A stretch of 64,000 nt of DNA, taken from IMG/VR virus record IMGVR_UViG_3300009503_000020, positions 1-64,000 of that record; one strand, written 5' to 3'. This DNA comes from a virus. Made by a program: the position numbers and the translations under genes. The notes beneath the pieces were generated by a model, which did not search any database, was not told where the DNA came from, and worked only from the letters and a program-made list of their open reading frames with translations. Each line of letters opens with the position of its first letter. Within the stretch, counting starts at the first letter, position 1. Positions 1 through 64,000 of this stretch are shown here, piece after piece.

Positions 1-2
1 TA

Positions 3-398
3 CAATCCACAATTAAACTCAACGATTGGTTAGTAAACGGCAGAGTTCAACCAGAAAGGACACCCATAAGCTACCCACACGGACATCTTGGCGGATTCCC
101 AACAGTTGCATACCACAGGACAACTAACAGGGTTCAAATTAGTGGCAAATTCACAGTTGCACCCAGAAGTTCAACTGAAAGGGTAAGCCCTACTGAATGC
201 AAATGGTTAAACTATAAATTGCAAGGTGAATTAGTTTGGCAAAATACCACACAGTTAAACTATGAATTGAAAGGTGGAGTAGCCTTTGAGAATACCTCGA
301 AGTTAAACTTTGAGTTGCAAGGACGGTTAGCCTTTAGGAATACTACACAATACAAAACAGTATGGAATACAAGGTATCAACGACGCAGTAAATCGTAA
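3..398 (+). CDS. 3' part of a hypothetical protein (5'-truncated) with three 16-aa repeats
   Basis: Frame 3 is open from the window start to TAA at 396-398. Repeats LNYKLQGELVWQNTTQ / LNYELKGGVAFENTSK / LNFELQGRLAFRNTTQ come from 48-bp units at 206, 254 and 302, with conservative substitutions. Absent from the ORF track because the start is outside the window. Confidence 0.55.
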   Translation, partial: QSTIKLNDWLVNGRVQPERTPISYPHGHLGGFPTVAYHRTTNRVQISGKFTVAPRSSTERVSPTECKWLNYKLQGELVWQNTTQLNYELKGGVAFENTSKLNFELQGRLAFRNTTQYKTVWNTRYQRRSKS

Positions 399-496
399 GT
401 GCAACTGACAAGTGCAACTGACAAGTGCAACTGACAGGGACAACCTAAAAGTGCAACTGTGAAGTGCAACTGCAAAAACAACCCATGAGTGCAACT
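397..496. repeat. Iteron-like direct repeats of AGTGCAACT(G)
   Basis: AAGTGCAACTGAC x3 in tandem (397-409, 410-422, 423-435), AAGTGCAACTG at 449 and 462, and AGTGCAACT at 488. Confidence 0.9.
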
Positions 497-651
497 ACAG
501 TAACACGCACAGTAGCCCGTTCAGGCACACATATAATGTAATGTTCCGTATCCCGTTCCAAGTTTACTCGTTCACAAGTTTACCATTCACATATCATCAT
601 GTATCATGTTCACATCTAAACGATGTGATAAGTTTAAGGAGGTGAAATAAA

Positions 652-774
652 ATGAGGTTTGAATGTGACAAATGTTTGAGTGGTTACTCGTGCCACTACG
701 AAGACATACCCATCGGTTGTCTATCAGTAGTCAAATGCACCAGATGTGGTAGACGGTTAAGAAGAACTGCTTAA
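652..774 (+). CDS. 40-aa zinc-finger microprotein
   Basis: AGGAGGTGA RBS at 637-645. Translation MRFECDKCLSGYSCHYEDIPIGCLSVVKCTRCGRRLRRTA has two CxxC pairs. Below the ORF-track cutoff. Confidence 0.7.
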   Translation: MRFECDKCLSGYSCHYEDIPIGCLSVVKCTRCGRRLRRTA

Positions 775-1009
775 AACACCTGAAGAATCCGTGCAATATA
801 GACAAACAACCCACTTTATTTGGTTGTCAGTGCATAAAGTTAGTAGCATGTGATTAATTCACTCACCTACTCGTTTCTGAGTAGGAACATTTATAAGAAG
901 TCATGACTATATCATGTCACGACGCTCATAGGGTAAGGGTAGGTGGAAAGTGATTCGCTCACTCACCTACACCACCCATCATAGTCATGCCAAAGGAGGT
1001 GAAACGAAT

Positions 1010-1219
1010 ATGAATACGGGACAAGTAGAACGACATGCCCACAGAATCGGGTATGCCCTTTGCCCAAGATGTAGTGAGACATTAGAAGCTCACACAGTAA
1101 CAGAGCTTCTAATGACAGTCGAGGGTGAAGTCATGCTGTCAGTGTATACCGTGTGGGCATGTCGACAGTGTGGATGGCTTAAGAGGGTAATCTTCGAGAA
1201 GGTAATTGATACCTCATAG
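1010..1219 (+). CDS. Zinc-ribbon protein
   Basis: GGAGGTGA RBS precedes ATG 1010, so the start is revised from the track's 950. Motifs CPRC and CRQC. Confidence 0.7.
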   Translation: MNTGQVERHAHRIGYALCPRCSETLEAHTVTELLMTVEGEVMLSVYTVWACRQCGWLKRVIFEKVIDTS

Positions 1220-1260
1220 AAGATTACCCAACATCCACACTTTCATACTTACCTATCACA

Positions 1261-1957
1261 AGAGCCTGATGGCTCTATCACAGTCATCACTTCATGTGGT
1301 GACGCAGTGCAGTGAATTTCGGGTTCATTGCACTGCTACGAGGAACAGGGCATGAAATCCCATAAGTGCCCTGTCTCCGATGAAGCATGCATAGGTCTGG
1401 GTAAGCGGGACCAAAGTGGTGGCTTACCTTAGCCGATGAACCCACCAGCCACGGTAAAGTGGTTCCCCGAGATGGGGCTAAGTGGGTAAAGTGAGCACAT
1501 ATGGTGTGAACCATACGAGGCTCACTGGGGAGGTGAGAGGGAACTCACACAATTCCCGAAGGGAACACCGTCGAGGTTTACCCGAAATAAACCTCAATAG
1601 TGGAGTGGCAACCACACTAACAAAACGAATTGTGTGATTAAAGGGAAGACTTCAGCCCTCTCGAACAGACCTATGACGGGCAAATTGCATAGGAAAATAC
1701 CCGTAGAATGGGAGACCACGGGTCGACGACTAAAGACGCAAGCTCTCTCTGAGGAACATAACGTGCCCACGAAAGTGGGAAGACGAACTAACTCGGAGAG
1801 ACAATGCAACCTGAAGTCGTCAAGCCAAATCGTATTGGCAACGGGGTTCTTAACCATACTCTACAGTTCCAGCACTCCGAACCAAAAACACCACAGAGCG
1901 AAAGACACCTCTGCCCCGTTAGAGGTGATGAGGAGTGGTCTGCCTGTAGAGTTTTTT
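1261..1957 (+). ncRNA. Candidate large structured non-coding RNA (class not identified)
   Basis: More than 20 stems, including long-range perfect helices 1390-1399/1666-1675, 1545-1555/1627-1637, 1725-1731/1815-1821 and 1858-1866/1944-1952. GNRA loops (GTGA 1506, GAAA 1771) and G-U wobbles favour the + strand. Sampled 60-nt lines are 52-57% GC versus ~38% in a sampled coding line. Ends at a T6 tract. Confidence 0.8.
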
Positions 1958-1960
1958 CTG
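1952..1960 (+). terminator. Oligo-T tract closing the structured RNA
   Basis: TTTTTTCTG directly after the last helix; archaeal terminators are T-rich. Confidence 0.45.
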
Positions 1961-2024
1961 TATTCACACTTATCATATTACACCTTAGCGTCCTGGGACG
2001 CTAGGGTTCATAGGTATAGGAGGG

Positions 2025-2315
2025 ATGTGTATGGAATATAAAGGAAAGTATAGTAGAGGATGGAAACCTGTTCCTGATACCTATTGGATGTGTGAAGGTA
2101 TCTCTAAGGATGGAATATCCTTAGAGTATCTGGGAGTCATAAAGGTATCAGGAAAGGAAGTCTCGAGGGAAATGGATGAACACCAGAGTATCAAAGACTA
2201 CATGCCTTACAAGATAGCTAAACGAGTAGCTAAGGAACATTTCCCTCAAGTCAATCCTATTATAGTAACTCAAATAGGGAGGGATGTGTATGATAGGAAG
2301 AATAGAAAACCTTAG
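2025..2315 (+). CDS. Hypothetical protein
   Basis: GGAGG RBS; overlaps the next ORF. Confidence 0.55.
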   Translation: MCMEYKGKYSRGWKPVPDTYWMCEGISKDGISLEYLGVIKVSGKEVSREMDEHQSIKDYMPYKIAKRVAKEHFPQVNPIIVTQIGRDVYDRKNRKP

Positions 2316-2820
2316 GAAGATACGAGTCAGCGACATAGCATTTGCATACACACATCAGACAAGACTTGAGCCAGACAGACCTATGGTAGTCAATAGATTT
2401 CCAGAGGCAGACAGACTACACGAAGAGTACAGTAAGATTAATGGAACAATGAAGCCTGAGGACTTAGATGCAAGTCTAAGATATCTGAGTAGGTTCACTG
2501 GAAACATTCTCATCGTAGGAAGACCAGATGGCATCAGAGTAAGTAATGACACAGTAAGTCTAGTAGAGTTCAAGACAGTATGGGGTGAAGAACCTCACAT
2601 AGATACAATCAGACTAGGAATACTTCAAGTGCAATTGTATGCATGGCTGATAGAACCACACCTAAGAAGACTAGGATTCAAGCTCAGTGATGTGCATTAT
2701 GTAGAGATAATCAACAGACAGAATGGAGAACTAGTAGCAAGCATAAGAGTACCAACACTACCTAATCCTGAAGAACTCATTTGGCAGACAGTATATAACT
2801 TTCTGGATAAGGAGGAATAG
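2284..2820 (+). CDS. PD-(D/E)XK nuclease, Cas4/RecB-like
   Basis: IVGRPDG...LVEFKT...QVQLYAWL match PD-(D/E)XK motifs II/III and the QxxxY motif. Confidence 0.75.
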   Translation: MCMIGRIENLRKIRVSDIAFAYTHQTRLEPDRPMVVNRFPEADRLHEEYSKINGTMKPEDLDASLRYLSRFTGNILIVGRPDGIRVSNDTVSLVEFKTVWGEEPHIDTIRLGILQVQLYAWLIEPHLRRLGFKLSDVHYVEIINRQNGELVASIRVPTLPNPEELIWQTVYNFLDKEE

Positions 2821-2822
2821 AT

Positions 2823-3371
2823 ATGGATAGTGAAGAAGAAGGAGAACGAGAGATAGCACTTTACAGGTATAAGAACATTCCACTGTCTCTAAGACTACAC
2901 GATGGCAAGTGGTATGAAGGTTACTGTGGGATGAGACACAATGGCTTACGAGTGACTGAAGCTAAGATTATACTAGGTACTAAAGACATACCATCTCAAG
3001 ACCATCTGTTAGTTATCTTCCTACATGAACTAGGACATCTCGAAGACAAGCTACTTTTCAAGCCAGAGGACTTTGCTAAGGAAGAAGAGATGAAGTTCCT
3101 CTTCAAGCTCTTTGGTTTCTCTGAGGAGTATATTGAGTACAGATTCAAGCAGGAGATAAGTGCATGGAAGAGAGCTCTTGTCTGGTGTGTTCAGTTTGGC
3201 ATATCTTTGCAAGCATTCCTTGAAGCACTGTGTATCTGCATAAGTCCACTGAGCAAGTCACTACTGCTCAAGTTCCTTGATATGTTTAGGAAAGAGTTAG
3301 ACAGTATTCAACAAGAAGGAGGTCTGAAAAATGGAACAGAAGAAAAGAGAGAAGACGATATTCATCAATGA
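2823..3371 (+). CDS. HExxH zincin-like putative metallopeptidase
   Basis: FLHELGH followed by a downstream E (QEISAW). Confidence 0.55.
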   Translation: MDSEEEGEREIALYRYKNIPLSLRLHDGKWYEGYCGMRHNGLRVTEAKIILGTKDIPSQDHLLVIFLHELGHLEDKLLFKPEDFAKEEEMKFLFKLFGFSEEYIEYRFKQEISAWKRALVWCVQFGISLQAFLEALCICISPLSKSLLLKFLDMFRKELDSIQQEGGLKNGTEEKREDDIHQ

Positions 3372-6300
3372 CATACCTTTTCTATACCCAGAACACAATG
3401 TAGCAAGACAACTACAGATAGAAGTATGGCTTAACCCAGACATGATAGACTTAGGAGAACAGAAGCAGGTGAAGAGAGATGACCCTACTAAATACTACAT
3501 ATGCTAATGAGATGACAGTCCAAATAGGACGGATAAAAATAAAAAGAAAAGGAGGTAGAAAGAAATGAAGTGTCCTAACTGTGAATATCCGAGACTTAGA
3601 TACAATCTGAAAGTGCAGAGTGGAAAGAAACGAACAGACTTCAGTGCTGAATGTCCTAAATGTAAATGGACAGGAGAGATAGGAAATGAAAAAGAATAAG
3701 AATCCAAAGATAAAGAGATGCCACAGATGTGGAGGACTAATGGTGCAGTCTGACACAGAATGGGTCTGCTTAGGCAAGTGCAAACTACGAGAACCAAGAT
3801 TCCTCAAACCAGAGACACCATTCCTCTTCTTAAACATCAAAGCTAAGGATGAGAAGACACAGAAGTTTCTCGAAGACATAATGCAGAGACCAGAGACTGA
3901 AGTATTCAAAGACATCAAAGAGGATGGGACTGTGTTTGTCAAAGAGAGACTACCAGATGGTAGTGTAAGGATCCTTGATGTGACAACTATTCAGAAACTA
4001 TGTGACAAGATGGCTAGGGAGATAAGAGAACAATGAGATTAAAGAAATACTTGAGAGTTATCTGTTTCGGTGAACTAGCTTTTACATCTCTAATGTGGAT
4101 ATTAGTCTTCAGTGCATATCCAATAATTGAACCTAATGCCATCATAAGGAAAATAGAACAGATATTCTTTGTGGTCTTAGGAACAATTAGCCTCTACTTA
4201 GCATGGGATGAAGTAGTAAACGAAGAGTGATAATCGACAAGAGGAGAGTGGAAGACATGGAGAATGAAACAGACATTATCAACGAGAAGAACCAGAAGGT
4301 CTGTAAGTGTGGAAACAAGACATGGCTAGCTTACTTCAGTGGAATCCACTACACACTAGTTCTCAAATGCCCTAAATGCAATGCTACAGTGGAGTATGAA
4401 ATACTGGATTGGTAAGAGAGGTGAGAATAATGACAAATGAGGATGAGTTAGAGAAGATAAGCAAGACTCTTGAAGACATTCTATATCTTGTAAAGAGAGA
4501 CATTCTAGAATGCTGGAAGAAGAAGTTAAACAATGAAGAGCCTGATGTCACTTGTGAGGACTGTGACTATTCTCCAATTTGTGACCAATTCTTAAAGTGA
4601 AGATGCAAAGAGATGATGTGACATGTTATGGGCTTTCGGTCTTTATAAAAAGCCAATATACAAAGTCTATGACTGCTTAGTACGCTATAACCTTCCATGT
4701 ATTATCCAAGACTTGTTTGATGTCATTATTGACAACAACCTTCTCATTGAAGTTCTTTGGGACTTGAGAGATAGAGTCATAGAGCATATCAAATGGATTA
4801 TACATGGGAGAGTGGAAGACTAATGAAGAGAGTTAACAGAATCAAAAGACAAGTCTTGAAGAGAAAGATGACAGGAGTAATTAGATAGGAGGGAAGTGTA
4901 TGACAAAGAAACCACAGAAGTGTAAAAACATAGACGGTTGTGCAGGACTCTGTGAGAGTTGTGAACAATATCTTTCAGAGACTGAACTTCAGAGTAGAAG
5001 TAGAGGAAACTAAGATGAACAGGAAGAAAAAGTTAAAAGTCATAGCTACATTTCTTCTAATGCATGGTGGTGTATTGTTATACTGTGCTGCACCTTATGC
5101 TACAAAACCTCTCTATATTTTCCTAGTGCAACTAGCAGGACTAGGTGTAACAGTATTAGGATTCTTTACCTTCTTCAAGCAACTCTCATCTGACTGAAGG
5201 GAATTATATGACACCTGAAGATATATTTCGTGAGACATTTGCTAAGTACTGGAGTCAGATGATGGGTCAAGCATTTGCTATCATCTTCCTGATACTGTTG
5301 TTACTGATGGCCTTAGCAGGAATAGAGTTCTGGATTAAGTGGAATGAGACTAAGTTAAGATAGGAGGGTAGTCTCTTGAACAAAGACTTTACTCAGTGGT
5401 TAATGGAATTGCTTAACAAACTACAACCACAGCGTGTCTATGTAAATGCAGATGAACCTATTGTAGGCTATGTCTGGAATAACAGGAAGAAGTACCTGTA
5501 CTTCATATCTCAGAGAGAAGCAAACAAGCTTGATAGGCAACACATTGTCTGGAAACCTTTAGGAGAAGACTGGAAGTAAGAGGAGGGATAGAGATGAAGA
5601 AACAACACCCAATGATAGATGCACATTGGTATGGTATGGTAGAAGGAAGTGTTGAGACGATTGCTTCAATGGCTACTGCAATAGCTATTGTAGAACATAA
5701 CATATACCTTGTCCCTATTGCAATATTAGGTTACATTGCAGGCTTCTATATGCATAGAAAGTTTCAGAAGCTATTCAGGGAAGTGTAGAGTATGAGAATA
5801 GCAGTTGTGATTGATGCCTCTGCTTCTATAGTAGCTTTCTTGAGACTATATACTTTAGCTGAAGACCTGACAGAGATATTCTATCCACTGTCTATTGGAA
5901 TGGACATCCAGAAATTGAATGCACTAACTAAGAAGTATGATCAGGTCTACTTCTTCACTGATGGCTTGTTCCCTAAGGACGATGCTGAACTGATGATGAA
6001 CATAATCTCTAACAAGATAAAAATAATTAAGGTAGGAGGGTGGTAAGATGAACTGGAGAGCTGTTTCAGCTATAGGTGTAGATATCTGGCTAGCAACCTT
6101 CTTAATCTTGACAGAGACAGGACATGCAGGATCATTCTCCTGGTGGGTATCTCTGTTTGAGTTTGGAGTCAATGCAATAATGTGCTTTATAGCTGAAGAT
6201 AAGAAGGAGTAATACTATGTCAGACTATGATTGGATGGAACCAAAGACAGAGGAAGATGCAGTCAAGCAAGCAATTAAACGTATAGATAGACTGAACAAG

Positions 6301-7925
6301 CCAGGTCTCCTTAATGACCTATTCAAGATGTCAAAGGAATGCCACAAAGCATTAGAGACTGGTGAAGGAGATCCTAGTGAACATCTACCCATGTCCTTTG
6401 TAAGATATGAAGGCTCAGGGCCAGAAGATCCACAAGAGTGCTTCCATATCTGTAGGAAATGTATCTCTAAATACCTAATGGAACATCCAGAAACTATAGA
6501 CAAGATTACTGTCCTGAGAGGAGATGTCACTGAAGAGTGTAAGATGTTCTTTGCTAAGAGGGCTGAAGAGAATGCTAGAAAGAATGCTACTCAGGACAAG
6601 ACCTAGATTCATCTGGATATACTTCAACTGGGGTCAGTTCTGCAGGGACAAGAGAATAGTCCTAGAAGTATTCATACAGGTAAAGAGACACATCAGAGGA
6701 TTTACTGTGGGTTGGTCAAATGAAGAGGGACTTATGCTCAAGCTATAGAAGGAATGAGAGTATGAACAACACTAGAAGATATGTCCTAGAAATAAGAGAG
6801 AAGTTTCAGAAGCTTAAGGAACAAAGCAAAACATGTGAAGCTTGTCTCTGGGAACGTGCATTAGGTTCCTTACCTTTCTGTCAACTCCACCTTGAAGCAC
6901 TTCTTTGGGAACTACACTTATTGGCTAAAGAAGACCAAGTATCCTTTGTCAAAGCAAGTTTGAAACTGAAAGACATGCTTGAAGAACTAGCAATTGTTTT
7001 ACTTGACAAGAGATTCATTTATGTAGAGAGAGATGAGAACAAGTTTAAAAGATGGGAGGAATCCTGGAGGAAAGTATATGAAAGTAGGAGTTAAGAAAGC
7101 AAGTGATGCATGGTATGAGGAAATTAGAGAATTCAAGACAACCAGGGATTTCTTTAATTGGTTAAAGAAGACTTACACAAGATGGATTCTGTTCTTCAAA
7201 GAAGATGAAGACTTCAAAGGATACCACTTTGAGAACTGTGATCTGATAGCTATGATCTATGATGACTATATAGAATGATTGAGGGAGAATTATGAATATA
7301 AATGAGAAGGTCTACAGAAGGAAATCACCAGAAGCACTAGCCTTAGAGAATACTGTTGCTAGATACATCTTGTTTCTAGACAAAAACTTAGAAGCCACTG
7401 CTGAACGTGAACTCACTCAAAGCTTCATAGACTTAGAATTAGAAAAGAAGGCACAAGAGTTAGCATATGTCGAAGATAGAGACATGAAGATGAAAGGCTA
7501 TGTCTCCTGAAAAGCCTAAGGCTAAAACATATTATGTGAGGCTAAGTGTTCTAGAGAAGATAGTACCTGGTGGTATGATAGCTCACTGGGCACATTGGCA
7601 ACTATATCAAGTAAATGATGACCTTCACTGGGGTCTTCACTACAGGTTAGCAGACTTAGGTACTCCATGCAAGAGTAACCTACACAAAGTCCTCAAAGGA
7701 CTACTGCATGACTGGGATTGGAAGAGAGAAGGAGATATAGAAGTAACAGAGGAACAAGCTAAGTATCTAAAGATAATGATGGAGAACCAGAAGGACTACA
7801 AGTACTGGAAACAGGCTCTGGATATTCTAAAGATTAAAGGTAAAGAAGAAGGCTGGAAGTGGATAGTTGAGAACACTCCACTGCTTAAACTAAGAAATGA
7901 ACTGAAGGTGAATACTGATGTGTGA
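3372..7925 (+). other. Cluster of about 20 small hypothetical ORFs (zinc ribbons and small membrane proteins)
   Basis: Tightly packed + strand ORFs with GGAGG-type RBSs and stop/start overlaps, e.g. 3686-4036 (CHRC..CLGKC), 4033-4230 (hydrophobic), 4227-4415 and 6217-6606. Confidence 0.7.
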
Positions 7926-8867
7926 GAAGATTAAGGAACTATACTTGTGGGATAACTTCCAGCCACTCCCAGTAGGAACTAAGGTTAAGTTCATTAAGAA
8001 CCTGTGCCGTCCTATATTCAAAGGACAACCATGGTATGAAAGTAGAGAAGCACTTTTAGGAGCAACAGGGATAATAACAGAGGTACTTGAAAAGAAGAAC
8101 CTTGAGGATGTGTCTACTGCTGACTACTTCTACAGGAGACCTAACAAGTACTTCTACCTAATAGAGTTCCCAACTAAAAGAAACTGGACATTCTTCTGCA
8201 TACGGGAGGAACTTGAAGTTGTCAGCTAAAGAACTCTGGAGTAAGATATTACCACCTAAACCAGGAGATAAGGTAAAGATAATCTCTGCTAGTCTCTATG
8301 AAGAGGGTAAGTTCACGAAGTTCATCATAGGTAAGACAGGAGTAGTAGTTGAAGTAATAGCTGATGAATACTTTGTCAAGATACAGAGAGGCAAAACAAA
8401 AATCATAGTACACCTAAAGAGGAGTGATATACTCTATGAATAAAGTAAAACTAATATTAGCTATAGTACTGTGGATAGAATTCATAGCATTCAATATTAT
8501 ATTCATGATGTGTCTGCCTATGCAATTGCAAGTAGCACTCCTGATATGGACAATACTGGTTAGCATATGTGCAGGTTATTTTGCTTACTCAGAACACTTG
8601 AGGAGAGAATAGACTATGAAAGAGGAAGAGATATGGAACAGAATACTTCTATGTCTTGAGGTAGGAGACATTGTCAGATTCAAAAATGGTAAGGTCAATT
8701 GGGAGGTATTTGCTATAAGTAACTTTAATGGTAAACAACAGATCAAGTTGAGGAGACTCAGGAATTCTAAGTTTGGATGGCGTAGGTACTACATATACAA
8801 ATGGATAACTCAGGGGTCTTCTGCATACTATAAACTAAGGATAGTGAAACCACATGAAAGTCCCTAA
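7918..8867 (+). CDS. Three KOW/SH3-like beta-barrel miniproteins (7918-8229, 8213-8443, 8616-8867)
   Basis: PVGTKVKF..GATGIITEV, KPGDKVKI..GKTGVVVEV and EVGDIVRF resemble the KOW G-D-x-V-x-I pattern. Confidence 0.45.
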
Positions 8868-9053
8868 GAACTTAACTGAGGAAGAGAGGAAGGTCTTCAT
8901 CATGAACACTATCCTATATGGAAGATATTGTTTTGGAGACTGGAACTGTTTGACTGATGGTTGGAGATGGAGTAATATAGCTAATGGTAAAGATGAGTGG
9001 GAGAAGTGTCCATATCGTGATGCATGTAGAGCAGAACACCACAGGAGGGATAA

Positions 9054-9356
9054 GTGATGACATCTAGAAAAGAAATAGAAGTATGGAAGAAGCTACTAGG
9101 AACTAAGATAAACTCTTTCACACATAGAGGACATCAATACACTGTATTCTTTGGAGAGAATGGTTGGGAATGTGAGTGCATGGACTGGAAGGTACGTAAG
9201 GGTTCACACACATATCTATTCAATGACAATGGAGAACTGAAACAACTCCAGGCATGCAAGCATATTGCTCAAGCTATAGCTAATTCAGGTATAGAGATAT
9301 GGGAAGTGTTTGGCTTTGGTCAGAAAGTCAAGATCCAACCACAGACAAGTACTTAA
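9054..9356 (+). CDS. SWIM zinc-finger protein
   Basis: WECECMDW...ACKHIAQA fits CxC-xn-CxH. Confidence 0.75.
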   Translation: MMTSRKEIEVWKKLLGTKINSFTHRGHQYTVFFGENGWECECMDWKVRKGSHTYLFNDNGELKQLQACKHIAQAIANSGIEIWEVFGFGQKVKIQPQTST

Positions 9357-9764
9357 CAGAAAAGAGCAAGAGATGCTAATCAAGACACTCTGTCCTTGCT
9401 TTGGAGAATTCAGGTGTGGAAATACAGAACACACTGCATACGGAGATCCTAAGGAATGTCCAGTAGCAAAGAAGTGCCTTGACAAGTTCTTTAGAAACCT
9501 GTACCGTGGACAGAGCAAGACAGCAAAAGAAGTGCTGAGTGCTCTAAAGGAACAGATCTTAACAGATCTGAAACTCAAATAGGAGAGAATATTTCATGTC
9601 ACAGTCATCCCTCAATGGGAAGACCCTTCTCCCTGGGTGGTTAAAGGGAATTGGTGAGAGTATGAATAAGACATACTCGTTTGAAGTAAGAGAGCTATGG
9701 CACTCAGAGGGAAACCTCTATATCGCTGTGCCAAATATAAAATAAAAAAGGAGAGTGAGGAAAT

Positions 9765-10889
9765 ATGGTTGGAAAAGCTGAACAAGTTTCAGTAGCAGTA
9801 CAGGTCAAACATGACCAACTGAAAGAACTAGTCAAGCTATACTATAAAGCTAAGAAAGCTCTATTCGTATGGGGAGCAACTGGTGTAGGTAAATCACAAG
9901 TAGTCAGACAAGCAGCTATGGAATTAGCTCAAGAGTTAGGTCTTGAGTATACAGAAGATGTCAAACACCTCAACGATGAGAAGTACTTTGTAGTGATAGA
10001 CATACGACTCTCTCAGTCCGACCCGAGCGACTTACGAGGTATACCAATATACGATAAAGAACACATGGCTACTGTGTGGTTGCCACCTGAACTATTCCCA
10101 CGAAAAGGCTGTGGAATCATATTCTTTGATGAGTTGAATCTGTCTCCACCATTAGTACAAGCTAGTGCATACCAATTGATACTAGACAGACGATTAGGAA
10201 CTTATGTTGTTCCTGATGGCTACCTATTAGTAGCAGCAGGAAACAGACTAGAAGATAGAGCAGCTGTCTTTGAAATGAGTGGTCCTCTTAAGAACAGATT
10301 TGGTCACTGTGAACTAATGATACCATCAGTAGAGGACTGGACTAACTGGGCAGTGAAACATGGAATAGACATGAGGATAATCGGTTTCCTTAACTTCAAG
10401 AGAATGGCAATCTTTGGCTTTGACCCTAAGCTAAAGGAAAATGCATTCCCAACTCCTAGGTCATGGGAACACCTATCTAACCTAATTAAAGACATCAAGA
10501 GTGACCAGCTAGACTTGATACAGGAAATAGCAGCAACTCAGATAGGTGTAGGGACTGCAGGAGAATTTGCTACATTTATTAGAATCAAAGACAGACTTAA
10601 GCCAATGAAATACTACTTAGAAGACCCTGATAGCTGTGAACTACCAGATGAGAATACACAGCCAGATCTTGTATGGGCACTCATAACTAGCTTAGCAGAA
10701 TACTACAGAGACCACTCGGATTCAGCAACACTTGAGAAGATAATTGGAGTACTTAGAAGGATGAATGAAGAGTATGCTGTATTCACTCTGAAACTAATGG
10801 TCAGTGTAGACAAAGCATTGACACAGAAGATAATAAAGATAAAGGCTGCAAGTCAACTTGCTCGGAGGCTAATAGATTTCTTCAATTAA
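9765..10889 (+). CDS. MoxR-like AAA+ ATPase
   Basis: Walker A GATGVGKS, Walker B IIFFDELN, AAGNR sensor, LKNRF arginine finger, FPTPRSW. Confidence 0.9.
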   Translation: MVGKAEQVSVAVQVKHDQLKELVKLYYKAKKALFVWGATGVGKSQVVRQAAMELAQELGLEYTEDVKHLNDEKYFVVIDIRLSQSDPSDLRGIPIYDKEHMATVWLPPELFPRKGCGIIFFDELNLSPPLVQASAYQLILDRRLGTYVVPDGYLLVAAGNRLEDRAAVFEMSGPLKNRFGHCELMIPSVEDWTNWAVKHGIDMRIIGFLNFKRMAIFGFDPKLKENAFPTPRSWEHLSNLIKDIKSDQLDLIQEIAATQIGVGTAGEFATFIRIKDRLKPMKYYLEDPDSCELPDENTQPDLVWALITSLAEYYRDHSDSATLEKIIGVLRRMNEEYAVFTLKLMVSVDKALTQKIIKIKAASQLARRLIDFFN

Positions 10890-10897
10890 GAAGAAAG

Positions 10898-11353
10898 TTA
10901 AGACTTCTTTGAGTGAGTTGACTTGCAAGCAAGGGAGGATTTGAATTGAAGGTATTTCTCGATGAGTCCAGTACCAAAGATATCAGCCTTCTCACAAAGA
11001 CCATGACAGAAAGAACAGACCCAAATGCCTTTCATAAAGTCTCCATCATCCCAATGGTGATAGACCAATTTGACCTTGTCACCACAAAGCTCACAAGAGC
11101 CATCCGCTGGATAGGGACGTTTGGAAACTTTCCTATGTTTTCCATTGACAGTAATCCAAGTTTCTCTCTGTTGACGAAGAATCTTCTCTCTATCCCTATA
11201 ATAACGCAACCTACCCCACTCCAAGTGTTTCGCCCTGTAAATAGGATCTGTTCTATACCTTCTCTGACGGTTGGCATTGTAACAATCCTTACAGATTCTC
11301 AGCCTAGCATAATAAGGCTCAAAGAACTCACCGCACTGAGGACAGATAGGCAA
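10898..11353 (-). CDS. HNH-like endonuclease with N-terminal zinc finger
   Basis: CPQC...CKDC N-terminus, then CELCG..LVYHHWD...WVCSFCHG. Lone minus-strand gene between the ATPase and its VWA partner. Confidence 0.7.
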   Translation of the reverse strand: MPICPQCGEFFEPYYARLRICKDCYNANRQRRYRTDPIYRAKHLEWGRLRYYRDREKILRQQRETWITVNGKHRKVSKRPYPADGSCELCGDKVKLVYHHWDDGDFMKGIWVCSFCHGLCEKADIFGTGLIEKYLQFKSSLACKSTHSKKS

Positions 11354-11427
11354 CTAATGTCACCTAGCAAAGAAATAGCAAAGAAAATATTTAAGAGTAT
11401 TGTATAAGGAACAGGAGGTGAAACAGG

Positions 11428-12670
11428 ATGGTAAAGAGTAACTTGACACCACGTGAGAGGATTGCAAAAGCCAGGATAAACTTGTTAACTGATTACCCAT
11501 TTTTTCGGGAACCTCGCAATGAAACTAATACCAAGAGAGGTCTCTGATGAAGAGGCTAAGATGTTTGGTATCAACACTATGGGAGTAGACCTATATGGGA
11601 ACCTTGTCTATAATCCACATTGGGTAGATGCTCAGACAGACACTGCACTCAAGTGTGCAGTAACGCATGAGGTGCTTCATGTTGTTCTGAAGCACTTAGA
11701 GAGACTAGGGACAAGACAACAGGAACTATGGAATGTAGCTGTAGATGCTGCAGTCAATGAGATACTAAGTCATACTTTCCAGATACCAGACAAGTGGATA
11801 CGGATTCCAGAGATGAAAGGAAAGTGTGCAGAGGAGATATACGACTGGTTAATTAAGAATGCAAAGATATACAAAGTACCTGTAGGAGGAGGATTTGACT
11901 CTCATATCTTTGGAGGTGACAAAGACCAACAAGGACAAGGTCAAGGACAGAATCAGACAAGTGGACAAGGAAATGCTAATTCACCATTCTACCAACCAGG
12001 ACAGCAACCGTTTGATACTGCAAGGGCAGTTAGAGAAGCATACAACTTTGCTAAGTCTCAAGGCAAGATGCCTGCAGGTATTGAAAGGATGTTTGCAGAC
12101 ATTCTCAATCCACAATTAGACTGGAAGGATGTCTTGAGACGCTTCATAGTGCAAGTGATACCACATGACTTCAGCTATACAAGACCAGCTAAGAAATCCT
12201 ATTCAGTAGGATACTATATGCCTATGATAAAGAGAGAGTCAATAGAACTAGTGATAGGTGTAGACTCTTCAGGGTCTATATCAGATGAGGAATACGCTGA
12301 ATTCCTCTCAGAGATATATGCAATGTGCAAGCAATTTGAAAGCCTGAAGGCTACAGTAATTGTATGTGATGCAGCAGTGCAAGAGGTAATGGAAATAGAT
12401 GAGAACTTTGACCCATATTGTGTCAAAGGTAGAGGCTATGGTGGTACTGATAGCAGACCAGTATACAACTACATTGAAGAGAACATGAATATTCATAATG
12501 TGAAACTGCTAGTCTATTTCTCAGACGGATACATTAACATACCAGACAAGGAGTATCCATTTCCAACTCTATGGATAATAACACAGAATGGTAGGACAGA
12601 GGAAGTAGAGAAGATGAAGAATGCTGTTGTGATACAGATACCAAAGAACGGTGAGAGGGATGACTACTAA
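11428..12670 (+). CDS. DUF2201-type HExxH metallopeptidase-VWA protein, with a one-base frame break at T6 (11500-11505)
   Basis: GGAGGTGA RBS and ATG 11428 give MVKSNLTPRERIAKARINLLTDYPFF, which continues as GNLAMKLIP only in the +1 frame. Downstream motifs: THEVLH, MIDAS DSSGS, GGTD. Confidence 0.8.
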
Positions 12671-12700
12671 CCTCTCACTCAATAAACATACAAGAGGGAA

Positions 12701-15700
12701 ATGATGTTTAGAAAAAGAATTATCACATGTCCATTCATTAAAACATGTAATCTAAACGTAACTAAAGAACACTATCAGACATTCTGTAGAGTAGGAACTA
12801 GATTACCTCAAACCACATATCAACATTGTTACAAATACAGACTCTTGACTATAGAACAAAATGAAAGGAAGAAGCCAAATGAGTGGAACTCTTGTGAGCA
12901 AGAGAAAGGACAATAATGCATTACTCAAAGTAGCCTTCAAGTTTGGTCTTCAACCATTGACATGTATAGCTAACTGCAAGTATCAACACACCTATCAAGA
13001 GGAAAATGTTTGCTTCAACCCAAATGCTTATGAGGACTGTGCAGTGATTATGTACAACTATATAGTTTTACAATGTCCACTCTTTGAACCGAGGGAAAGG
13101 AAATGAATAAGGAATACATTGGTATGTGGAGATATGCCTTAACTAAGAAGCTAAGAAAGAGAATCAACAAGGTAGCTACACTCAAGCTATGCCTTAAGTT
13201 AGATGAGAATACCTGGAGTGAGGGCATACATACTCACTGTGGAACAAACCTCTATGTGGATTGTCCTTTCCATGTGCCAAGTAAGAATCCTCAAACACTA
13301 GGCTACTGCTTAGCTCCAAATGTAGACTCCTATTGGCATGAAGAGATGAAGAGACAAAGAGAGTTCATATCTCCTAGATATGGAGACAAGGTTGTAGGGT
13401 GCTATCTTCAGGTTTTTGCTAAGAAAGGTTATGAGAACTATCTACGAATACAGGCATGGAAACGAAGGAGTAAGGTAAATGTCAAAGGAAGAAAAGAGGA
13501 TACTCATCTTAGATGCTCGCAGGACTCTAAGCCATAGGTGGGAGATAATCATTCAAGGAAAGCATGAACCATGTGTAAAGAGTCCCACTACAGGTCATTG
13601 CACATGTTACTCTTGTACAATGTATCCTTGTTCTCTTTGGGATGAGAGACCTTTGTTTATGTCTGAATACAGAATTGTAAAACTTAAAGACAAGGAGAAT
13701 AAAGATGACAGACCCAGTTAAGAGGTTAATGAGGAGACTTACTCTACCAAGAGAAGTAGCTCTTCTTGAGGAAGCTTGTGAGCAGACTTACACTTTCAAG
13801 TGGAAGTGGTTCAAGGTACCTCAAGTCACTATAAGACATGGAGTCATAAAACAATTCAGAGCAACAAGTCTCCCAATAACCTACTGCACAAGGCTCTTCT
13901 TCTATATTAATAGACAGAGATTAACAGGCTGTATTGAACTATCTCTGTGGAAGTTTGGGAGACCATTCTACTTAGAGTATCTGGAACAAGCATTTAGACA
14001 CATACTAACTAATGACTTAGACAAGAGAGCTGGATGTCATGTGAGTGAATCTAAAGAAGCAGCAAAGGAACTGATTAAGAAACTCTATGGGGTTGAACCA
14101 GTTGAGGTTGCAAAAGACTCCAAGACTCGTCTTCCCTCGTAAGAAGCTACCAAGATGCAAACATAGAGTCTTAGAAAGCAACAAGTGGTTGAGGATTCTT
14201 GAGGGAAAACCCAAGACACCAATCTGTGGAAATACACAATGGGTGCTGAAGTGTTCTCTGAGAAAACCAGATGGTCATTGTATGATAGTCAGGTGTGATT
14301 TGAATCCAAGTCAGGGATGTTGTTACTGGTGTCCTTACAACTATAAAGCAAGGATGAGAGAAGATGGGACTTGATATTGTCTGTGAGTGTGGACATGTTA
14401 GCTTCAGAGCTGGTAGCTACTCTGGATTTGATGAATTCAGACACTGGTTAGCAAGAGGTCTTGGATTCAACTTAGAGGACTACTGGTTTGGAAAGATAAA
14501 GGTGAGAACTCCCTTCAGACCTCTCTTAATGCACTCTGACTGTGACGGATACTTGACACCAAAACAGTGCAAGAGGATGATTGAGCCTATGAGAGAGTTT
14601 ATCAAGACAAGAAAGAAGAAGCTCAAGAACCCTTGGAATGTAATCTTAGGAGAAGTAGATGAAGACTATGAGACTTATCTCCTCTCTAAATGTAAGATGT
14701 GGCTGGAAGCCTTTGAGCATTCAGCAGAGAAAAACTGTAGGCTCATATTCACTTGAAAGGAGGGAAACAGATGTTAGTTGAGTTGGTAGAGGCATATATA
14801 ACTGCTCAACTGCTCATGATGTTGTATTCCCTTGTGAGAGCTGAATATAGACTTAGGAAACTGAAGAAAGACTTGAGGAAAGAATATGAAGCTATGGAGA
14901 AATAGAAGTGACAATGCCACTTGCACTTGCTGTGGTCTAAAGATAAGCTGTGGAGAAGTGTGTGTTAAGATAGAGACATTATACTTCTATCATGGTGCAA
15001 GGAGTTGCTATCTACATATACACTGTATTGATGACTTCTGCAGAGACTTGAAGCAACTCAAGAAGAAGAATGCTCTCAAGTATATCTCATGGAAATTGAG
15101 GTAGTGAAGTTGAGAACAAGTAAAGAACTTAAGAAGCTAATAGATGTGTTAGACAACAAGATAAGGTTCCAACTAGATACAGACTACCTTACTGAGTGGG
15201 TTTTAGAGGAGATAGCAGAAGAAATTGAAAGACAAGCAGTGGAACACTTGAAGAAGAAAGGAATAGATGTGAATAGAGTTAAGGACTATAATTGGGATAT
15301 AGTAGTGGAGGTGAAGTGTTAGATGGAGAAAGAATTTGAAGAGGAATTTCAACATGACTCTGAAAGAGCTTGGTATGGCTATACTCAACAGTTTCAGACT
15401 AACTGCTACTTTATCTTTAGACACAGGAAGAAGTATCAAAGGTCAGTTAGATGCAAGAAATGTGGAGCAAAGATACCTAAAGAAGTGCCAAGGATATTCA
15501 TCTCAGGGTCTTGGTATTACTACACAGGACATTACTGCTTACACTGTGCTGCTGAGAAGATAAGAGAAGACATTATCAAGAAAGAGTATGAGAAGAAAGA
15601 GATTGAGCAGAACCTACAAGACTTGAAGAACTTGTTAGCTATTGTAGAGCATACTAAAGGAAAAGAAGCATACAAGAACTACATGAGCTTGGGAGTCTTG

Positions 15701-17808
15701 TGTGCAAAAATAGAACCAAGTAGGGACAAAAGATGGAGGAGTTGAGAGTAAGCTACGATGCAGATGGGTTCCAAGGAAGATACTACACTATAGTATATTT
15801 CAATACTAAAGATGACAGACTAGGAATGGGAGCTAGCACTTTAGCTGCTGAAGGTATCTACAGGCTGTTTGTCTCTGGAAAGAAGGTAGTGGGTTTGCCA
15901 TGCTCCTATACAGTGAAGCTAACTAACAGAGAAGCTAAAGTCTTCCAACTAATAGCAAGAGCTGAATACCATCTGAAGAGAGCAATATGGAAAGACTTTG
16001 TCACTAAGAGAGTAAGCAAGGAGGAGATGTTGAAGAGACTTGAGAAGGAGTTGCCTGTATGCATACTCGGAAAGAAACTAAAACAAGAGTGAGTGTCTTT
16101 GTTCCTTGTCCTCGCTGTCTGAGTTGGAACACTCTACAGATAGACAAGGAGAAGCAACTGTGGCGTTGTATGCATATGAACTGTCAGCAAGTATTCTCAC
16201 TGAAGAACCATCATGCTCTACTCTTTAAGGATGGCAAGTTCTACAGAGTAAATAAGGATTCTCCAAAGGAACTAAGAGTCATAGTTAGCAAGGTGTTGAG
16301 AGATGTTTGACTTGACTAAGAAGAAGAGACAAGAGTTAGAGAAGATACTAACCAAAGCAGAGAACTCTAAAAAGATACTACACAGAAAGAGAAAGGAGAC
16401 TGCGAGAAAGGTCTGGGACTACAAATGTTCTGAAGATAAGCTATGGTGGTTCATTCAATATTGCAGGAGAGAAATAGGAAGAAGAAAAGCAACACGCTGT
16501 GGAGTGTTACAGAAGCATATCTTACCTTCATGGGGACCATCCTATTCCTGTGGAGCAAAAGACACCTTGCTCTTTAGGAGAGTAGAAGTGTTGTATGAGA
16601 AAGTATGTTACAAATGCAAGTGGACTCCTGAACAGGCTAAGATAAGAAAAGTGCTGTTAAAGATAAGAGGTAGGAGACATGGATAGAAGAAGGCACATGC
16701 AAGAGTATAAAAATAGACAGAAAGAAGACCTATACAAGGTAGTCAAGAAACTACTTGTCCAGAAGAGAGAGACTTCAAGGAAGATGAAAGAAGCACATGA
16801 GACTTTAAGAGATTTACGAGAAGAGATGTGGATTCTAAGTGGGAAGTTAGATGCAGCCAAGACAGCCTTAGGTCAAATGAATGCTAGCAACTGTCCAGCC
16901 TTGCTGACTACTCGGAAGTATAATGTGAAGATATATACTTGTAGAGCCAAGAACTTCAAGCATCCTTGTTGGACTAAGGAGAACATGTTTAGACTTCATT
17001 GCTATGCCTGTAAGCTAACTCAAGAACAGAAGAAACTGTTAATGCAATATCAGGTGATACTGCATGGTAAGAAGAACAATGACTCAGATTGAGTTCCTTA
17101 GGAGATTTGAGAAATTAGAGGAATCAGACAGGACAACACCAGAGTTCATCTTGTCAGCAGATGCAACTCTAGGAGTGCCAAGGTTATCTGATAGTGAGTC
17201 TAGGTTCTTCTCTTTTGGGAGACTCAAAATAAAGAAAAGAGTGAAGAGAGGAGCACTCATGCTTACAAATACTATATGGGTAGATGTTGGTAGAGTCTAC
17301 AGAGCAATGAGAATCTTGAGAAGAAGAAAGAGAGTAGAGCTAGGGCTGTTTCAGCTAGATAGAGCTCTCCTCCCTGCAACTAGAGATGGTGAGCATATTA
17401 TAGTCATAGCACCTCTATACCATACAGACTGGACACAGAAAGAAGCTATACCTCTGGAGGACTTTGTTGAGAGATACCCTGAGAAGAGAATAAGAGAATT
17501 AGAAACATGGATAAGGATACTGGGGTTTGAGTATGGACAAGAAAAGTAAGAGAATATTAGAATACATCCTGTTAGGGAAAGAAGAAGCACAGAAAAGAAA
17601 CCGTATCAGGAGAAGAGAAAAGTATTTATTCTGGAAGAAGGTATACAAGAGACTAAAGGCAACGAAGAGTAAAGCGGATGTGATGAGGTTAATCTTTGAG
17701 TGTATAGATGCAAGGAACGGATGGCACTATGCAAGTCAGGCTGTATACGCTGAAGAGGCTCTGAACTTGTTCCTTGAGGATTATGGTTTAGAAAAGAAAA
17801 GGAGGTGA
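12701..17808 (+). other. Cluster of about 17 Cys/Lys-rich hypothetical ORFs
   Basis: Overlapping + strand ORFs, many with CxxC. 14364-14756 (GSYSGF..LLMHSDCDG) resembles a conserved uncharacterised phage family. Confidence 0.65.
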
Positions 17809-19235
17809 AGAAGGTGTGGAGAGAAAATGTGAAACTCCAAGACATAAAGGATGAGGAAGTATCTAAGAAGATAGACTTGGACTTGAAGCTCTATGCTTTC
17901 AACTTGACTAGAAAACAACTTGAGGAAATGCTAGTCTACAAAGGAGCTGTCCTGCACAAGCTATCTCAAGGATACACAAACAGTTTGCTTCTAGTCAGAG
18001 CAGAGAAGGTCATTGTTAATGAGAGAGACTCACTCCACTTGGTTGTGTGGAGCAATGGTCAGTTCTCTCTCTTCAATAAAGAAGCTAAGTGTGAAGATAT
18101 TCCAATGATATACAGAGGTTGGGGTAAAGGATATGGAAGTATATGGGATGACTTGAAAGAGGGGGTCTATGCTGTATTTGCAGAGAGCTGGAAGACCTAT
18201 GAGCTAGCTTGTCTAACAGACTGTAAGACAGAAGAAGAGGCTAAGAAATGGGTTGCTCTGTATACAGAGTGTCTAAGACTAAAAGACAAGTATTATACCT
18301 ATGAGGAATTCAACTCAGTAGAACACTTGAGTGAGGAAAGCATTGTTACTCTTGCAAACTTAGAAGACTACAAGAAGAAAATAGATGAGACTGTCAAGAA
18401 GATAGAGAGGCTTGAGGCTAGAGAGCTAGTCTTGAAGAACACTGCTCTTCAGGAAAGAATAAAGATAGAAGGAAACAAGATAACAATAAAGGGACTAGAT
18501 GACCATACTTATGAGATAGAAGCAGATGTTACTTGGAAGAAGGAAGACTTTGCTAGCTTTGTATACAGACACAGATATAATTGGAAGCCATCTGACCAGA
18601 GTGATGTGAAACTGGCTACTCTATTCCCAAGTCTGATAGAGAAACTAAGACCTTGGATAAGCCTCTTCAAGCTATCTGTAGATGGTAAAGACCCTGTCAA
18701 GATAGAGACAAAGATAGTCAAGAATAGAAGAGGACAACCTACAACAATGACCTACTTAGATGACAGGAGAGTAGCTTTTGAGGACATGTATCAAGCACTG
18801 TGGAACTACTTCATAAAAGGAAGTCCTTTAGTGCATCCAGCAGAGGAGAAAGAGGAAGAGAAAAAGGACAAGGAAGAGCTTCTGAACATAAAGAAACAGA
18901 GAGAAGAGAAGCTGACTGCTGAGGGTATATCTGGATACATTACTGACTTGGAAGGAGAGACACCAATAACTCTTGGCTTTGAGAAGGTAAAGAACAATTG
19001 GTATCTTGTTATTGGAGAGAAGAAGATACTACTCAAAGGAGGAATAGAGACTATACACTCTCTGGAGAGAGTATTGAAGGGAACAGCTCAAGGATACAAT
19101 GCAAGACATAGCACAGAGGAATTCTACAATAGACTGTCAAGAGTCTTAAGTCCTGAAGAGGCTCTTGAGATAATCACTGAAGCAAAGCAACTTGGTAAAC
19201 TCTGCAAGGCAATAGGTCCTAACTCTAACAACTGA
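17805..19235 (+). CDS. 476-aa hypothetical protein
   Basis: Long ORF with GGAGGTGA at its start; no motif recognised. Confidence 0.75.
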   Translation: MKKVWRENVKLQDIKDEEVSKKIDLDLKLYAFNLTRKQLEEMLVYKGAVLHKLSQGYTNSLLLVRAEKVIVNERDSLHLVVWSNGQFSLFNKEAKCEDIPMIYRGWGKGYGSIWDDLKEGVYAVFAESWKTYELACLTDCKTEEEAKKWVALYTECLRLKDKYYTYEEFNSVEHLSEESIVTLANLEDYKKKIDETVKKIERLEARELVLKNTALQERIKIEGNKITIKGLDDHTYEIEADVTWKKEDFASFVYRHRYNWKPSDQSDVKLATLFPSLIEKLRPWISLFKLSVDGKDPVKIETKIVKNRRGQPTTMTYLDDRRVAFEDMYQALWNYFIKGSPLVHPAEEKEEEKKDKEELLNIKKQREEKLTAEGISGYITDLEGETPITLGFEKVKNNWYLVIGEKKILLKGGIETIHSLERVLKGTAQGYNARHSTEEFYNRLSRVLSPEEALEIITEAKQLGKLCKAIGPNSNN

Positions 19236-19960
19236 GGGAGAGTATGAGAAGGAAAGAAAGAGAAGTGTTGACTAAAGTCTTAGGTCTAAGAGTTGGAGAT
19301 AGAGTCAGAATAGAGTGGAAAAAGTGGAACCTTGAAGGGACATATCCAAGATATGGGACAGTAGTCAAAACAAGCAAGCTAGGCTATGTAGTCCAGTTTG
19401 ACAATGGTGGAAGATATTGGGTAGGACTCAACTTAGTAGTGTTAGCTGAAAGGAGGAGGTGAGTAGTTTGAATACCTTGAAGGAAGTTCTAATGTCAATA
19501 AAGCATCTTGTGACCTTGATACGCACTGCTTATGCAGGTGGATTCTCAGAATGCACAGACTCTCAAGGAATGAGATGGCACATTGCTGAAGACTCCAACC
19601 GGGCAATGAGGATTGAAGGTCCCAAGAGAATATGGCTTAATGACATAGAAGACCTGATGTCAAATATTGAAGAGGTCTTCTTTATAGCTTCAAAGGCTGT
19701 TGACTTCTTGAAAGATAGCCTAGAGACATATGAGAGTGTTAAGAATATCCTTGCTCCTTTCATACTGCAAGAGAAGATAAGCAAGACACTGGAGGTGAGA
19801 AAGTGAGAGTAAAGATAGACAGGAAACGAAAGCTCATAGCCCTATACCATTCAGATGGCAAACGCTTTATCTGGCTGAAGTGGGAGACTTGGCAGAAGCT
19901 CAAAGAGGAAATAGACCGTAAGGTGACCAAGAGCCATGCTTTCTAAAGGAGGGAAGACAG

Positions 19961-20080
19961 GTGAGAGAGAAAGTCTACTACTGTAATGTGTGTGGTCAAG
20001 TATCTAAGACAAAGAAATGTCAAGCATGTGGAAATGAGTGTGTGGTCATAGAGATACCAGACCACTTAGAAACACTCTGA
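19961..20080 (+). CDS. 39-aa zinc-finger microprotein
   Basis: GGAGG RBS and GTG start. MREKVYYCNVCGQVSKTKKCQACGNEC has two CxxC pairs. Confidence 0.6.
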   Translation: MREKVYYCNVCGQVSKTKKCQACGNECVVIEIPDHLETL

Positions 20081-20138
20081 GTGACAGTCTAGACAGTTCA
20101 ACTCAGAGGCTCCCTATGCATAAAACAGAGGCTGTAAC

Positions 20139-21029
20139 TTGACATACTTCTGTAAGTGGAGATCTGACTACTGTGGGAAGAGGATATGCTGTCGTTCTTG
20201 TAGACTGAAGAAGGAATGCCCTAAAGTATGCTCTCTAACTTACAAGCCCTGTGAATATAGAGTGAGCACTTGGAAACTAATCTTGGAGGGTGGTTGAACT
20301 AACAGTGACCTTGAGTGTTCTCCGAAAAGGATATAAGTCCTAACCCTCTAAATGTCTATAGCAATAAACGAAAGGTGCTGCACGTTAAAGAGAGGATAGA
20401 AGTTGACCAGGAGAATAACTAAGATATATTGTGGTAAGAGACCATGTGAACAAGGCAAGAGACTGTGCTGCAGATACTGCCCAGAGAAGTGCTCTGTTAG
20501 ATGTAAAGTCAAAGGATGCAATTTCAGAACATATCTCTGGGACAAAATATTTGAGGAAGGGACTTGAAGAAGATATACTGTTGGTCTTGGGAGTTCTGTC
20601 CTCTAAAGAAGAAGATCTGTTGTGTGTATTGCAAGGAAGACTGTCCTCAAAGGTGTTCAGCATCCAGAAAAGGAGAAGACACCTCTAAGTGCAGAGTAAC
20701 TTTATGGGAGTTGATTTTAGAGACATGAGGAAGAGATACTGTCCTACATGGTGGTTATGTCCTAAAAAGAAGAAGGTGTGCTGTAGGTTCTGCAATGAAA
20801 GAGACAGTTGTCCTCAAGAGTGTGTTTCAACAGACTGTGAGCCAGTCAACTTCTGGGAACTACTGCTGGGTGAAGGAGCTTGAGATACTGTAAGGCATGG
20901 TATTGGAGAGACTGTCACAAGAAGATATGCTGTAAAGACTGCAAGAACAAGAGATGCAAGAAGAGATGTCATTGGCTAATAGACTGTGAATGGGAAGGAA
21001 CAGTATGGAATATAGTCTTAGACACATGA
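20139..21029 (+). CDS. Five tandem paralogous Cys-rich miniproteins (20139-20297, 20403-20567, 20564-20728, 20725-20883, 20880-21029)
   Basis: Shared pattern (Y/F)C-x4-7-C-x1-3-K-(K/R)-(I/L/V)CCxxC-x3-5-C-xxx-C-xn-C-x5-6-W-xx-(I/L). The last four are coupled by TTGA/ATGA overlaps. Mostly missed by the ORF track. Confidence 0.8.
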
Positions 21030-21721
21030 GGAATGGAGAGACAGACAAGCGAATATACCTAATTAGTAGGCTATTCCTATCCTTAGAGAGAGTAAGTATA
21101 AGGTATCTTAGACATGTTAAGACAGTTGGAAGTGTCTGTATTGGCTCACGTAATTGCATGGATAATTGTTGTTGGAATTGTTGATGTATTGGGTTTAGCC
21201 TTCTCTGGAATACTCAAGATTATATGGTTAGTTATTAAGAAGGTGTATTCTCTATTTAGAAAACAACAGAAGAAAGAAAACAAACAGAGGGTATCCTTCT
21301 TTGGAGATACTGAAAAGAAACTTGAGTATGAACCTTATGGTGAAAGCACAGCAGAGTTAGATGAGGAGGATGAGGAATAAATGAGGAGAGATGAAAGTCT
21401 TAAAGAGTTGGAGAATTACTTGAGATGGATGAAGATCCTTAAATCTGAAGAAGTAAAAGTAAGAGTAAGGGAATTTCCATGTTTAGAACATTATGCTAAT
21501 AAAGTCTTGAAATATCCCAGAGTTCAACATGAAACTCTTGGAGAGTTAGTTCCATACTCTACAATAGATGACAATGAGAATTGGGAAGATGTAGTTTTTA
21601 AGGGAGTAGGTTTCTATTACTCAGTTCCTTCAAGGGCTTTTGTCTTTAAAGATTATCCAAGAGAAAGAGGATGTGATAGAGCATGGAAATGGTTTCAGAC
21701 ATTAAAAAGGAGGAGAGAAAT

Positions 21722-22330
21722 ATGAAGGAGTTTCATTTCTCTAAAGGGAATACTAAACTGTCTAAGAATGTCTTAATATGGAACCTTCCAGCAATAACTA
21801 CTTGCCCTGGGAGTTCAACTGAGTGTAGAAGATTCTGTTATGCCCTAAAGGCTGAACGTCTGTATCCCTCTTGCTTACCCTCGAGGAAAAAGAATCTGGA
21901 GTTCTCTAAGAGACAAGACTTTGTTGAACAGATAGTAGCATACTTGAAGAAACGTAAAGAGACAATTATTAGAGTGCACGAATCGGGAGACTTCTACAAC
22001 TACCTATACTTACAGAAATGGTGTGAAATAGCAAGACAACTTCCAGAGAAGACTTTCTATGCATATACTAAGTCATACTACATGGCTAACTTCTGGAAGG
22101 ATATACCAAACAACTTGAAGTTAATCCAGAGTGTTGAATCAAGATTTCCTCAGACAGTAGACTGGCAAAAGTCAACTGCAAGAGTAATAAGAGAGATAAC
22201 TGAAAGACTACCTAATGAGTTTATCTGTCCAGAACAGATGGCTAAGAAAAGAGGCAAGAGAATTAAATGTATGCAAGAGTGTCAGATGTGCTTAAGAGAT
22301 AATATACATGTTTGTTTCCTCCTACACTAA
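21722..22330 (+). CDS. GP88-like (radical-SAM-like Fe-S) phage protein
   Basis: KGNTKL..NLPAITTCPGSSTECRRFCYA..IRVHESGDF..YAYTKS. Start revised to ATG 21722. Confidence 0.75.
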   Translation: MKEFHFSKGNTKLSKNVLIWNLPAITTCPGSSTECRRFCYALKAERLYPSCLPSRKKNLEFSKRQDFVEQIVAYLKKRKETIIRVHESGDFYNYLYLQKWCEIARQLPEKTFYAYTKSYYMANFWKDIPNNLKLIQSVESRFPQTVDWQKSTARVIREITERLPNEFICPEQMAKKRGKRIKCMQECQMCLRDNIHVCFLLH

Positions 22331-22824
22331 GAGGAAAGAATATGGAGACATCAAAGCATCCAGATATCAAACTCTGGAGGAAAGTCTTGGGATATTCTGA
22401 AGGTGAAAAACTAAAGTTAATCAGACCTTACAAGTATCCAAGAGTTAAAAAGGGAGAAATAGGAACAATTGTAAACTGTTGGGATACTGGAGATGAAATT
22501 CTTGGTTGGTGTTTTATTCTTAAGTTTCCAAGAAAGAGGAAACTTGTTGTATTTAGTGATGAAGTGGAGGAAGTCTGACAATGGTAGTAAGGTATCAAAG
22601 GAAGGGAGGACTTCCCTACTTGGCTTACTCATCTTATGAGGATACACCATTTATTGAGAAGACTTATCCTATCAGGCTAAGTGTGTGGAATAGGTTCTTA
22701 GAGGAGATATTAGTTATTCCCTTTGCTGAGGCAAATAGCAAGGAACTCAAGAGAATGTTTCCAGAAGGAATTATCTGTTCTTGTGGTAATCATTTTAAGG
22801 AGACAATTGTCATAATCTTTTCTG

Positions 22825-33490: not shown

Positions 33491-34113
33491 AAATGAGAAA
33501 GAAGAAAGTGAGTTACGCATACTTCTGTGACATCTGTGGGAAGCAGATACTTGATGTTGGACAAGAGGTACCCAGATGTGCTCTCTGTGGGAAGGAGATA
33601 TGTCTAGACTGTTCTCGTTTTATCTGTAAAAGGGCTCCAGTAGCTCAAGGAACATCAGGTGGCTTCTCTTGGCAACTTATTCCATCTCCACAGTATACTG
33701 AGGAACTTAGAATATGCAAGGAGTGCACTGATTCTCTCAAGCTTACTCTTCATGTAGTTGCTAGGAAGAATAAAAATGGAAATAAAGATAACAGACATTA
33801 AAGTCTACCACCATAGCTTGTTGCCATCGGAGAAAGCAGTAGACATAGAAGTATTCTTTGTAGCCAAGAAAGGTGAGTACTTCTTCTGTGCTAGTTCAGG
33901 AGTATTCACTTTGTATTCGTGGTTGTCTGAAGATGATATGAAGACTGTCATCTATAGACAGATAGTAGAGATGGCTAAAAAAGAATATGAGAAGTGGAAA
34001 GAAAAGAAACAAGAAGAAGATAAACTGTTAAGAAACTATCCTTGGGTTAGACAATTGAAAGGAAAAGTTCCTGAAGTCTATATCCTGTCAGATAAGTTAG
34101 AGGAGAAACCTAA

Positions 34114-34512
34114 ATGACTACTTGGGTAACTAAAGTCTTGGGCTTTCAGTCTATGACTGATGTCTTTCCTAAAGATGCTATTGCTATCTCCTTACTAGAC
34201 TTACAAGATGGATACAATGAGCCAGAACTTATCTTCAGAAAAGCAAAGAAGATACTAGAAGAACTAGCAAGAGGAAAGAGAGTTATTTTGTTCTGTGCAG
34301 CAGGTCTGAGCAGAAGTCCTGGAATGGTAGCATTGATAATTGCCTTTGAGACTTATATGCCTTACAGAGAAACCTTGTACTTGATTAAAGATGACATAGC
34401 TCCTTGGATTCAAGTTAACCCTGACTTTCAAGATGCTTGTGAACAAGCTCTCTCAATCATGAATGCTAAACTAGTAAAGAGGAGTAAATATGAAGCTCAA
34501 ACCGAAGGCTGA
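34114..34512 (+). CDS. Dual-specificity/PTP-like phosphatase
   Basis: LFCAAGLSRS is a CX5R P-loop. Confidence 0.75.
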   Translation: MTTWVTKVLGFQSMTDVFPKDAIAISLLDLQDGYNEPELIFRKAKKILEELARGKRVILFCAAGLSRSPGMVALIIAFETYMPYRETLYLIKDDIAPWIQVNPDFQDACEQALSIMNAKLVKRSKYEAQTEG

Positions 34513-36304
34513 GAATTCTAAGAACAAGGAAGACCTTCTTGCCTGGAACAAAATACTTTACACACCAGAGTCTTGTATCTATTATATGAGAGGAGATTGT
34601 TACTTGAAATGCTTATATGGTAAGTTCTCAGGTGATGGTTTAGCCTGTAGAGGTATTTGCAAGGCTTTTATTCCTATGACTAGAGAAAATACAAGTCCTT
34701 CAAAATACTTATATGACCTAGAAACTCAAGCTAAGATGTATTAAACAAGATAGGAGCAATAAAATGTTTGGACATAAGAAGAAGAAAAGCATGGGTACAC
34801 CTGCTAATGTCTCTTATTCAACTTCCAGTTCATCTTCAACAAGCTCTACATCTGCAGTTACTCCTGTTATTTATACAACCAGCATAGTGCCTTGTGTTCT
34901 CCCAGAAGTTGGGAGATGTGAGATCTGTGGAGAGAAAGTATATGGACAAATCTATGAATGTCAACTTTGTGGGAAGAAGACCTGTGGAGAGCATATTAGA
35001 GTGATAACTCGTCTTTCTCATTTCTATGTGACTTCTTCAACATTTGTAGTTTACACTGTTTCTCCAACTCCTGTTAACCCTATAGCTCAAGATGATATCT
35101 ATATCTGTACTTCTTGTGCAGATATTCTCAAGCTATCATTAAGAGTAGCAGCTAAAAACGGAGAGAACAAAAATGACCAACCAGAGAAATGAGTTAGCTA
35201 AGAAGTTAGATGAAAAAGCATACTATGAATATATTAGAGAAAGAGATAAGAAGAGAAAGGAGAGAATAGAGCGAATAGTTAGCTTCATACTTCACTTAAC
35301 TGGAACTCATGTCATAGACTACTCTCCAACGGTTGTTTACTTAGGAAAAGAAGCTCGTAATTTCTACAAGTGCAAAGTCTGTAAAGCAGAATTCACTTCT
35401 GATGGTTTAAAAGTGCAAGCTTTCAAGTGGTTTGCAACACTTGTTGGACTTGTCTCAGCTACAGCAGTAAATGAAGCTATTGGATTCTATAAAGATCAAA
35501 TCTTCTTAGTTTTGTTTCCTCTGCTCATACTACATTTAGCTACAGGAATAATAAACTTATTTGCATGTGTGCGGGAACACTGATGGAAGAGAAAATATGT
35601 GCTAGGTGTGGTAAGCCTATCAAAGATAGGAAACGCTTTCTTCTTATCTTAGAGGAGAGACCTCGTTACAGAACCTATTACCAACCAACTCCTTTAGGTC
35701 TATACTTTCATGAACGGTGTGTCAAGAGAATATCAGTGAATGTTAGAAATCTCTATGACCTGATTAAAGTAATGAACAAGTTAAGTGATCAAAAATGAAG
35801 GAGAAAAAGAAGACACAAGATATCTGGGTAGCACCTAAGAGGTGTCCTCTTATGAAGAGTTGTGAAGAGGATGTTCCTTGGGATACTTTTGAAGCTATAT
35901 GTGAGACTCAGAACTGGGTATTCTGCAAGAAAGCAGAGAAGGCTGCTAAGAAGTATAAACGTAAACCATATGAGTGGAAGCTTATACATGAACTTGGAGG
36001 TTTGCCACATGGAGTTTAGAAAGGTTTATCAATATTCAAAGATAGAAAATACTCAGGGAAACAAATCATGGTCAAGAGAAAGAGAAGAGCCATCAGAGGA
36101 ATCTGTGAAGACTGTGGAAACTACGACACCCTCCAAGAAGTTGACGGACTGTGGCTCTGTGAGACATGCAGAAGAATGCGATCATGATTGGGAAGAAATT
36201 GGATGTCTGATTACATATCCTAAAGATGAAGTAACTGATGGTGGAAGACCTTATTCAGGATATATGGAAGTACAAGATGAGTTTGTTGTATGTTTATGTA
36301 AGAA

Positions 36305-37579
36305 ATGTGGAGAAGTGAAGTTGAAATGGAATCCATGGAAGAGAATACTAGAGTAAAAGAATGGGAATCACCTGCAGAACGACTAGACAAGTTGGCTAAG
36401 GAATTGAAGAGAAAGAGAAGCCTACAACGCATAAGAGGCATAGTTTCTGATATCTTAGTATGCAAACCTTCTGACTTGCAAGACTTTTCATTTAATGTAG
36501 GTGCACACAAGTTCAGAGGAGTTCTTTATTCTAAGAGAAATAGTCTGATGGGTACTCTGATTTATCTTTGGGATAACAAGCCTGGCATCCTCAGAGGTTA
36601 CCCAAAAATCAAGTATTCAGAAGACTCGAGGTTGCTTGGGAAAGAAGTTATTGCACAAGAAAAGTGCGACGGGACGAATCTGTTGCTTTGGAAGTTCCCA
36701 GATGGAACAATAGGTGGAAAGACTCGCTTGACTCCATATTGGAAAGGTCACAAATCATTCTTCTTCAAGACAGAAACATGGGAAGATCTCTTAAAGAAAG
36801 CAGACAATGGAGAAACTTATCCTAAGATAAAGAAACTCTTAGAGGACATGAATGTTGCTGTATGTGGAGAATTGTATGGATCAGAGTTAGCTCATGACTT
36901 TGTACACTACAAGTTTCCTCCTATAGGATTTAAGGTATTTGATATCATTGACAGAGAGACTATGAGATTCCTTCCTCCTTTGAAAGCTCTTAAGATAGCA
37001 GATGACTATGGAATTCCTAGAGTAGAAGTAAGATGGCAAGGAATATTAACTAAGAAAGAAGTTGAACGCATTGAATTTGAATTGACTAAGTCTCTTGATA
37101 TAGAAGAAGGATGGGTTGCTAAAGCATACTTCCCTAAAGAGAATGATTGTTATTTCTGTAAACTTAAGTGTGAAAGTGTTAAGGAACGCTGTTGGGAAAC
37201 TACACACAAAGAAGGAATACCTAGAACAATTATCAGGAAAGCTATCCGTAAAGTATTAGAGAACTATCCTGAAGATAATACAATTGAGAGTATGGAACCT
37301 CATGTTATTGAAGAATTAAGAGAGGAAGTTGAACAGAGTTTCATAGATAAATCAATAGATAGAATAAGAGAGCAAATTAGGTACACACTTGTTCCTAATG
37401 ATGAGGCTCTCTTTAAACTAGTTATTGAGAAGATGAGAGAACTTAAAAAGAAAGGGTTAGACTTGACAGACAAGAAATCAGTCCTGCACAACTTAGCTAA
37501 TGAACTAGGAAACATAAATGGAAGCAAGATATACTTCCTGTATCTACAATCATTAAAGAAGCTAGAACAAGAAAAATAA
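36305..37579 (+). CDS. ATP-dependent RNA ligase (Rnl2/Rnl3-like nucleotidyltransferase)
   Basis: Motif I EKCDGTN, III CGELYG, IIIa FKVFDI, IV EEGWV, V KLK. The true start may be downstream. Confidence 0.8.
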   Translation: MWRSEVEMESMEENTRVKEWESPAERLDKLAKELKRKRSLQRIRGIVSDILVCKPSDLQDFSFNVGAHKFRGVLYSKRNSLMGTLIYLWDNKPGILRGYPKIKYSEDSRLLGKEVIAQEKCDGTNLLLWKFPDGTIGGKTRLTPYWKGHKSFFFKTETWEDLLKKADNGETYPKIKKLLEDMNVAVCGELYGSELAHDFVHYKFPPIGFKVFDIIDRETMRFLPPLKALKIADDYGIPRVEVRWQGILTKKEVERIEFELTKSLDIEEGWVAKAYFPKENDCYFCKLKCESVKERCWETTHKEGIPRTIIRKAIRKVLENYPEDNTIESMEPHVIEELREEVEQSFIDKSIDRIREQIRYTLVPNDEALFKLVIEKMRELKKKGLDLTDKKSVLHNLANELGNINGSKIYFLYLQSLKKLEQEK

Positions 37580-38487
37580 AGCTACCATGTTCATATGTAG
37601 GTAACATATTAAAGCAACCTGAGATGCCGATATAAGGTGTGGAGAAATGAAGATTACAAACAAGCCCTCATTTGAGTATAAGACTGCTAGAAAGGACCAT
37701 GTCTGCATGTTCTGTGGTGACATAATTCCAAAAGGTACAAAGTATTACTCTAAATCAGAGTACTCAAAGGAGTTGAGGAGACTCTTAGAAGAGAGAACTG
37801 GTTTTGATATCTATACAATAAAGAAACGTACTCACTTCTGGTATGTAGATAAAGTCTCTTGGGCATTCTGTAGTCTAAAGTGCATGTCGTTCTTCACTTG
37901 CTTGTCAGAAGATAAACTTCCAGAAGAAGTTAAGAAAAGGAAACAAGACAAGATAAACTCTATAGTAAATAATATAAGTGATACCCTAAATATGATGGCT
38001 TCTCTAGGTGGGTTAGAAGATAAACGAAAGCAAGATCCTCCTTGTACTTGTTGAGTAACATATATATTTCCAGAGTAACATTTAAAGGATGTGAAACGTA
38101 TGAAAGAAGAGAAAACCAAGTTAGGAGATAAGGTGCTAATCTCAAGCAAAACTGAATGTGTTCCTGAAGGTCTATCAATGAAAGAAGTTCCTCAGGGAAA
38201 AGTCTTTGACATAAGATACTACAGAGACAGAGAATGGGTCTTAATCTTCATGGATAAGAAAACATTTGAGTCTCTTAAAGCCTTGTGTGACAAGAGGAAC
38301 TTGGACATTAGAAAAGTGCTATATGGTTCTCTAATGAAGACTAAAGATTTGCTAGGTGGTAAAGATGAGTGAAGAAAACAAGTTAGATGGAGAGAGATTA
38401 GAGACTGAAGAAAGAGAAGACAGACAGAAGCAAAGGTGGTCTAACTTCAGAAGACAAGAAGAAGAACTTTCTAAGGAAGGATATTGA

Positions 38488-39348
38488 ATGCAAGAGAACC
38501 CAAGTTTTAAACAGGAGAACATGGAAGAGAGAAAGTCTATCAGAGTGTCTGAGCTAACAGACATTTGCCCAAGAAAGTTGCAGTTTGAATACCTTAACTA
38601 TCAAACAGATCCAGAGAAATATGAGACTGTGTTAGGCAGACTAAAGCACTACTTGTTTGAGACATACCTTAAGATTAATCCTGATGCTTACCAGAGCTAT
38701 TACATGACTAAGGTGCATCCCATAGTCCAAGTTCTTCTACCAAGAGATGCTCCTAAGTTTGCTATTGATATCCAAGAAACAGAAAAGAAGATTAAAACCT
38801 TCATGAAGAGTGATGAGGGTACAAGACTTAGGAATAACCCTATCTTACATATAGAGAAGGACTTGACAGTTAGGATTCCTTGTGAGCTACTTCCTGAGTA
38901 CAAGATACCAATAAATAAACCAATAGAGACTTTGAAACAATACTGCCTGTCTGGAAGACCAGACTTCAAAGTCAATAAGGAAATCTTTGAGATCAAGAGT
39001 AGAGAAAGTCTAAAGAAAGAAGAGGGCCTCCAAGCTGTTGCCTACAAGCTAATGTTTGATATAATAGAACCAGAAGTGAAGCATGTAAACAAGTATATCC
39101 TTCTTGGAGGTAAAACAATTAGAGTAAGTAGGAAACCATTCCTCACTTGGTTCTTAAAAGATGCAAGGAAAGAACTAGGCAAGAAGATAGAAGAAATGAT
39201 AGATGTCTATGAGAGAGTTGAGACCTCTGAGGAACTTCTTGAGAGAAATATAAGTTCAGACAAGTGTCAGTTCTGTGAATATCACTCAGTTTGTAATTCA
39301 ATATATAGACCTAGAAGAAATTGGAGAGTAATTAAAGTCAAGAGGTGA
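38488..39348 (+). CDS. Cas4-like PD-(D/E)XK nuclease with Fe-S cysteines
   Basis: DICPRK, SGRPDF..FEIKS, QAVAY, and C-terminal CQFCEYHSVC. Confidence 0.8.
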   Translation: MQENPSFKQENMEERKSIRVSELTDICPRKLQFEYLNYQTDPEKYETVLGRLKHYLFETYLKINPDAYQSYYMTKVHPIVQVLLPRDAPKFAIDIQETEKKIKTFMKSDEGTRLRNNPILHIEKDLTVRIPCELLPEYKIPINKPIETLKQYCLSGRPDFKVNKEIFEIKSRESLKKEEGLQAVAYKLMFDIIEPEVKHVNKYILLGGKTIRVSRKPFLTWFLKDARKELGKKIEEMIDVYERVETSEELLERNISSDKCQFCEYHSVCNSIYRPRRNWRVIKVKR

Positions 39349-40310
39349 ATTGTATGGAATTAAAAATAAACCCTATACTAGAGAAGGCTATTCCACCACT
39401 TAGTCCAGAAAAACAGAAAGCTCTGAAGAAGTCTATTCAGAAGTATGGTCAGAGAGAATCAATAGATGTTATGCCTGATGGAACTATCATAGATGGACAC
39501 CACCGTTACAAGATAATCAAAGAACTTGGACTCGAACCAAAGTATAAGGTTAATGAAGACATAACTACTATAGAACAAGCTCTAGAACTAGGCGAGTCTT
39601 TAAACACTGACAGAAGGCACTACAATACAGCTATGGCAATCTTGCATGCATACAATGTAGAAAAGTCTAAATTAGCTGCAGAAGCTGAGAAGAGAAAGAA
39701 AAGAGGAACCTCAGCGTCCCAGGACGCTAGGGTAGGTAAAACTGCTGGGATTATAGCAGAGAGGTTAGGGATCTCTGAACGCACTGTTGAAAGAGGTTTC
39801 AAGATAATCAGAGATGCTCCTGAAGAAATAAAGCAGTTATGGTTAGGTGAACAGGTGCTTACTCAACCAACTGCCACAGCTATAGAAGCTTTAGAAAGCA
39901 TTCCAGATGAGTACAAGGATAGGAAACAAGTCTTAATAGACATGGTTGTCAAAGATCCAGAGAGAATCACCGAAATCAAGAAGATAGTTGGAGAGACAAA
40001 TGCAGTAATTGCCATGTTGGATGGGGAACCAGATAAAGTCAGAGTTGAAGCAGAGAAGGTACTGAAACCATTATTCTTCACTCCAGACTTAAACATCAAA
40101 GAAGCACTGTGGAAAGTTGAAGAGATAGCAAAGACAGGGCATGTGATCACTAAAGGCAGGAAATGGGCTGATGAGATTGGAGAGACTTGGGAAGAAGCTC
40201 AAGCATGGTTTGCTCACTATGGAGGATATTGCATTGGAGAAGTGAAGGGCTGGGAAGGAGAATGGGATCACCAAAGAGAACAACTAGAAAAGAAAGAGCA
40301 GAAAGAGTAG
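39345..40310 (+). CDS. ParB/Srx-like N-terminal domain plus HTH protein
   Basis: LKKSIQKYGQ..IIDGHHRY ParB motif; HTH-like IIAERLGISERTVER. Confidence 0.75.
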   Translation: MNCMELKINPILEKAIPPLSPEKQKALKKSIQKYGQRESIDVMPDGTIIDGHHRYKIIKELGLEPKYKVNEDITTIEQALELGESLNTDRRHYNTAMAILHAYNVEKSKLAAEAEKRKKRGTSASQDARVGKTAGIIAERLGISERTVERGFKIIRDAPEEIKQLWLGEQVLTQPTATAIEALESIPDEYKDRKQVLIDMVVKDPERITEIKKIVGETNAVIAMLDGEPDKVRVEAEKVLKPLFFTPDLNIKEALWKVEEIAKTGHVITKGRKWADEIGETWEEAQAWFAHYGGYCIGEVKGWEGEWDHQREQLEKKEQKE

Positions 40311-40994
40311 CTTCTTGGCTAAAATGGCACCCAAACAATCCCATTCTCTCTCCAGAAGAGACCAGAACGTTTCTTGATTGTATAGAAGAAGTGAAACCTA
40401 TAGATGATCCTACCAGCAAAGTTGGAGATATAGTAGAAGCTCTTGTTCCTAATCTTCACTATGCTTACAATGTCTACCAGTGTCCTTTCTGTGAGAAAGT
40501 TTACAGTTCAGATGAAGCCATGCAGAAACATATAGAGCAGGTGAAGGAACAGGTAAAAGAAGTGGAAGAGGGAGAAGCAATTAGCCATCCTATTGTAGAG
40601 AAGAAGGACTTCAAGGAACTGCAGTCTGATATCTTTCTGAAGAGAGCTAGGGTTTACTATGAAGTAGTTAGGCCTGAAGAAACCCTTCCAATACCTTCGT
40701 CAGTAGAATACTCAGATGAGCATAAAAGAATAGCAACACCTAAGGCAAGAGAGCAACATGATTTAGACATGAGAGAATGGAGAGAACACATGAAAGCAAC
40801 AAACGGGAAAAGAAAGGCTGTGTTTCCAATACTTCCACATGGAAGCCTTCAAGAGAAAGGAGGCAAGGGTTGGTGGTACTGGACTGTCCAAATATGGAAT
40901 GAAGAACTTAAGATGTGGTTGCCAATGCCTGTCAAGTTAGCAAATTCTGTTCCAGAGAAAGTAAGAGTATTATGCTTAATAGCTATAGTGCCAG

Positions 40995-41249
40995 ATGAGT
41001 AACATGATAATCCTGTATACCTTACCAAGCTGTCCCAAGTGTCAAGTAATCAAAATGTATCTTACTACTTTAGGTGTCCCCTTTACAGAGAGAAATGCTA
41101 GTAACTTCCTTGCCTACTTAACATCTAAAGGCTTCAGAGAAGTACCAATCCTTGAGATCAATGGTGAGCTTTTCAACTGCACTTCTGTTCAAGAAGTAAT
41201 GTTTATCTTACGAAGCAAAGGATACTTAAGTGTGAGAGATGCATGGTAG
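40995..41249 (+). CDS. Glutaredoxin/NrdH-like redoxin
   Basis: YTLPSCPKC...GFREVPIL thioredoxin-fold motifs. Confidence 0.8.
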   Translation: MSNMIILYTLPSCPKCQVIKMYLTTLGVPFTERNASNFLAYLTSKGFREVPILEINGELFNCTSVQEVMFILRSKGYLSVRDAW

Positions 41250-43131
41250 AAATCTATGACTGTAGACAGAGAGAAAAGATAGTAACTAAAAGAGTAGGTG
41301 GAGACTTCGAACTAGCTGTGTATGATGACAAAGGAAACTTGATTACTAAGTATTGGTTAGAGATGAAGAGACCTTATAAGAAAACATTTGAGGAATTAGA
41401 AAAATTAATGGAGGAGTTTAAATGGCATCTAAAGAAACAGGGGAGAAGAAGAGCTTCTTCCAGACTTGGTTGAAAGTGAGGAGACTTAAGAAGAAAAGGC
41501 AGAAGTTCTTTTCTGAGGAGATAGGTCCCTCCAAGTATTCGATATTCCTTAGAGAAGTAGACAGTGCAGTGTTGAATATCTTGAAGGACTACCCTGACAA
41601 TGTCTCACTGTTAGACAAACTTGGAGAAGAATCCTCAAGATGGTTGAATGATATGCCTAAGATTAACCTCTCATCTTTCAAAGCAGGAGTTGTCTATGGA
41701 ATGTATGCTCTTCTTAAATCCAAGAGAGAGACTACAGCAAAAGAAAGCTATGTAGTTTAGGAGGTGAAGAGAGTGGCAACTAGAAAAATTCACATTGGAA
41801 CTTATGTCACTTTAGTTACTAGCATAGCTGCTTTGATGGCAGGAATACTTGAAGCAGGAGTAGGAGGTTTGCTAACCATTCCTCTTGTTCTTATTGCTCT
41901 GTTTGGTTCACTGCTAGGGTTAGTTCCATTCATTGGTCCTCTACTGTACTATTATGCAATAGGATATCTCTTTGGAATAATCCAGGAAGGAGCTCATGTT
42001 AGCATGCCTATTGCCTCACTTATCATCTTCTACACACACTTTGTCTTCTCAATAGTCTACTTCTTCATAACATCAACAGTGACTATCCTGTACTTGCTAG
42101 CTAAGAGGAAGAAAAGGTGAGGAGTTTTAAGCTAACATGTTTATATCTCACATTCTTCCTCCTGTATATCAAACTACTGAAATATTAAGAGGAGAGTGGT
42201 TAAATTAGGTAAACGCAATCAACTCTATGCTCAGTATGTGAGGATAATGCAGTCAGCAGAGGATCCAAATGAGATCTACCTGGTTCTCAGGAAAGATGCT
42301 CCTATGGATAGGAAATACATAAGGCAATTTGACAACATGTTTGCAGGGAAAGACATCATAGTATCTCTAACTTTATTGAAGAGAGGCCTTAGCAAGCAAA
42401 AAGCTAACGAAGAAGAGGAACAGGAGGAGAATCCATTTTGGCAGGTAGAAACATAAACAAATGTCCTAGTCGTGGTTACAAGAAAGGATGGCTAACAGGA
42501 TATGAGATAGAGAGACGTTACAATATCAGTGTAATCTTGGTTCCTCTTGAAGCATATATGTCTCCTATTTGTATCTGTGGCCATCATGCAAAGTACCACA
42601 AGAATCCTGGTTCTGCTGGTATATGTACAAAGTGTACAAAATGTGAAGGAGAAGTCCATAACTTTATTCCAAGAGAGCATGCTAAAGTGGTGAAGATATG
42701 ACACACTATGGAGAGAAAGGCTACTGTAGTCTTTGCCAGAAATGGATACCCAAAGAGCAACTCAAGAAACTATACATTAGAAAACTTAAAGTCTATGCCT
42801 ATTATTGTCCAGTACACCTCAAGCAAGTCAGAATGAAAGCAAGAGGCGTACCAATGTCAAAGGTAAAGGAGGGATAGGATACGACAGAAAAAGACAAAGA
42901 GCAGCTTAAGAGACTTGAAGAAATGATGAAGAAAAGAGCCAAGCCTGTTGATTGCCCATACAAAGATACTTGCACTCAGAAGGTCTTGCAAGGTGAAGCA
43001 GAGTTCCTTTGTAAAGACTTAGAGACAGATAGAGATGCTGTAATGCTACACATGAACAATAGACATGGTTGGGAAATGTGCAAAGTCTACCAAGACAAGA
43101 AACGGGAAGCTGAAGGCAAGCTTCCTCGAGA

Positions 43132-43515
43132 GTGGTAAGCTGCTTGTGTATTGAGAAATTATTTCCTCAAGTAACCAGAGACTTTAATGAATACAAGGAA
43201 CTAAGTGGTTCTGATTTACAGAAGCCATCTAAGGGAGTTAAAGCATACTATTACAATGGAATAATCTGGATTAAAGATCTTGATCCACTTAGGATAGCAC
43301 ATGAATACACACATTACATCTTGAACAGCTTGGGCAATTCCAATTTTTTAACTAGAAGATTTTTAGACTTAATAGATTTCATACAGGATAGTTTCTATCA
43401 TTATCTAAGATACAAAGGATCTAGAGATTTAGAAGCTAGACAAGTTATGATTGAAGGAATACACGAAATAGTAGAAGACATAAAAATGTGGATTACTTGT
43501 GAAGAGGTTTGCTGA
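43132..43515 (+). CDS. HExxH-containing protein
   Basis: IAHEYTH motif. Confidence 0.4.
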   Translation: MVSCLCIEKLFPQVTRDFNEYKELSGSDLQKPSKGVKAYYYNGIIWIKDLDPLRIAHEYTHYILNSLGNSNFLTRRFLDLIDFIQDSFYHYLRYKGSRDLEARQVMIEGIHEIVEDIKMWITCEEVC

Positions 43516-43583
43516 CAAGACTACAAATACAAGTGAAATGTTTATATGAAATGACTCTTGCAAGATAAGATGGAGAATAAAAT

Positions 43584-45143
43584 ATGGAAGAAGTAAGAGA
43601 CAAGATCCTACGTCAAATAGATGAGTTGGAGAAAACCCTCTTTGGCATGAGAGATGTTATAAAGATCTACATATTAAGCAAGGCTTGTGATTTGACTGTT
43701 CTATTGTTAGGAGCACATGCAACAGCTAAGTCTGCTCTCTCAAGAATGTGGTCAATAACCACTGGTTTGAACTATAGAATAGTAACTAGTTCTGAAGTCG
43801 ATGAAAGTTTGATTGCCTACATTGACCCTGCAGTCTTTAGAGAGAAGAACATTGTTCAAATGAGGCGAGGAGAACTTATGGAGAAGAACCACATCATAGT
43901 TGATGAATACTTTTTATGGCTTAACAAGTATAGAGCTAAGCTGCACCAACTCTTGGAAGAGAAAACATATGCTGGTCTAGATTCGCTTGTTTTCACATAT
44001 ACGTTTCTCTCCAACCCCTTATCAGACTTCTATGCAGGACAGATACCAGAAATTAATATGGCTTCAATTGACAGAATAGACTTATTTGTTCCAGTTAATC
44101 AACCATCAATAGTTCCTGCAGAGACTATGATGAGGAAGTTCTCTAAATATGGTAGAAAAGAAAGACCTCTGTCTCAGATATCTACATGGGAAGATTACTT
44201 GAAGGCTAGAGAGGAAATAATGCAAGTAAAAGTCCCTTCAAAGATAATAATCTGGCTAACGCTGTTTGCTCACTCTATGGCCTCATGCAAACATGTTAAA
44301 GACAAATGGAGCCTCTCTACTGCTAAACTCAAGAAGATGTGTCTCAATTGTAATGAAGTCAATCACTTGTGTAGCAAAGTCTGCCTTTCCAAACCTAGGT
44401 TCTTAAGAGCTACAATTTTACTTTCTAAAGGACTTGCTTGGTTAAATGGAAGAGATACTGTAACATTTCAAGATATCAATGAGGCTATCCTGTACACTCT
44501 TCCTCATAGACTAGCTTGGATACAAGAAGAACTCTCATACTCAGAATCTCTTGAGAAAGTACATGAGCTAGTTCAACAATTTAATGATGACATGCTAGTC
44601 TGGAAGAACAGAGGAGTGTTTTCTCAACTAGCCAAGATAATAGAATCAAGCAAAAGTGTTCCACCTAAGTATGAAGATAAGATAGGCCAAGAACTGAGTG
44701 CAGATGTCTCAGAGATTCACATACTGAAGGAGTTCATTGCTGAAACCTTAAACTCAGTTAAAGAGGATGTTAGTAGTTACTACTTTGTAGAAGCTAGCAA
44801 TAAGACTTACAAGACACTGAAAGAACTACAGGAATTCCTAGAGAAGTCAGGACTTAGTCCTTTTGAAAGAGATGTTCTTGCATTCAAGATAAGTCCTCCT
44901 AACTTGTCTTACATAATTCCAAATAATCCTGAGAACATAGAGAAGTTAATTGACACTCTAATCAACTGGCACACAAGAGAACAAGTAACTATAGATGATA
45001 AGACAATACTTGAGAGGAAGTTCTCCGAAGCAATAATCTTTGACTCAGAACTAGTCAAGATACAAGAAGAAACAGGAAGTGCTAAGTTGCTGTTTCCAGA
45101 TGAGAAGAAAAGGAATGCATTTGTGAAACTGTGGGAGGCATAA
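43584..45143 (+). CDS. MoxR/RavA-like AAA+ ATPase
   Basis: LLGAHATAKS (variant Walker A), IIVDEY Walker B, SIDRI, and a C-terminal lid (LPHRL). Confidence 0.75.
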   Translation: MEEVRDKILRQIDELEKTLFGMRDVIKIYILSKACDLTVLLLGAHATAKSALSRMWSITTGLNYRIVTSSEVDESLIAYIDPAVFREKNIVQMRRGELMEKNHIIVDEYFLWLNKYRAKLHQLLEEKTYAGLDSLVFTYTFLSNPLSDFYAGQIPEINMASIDRIDLFVPVNQPSIVPAETMMRKFSKYGRKERPLSQISTWEDYLKAREEIMQVKVPSKIIIWLTLFAHSMASCKHVKDKWSLSTAKLKKMCLNCNEVNHLCSKVCLSKPRFLRATILLSKGLAWLNGRDTVTFQDINEAILYTLPHRLAWIQEELSYSESLEKVHELVQQFNDDMLVWKNRGVFSQLAKIIESSKSVPPKYEDKIGQELSADVSEIHILKEFIAETLNSVKEDVSSYYFVEASNKTYKTLKELQEFLEKSGLSPFERDVLAFKISPPNLSYIIPNNPENIEKLIDTLINWHTREQVTIDDKTILERKFSEAIIFDSELVKIQEETGSAKLLFPDEKKRNAFVKLWEA

Positions 45144-45144
45144 C

Positions 45145-45633
45145 ATGTCAACTACTCCTCAAGATATAGAGAAGAAGTTTCCTGAAGTTTATGGCTATTC
45201 TATAAAGAAGGAGAGGAAAGAACAGGTAACCATAAAAGGAATTTCTCTTGAGATAAAGAAGTATACAACTACACTTAAGACAGGTGGAATTAGAGTCTCA
45301 CTTATAGACAACACTAGTGAGTTCTTTCTCAAGTACAATGAGTACCTTGCATCTATAGAGAGTTTTAGACCTGCAGAAGAGAAAGCAATGAACATGTGGT
45401 CTTTCACTACTCTGTGCACAGCAGATCCAAGTCTAGAAGAGATGGGAGGAGCAGGGTTCTATGTGTATCAGAATCACCTTGTGTTCAATGAAGAAGAGAA
45501 GAGTGCTCCTCCTATAGATAGACTTACTAAGTTTATAGAACACTACAAGAAGAAGTTTGGTATTAGAACAAGACTCAAGGAAGATGATTTCTCAGACTTG
45601 GATGTTCTAGAGAGGACAACAGAGAATGAATAA
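45145..45633 (+). CDS. Hypothetical protein in the MoxR operon
   Basis: Coupled between the ATPase and the peptidase genes. Confidence 0.6.
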   Translation: MSTTPQDIEKKFPEVYGYSIKKERKEQVTIKGISLEIKKYTTTLKTGGIRVSLIDNTSEFFLKYNEYLASIESFRPAEEKAMNMWSFTTLCTADPSLEEMGGAGFYVYQNHLVFNEEEKSAPPIDRLTKFIEHYKKKFGIRTRLKEDDFSDLDVLERTTENE

Positions 45634-47449
45634 GGAACTAATTACTAAGAAGAATTTCAACAAGATAGCTAAGAGATTAGAGGAACTGCAAGTACGCAGT
45701 TGGAAGATGTCTAGACCTATATTCCCTAAGATGACTCTATACTTCAAAGTATTTCCTATAGAATCATATTTCTCTACTGTAGGTCAGATCTGGTGGGTCA
45801 CACCTTACTGGAGAGGAGATGCTTTTGCTCTCTCTATTTTGTTCCATGAAGGACATCACTGGAACATCTATCCACTAGATATATTTAGAGCTATCAAAGA
45901 TATCTTTGAAGCTAGAAGACTTCTTGCTGAGGAGATAGGATTCGTACCTGAGAAAATCCAGAAGTCTCTTTGGAGAGTAGAAGAAGACTGGAGTCAGTTT
46001 GCATACTCTACAGCTGAACTTCAGTTCGTTGAAAATATTCTCGGAGATTACTGTCTTGAAGGAACGACAAAGATCCTACTCCCTGGTGGTGCAGAAAAAG
46101 AAATCAGAGAGATAAAAGAAGGAGATATAATCCTAGGAGTAAGAAATGGAAAAGTGGTACCTACTCGGGTCTTAGGGATTGGGAAAACTCTTCACACTGA
46201 AATAATTGAATTCAGAGATGGAAAACGCCATTTAGTCACCTCCCCTGAACATAAAATTTTTTCTTATCCAGACTTTCAACTTAAACTAGCAAAAGAGTTT
46301 AATAATGAGAGTGTTTACTATTACTTGGATGATAAACTTGGGCAAAAGAACCTGGACAGAAGAACAGATACAATTCCTGAAGGAAAATTATCCGAAGATG
46401 ACAGCAAAAGAAATAGCAGCAAGACTAGGAAAAACAGTTCACAGTGTTCAAGGCTATGTTTACCTTCACGTAGATACTCTCTCCAAGCGAGAACTCTCAA
46501 GAAAAAGATGCCACCAGATAGTCACTTCATTTACAGAAACGGAGAAAGCTTATATTGCTGGAATTGTCGATGGGGAAGGAACGATTACGATCGTGGGAAA
46601 GAAATATCGACAACCAATGATATCAATATCCAACACTTCTTTCCTTCTCAAAGAATATTTCGAACGACTTGGCTTTCAAACTCGAGTGAAGACAAATTGG
46701 GCAGGAACAGAATACTTCTCACTTTACATAACAGGGCAACACAATATCAGAGAATTCCTAGTTGCTATCAAAGATTACTTAGTAATCAAGAAGGAACATG
46801 CCCAACTCTTGCTGCAGTGGTTAGAACTGAAAGCTCAACAGAAGGTTCATGGCAAAGACACTCCTCAAATGGAGGAACTATTCAAACGCTTGAAACTTTT
46901 GAACTCAAGACATCCACATTTAAGGTTATCAGAAAGAAAAAAACTGATCCAGTAATTCTCTATGATCTAAAAACTTCAACCGGTTCATTCTTTGCTAACA
47001 GGATTCTAGTCCACAATTGTGTGAATTTACATATACATGACAACTATCCTCTAGTGTGGAATGATCTCTGGCATTTCCTCTCAGTTGAAGGTACATTTTA
47101 TGAGAAAGAGAAAGCACTCAAGAGAGACACTACTTTCCTGTTATACTTAGCAGTCTATCCAGAGCTAATTCCAGGTTTAGAACAGATACCAGTCAAAGAG
47201 AAAGTTTCTGAAGAGAAGATACCTAAGATAGCTCACATTGTTAAACTATGTAAAGAAGGAAGGATTTCTACTCCCTATGCTATTAAAGAGCTAGCTAAGT
47301 TATTCCATGACAATATCCAACAGGATCTCAAAGAAGCAGAAGGAGAAGGGAAAGAAGGAGATTTCAAATGCCCCAAATGCCACTCAGATGAAGGGTGGGA
47401 GATAGTCTCATACTTTGATGAACAGAAAGGAAAGTGGTTAGATGTCTGA
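45626..47449 (+). CDS. Intein-containing HExxH putative metallopeptidase (DUF2201-N-like)
   Basis: LFHEGHH. Spliced junction ENILGDY|CVN parallels NVAVDAAVN in the 11428 protein. C-terminal CPKC. Confidence 0.7.
   Translation: MNKELITKKNFNKIAKRLEELQVRSWKMSRPIFPKMTLYFKVFPIESYFSTVGQIWWVTPYWRGDAFALSILFHEGHHWNIYPLDIFRAIKDIFEARRLLAEEIGFVPEKIQKSLWRVEEDWSQFAYSTAELQFVENILGDYCLEGTTKILLPGGAEKEIREIKEGDIILGVRNGKVVPTRVLGIGKTLHTEIIEFRDGKRHLVTSPEHKIFSYPDFQLKLAKEFNNESVYYYLDDKLGQKNLDRRTDTIPEGKLSEDDSKRNSSKTRKNSSQCSRLCLPSRRYSLQARTLKKKMPPDSHFIYRNGESLYCWNCRWGRNDYDRGKEISTTNDINIQHFFPSQRIFRTTWLSNSSEDKLGRNRILLTLHNRATQYQRIPSCYQRLLSNQEGTCPTLAAVVRTESSTEGSWQRHSSNGGTIQTLETFELKTSTFKVIRKKKTDPVILYDLKTSTGSFFANRILVHNCVNLHIHDNYPLVWNDLWHFLSVEGTFYEKEKALKRDTTFLLYLAVYPELIPGLEQIPVKEKVSEEKIPKIAHIVKLCKEGRISTPYAIKELAKLFHDNIQQDLKEAEGEGKEGDFKCPKCHSDEGWEIVSYFDEQKGKWLDV
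46052..47017 (+). mobile_element. Intein (322 aa) with out-of-frame homing endonuclease
   Basis: Block A CLEGTTKILL, block B TSPEHKIF, block F YDLKT..FFAN, block G VHN followed by C. Reading frame is open throughout. Confidence 0.9.
46305..46955 (+). CDS. LAGLIDADG endonuclease with N-terminal HTH, nested in the +1 frame of the intein
   Basis: YIAGIVDGEGTI motif; WTEEQIQFLKENY..EIAARLGKT HTH; LVIKKEHA C-terminus. Confidence 0.85.
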   Translation: MRVFTITWMINLGKRTWTEEQIQFLKENYPKMTAKEIAARLGKTVHSVQGYVYLHVDTLSKRELSRKRCHQIVTSFTETEKAYIAGIVDGEGTITIVGKKYRQPMISISNTSFLLKEYFERLGFQTRVKTNWAGTEYFSLYITGQHNIREFLVAIKDYLVIKKEHAQLLLQWLELKAQQKVHGKDTPQMEELFKRLKLLNSRHPHLRLSERKKLIQ

Positions 47450-47844
47450 AGAGTTTGAGTTCATTACTGAATGTCCCAAGTGTAAGCAGATAGTAACTGT
47501 AAGACGCATATTCTCTAAAGCAAAGTGTCCCTACTGTGGGTATAAGTTTGAACCAAAGATGCTAGCTGCAAGGAAAGCTTTCAACCCGTCTCTAAGGAGG
47601 AAAGAGAATGTCTAGAACATCTCTGAAATGTCCTAAATGTGGCTATCCTTTAAAGCCTCAAATCAGAACTAGATTAGGAGATCCTTTTGAAGTACCATTC
47701 AGGTGTGAACATTGCAATACAACTTGGATATGGCACAGTTGGCAAGAATACTATGAGAGTTGTTTCTTTGAAGATCTAGTTAGATTTGTGACTAAGAATT
47801 TTAATCCATCAATAAAGGGGAGTACTTTAAAACATGAAAGTTAG
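47442..47844 (+). CDS. Two small zinc-ribbon ORFs (47442-47615, 47608-47844)
   Basis: CPKC..CPYC and CPKC..CEHC; they overlap each other and the flanking genes. Confidence 0.6.
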
Positions 47845-48826
47845 AATAAAATGCAAGAACTGTGGTTACACTTGGGAAACTGATTTGCAACTTAGTCCAC
47901 TTGGGAGTCTTAAACCAGGCAAGAAAGGACCACTCTCAAGAATCAAGATAGACAAAGGCTCTCTAGATAAAATACTTGACATTGCTGCAGGAGCTTCTAG
48001 AGATGACCTAGAGAAATTAGGATTAGAGATAGACATAGAGGAATGGGAAGATGCTGTGGAGAGGCTAGCTCTTAGGAAATTCCTTCTTGAAAATTTAAGA
48101 GTATGTAGAGAAAAGAAACAGAAAACAGGAGAGAAGTATGTAGTAGGTACTGAACCGTTTGTTATGGGAGATAGTTTCAAGGATGTTGACATCCCGTCAA
48201 GTGAAGTGAAGAGTCTTGGTGTAGAAGACTTGAGAATGATACCAGGAGTTACTCTCCAAAAGAAGGTATATAGTATAACAAGAGGAAGAGATGAAGAAGA
48301 GCTAAAAGGTATTAAGTGCTTTGTGATTATAGATGGTAGTGGATCTATGATAACTGGGAAAGGACTCACATTCTCTGGAGGCAAGATAGGCAAAGCTCTC
48401 CTAATAGGGAAAGAGATCTATGAGATAACTAAGAAATTTGGATTTGATTATCAGCTTGCACTCTTCTCTGATGCAGGTGTGAGAGTGCCAAAGGAGAAAC
48501 TTAGAGAGTTCTGGGCTGATGCTAGTGAGAGAGCTAACTACAGGATATGGAATGGAGGTACAAGATTACAACGAGGCTTGGAACAGTTTACTGAGCAAGA
48601 ATACAGGGATGCTAACTTGATAGTTATCTCAGACATGGACTTAGGAGACTTCCAAGAAACTAAAGATGAGATCCTTAAGATATCTAAACTAACAAATAGC
48701 TTCAAGATAATTATAATAGAGACTCAAGACATAGACTTAGTTGAAAGAGAGAAGCAAGTGCGTGAGATATTTCCACCTGAAGCTCAATTGCAGATAATGG
48801 TAATACCTTTATCTGAAGGAAGTTAA
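47834..48826 (+). CDS. VWA-domain protein
   Basis: MIDAS IIDGSGSM, GGT and ISDMD; N-terminal CKNC. Confidence 0.85.
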   Translation: MKVRIKCKNCGYTWETDLQLSPLGSLKPGKKGPLSRIKIDKGSLDKILDIAAGASRDDLEKLGLEIDIEEWEDAVERLALRKFLLENLRVCREKKQKTGEKYVVGTEPFVMGDSFKDVDIPSSEVKSLGVEDLRMIPGVTLQKKVYSITRGRDEEELKGIKCFVIIDGSGSMITGKGLTFSGGKIGKALLIGKEIYEITKKFGFDYQLALFSDAGVRVPKEKLREFWADASERANYRIWNGGTRLQRGLEQFTEQEYRDANLIVISDMDLGDFQETKDEILKISKLTNSFKIIIIETQDIDLVEREKQVREIFPPEAQLQIMVIPLSEGS

Positions 48827-49059
48827 AAATAGGTCTAAATGGATAGGAAGTATGAGAGTATATGGCTAAGTTTAGAATGAAGAATGACTACTATGAAATT
48901 GTAATCAAGACAGGAACTGCCGAGAAACTAGAGATTGAAATTACTTTTAATGAGAAAGAAATAGCAGAACAGGAATTGAGAAATCTAGAGACATCTCTTC
49001 GTTTACTCTTGGAAGCATGCGGAAGATTTATCCCTAATCCCTCTAAAAGATGATATGCC

Positions 49060-49512
49060 TTGTTCAGATATAGCTTTGTTAAGTTCTCTCCTTACTACAA
49101 GAAACATGTCATGGAATTCCTCTCTTCTCTAAGTCTAGAGACAAGGAGCAACTTATCTCTGTCTGGAGTCGATCCTCAGACAATATATCATTCATTTAAA
49201 GAAGACTGGAACACAACAACTCCTGTTATGTTATTTAGAGACAATCAAGTATTGGCTATTGGAAAACTGAGACCCTATGAGGATGGAGTTTACTTGTCCT
49301 GTTTGGTTGTTAGAGATGATTATCAGAATCAGCACTTAGGAACTAGACTAGTAAAGTATATGTTTGCCTTATCCCTTCTGAATGGTTTTAATACTATGTA
49401 CACTGAAGTCAAGAAGGATAACCTAAGAGCACTAGCCTTCTTCAAATCACTTCACTTCAAGAGAATTGTAGAGAAAGAGATGACCTATTTAATGAAGAGG
49501 GACCTGCAATGA
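49060..49512 (+). CDS. GNAT acetyltransferase
   Basis: LVVRDDYQNQHLGTRL acetyl-CoA motif; NLRALAFFKSLHF. Confidence 0.8.
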   Translation: MFRYSFVKFSPYYKKHVMEFLSSLSLETRSNLSLSGVDPQTIYHSFKEDWNTTTPVMLFRDNQVLAIGKLRPYEDGVYLSCLVVRDDYQNQHLGTRLVKYMFALSLLNGFNTMYTEVKKDNLRALAFFKSLHFKRIVEKEMTYLMKRDLQ

Positions 49513-49909
49513 GAATGAGAAAGGAGAGAGTAGAACAATTGCTAGAAGAAGTTGAAGAACGTCTTAAAGAAACTAGACAACGGCTCTTGCATTATAAGGA
49601 AGAGGTTGAACTCTTGACATGTGCTAAGGCTTATCTTGAGTTTATCCTGCATGGCTTAGAAAGTAATCCTTCAAAGAAGAGGGGTAAGAATGCATAAAGC
49701 ATTATGGGAATGGTTTGGCAGAAGGATACGGAGCAAAGAAGAAGTTCCTCCAGGAATGGATTTCTGTGATAGTTGTGGAAGGCTATTCCCTAAAGAAGAA
49801 ATGCATCATGTGTTGATACCTGGAGAAGGAGAAGTAATTATATGTGAAGAATGCAGTGACAAGCCACCATCATCATTAAGATTCTTCTATAGAAGGTGGA
49901 GAAAGAAGA

Positions 49910-50329
49910 ATGCAGAAGAGTAAAGTATTCTATATAGATGGGTCTAGTACAGGCTTGTATGGGTTTTATGATCCAGAGACAAACCAGATGAACATCTTTG
50001 AAGACTATCCATGCACTAACAACCAAGGTGAGTGGTTAGCTTTATATTCTCTTGTATTGACCTTGCCTGAGTATTGGAGTGGAGTTGTGTATTCTGACTC
50101 TCAACTTATAGTGAACCAGTTCAATGGAAACTACAAGATTAAGAACTTGGAATTGAAGAGAATACATGACTTAGTTAAGACAGTCTGTTCAGAGAAGAAT
50201 CTGAAGCTAGAACTGAAGTGGGTCCCAAGAGAACAGAACATAGCAGGGAAGAAAATAGAGAAGGAATTGGCACATAGGAAGGTAAAGGTTTGGGAACACG
50301 AACGCATTCAAGCTTTCAATAAAGACTAG
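49910..50329 (+). CDS. rnhA: Ribonuclease HI-like protein
   Basis: YIDGS, TNNQGE, YSDSQL and WVPREQN. Confidence 0.85.
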   Translation: MQKSKVFYIDGSSTGLYGFYDPETNQMNIFEDYPCTNNQGEWLALYSLVLTLPEYWSGVVYSDSQLIVNQFNGNYKIKNLELKRIHDLVKTVCSEKNLKLELKWVPREQNIAGKKIEKELAHRKVKVWEHERIQAFNKD

Positions 50330-50337
50330 GTGAAAAT

Positions 50338-51891
50338 ATGCAGACTTTAATTCATTCAGGAGTGTATTTACCAACATATAATCCAATAGGTCTGACAATC
50401 AAGTTCAAAGGAAAAGAGATAGAACTAGAGCCTGAAGCAGAGTGCATGGCAATTGCTTTTGCTAAGAAATTTGATACACCATACTTAAATGATAATGTGT
50501 TTGTTACCAACTTCCTTCTAGACTTCTCTACCAAGCTAGGAATAGAGAAAGAAGATGGTTGTTTAGACTTAAAGAACTATGACTTTGAAGCTATCAAAAA
50601 ATACTTAGAAGAGACAAAAGCTAAGACAGAGGGTATGACTAAAGAAGAGAAGAAATTAGCTACTACTTTAAAGAAACAACTAAGAGAGCAACTGAAAGAA
50701 AAATATGGATATGCCTTAGTAGATGGAGTGAAGACTCCTGTAATGAATTGGGCAGTTGAACCTCCCTCGATATTTATGAGCAAAGGAAAGAACCCTCTCA
50801 GAGGACACTGGAAGAGAGCAATACGCAAAGAAGAGATTATACTTAATTCCTCTCAACCAATGGAAGGTTGGAATACAGTCTGGGAACCTAATGAGTTGTG
50901 GATAGCTAAATGGAAGGATGTCTTTGACCCTACTCGTTGGAAGTATGTCTGGTTGTCACCTGCCTCTCAGCTTAGACAAGAAAGAGAAAAGAAGAAGTTT
51001 GAAAAGGCAGAGAACTTAGCTAAGAATATTAAGAAACTAGAAGTATTCATAGACAAAGAACTGAAGAGTCCAGATGTAACTAGGAGAAAGCTAGCTACTG
51101 TATGTTGGTTAATGAAGAATTTAGGTATTCGAGTCGGAGATGAACGTATCGCAGGAGAACGTGGCACACTTGGTTGTACTACTCTCAAGGCAGAGAATGT
51201 CAAACTAGGTAAAGATGGTACAGTTTATCTAGACTTCACAGGCAAAGATTATGTTCATTGGATGAAGTCTTTCAAGCCACCAGAACAAGTCTACAAGAAC
51301 TTACAAGAGTTCAAAGAAACAGCTAAGGATGACTTTCTCTTTAAAGGACTTGACTCCAACAAAGTTTCTCGCTTCCTCAGAGAAGTCTTGCCTGGGATGT
51401 CAGCTAAGGTCTTCAGAACTTATCTAGCAGGAACAGTGTGGGATGAGAATGCTAAGGAGCATCTCAAGCTAGTAGATGGAAGAACTTCACTCCCTGTTAG
51501 ACTTTACCTGTTTAAGATGACTAACTTAGCAGTAGCCAAAACATTAAACCATAGAAGAGCCTTACCAAAGAATTACCAAGAGAGAATTGCTAAGAAAGAA
51601 GAACAACTAAAGAAGGAAACAGCTAAGCTAGAATCCTTGAAAGAAGCTCCTGAGTCTAAACTACTAAAACAACAGAGGAAGGCAGAGAAAATAGCTTGTG
51701 AGTTAAATCTCTTGAAAGAGACAGCAGAGTGGAACCTGAACACTAGTCTGACTAGTTATATTTCCCCTAAGAAGACACTCTACTTCTGCAAGAAAGCTGG
51801 ACTTAAACCAGAACAGATATATTCCAAGAGTCTCCAAGAGAAGTTTAGTTGGATAATTAAGAGGGATGAGGACGATACAGAGGAGAGCTGA
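50338..51891 (+). CDS. top1: DNA topoisomerase IB (eukaryote/TACK-like)
   Basis: VEPPSIF..GKNPLRG, GIRVGDE (Arg), FTGKD (Lys), KVFRTY (Arg), LNH (His), TSLTSY (Tyr). Confidence 0.92.
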   Translation: MQTLIHSGVYLPTYNPIGLTIKFKGKEIELEPEAECMAIAFAKKFDTPYLNDNVFVTNFLLDFSTKLGIEKEDGCLDLKNYDFEAIKKYLEETKAKTEGMTKEEKKLATTLKKQLREQLKEKYGYALVDGVKTPVMNWAVEPPSIFMSKGKNPLRGHWKRAIRKEEIILNSSQPMEGWNTVWEPNELWIAKWKDVFDPTRWKYVWLSPASQLRQEREKKKFEKAENLAKNIKKLEVFIDKELKSPDVTRRKLATVCWLMKNLGIRVGDERIAGERGTLGCTTLKAENVKLGKDGTVYLDFTGKDYVHWMKSFKPPEQVYKNLQEFKETAKDDFLFKGLDSNKVSRFLREVLPGMSAKVFRTYLAGTVWDENAKEHLKLVDGRTSLPVRLYLFKMTNLAVAKTLNHRRALPKNYQERIAKKEEQLKKETAKLESLKEAPESKLLKQQRKAEKIACELNLLKETAEWNLNTSLTSYISPKKTLYFCKKAGLKPEQIYSKSLQEKFSWIIKRDEDDTEES

Positions 51892-53402
51892 AGAATTCTA
51901 CAAAGGACTTAAAGAAGGTACTTGGTATTGTTTCCTATCTTACAGAGGAGAACTTGTTTGGTCTAATGATGAGAACAAGGTATGGTGCTCATTACTTAAC
52001 GATACCAAGTTTGATAGCAAATGGAAGTGGAATGCAGAGGAATCTCTTTGGGAAATAACTCTTGTGCCTAATAAGTCCTGTTATGTAGATGAGATAAGAG
52101 TCGAAGTATTAACTAAGAATGGGCTAATCTATGAAAGAACTATTTCCTTTGCTCCAATTTATATTGACAAAGGTGATGACTTCATCTGTCAAATTAAATT
52201 TGAAGGGTGGTAGTTTTGAAGACTTGTATTCTTTGCAATGCACCAATAGAAGACGGACAAACCTTATGTGAGAAGTGCTTACATAGAACTCTAGAAGCAT
52301 TAGAGAAAGAAGGAGGAGAATTAGTGCATAAACTAAAAGGTAGAGCTAAGAGTGATTTAACTAAACTAATCCAAGAAATATGCAAACATTGTCCTTACTT
52401 TCACAAAGACATCTCAGACCCTGCTTGCTCAACTTGCACTTACAAAGAAAAAGAGAAGCTTATACGAGCTTTCTTGGAGTAGTAGAGATGCATAAACACA
52501 AGGTATCTGAAACTCGTATTCGAAGCCTTTTGAAGACTGTATCTGCTAGGTTATTGGAAATACTTATAGACACTCTTCTTTTAGGGGTAATTTACTCTCT
52601 TCTAGGGATATCTAGACCCTATGAAATAGCTTTTAGTTTGTCAGTAGTTATAGAATGCTTGTGTGCTCTTGCTACTTATATCAATGAGAGGTTGTGGAAT
52701 AAAGTTCAATGGGGTAGGGAAGTAAGAGATGTCAGCAGCTGATTCTTGTAAGAATTCTCTATACTTTCAAAACCATAAGAGATTATTGAAGTGCCCTTTC
52801 TGCGGGTATAAGATGTCATGGTATGTGATATTTGCTTATGATACTACTTTAAAATACTGGTATTGTACAAAGTGTGGCTGTCAAGTCCCTGACAAGGAAA
52901 GATACTCCAAAAGTGAGTTATCTGCTATTAGGAAAAGGTATAAAGCTTCTTTAAAGGAAGACATTGAGAAGCTAGAAAAACAACTAGAGAAGAGACGAGA
53001 AGCACTCTCTCTTTGGGGTAAGTTTATGTCAGAGAAGAAGAAGGTTGAACTTCTTGCAGAAGAACTCCAGACTTAGAATAATGTTCTACAAAGATCACAG
53101 GTTTCCTGTTGTCTCATATCTAGATGAAGAGAAATGGAAAGCTGGAGTGTTTTATTTTCATGATATTCCTATGTGGTTGTACTTCTGGAATTGTTTACAA
53201 GACTTTGAGAGCTGGGCTGATGACAAGTGTGTTGTCTTTTACTTACCTCAAGAAGCTTCAGAAGGAATTCAATTGCTGTTTGAATTCTTAGAGAAGAGGA
53301 AGGAAGCTCACCTTACTCCCGAATTGTTTAGTCTAATTAAAGACAAGAAATGGGATGAGCTAGCTGATACCTTGGCTGTACGTAAACTAGCTAAGAGGAT
53401 AG

Positions 53403-53996
53403 ATGTGGAAAATGAAGAAAGTTAAAGTACCTACTGAAGAGCTTAGCTATCCATGTCCATCATGTGGTACCTACAATCTGCCTTACATGCACTCTAGAGA
53501 TGGCTATGCATACATGCTATGCAAGAAATGCAAGAAGCAGTATCGTACTTCAACAGCAGTGAGTGCTAACTTCAGGAAATTCTGCAGTAAGGTAGGATCT
53601 AAGCCAAATCGTTCACCTACATTCTACACTTCAAGTGAGAAGTCAGCTAAGCAGTACTTTGACAGGTTAGGATACAGAGAAGGGTTAGACTATTGGCATA
53701 ATGTAAGAGTTAAGTTGAATGGTACCTATTGCTGGTTGGACTTCTACTTCCCTAAGCTAGACTTGGCTGTTGAGATATCTCCTTCTGTGTGGCATAGAAT
53801 GTGGAACAGGCAAGAGGCAGACAAGAAGAAAGAAGATGCACTGAAGAAAGCAGGAGTAACCGTTATCTCATATCCTGAAGGCTGGATACGTAAGTTGAGA
53901 CATATAAAGAAACCAAAGCAGACTCTTGAGTATCTCACTAACCCAATGAACTTTGTCAGGAGAAAGCCTAAAGATGTTGTTCCGAAGAAACCCTGA
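53403..53996 (+). CDS. Zinc-finger plus DUF559/Vsr-like PD-(D/E)XK endonuclease
   Basis: CPSC..CKKC; WLDFYFPKLDLAVEI..WH..KEDALKKAGVTVISY. Confidence 0.7.
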   Translation: MWKMKKVKVPTEELSYPCPSCGTYNLPYMHSRDGYAYMLCKKCKKQYRTSTAVSANFRKFCSKVGSKPNRSPTFYTSSEKSAKQYFDRLGYREGLDYWHNVRVKLNGTYCWLDFYFPKLDLAVEISPSVWHRMWNRQEADKKKEDALKKAGVTVISYPEGWIRKLRHIKKPKQTLEYLTNPMNFVRRKPKDVVPKKP

Positions 53997-55051
53997 AAAA
54001 GGCCATGAGTCAAATAATAAGGAGGGACAGAAGTGATAATTGAAGCTGTGGGATATCTTGGTATGGGACTAGTGTTAGCTACACTTTATCTAAGCAGAAA
54101 GCATTTCCTGGAATCACAAGTGTGCAGTCTAATAGGAGGAGTTTGTTTAACAGCTAATGCAACTCTCATTGGTCCACCTGCAAATCCCTTTCAGATACTC
54201 AATGGTATTTGGACTATCATAAGCATTTTCAATATCTACAAGACACTGAGGGAGAGAAATGTCAAAGCAAGAAAGAAAATGTCCTAGCTGTGGTTCAACA
54301 GATGTCAAAGTCCTTTCTCTACCTTTAAATGATGAAGAGGAGTTTATCTATTGCAATACCTGTAAGAGTGTTAATGTAGTTACAAAGGTGAAAGTGAATG
54401 GGAAACAAACTAAAGAGTAGAAAGAAATGTCCTTTCTGTTTCAGTGAAGGTTATTTGTATAAGACTAAGAACGGACTAATGAGACATGTTATGTTTAATC
54501 ATATGTATGATAATCATTACAAACTAGTTTACCCTGGTTCTTACACTTGTGTATATCTTAGAGTAGAAACAGCAAAAGGATCTACATTTATCAAGATAAA
54601 AGATTGGGCTGAGGTTGAAGAATTCCTTGAAGATTATGTAACAGGATATAGGAATCCAAGTAAGAGGAGTATGAGGTTCTGGAAATATGTCACACCCTGA
54701 AGAGAAAGAGTGGCAAGAGTTAGAGGAAACAGGAAAGAAATATGAGGATATACTGTCTGAGATAAACAAGCTCTTCAGGCAGGAAGTAAGGAAGTTAGGT
54801 GTTAAGAAAAACGTCATACCTATGAAGTATATTCTACCAAAAGGTTATATTACCAGGTTACTAGAATATCCTGTGTTCAGGAGAGCATGGGAAAGAAAAC
54901 TCCTCTGGATATATCTGAAAAGTGATGATGAAAGGGAAGGACAGTGGCACTGTGTGCAATCCTTCCCTAATATCGGAGGAGTTCCTGTTGAAGAAGGGTC
55001 TGAATTAAGAGTAGAAATAGTTAGAATACCTAGAAGAAAGAGGAAACCAAA

Positions 55052-55615
55052 ATGCCAAGCATAGACCTAGAGAGTATATTCAAGCAACGGAGACTAAGTA
55101 CTGTACCCATCTACCAGACACTGAAAAAGGATGAGATACATATCTACTTAGCTGGTCCAATCTCCTTTGCTGAAGATCTCCAGGACTACAGAAGGCAGCT
55201 ACGAGAAGGTCTAATGAAGATATCTCCAAAGTTTAGGATACATGATCCTTGGGAGAGAGAACAGGTTACTCATCCAACTAAGATAGACTTAGAGCCAGAA
55301 GGAATTGAAGAGAGAAAGCAGATGGCTGAAGAGATAATAACTACAGACCTGAAAGACATAGCTGCATGTGATATAGTACTAGCTTACCTATTTAGGATTG
55401 GAATGGGTAGTTCAATGGAGATCTTCTTTGCTTCAAGAATACTAAAGAAACCTGTTATAGTTATCTACCAACCAACTGAAGAAGGAAGTGGACATGTGCC
55501 TCTGTGGTTGCTAGGACATGCAAACTTGATATTTCAATCTAAGAGAGGTTTGTATGCTTGGTTAAGGAAAGCATTTGAGGAGTTGGGAGAAGATGAGAAT
55601 CAAATCAAAACCTGA
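55052..55615 (+). CDS. Nucleoside 2-deoxyribosyltransferase-like / nucleotide N-glycosidase
   Basis: IYLAGPI, DLKDIAACDIVLA and GSSME. Confidence 0.75.
   Translation: MPSIDLESIFKQRRLSTVPIYQTLKKDEIHIYLAGPISFAEDLQDYRRQLREGLMKISPKFRIHDPWEREQVTHPTKIDLEPEGIEERKQMAEEIITTDLKDIAACDIVLAYLFRIGMGSSMEIFFASRILKKPVIVIYQPTEEGSGHVPLWLLGHANLIFQSKRGLYAWLRKAFEELGEDENQIKT

Positions 55616-64000: not shown

Follow-up and report, generated by a model that had tools for sequence, protein, structure and literature searches.

Large non-coding RNAs with complex folds are rare. The known classes include the rRNAs, RNase P, group I and group II introns, OLE, GOLLD and ROOL, and each of them opened a field. GOLLD, ROOL and OLE share with the RNA described here a length of 600-800 nt, a multi-domain fold conserved by covariation and an unknown function. 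GOLLD and ROOL are also often phage-borne, and the present RNA is viral too. Homo-oligomeric cage or ring assemblies have recently been solved for ROOL, GOLLD and OLE. OLE has a kink-turn to which a partner protein binds (PMC9723947), and this motif is also found here. Yet the architectures differ, and the three classes come from bacteria and phages, whereas ours comes from what is most likely an archaeal virus. It also differs from them in not lying beside tRNA genes. Full-text searches of the literature turned up no account of large folded RNAs in archaeal viruses.

We describe here a viral locus that very probably encodes a genuine structured non-coding RNA of a new family. What is new is the RNA family, while the mechanism that we discuss is a proposal.

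A folded, non-coding region in a large viral genome

We analysed the first 64 kb (the window) of the 120,717-base IMG/VR virus record IMGVR_UViG_3300009503_000020. An overlap of 123 bases between the ends of the genome shows that the assembly is a circle, whose position 1 is an arbitrary choice. A first-pass annotation, made from the letters of the window, had described a highly structured region of about 700 nt with raised GC and CpG. Both descriptions held. The plus strand of 1220-2020 has a minimum free energy of -305 kcal/mol, against -233 +/- 9 in dinucleotide shuffles (z = -7.9), and the minus strand reaches z = -6.2. A coding control of 801 nt (9800-10600) gave -210 kcal/mol and z = -2.2. 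The GC content of the region is 0.504 vs 0.385 genome-wide, and the observed/expected ratio of CpG is 0.70 vs a strikingly low 0.17.

The region does not code for protein. The stretch 1220-2024 is not covered by any ORF that starts recognisably or matches a protein, and an ORF of 135 aa at 1634-2041 lacks a Pfam match. The homologues described below share no open frame. For example, the longest stop-free run in the L034 homologue is 54 aa, and only 93 of the 463 gaps in the alignment are multiples of three. The ORF upstream of the RNA (1010-1219) closes with its own stop codon. The gene that follows the RNA varies by clade: it is an ORF of 96 aa here, while in L003 a nuclease gene follows directly.

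Large phage ncRNAs had been named for comparison in the first-pass annotation, but the gene content points away from a bacteriophage. The virus encodes a terminase, a portal and an HK97-type capsid module (as read in relatives), and a full-length eukaryote-type topoisomerase IB (182 + 145 + 50 bits in Pfam). The named close relatives of this topoisomerase are all archaeal, and the nearest are in Nitrososphaeria MAGs (48-50% identity), one of them on a contig of 796 kb. The genome also has an eS30-like ORF (E = 4.7e-5, under the Pfam cut-off), and the region is present in hot-spring and sediment metagenome runs. Because of the hot-spring runs, the capsid module, the archaeal-type topoisomerase IB and the eS30-like ORF, we consider this to be most likely a head-tailed virus of about 120 kb infecting a thermophilic archaeon, and not a bacteriophage. 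Its host, as judged from gene content, would be archaeal, with markers that appear closest to Nitrososphaeria. A record labelled as a provirus (G001) has capsid and glycosylation genes at its ends, where neither a host marker nor a tRNA was found. No tRNA genes were found within the 64-kb window and no L7Ae gene in the viral genome. The virus encodes an RNA ligase, and its genome a Nop-domain protein. A link between the latter and kink-turn RNAs was considered and set aside, as the TIGR-Tas paper gives none for large RNAs (PMC12045711).

Homologues at a fixed locus and the covariation of their fold

Searched with blastn, 50,697 phage records gave no match to the region, and the 12 matches of a 16-base motif scan of viral contigs were all attributed to chance by nhmmer. 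Because DNA searches gave nothing, we used synteny to find homologues. Close relatives of the neighbouring PD-(D/E)XK nuclease were not found in viral contigs, and five relatives were found among 5.8 billion proteins. Their contigs carry an alignable gene-free stretch immediately upstream of the nuclease. In these contigs, 2.5-3.5 kb separate the RNA from the start of the large terminase gene, and the two are on different strands. This arrangement is shared by the studied genome, where it spans the arbitrary ends of the record. Nuclease synteny provided the homologues L003-6 and L008. Relatives of the terminase yielded L028 (a 156-kb IMG/VR record), L034, L035/36 and L037-40, all with a homologue at the same place. 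Inteins were seen in the neighbouring terminase genes of relatives. The homologues were confirmed by nhmmer (E from 1e-16 to 1e-71). In metagenome contigs, longer motif scans returned only copies of known lineages, and in viral contigs they returned the contig of L028 alone. In 185,579 prokaryote genomes, a strict pattern gave three bacterial matches, all rejected by nhmmer, and no cellular or proviral copy was seen.

The family comprises seven lineages (the window with L007, the L003-group, L008, L028, L034, L035 and L037) from head-tailed viruses of about 120 kb, found in hot springs and sediments. Their RNAs are 40-66% identical between clades, and their terminases 65-77% identical to that of the studied genome. 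The locus is fixed: in all seven lineages the RNA lies, in the same orientation, between the terminase module and a rightward gene array. Both complete genomes have a single copy. Small ORFs upstream of the RNA could not be aligned across clades and provide no dedicated protein partner. The lineages have no protein gene that regularly accompanies the RNA, and gene context therefore points to no specific activity.

Beyond these lineages, nhmmer found nothing in six more distant relatives (L041-L046, terminases 47-59% identical). The syntenic gene-free stretch of L045 (59%) folds at z = -14, has the core motifs of the family in nearly the same order and ends with a helix and a T-run. We accept it as a divergent member on its colinear motifs and extreme fold. 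L042 (z = -3.8, with a match to the domain III model at E = 0.76 at the end of the gap, just ahead of a T-run) and L041 (fold z = -6.5) are only candidates. The Rfam models gave nothing meaningful on four homologues and two distant candidates.

A multi-domain fold is kept by compensatory change in the seven viral lineages. The plain MAFFT alignment (A3) gave an RNAalifold consensus of 86 pairs, 59 of which are changed on both sides and still paired, against 13-19 in six slid controls. Standard pairs are formed by 87% of the cells, compared with 69% in shuffles. The covariation score is 0.571 vs about 0.10 in the slid controls, and none of 500 shuffles matched it. Natural variants add further cases. 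Relative to the window, L007 and run X3 show a double compensatory change at 1491-1492/1524-1525, and a variant in run X5 has compensatory changes in three 5' hairpins.

Mismatches had been described as mostly G-U in the window, and the alignment agrees: among the cells of consensus pairs, 61 are GU/UG and 22 AC/CA. The energy of the alignment fold is -54.7 kcal/mol on the plus strand and -37.9 on the minus strand. We assign the RNA to the plus strand because of the excess of G-U over A-C, the better fold of that strand and the T-runs at the ends. The good fold of the minus strand and the nearby iterons are what one would expect of a DNA-level element, i.e. an origin, a packaging site or just a chance GC-rich spacer, from which no RNA is made. 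This is highly improbable, since the same strand asymmetries, a T-run present on one strand only and the covariation of RNA-type motifs (GNRA loops and the kink-turn) all speak against it.

Anatomy of the RNA

The RNA is preceded by a putative promoter-like element at 1236-1253 (plus strand), a block conserved in alignments A1 and A3. With this block as a TATA-like box, transcription would be expected to begin near 1275-1283. The element is duplicated upstream of the L034 copy, and a similar one of 18-20 nt is found at 1966-1983, ahead of the next gene. Because the element recurs before the next gene, a separate transcription unit is suggested. An alternative 5' end could result from co-transcription with the upstream ORF of 69 aa. 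At the other end, a run of six T (1952-1957) directly follows the last closing helix and is the likely end of the transcript. All seven lineages have a T-run after this helix, and T6CT occurs only four times on the plus strand of the 120.7-kb genome.

The RNA heads a long run of plus-strand genes (a rightward array of about 60 kb), and upstream of it most lineages examined have iteron arrays of a common GTGCAACTG / GTTCAACTG type (weak in L003). Such a position would suit a cis-acting early element, either a giant leader, attenuator or processive antiterminator of the gene array, or a primer or regulator RNA close to the origin beside the iterons. The T-run and a conserved hairpin between the RNA and the next gene would fit this too, as would the ability of 1670-1676 to pair, in some clades, with either of two upstream/downstream copies of a hexamer. 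However, four clades do not conserve this alternative pairing, the next gene is preceded by a separate copy of the promoter-like element and is a different gene in L003, and 700 nt with tertiary motifs far exceed known leaders. We regard a cis-acting role as quite improbable.

From the 5' end, the fold starts with two hairpins at 1283-1336. The first (1283-1287/1299-1303) has 8 bp in the window and the second (1304-1317/1323-1336) has 13 bp; 3 of 5 and 10 of 13 pairs, respectively, are changed on both sides. A third hairpin (1345-1374) has a compensatory 1351 C>T with 1368 G>A, and differing stem sequences in L028, L037, L035 and L034. The sequence of its 14-nt loop (1353-1366) is conserved in five lineages. 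RNAalifold predicts that loop positions 1353-1360 pair with 1843-1850, which may be a pseudoknot or an intermolecular contact. None of these pairs is changed on both sides and the pairing is missing in the L003/L008 clade. It is only a possibility, because the strands are invariant and the L003 clade differs.

The core junction (1377-1441) consists of two GAUGA-type strands, 1377-1386 and 1429-1441, flanking a hairpin at 1400-1406/1422-1428. These strands may be further kink-turns or loop-E-like motifs. In A3 the junction motifs form conserved blocks, and in the distant copy L045 they follow one another in the same order. The 5' strand of the helix that closes domain I (1387-1399) pairs with 1666-1676. 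This helix has 10 of 11 pairs changed on both sides, and the junction hairpin 4 of 6. The long-range helices of domain I, within 1534-1676, comprise 1534-1540/1657-1663 and the 3' strand of the closing helix (1666-1676), and are supported by covariation. The interior of the domain (1441-1656) is variable. In the window it has a hairpin at 1490-1496/1520-1526 with a GUGA loop and a helix at 1545-1555/1627-1637. It is replaced by 209 unalignable letters in run X5 and is much shorter in L034.

A linker (1685-1733) follows, with a single-stranded block (1685-1696), a hairpin (1699-1704/1718-1723, with 3 of 6 pairs changed on both sides) and a nearly invariant strand of 9 nt (1725-1733). The single strands of the linker contain invariant columns of A3. 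Domain II (1738-1806) has a helix at 1748-1753/1792-1798, a conserved asymmetric internal loop and a GAAA-capped hairpin at 1765-1770/1775-1780; pairs are changed on both sides in 3 of 6 positions of the helix and in 6 of 6 of the apical hairpin. Next comes a hairpin with a G-rich strand (1824-1850), in which 1824-1828/1835-1839 precedes the strand 1843-1850, invariant in A3 and A4. A conserved core of junction strands is surrounded by a freely variable periphery, namely the inside of domain I and the tip of domain II.

Domain III (1859-1951) has a closing helix at 1859-1866/1944-1951, an inner hairpin at 1894-1898/1909-1913 and a kink-turn. The C stem of the latter (1881-1883/1924-1926) is followed by a 3-nt bulge (1927-1929), the tandem G-A pairs are formed by G1879 A1880 opposite G1930 A1931, and the NC stem is 1873-1878/1932-1937, in agreement with the structural definition of the motif. 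Across the seven lineages, whose sequences individually fold alike in this domain, the GA and AUGA letters never change while the two stems covary. A covariance model (R1) built on an alignment (A5) of four other lineages, leaving out the window, found the domain in window 1839-1961 (E = 2.7e-8), in L003 (E = 5e-5) and in L008 (E = 2e-3). In the alignment that resulted, 20 of 21 pairs are changed on both sides, vs 4-7 in slid controls. This is the one kink-turn that is fully supported in the RNA. Archaeal kink-turn motifs bind L7Ae, for example in rRNA, in C/D and H/ACA sRNAs and in RNase P RNA. From the geometry of the motif, L7Ae probably binds this RNA as well. The protein would be that of the host, because the virus has no L7Ae gene.

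Most helices drawn in the first-pass annotation recur in the covariation-supported consensus: 1283-1303, 1304-1336, 1390-1399/1666-1675, 1400-1406/1422-1428, 1745-1753/1792-1800, the GAAA hairpin (1765-1780), 1858-1866/1944-1952 and 1873-1878/1932-1937. Two others, 1345-1374 and 1490-1496/1520-1526, are backed by the natural variants described above, i.e. the compensatory pair 1351/1368 and the double change at 1491-1492 and 1524-1525. Three find no support outside this lineage. The hairpin 1261-1276 has a matching hairpin in L034 only. The 5' strand of 1725-1731/1815-1821 is nearly invariant but its partner strand is not conserved, and 1906-1912/1921-1927 competes with the conserved 1894-1898/1909-1913 and 1881-1883/1924-1926.

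One allele carries an ORF within the RNA. L007 and L023, otherwise about 97% identical, have 516 nt in place of window positions 1731-1807 (77 nt). Here an ORF of 131 aa replaces the apical hairpin of domain II, whose helix is divergent yet fully paired. The ORF has a weak match to endonuclease VII/HNH (E = 0.0018, under the Pfam cut-off), and from its sequence looks like a homing-type endonuclease gene placed in a tolerant loop of a conserved target. Contigs of run X3 show the same junction (1730 to 1808) alongside the form without ORF. Such a gene, together with a divergent flanking tract resembling co-conversion and the terminase inteins of relatives, could suggest that the RNA itself is a decayed or ORF-less mobile intron, or another selfish element, fixed at this locus. 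Several observations make this very unlikely. Six of the seven lineages are without the ORF, no host gene is interrupted and Rfam gives no group I or II signal. Moreover, the RNA is at the same locus and in the same orientation in seven lineages with terminases 65-77% identical, which is why we argue for vertical descent. As an explanation of the ORF-bearing allele, a mobile intron is less apt than an RNA gene that is important and passed on vertically.

Possible functions and comparison with known RNAs

None of the 4,227 covariance models of Rfam 15 reached its gathering threshold in the whole window. At E up to 10, the region 1100-2100 gave just five chance-level hairpin matches of 11-17 bits. 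GOLLD, ROOL and OLE are included in Rfam, and their models had no match in 1100-2100 at E up to 10. The archaeal RNase P model (RNaseP_arch, RF00373) had no match anywhere in the 120.7-kb genome, with E allowed up to 10; in 14 control genomes, it gives a match in 13 and reaches the family cut-off in 4. The group I and II intron models had no match in the window. A below-threshold mir-275 hairpin was the sole repeat match, in the near-identical L008 and L024. A domain-5-like hairpin of 28 nt and 19 bits (E = 1.8) was seen in L030 only and is not recurrent. Two assignments were rejected on other grounds. A group I or II intron lacks an interrupted host gene here, as the upstream ORF is complete and the downstream gene varies by clade. 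A box C/D sRNA has 50-70 nt and single-stranded guides upstream of its D boxes, while this RNA has about 700 nt and what precedes its D-like GA is paired, as the 5' strand of a conserved helix. Hence, the early proposal of a new large viral ncRNA distinct from RNase P, SRP, tmRNA and group I/II introns agrees with the lack of Rfam matches, with the covariation in seven lineages and with a fold that is better than that of the shuffles. The likeness to GOLLD and ROOL suggested with it stands for size, but finds no similarity of sequence or model and is an analogy of size only.

Our best explanation is that positions ~1275-1957 of the plus strand are a discrete ncRNA gene of ~680-700 nt, of a new family, whose product works as a trans-acting L7Ae RNP; taken as a whole, we give it about even chances. 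The RNA would be transcribed from its own promoter-like element and end at the T-run. Its kink-turn, and possibly the other GAUGA-type strands, would be bound by host L7Ae. The resulting compact RNP would act in trans during infection, as an architectural or a catalytic particle. The step to a trans-acting, L7Ae-containing RNP of either kind is in itself tentative. So is the wider claim that this could be the first class of large catalytic or architectural RNP RNAs specific to archaeal viruses, recruiting host L7Ae via one or more kink-turns. If true, these viruses would have a specific function, such as ribozyme activity or a self-assembling particle, without a cellular counterpart.

Two more specific activities can be weighed against the same features. 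The junction strands might be the active site of a ribozyme that processes itself or cleaves or ligates other RNA, with a variable periphery and a loop ORF comparable to those of RNase P RNA or group I/II introns. The conserved core and variable periphery, the GNRA loops, the kink-turn, the possible long-range loop pairing, the endonuclease ORF in the apical loop of one allele and the viral RNA ligase gene are in line with this. However, Rfam has no matching ribozyme family, with E allowed up to 10, candidate sites of cleavage or splicing are absent, and the flanks are complete ORFs and intergenic DNA instead of split exons, so that a ribozyme seems unlikely. The RNA could otherwise form a homo-oligomer made of RNA alone, a cage or a ring like those of ROOL, GOLLD and OLE, in which the loop 1353-1360 of one molecule pairs with 1843-1850 of another. 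Its size, ornate fold and viral origin do resemble ROOL and GOLLD (PMC12286853). In five lineages neither of the partner strands varies, a pattern in which pairing within and between molecules is indistinguishable. The loop differs in the L003/L008 clade, though, and there is no similarity to the sequences or models of ROOL, GOLLD or OLE; we hold such an assembly to be rather improbable.

The family offers material for experiments. It supplies at least seven natural sequences that diverge from one another, domains with defined borders and a natural site that tolerates insertions. The kink-turn is a testable protein handle, and the thermophilic origin favours structural work. The function, once found, should tell why a virus of thermophilic archaea needs a folded RNA of 700 nt.

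Other described systems share single features with this RNA. The pRNA of phi29 is also a structured RNA encoded by a head-tailed virus, and ours has the terminase and portal genes within a few kb. In contrast, the pRNA has about 170 nt and an unrelated sequence, whereas here the link to packaging is one of map position only and the RNA is oriented away from the packaging genes. Group I introns with homing-endonuclease ORFs likewise have an ORF in a peripheral loop that leaves the remaining fold undisturbed, as in L007/L023 and X3. They differ in their intron core and exons, both lacking here, where the intergenic locus is fixed and most copies are ORF-less. Box C/D sRNAs of the C'/D' type have the same arrangement of a C-box-like strand facing a D-box-like GA strand between two helices, a geometry recognised by L7Ae. 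The motif is here inside a domain of 95 nt of a 700-nt RNA and without guide, archaeal C/D sRNAs being one-tenth the size of this RNA. Archaeal RNase P RNA is about half as large as this RNA, whose ends form no P1-like helix, but the two have several features in common: both are large, with a conserved core, a variable periphery, L7Ae-recruiting kink-turns (one or more, putative in our case) and possible long-range pairing.

CpG content and variants of the RNA gene

The 120.7-kb circular genome shows extreme CpG depletion, with an observed/expected ratio of 0.17 and only 748 CG dinucleotides over its whole length (the window included). The gene of the structured RNA escapes this depletion: its observed/expected ratio is 0.70, and its 31 CG dinucleotides make up approximately 4% of the genome total within 0.6% of the genome length.

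In the related viral contig L007, a 131-aa endonuclease VII/HNH-like ORF lies within the stretch 2066-2581, inserted where domain II of the RNA gene has its apical hairpin. The ORF is also found in L023, a contig with the same allele, and in the metagenome sequencing run X3. In the L007 allele this ORF is preceded by small hairpins of its own, and the helix that flanks it is divergent, in the pattern seen after gene conversion from another lineage.

Repeats and hairpins around the RNA gene

Upstream of the RNA, the window contains three 48-nt repeats (206-349) and an iteron array (389-496) composed of 6-8 copies of a GTGCAACTG-type unit with a period of 13 nt. This iteron/repeat region is a candidate for an origin of replication or for a site where regulators bind. 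In most related lineages, similar units (GTTCAACTG / GTGCAACT) are found in the interval from the terminase module to the RNA. Iteron-type units lie 5' of the RNA copies in the related contigs L028, L034, L035 and L037 and in L045, the more distant virus taken as a divergent member. The units of L045 are of the GTTCAACTG / GTGCAACT type and immediately precede the RNA. The syntenic region of this virus (4900-5640, minus strand) opens with a long near-perfect hairpin composed of iteron units, and its folding z of -14 is exceptional even within this RNA family.

Between the iterons and the RNA, a small zinc-ribbon ORF at 652-774 is separated from a second one at 1010-1219 by a spacer of approximately 235 nt. 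Within this spacer a 28-nt element occurs twice (843-870 and 943-970) at a distance of 100 nt. Each copy has a short internal inverted repeat, and a TATA-like TTTATAA (approximately 891-897) lies between them. These copies may act as operators for an early promoter. On the other side of the RNA, a 10-bp GC-rich hairpin (1983-2006) lies between its T-run and the ribosome-binding site of the next gene. The hairpin is kept in the variant from sequencing run X5 via compensatory changes at 1987/2002 and 1990/1999, and a 28-nt stretch on the opposite strand (approximately 39706-39733) is 89% similar to this region.

Inteins, topoisomerase IB and an eS30-like ORF

The large terminase reaches 770-773 aa in some relatives (L003 315-2636 and, in the more distant candidate L042, 5863-8175), where it carries a LAGLIDADG-type insertion that is an intein. 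The terminase of the genome studied here (117910-119307) has 466 aa and lacks this insertion. A 607-aa ORF (window 45626-47449) has a weak match to an intein splicing domain. A small eS30-like ORF (window 28294-28530) scores under the Pfam cut-off. The virus also encodes a full-length topoisomerase IB of the eukaryote type (window 50338-51891), whose nearest named relatives are in metagenome-assembled genomes of Nitrososphaeria.

Follow-up and report, generated by a model that had tools for sequence, protein, structure and literature searches.

An intein in a viral genome with a LAGLIDADG endonuclease gene overprinted in its +1 frame, a probable dual-coding mobile element

In 1998 Gorbalenya reportedly described a cyanobacterial DnaX intein whose LAGLIDADG endonuclease lies out of frame. 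For this DnaX intein the Hint halves have been found to model confidently around an in-frame middle that is disordered, with selection that depends on the frame (Phillips, DeSimone and Gogarten, bioRxiv 10.64898/2026.09.14.751524). Non-canonical inteins are also known from actinobacteriophages, where invasion by a free-standing endonuclease gene was proposed and continued mobility reported; the cases described there comprise an endonuclease VII-like gene in “frame 3”, antisense LAGLIDADG or Vsr genes and HNH genes in-frame only, with no same-strand LAGLIDADG (Gosselin, Arsenault and Gogarten, bioRxiv 10.1101/2025.01.02.630785). Two further arrangements are related: the ShiLan domain, an HNH concealed out of frame within a phage methylase (Arsenault et al., Genes 2025, PMC11855218), and fractured genes, in which a free-standing gene for an endonuclease lies between the parts of a split intein (Dassa et al. 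2009, PMC2677866). The initial annotation of the locus described here mentioned reports of out-of-frame endonucleases in phage inteins, and such published cases do exist.

Our locus lies in a 64,000-nucleotide stretch of viral DNA from a hot spring, here called the window, and is very probably a dual-coding mobile element: a mini-intein of class 1 in which an independent gene for the homing endonuclease is written over the intein sequence in the +1 frame (Table 1). We propose that frame-0 translation of the host mRNA would give a precursor made up of N-extein, Hint-N, a disordered linker of ~185 aa, Hint-C and C-extein, and that the Hint halves would co-fold and splice via Cys1, His-Asn and Cys+1 to yield the 285-aa host protein. 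Ribosomes initiating at ATG 46305 would instead make a 216-aa protein with an HTH-like module and a single LAGLIDADG motif, which would form an I-CreI-like dimer. The dimer would act on a co-infecting genome, cleaving its intein-less allele around GGAGATTAT^CTAGTTAAC, and recombinational repair would then copy the intein together with its endonuclease gene into the cleaved allele.

Table 1. Coordinates, within the window, of the features discussed in the text
Feature	Position	Strand	Basis or remark
Host gene, 607-aa precursor, 285 aa once spliced (predicted)	45626..47449	+	ORF list
Intein, 322 codons (966 nt)	46052..47017	+	Class-1 signatures: Cys1, block B, block F/G, His-Asn, Cys+1
Hint fold, N-terminal half, intein residues 1-95	46052..46336	+	AF2 pLDDT 88-97
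Weak Shine-Dalgarno-like AAGAG, 7 nt upstream of endonuclease ATG	46293..46297	+	Sequence
Endonuclease gene, 216 aa, ATG start, TAA stop, intein codons 85-301	46305..46955	+	+1 frame ORF
N-terminal three-helix HTH-like module, endonuclease residues 14-55	46344..46469	+	Structure model
In-frame linker, intein residues 99-281	46346..46894	+	Predicted disordered, pLDDT 35-58; no stops
LAGLIDADG motif Y-I-A-G-I-V-D-G-E-G, endonuclease residues 83-92	46551..46580	+	Acidic catalytic residues; predicted dimer interface
Hint fold, C-terminal half, intein residues 283-322, His-Asn end	46898..47017	+	pLDDT 73-96
Cys+1, first C-extein residue, predicted splicing nucleophile	47018..47020	+	Intein-less alleles carry Leu here
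Second intein with HNH gene in +1 frame	62963-63928		Same window

The intein and the gene nested within it

An intein frame open for 322 codons had been claimed at first sight of the locus, and both its coordinates and its openness proved exact, with 0 stops in 322 codons and 31 in the third frame. The splice-junction codons are TGT for Cys1 (46052-46054), CAC AAT for the terminal His-Asn (47012-47017) and TGT for Cys+1 (47018-47020). In block B, S-P-E-H, a Ser replaces the usual Thr (TxxH), and His67 is nearly invariant among related inteins; block F/G, YDLKT...ANRILVHN, fits the family consensus VYDLxTxxGxYxANGxLVHN, and Cys1, Thr308, His321 and Asn322 are invariant across 21 related inteins. 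The Pfam Intein_splicing match to the intein is weak, at 20.9-23 bits for a gathering cut-off of 35.8, and matches at E <= 1e-3 were obtained for 17 of the 21 members of the intein family. A split intein, as in a fractured gene, was ruled out, the host being a single 607-codon ORF without a stop.

In the AF2 model of the in-frame product the two Hint halves jointly match the hedgehog Hint domain and mini-inteins (Z 19-20, rmsd 1.4-2.3 Å, ~133 residues). The middle of the frame had been described as structureless filler, and the model bears this out, with pLDDT below 50 at intein residues 99-236 and 251-281. Across the 21 related inteins the linker shows no conservation in the intein frame except a shadow of the DGEG motif, and the linker as a whole is a “shadow” of the endonuclease gene.

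The protein of the +1 frame is likewise as first described, with an HTH and a single-motif LAGLIDADG domain: Pfam LAGLIDADG_3 matches it at 24.4 bits, above the cut-off of 22.5, and an HTH-like head was modelled, with helices at residues 19-28, 34-41 and 45-74. This head, a motif of ~40 aa that other proteins repeat up to 10 times in tandem, matches PHROG “transcriptional regulator” entries. Within the LAGLIDADG motif Y83, D89, G90 and G92 are invariant, and E91 nearly so, among 23 homologues. The endonuclease, for which 3355 homologues were found, gives an AF2 model with a pLDDT of 84.6 and an alpha-beta-beta-alpha-beta-beta-alpha core fold, for which Foldseek returned I-CreI, I-CvuI and I-MsoI at probability 1.0 (target TM 0.64-0.68). 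Prediction as a homodimer scored 0.78 vs 0.00 for the best control, with at least 66% contact agreement between runs and a partner pLDDT of at least 77, a mark that in calibration was attained by 20 of the 30 proteins known from structures as pairs and by 1 of the 23 known as single chains; the predicted symmetric interface comprises residues 78-91, the LAGLIDADG helix. This pass may reflect a memory of I-CreI dimers, a like complex having been solved. The models suggest that the endonuclease belongs to the homodimeric I-CreI type, of the single-motif, free-standing class. We infer that translation initiates separately at ATG 46305, the AAGAG upstream being weak; GAGG/AGGAG-type Shine-Dalgarno sites precede many genes of this genome. 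The sequencing runs listed as containing the stretch include no RNA run.

The host protein has a zinc ribbon at its C terminus as well as an HExxH motif; by Pfam its gene is flanked by genes for a MoxR-like AAA ATPase (43584-45143) and a VWA-domain protein (47834-48826). The intein-less host homologue in a related virus has 285 aa and is 61-68% identical. With the DUF2201_N profile (PF13203) this intein-less homologue, standing for the extein, gave no Pfam match at E <= 1, and hhalign of the extein against DUF2201_N gave a probability of 0.3, which is not significant. What the host has in common with DUF2201 proteins is limited to the MoxR/VWA neighbours, the HExxH context and a motif resembling N[IV]xxD[YF]x[VI]N. 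That the present insertion point and the one in DUF2201 are 3 codons apart, within one shared motif, is a conjecture.

Codon choice and selection in the two frames

The +1 phase allows both frames to be satisfied by a simple rule. A stop in the host frame must read T/AA, T/AG or T/GA, where T is the wobble base of an endonuclease codon, and since a change from NNT to NNC is always synonymous, host-frame stops can be removed while the endonuclease protein stays unchanged. For this protein the +2 phase would give three stops beyond the reach of any synonymous change, each where Met precedes Ile or Thr. With the endonuclease protein and the codon usage of the genome held fixed, ~16 host-frame stops are expected and the probability of an open frame is ~9e-10. 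Wobble T before AA, AG or GA codons occurs at 0 of 59 such junctions in the endonuclease gene vs 2218 of 7270 (30.5%) in the other genes of the genome; at the remaining junctions of the endonuclease gene T occurs 46 times in 156. Chance falls far short of explaining the open intein frame, and it is the codon choice of the endonuclease gene that keeps the stops out.

Pooled over 21 loci, T was present at 0 of 1245 at-risk junctions vs 897 of 3673 elsewhere, a figure that is descriptive, the surveyed loci having been chosen for zero stops; the real signal among the surveyed loci is the clean divide between no stops and many. The second intein of the window has T at 0 of 77 at-risk junctions (P ~2e-10). 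Its HNH gene is preceded by a strong GAGGAG, and the HNH relatives P0160 and P0162 are free-standing genes whose other frames are interrupted by 13-45 stops.

Frame switches near 46305 and 46955 would in principle put the endonuclease in frame, and the source of the window is a metagenome assembly, so the layout might be an artefact of assembly or sequencing in which a canonical in-frame LAGLIDADG intein has acquired two compensating indel errors. The initial annotation had proposed a check for indels, and no indel, compensating or other, is present in the contigs of four separate runs (the source run X1, the independent hot-spring run X2 and, as partial contigs, X3 and X4). A misread frame should moreover hold the ~16 stops calculated above, in place of the 0 observed, and ~35 independent loci share the +1 layout. 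The endonuclease ORF opens with an ATG of its own, 5 codons past an in-frame stop, and closes with its own stop codon, and its product is of the single-motif, free-standing type, while inteins usually carry a double-motif enzyme. We regard an artefact as having next to no probability, and this explanation is effectively refuted.

Alternatively, the two ORFs might form a decoding device, with programmed frameshifting by +1 near 46305 and by -1 near 46940 giving a canonical Hint-endonuclease-Hint fusion. An A7 run, one of only 6 on this strand of the genome, does lie at 46937-46943, 12 nt before the endonuclease stop, and a -1 slip on it would put ribosomes back in the intein frame. Under such a scheme, however, a stop-free frame 0 over 216 codons would go unselected, yet the constraint is extreme and family-wide. 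Moreover, no slippery site is evident at the 5' junction, GC-rich relatives do not have the A7 run, and in nearly all of 21 loci the endonuclease ATG comes shortly after an in-frame stop. Frameshifting thus described seems to us highly improbable, and we continue with the reading of an intein that carries a separate, overprinted gene.

The manner in which the two frames change points the same way for the endonuclease. Between the loci L003 and L004 the endonuclease frame has 61 synonymous and 54 replacing codon differences, and the intein frame 16 and 110, respectively; for the variant in run X3 the ratio of silent to replacing changes is 6/2 in the endonuclease frame and 1/7 in the intein frame, one of its changes being a serine switch from TCA to AGC. 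Most changes thus leave the endonuclease protein as it is and alter the residues encoded in the intein frame. Purifying selection acts on the endonuclease frame, whereas over most of the overlap the intein frame is selected for the absence of stops alone, its amino acids drifting like those of a non-coding frame. Both frames are truly constrained together in just ~18 codons at the 3' end of the overlap and a few at its 5' end. The earlier proposal that both frames are under selection stands for the endonuclease frame; for the intein frame it must be narrowed, over most of its middle, to selection for openness.

Alleles, mobility and a wider family

Exactly the 966 nt of the intein are absent from the related virus (G001/L002), as is the second intein, and from the main population of run X3, a sediment metagenome in which an intein-less contig at a depth of ~100 coexists with the intein form at 4.7. 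With a slash at the splice point, the site reads GDY/CVNLH here vs GDY/LINWH in L002 and GDY/LVNTW in run X3. Dyad symmetry at the presumed target site, in the L002 and X3 alleles, reaches 8 of 11 matches at best and is off-centre. The occurrence together of intein-free and intein-bearing alleles is as would be expected of an element still in play.

The element might instead be half dead, either as an inactive endonuclease remnant in a working mini-intein or as a non-splicing insert that is merely tolerated. Decay after fixation is predicted by homing-cycle theory, and both the Shine-Dalgarno-like site and the Pfam intein score are weak, as noted above; against this, the endonuclease ORF is intact with a conserved catalytic motif, substitutions in its relatives, close as well as distant, show purifying selection, the intein retains every splicing residue and a confidently modelled Hint fold, and the two kinds of allele occur together in run X3. 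We judge decay of this kind improbable and prefer a mobile, dual-coding intein. Its origin by invasion of a mini-intein by a free-standing endonuclease gene, as first suggested for this locus, is plausible and, if it occurred, would be ancient.

The same +1 layout was found in ~35 metagenomic or viral loci, in several host genes and at GC contents of 0.24-0.67. It is present in all 5 of the nearest protein-database relatives, in 22 of 80 metagenome loci and in 14 of 71 IMG/VR loci, and wherever the layout occurs the endonuclease is in the +1 phase and never in +2. Alignment of the host ORF with those of 20 relatives shows Cys1 and the terminal His-Asn in all 21, and in 20 of them the first C-extein residue is Cys or Ser. 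On a quick tree of the endonucleases the overprinted state changes 7 times vs 22 with shuffled labels, and the overprinted genes may have one origin or several. The intein and its endonuclease travel as one unit, conserved down to ~30% endonuclease identity, in several host genes, and the element very probably belongs to a lineage of such units carried by viruses.

The relatives on viral contigs were found by an alignment-based scan; a single-sequence scan of viral contigs with the endonuclease gave no match, and a word-based search with the intein region returned the window's own protein alone. Among GTDB species representatives, a single one of the best 80 of 255 endonuclease relatives (L168, GC 0.67) has its -1 frame open, probably by chance. 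For L021 and L022, “free” endonucleases inside the overprinted clade, no flanking split-intein halves were seen.

Host families seen so far are DUF2201-type proteins, GT1 glycosyltransferases, P-loop NTPases, a DegT aminotransferase and the present HExxH protein. We speculate, with the chances evenly balanced, that these loci represent a large and mainly virus-borne lineage in which a mini-intein and a +1 HTH-LAGLIDADG gene hop as a single unit among at least five host gene families, always in +1; overprinting would then be a stable, evolved mode of carriage rather than a short-lived accident, and the few examples in print would greatly understate how common it is among viral inteins. If this is true, the stability would come from the cost-free clearing of stops by NNT to NNC changes and from a nuclease dose that is uncoupled from host-protein synthesis.

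Comparison with known systems

Automatic annotation overlooks such nested genes or truncates the host gene at that point, and several of the database relatives have been called in this way. The locus also offers a clean natural case of a frame constrained to openness alone, by a rule that is simple and can be checked, and the ~35 related loci, spread over different host genes, are informative on the ways in which nucleases enter inteins (“splicing first, nuclease later”) and inteins reach new genes. Possible tools include a compact I-CreI-like endonuclease from a hot spring with a defined natural candidate target, and an intein that carries a predicted disordered insert of 185 residues.

With the DnaX intein our locus shares a LAGLIDADG endonuclease in an overlapping ORF on the same strand, Hint halves with a disordered middle in the models, frame-dependent selection and mixed alleles in populations. 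It differs in its host, here a viral HExxH protein beside MoxR and VWA genes and not dnaX, and in its endonuclease, which is of the I-CreI type with a single motif, bears an HTH-like module at its N terminus and is predicted to form a homodimer; the family studied here, furthermore, spans several host genes. The actinobacteriophage inteins are likewise phage inteins with an endonuclease encoded outside the intein frame, whereas here the LAGLIDADG gene, and the HNH gene of the second intein, are in +1.

The ShiLan domain resembles our locus in being a stop-free insertion in the host frame with an endonuclease in another frame and a sporadic distribution, but it has no splicing domain and is not an intein, whereas our locus has the entire Hint fold and every splice-junction residue. 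Fractured genes also have an endonuclease of the free-standing type in the endonuclease slot of an intein, its 3' end overlapping the C-terminal intein part; theirs, however, are two host ORFs joined by trans-splicing, in contrast to the continuous host ORF with 0 stops found here. With I-CreI, I-MsoI and I-CvuI the endonuclease shares the fold, the single LAGLIDADG helix and, by prediction, a symmetric dimer formed via that helix, but those enzymes are encoded in group I introns, whereas this one is nested in an intein and has an extra N-terminal HTH-like module, and sequence identity to them is 15-23%. An intein with an overprinted endonuclease is already a published layout (reportedly from Gorbalenya 1998, and in the Gogarten-lab papers of 2025-2026), and what is gained here is breadth, not kind.

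Two open frames in one insert

The initial annotation described a mini-intein overprinted in the +1 frame by an HTH-LAGLIDADG endonuclease gene, and analysis of ORFs, frames and Pfam matches found both its coordinates and its description to be exact. Across the insert the intein frame holds no stop and the third frame 31; the 216-aa +1 product scores above the Pfam cut-off for LAGLIDADG_3, while the match of the insert to Intein_splicing is weak, as is a putative Shine-Dalgarno-like site, AAGAG, upstream of the endonuclease ATG. The endonuclease ORF overlaps the intein from codon 85 to codon 301; the structured C-terminal half of the Hint fold begins at about codon 283.

Features of the two inteins and their surroundings (window coordinates)
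Feature	Coordinates	Frame	Length	Remarks
Host ORF	45626-47449		607 codons	Holds the 322-codon insert
Intein	46052-47017		322 codons	Cys (TGT 46052) first, His-Asn (47012-47017) last, then Cys (47018)
Endonuclease ORF	46305-46955	+1	216 aa	ATG to TAA
A7 run	46937-46943			12 nt 5' of the endonuclease stop
Host-gene module	43584-48826			MoxR-like AAA ATPase, 162-aa ORF, HExxH host protein, two small zinc-ribbon ORFs, VWA-domain protein
Second host ORF	62546-64519			DHH/RecJ-like protein; extends beyond the window end
Second intein	62963-63928		322 codons	Intein_splicing E 5.7e-16
HNH ORF in second intein	63243-63842	+1		Above Pfam HNH cut-off; GAGGAG upstream

With the endonuclease at +1, the sole source of a host-frame stop is an endonuclease codon ending in T before one starting with AA, AG or GA. 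Wobble T occurs at 0/59 such at-risk junctions of the endonuclease gene and at 46/156 of its remaining junctions, and the genome's other 62 long ORFs have it at 2218/7270 at-risk junctions (30.5%; lowest single gene 11.9%). If the endonuclease protein and codon usage are kept fixed, one would expect about 16 stops, and a stop-free frame has a probability of about 9e-10. In every codon box NNC is synonymous with NNT, so in the +1 phase all host-frame stops can be removed with the endonuclease protein untouched, and this phase is a simple advantage for clearing them. Under the +2 phase, ATG before an A-starting Ile, Met, Thr, Asn or Lys codon gives an unremovable TGA stop, and three such spots can be read off the sequence for this protein. 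One possible route for the first out-of-frame insertion past the expected stops is a stage as a split intein (cf. Dassa et al. 2009).

A different reading is that compensating indels, once corrected, would place the endonuclease in frame, for which a check of reads had been proposed. Logan contigs from four runs (the source run, a second hot-spring run and two sediment runs, the latter two giving partial cover) contain no inserted or deleted letter, and this artefact is therefore excluded.

The structure model of the intein frame, which took an alignment of 20 related inteins as input, has pLDDT 73-97 for residues 1-95 and 283-322 and below 50 for residues 99-236 and 251-281. Its confident part is predicted to adopt a Hint fold; structures matched at Z 19-20 include the Hint domain of hedgehog and the mini-inteins NpuDnaB and Mtu RecA (about 133 residues aligned, rmsd 1.4-2.3 A). 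The +1 product model (mean pLDDT 84.6) matches the fold of I-CreI, I-CvuI and I-MsoI, which are homodimeric single-motif LAGLIDADG enzymes (Foldseek probability 1.0, target TM about 0.67), and carries N-terminal to the core a three-helix module (residues 14-55), a motif present in up to ten tandem copies in other proteins. A two-copy prediction scored 0.78 against 0.00 for the best control, with contact agreement between runs of at least 66%, partner pLDDT of at least 77 and a symmetric predicted interface via residues 78-91; in the calibration of this tool the mark was reached by 20/30 proteins solved as pairs and 1/23 solved as single chains. This pass may nevertheless reflect memory of solved structures, since I-CreI dimers are among them.

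The second intein repeats the pattern, with wobble T at 0/77 at-risk junctions versus 42/121 elsewhere (P about 2e-10). In their N-terminal halves the two inteins are 31% identical, and the two closest HNH relatives among those looked up are free-standing genes.

We also note the A7 run, which lies where the endonuclease tail overlaps the C-terminal Hint half and is one of only 6 runs of at least seven A that the 120.7-kb genome has on this strand. Endonuclease-frame ribosomes slipping by -1 there would enter the intein frame; the run is absent from GC-rich relatives and is therefore probably due to chance.

Frame-specific selection and precise presence/absence between relatives

The initial annotation held both frames to be under selection and suggested a comparison of substitutions per frame, and this comparison gave a frame-specific pattern. 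In a variant from one sediment run, ten substitutions yield 6 silent and 2 replacing changes (V>L, N>S) in the endonuclease frame and 1 silent and 7 replacing in the intein frame; a four-base change, CTC TCA to CTG AGC, reads Leu-Ser both ways. Two related loci, L003 and L004 (73% nucleotide identity), show 61 synonymous and 54 replacing codon differences in the endonuclease frame (74% amino acid identity), 16 and 110 in the intein frame (47%), and 20 and 104 in the third frame. It follows from these counts that the intein frame is mostly constrained just to stay open: over most of the overlap this is its sole constraint, and real double constraint is limited to the ends. Selection on the endonuclease frame, where changes are mostly silent compared with the intein frame, is thus borne out; for the intein frame the claim reduces, except at the ends, to openness.

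In a related 156-kb IMG/VR virus (L002/G001) gene order is kept and the 285-aa host gene lacks exactly the intein, its junction reading GDY/LINWH versus GDY/[intein]/CVNLH in the window; the second intein is also missing. The dominant population of the same sediment run (contig depth about 100) carries an intein-less allele, GDY/LVNTW, in which 982 bases are skipped and 16 other letters stand instead, making it shorter by exactly 966 bases; the endonuclease region is on a minor contig of depth 4.7. Intein-bearing and intein-free alleles differ in the five codons directly 3' of the insertion point, including that for Cys+1, which is required for splicing, and are nearly identical in the flanks further away.

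The MoxR-to-VWA module around the host gene has the same order in the related virus, which carries elsewhere a free-standing LAGLIDADG gene (within region L197, 100959-106246) with 35% identity to the core of the window endonuclease. A 1347-nt Logan contig in the source run and one in the other sediment run have in common with the stretch only the 18-mers 46283-46300 and 47411-47428, in the same order and at similar spacing (1194 vs 1128 nt), with unrelated sequence between, and may represent a diverged variant of the region.

A recurring family of overprinted units

The endonuclease has 3355 homologues at E <= 1e-3. Its nearest protein-database relatives (L003, L004/L005, L008, L009, L010; GC 0.33-0.67) show the +1 layout in 5/5 cases, each within an open intein of a DUF2201 gene (metallopeptidase-like plus VWA) with the junction ...VHN/CD[FY]A[IV]N. 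Among metagenome loci found with an alignment of the family, 22/80 share this layout (host ORFs 466-844 aa), with 0 stops in the frame to which the endonuclease is +1 versus 8-37 in the other, and none of the 80 has a +2 layout. The layout recurs in 14/71 IMG/VR viral loci, some of them duplicates of metagenome loci, and, doubtfully, in 1/80 among the best 80 of 255 matches in cellular species-representative genomes.

In 20 aligned host ORFs (inteins 292-397 aa), Cys1 and a terminal [VTC]HN are invariant and the first residue past the intein is Cys or Ser in 19, the exception being Val in L029; Intein_splicing is detected in 17/21, and the C-terminal Hint block VYDLxTxxGxYxANGxLVHN is common to the family. 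Host families include DUF2201_N (7), GT1 glycosyltransferases (7, at EAMA/CG.P), P-loop NTPases (GxxGxGK/S) and one DegT aminotransferase; the window host protein shows no significant homology to DUF2201_N (hhalign probability 0.3). In nearly all of the 21 aligned loci the start codon of the endonuclease gene is ATG; in most it lies at intein codon 66-102, and the gene stops 3-35 codons ahead of the intein end; pooled wobble T is 0/1245 at at-risk junctions and 897/3673 elsewhere, which is descriptive, the loci having been picked for zero stops. A quick tree built from 74 endonucleases shows strong clustering of the overprinted state, which needs 7 changes versus 22.4 with shuffled labels (0/500 shuffles as low); the clade of the window endonuclease (SH-aLRT 94) holds 13 overprinted and 2 free-standing genes.

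Insertion points of related inteins differ within one conserved host motif, being WN[IV]A/CD[FY]AIN in most DUF2201 genes (L011, L013, L014, L017, L020, L023) and WNIACD/CAIN in L012; NILGDY/CVN (window 46049-47026) is possibly a third. The 1040-aa DUF2201-type ORF of L173 (IMG/VR 3300044712_002337, 1675-4794) has two ...HN/C junctions and therefore holds two inteins, one of them with an overprinted endonuclease.

Proposed route and known systems

Dual open frames, stop avoidance by codon choice, frame-specific selection and precise presence/absence between relatives are all demonstrated here. As to how the element might work, we propose that frame-0 translation would yield a precursor in which the two Hint halves come together around the disordered linker and which would splice via the class-1 route, and that internal initiation at ATG 46305 would produce the endonuclease. 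A dimer of the latter might then cut intein-less alleles of co-infecting genomes, repair of which would copy in the intein and endonuclease as a unit. The original interpretation of a mini-intein overprinted by a separate endonuclease gene is supported with two refinements: over most of the overlap the intein frame is selected just to stay open, and invasion of a mini-intein by a free-standing endonuclease gene is plausible and would have been ancient. The element is well supported as real.

The principle of the layout has precedents. Gorbalenya (1998) reportedly noted inteins whose endonuclease gene lies in an overlapping frame or on the other strand. The precedents in phage inteins mentioned in the initial annotation are indeed published: in actinobacteriophage inteins, LAGLIDADG and Vsr genes lie antisense and an endonuclease VII-like gene lies in frame 3 (bioRxiv 10.1101/2025.01.02.630785). 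A cyanobacterial dnaX intein presents the same picture as the window intein: its in-frame middle is disordered, a LAGLIDADG ORF overlaps it, dN/dS depends on the frame, and alleles with and without the intein coexist (bioRxiv 10.64898/2026.09.14.751524). What the window adds is a new host gene for an intein with an overprinted endonuclease, a single-motif HTH-LAGLIDADG family recurring in several host genes and always at +1, a natural intein-plus/intein-minus polymorphism and, in the same genome, a same-strand +1 HNH gene within a true intein, unlike the ShiLan element, in which HNH is out of frame but there is no intein.
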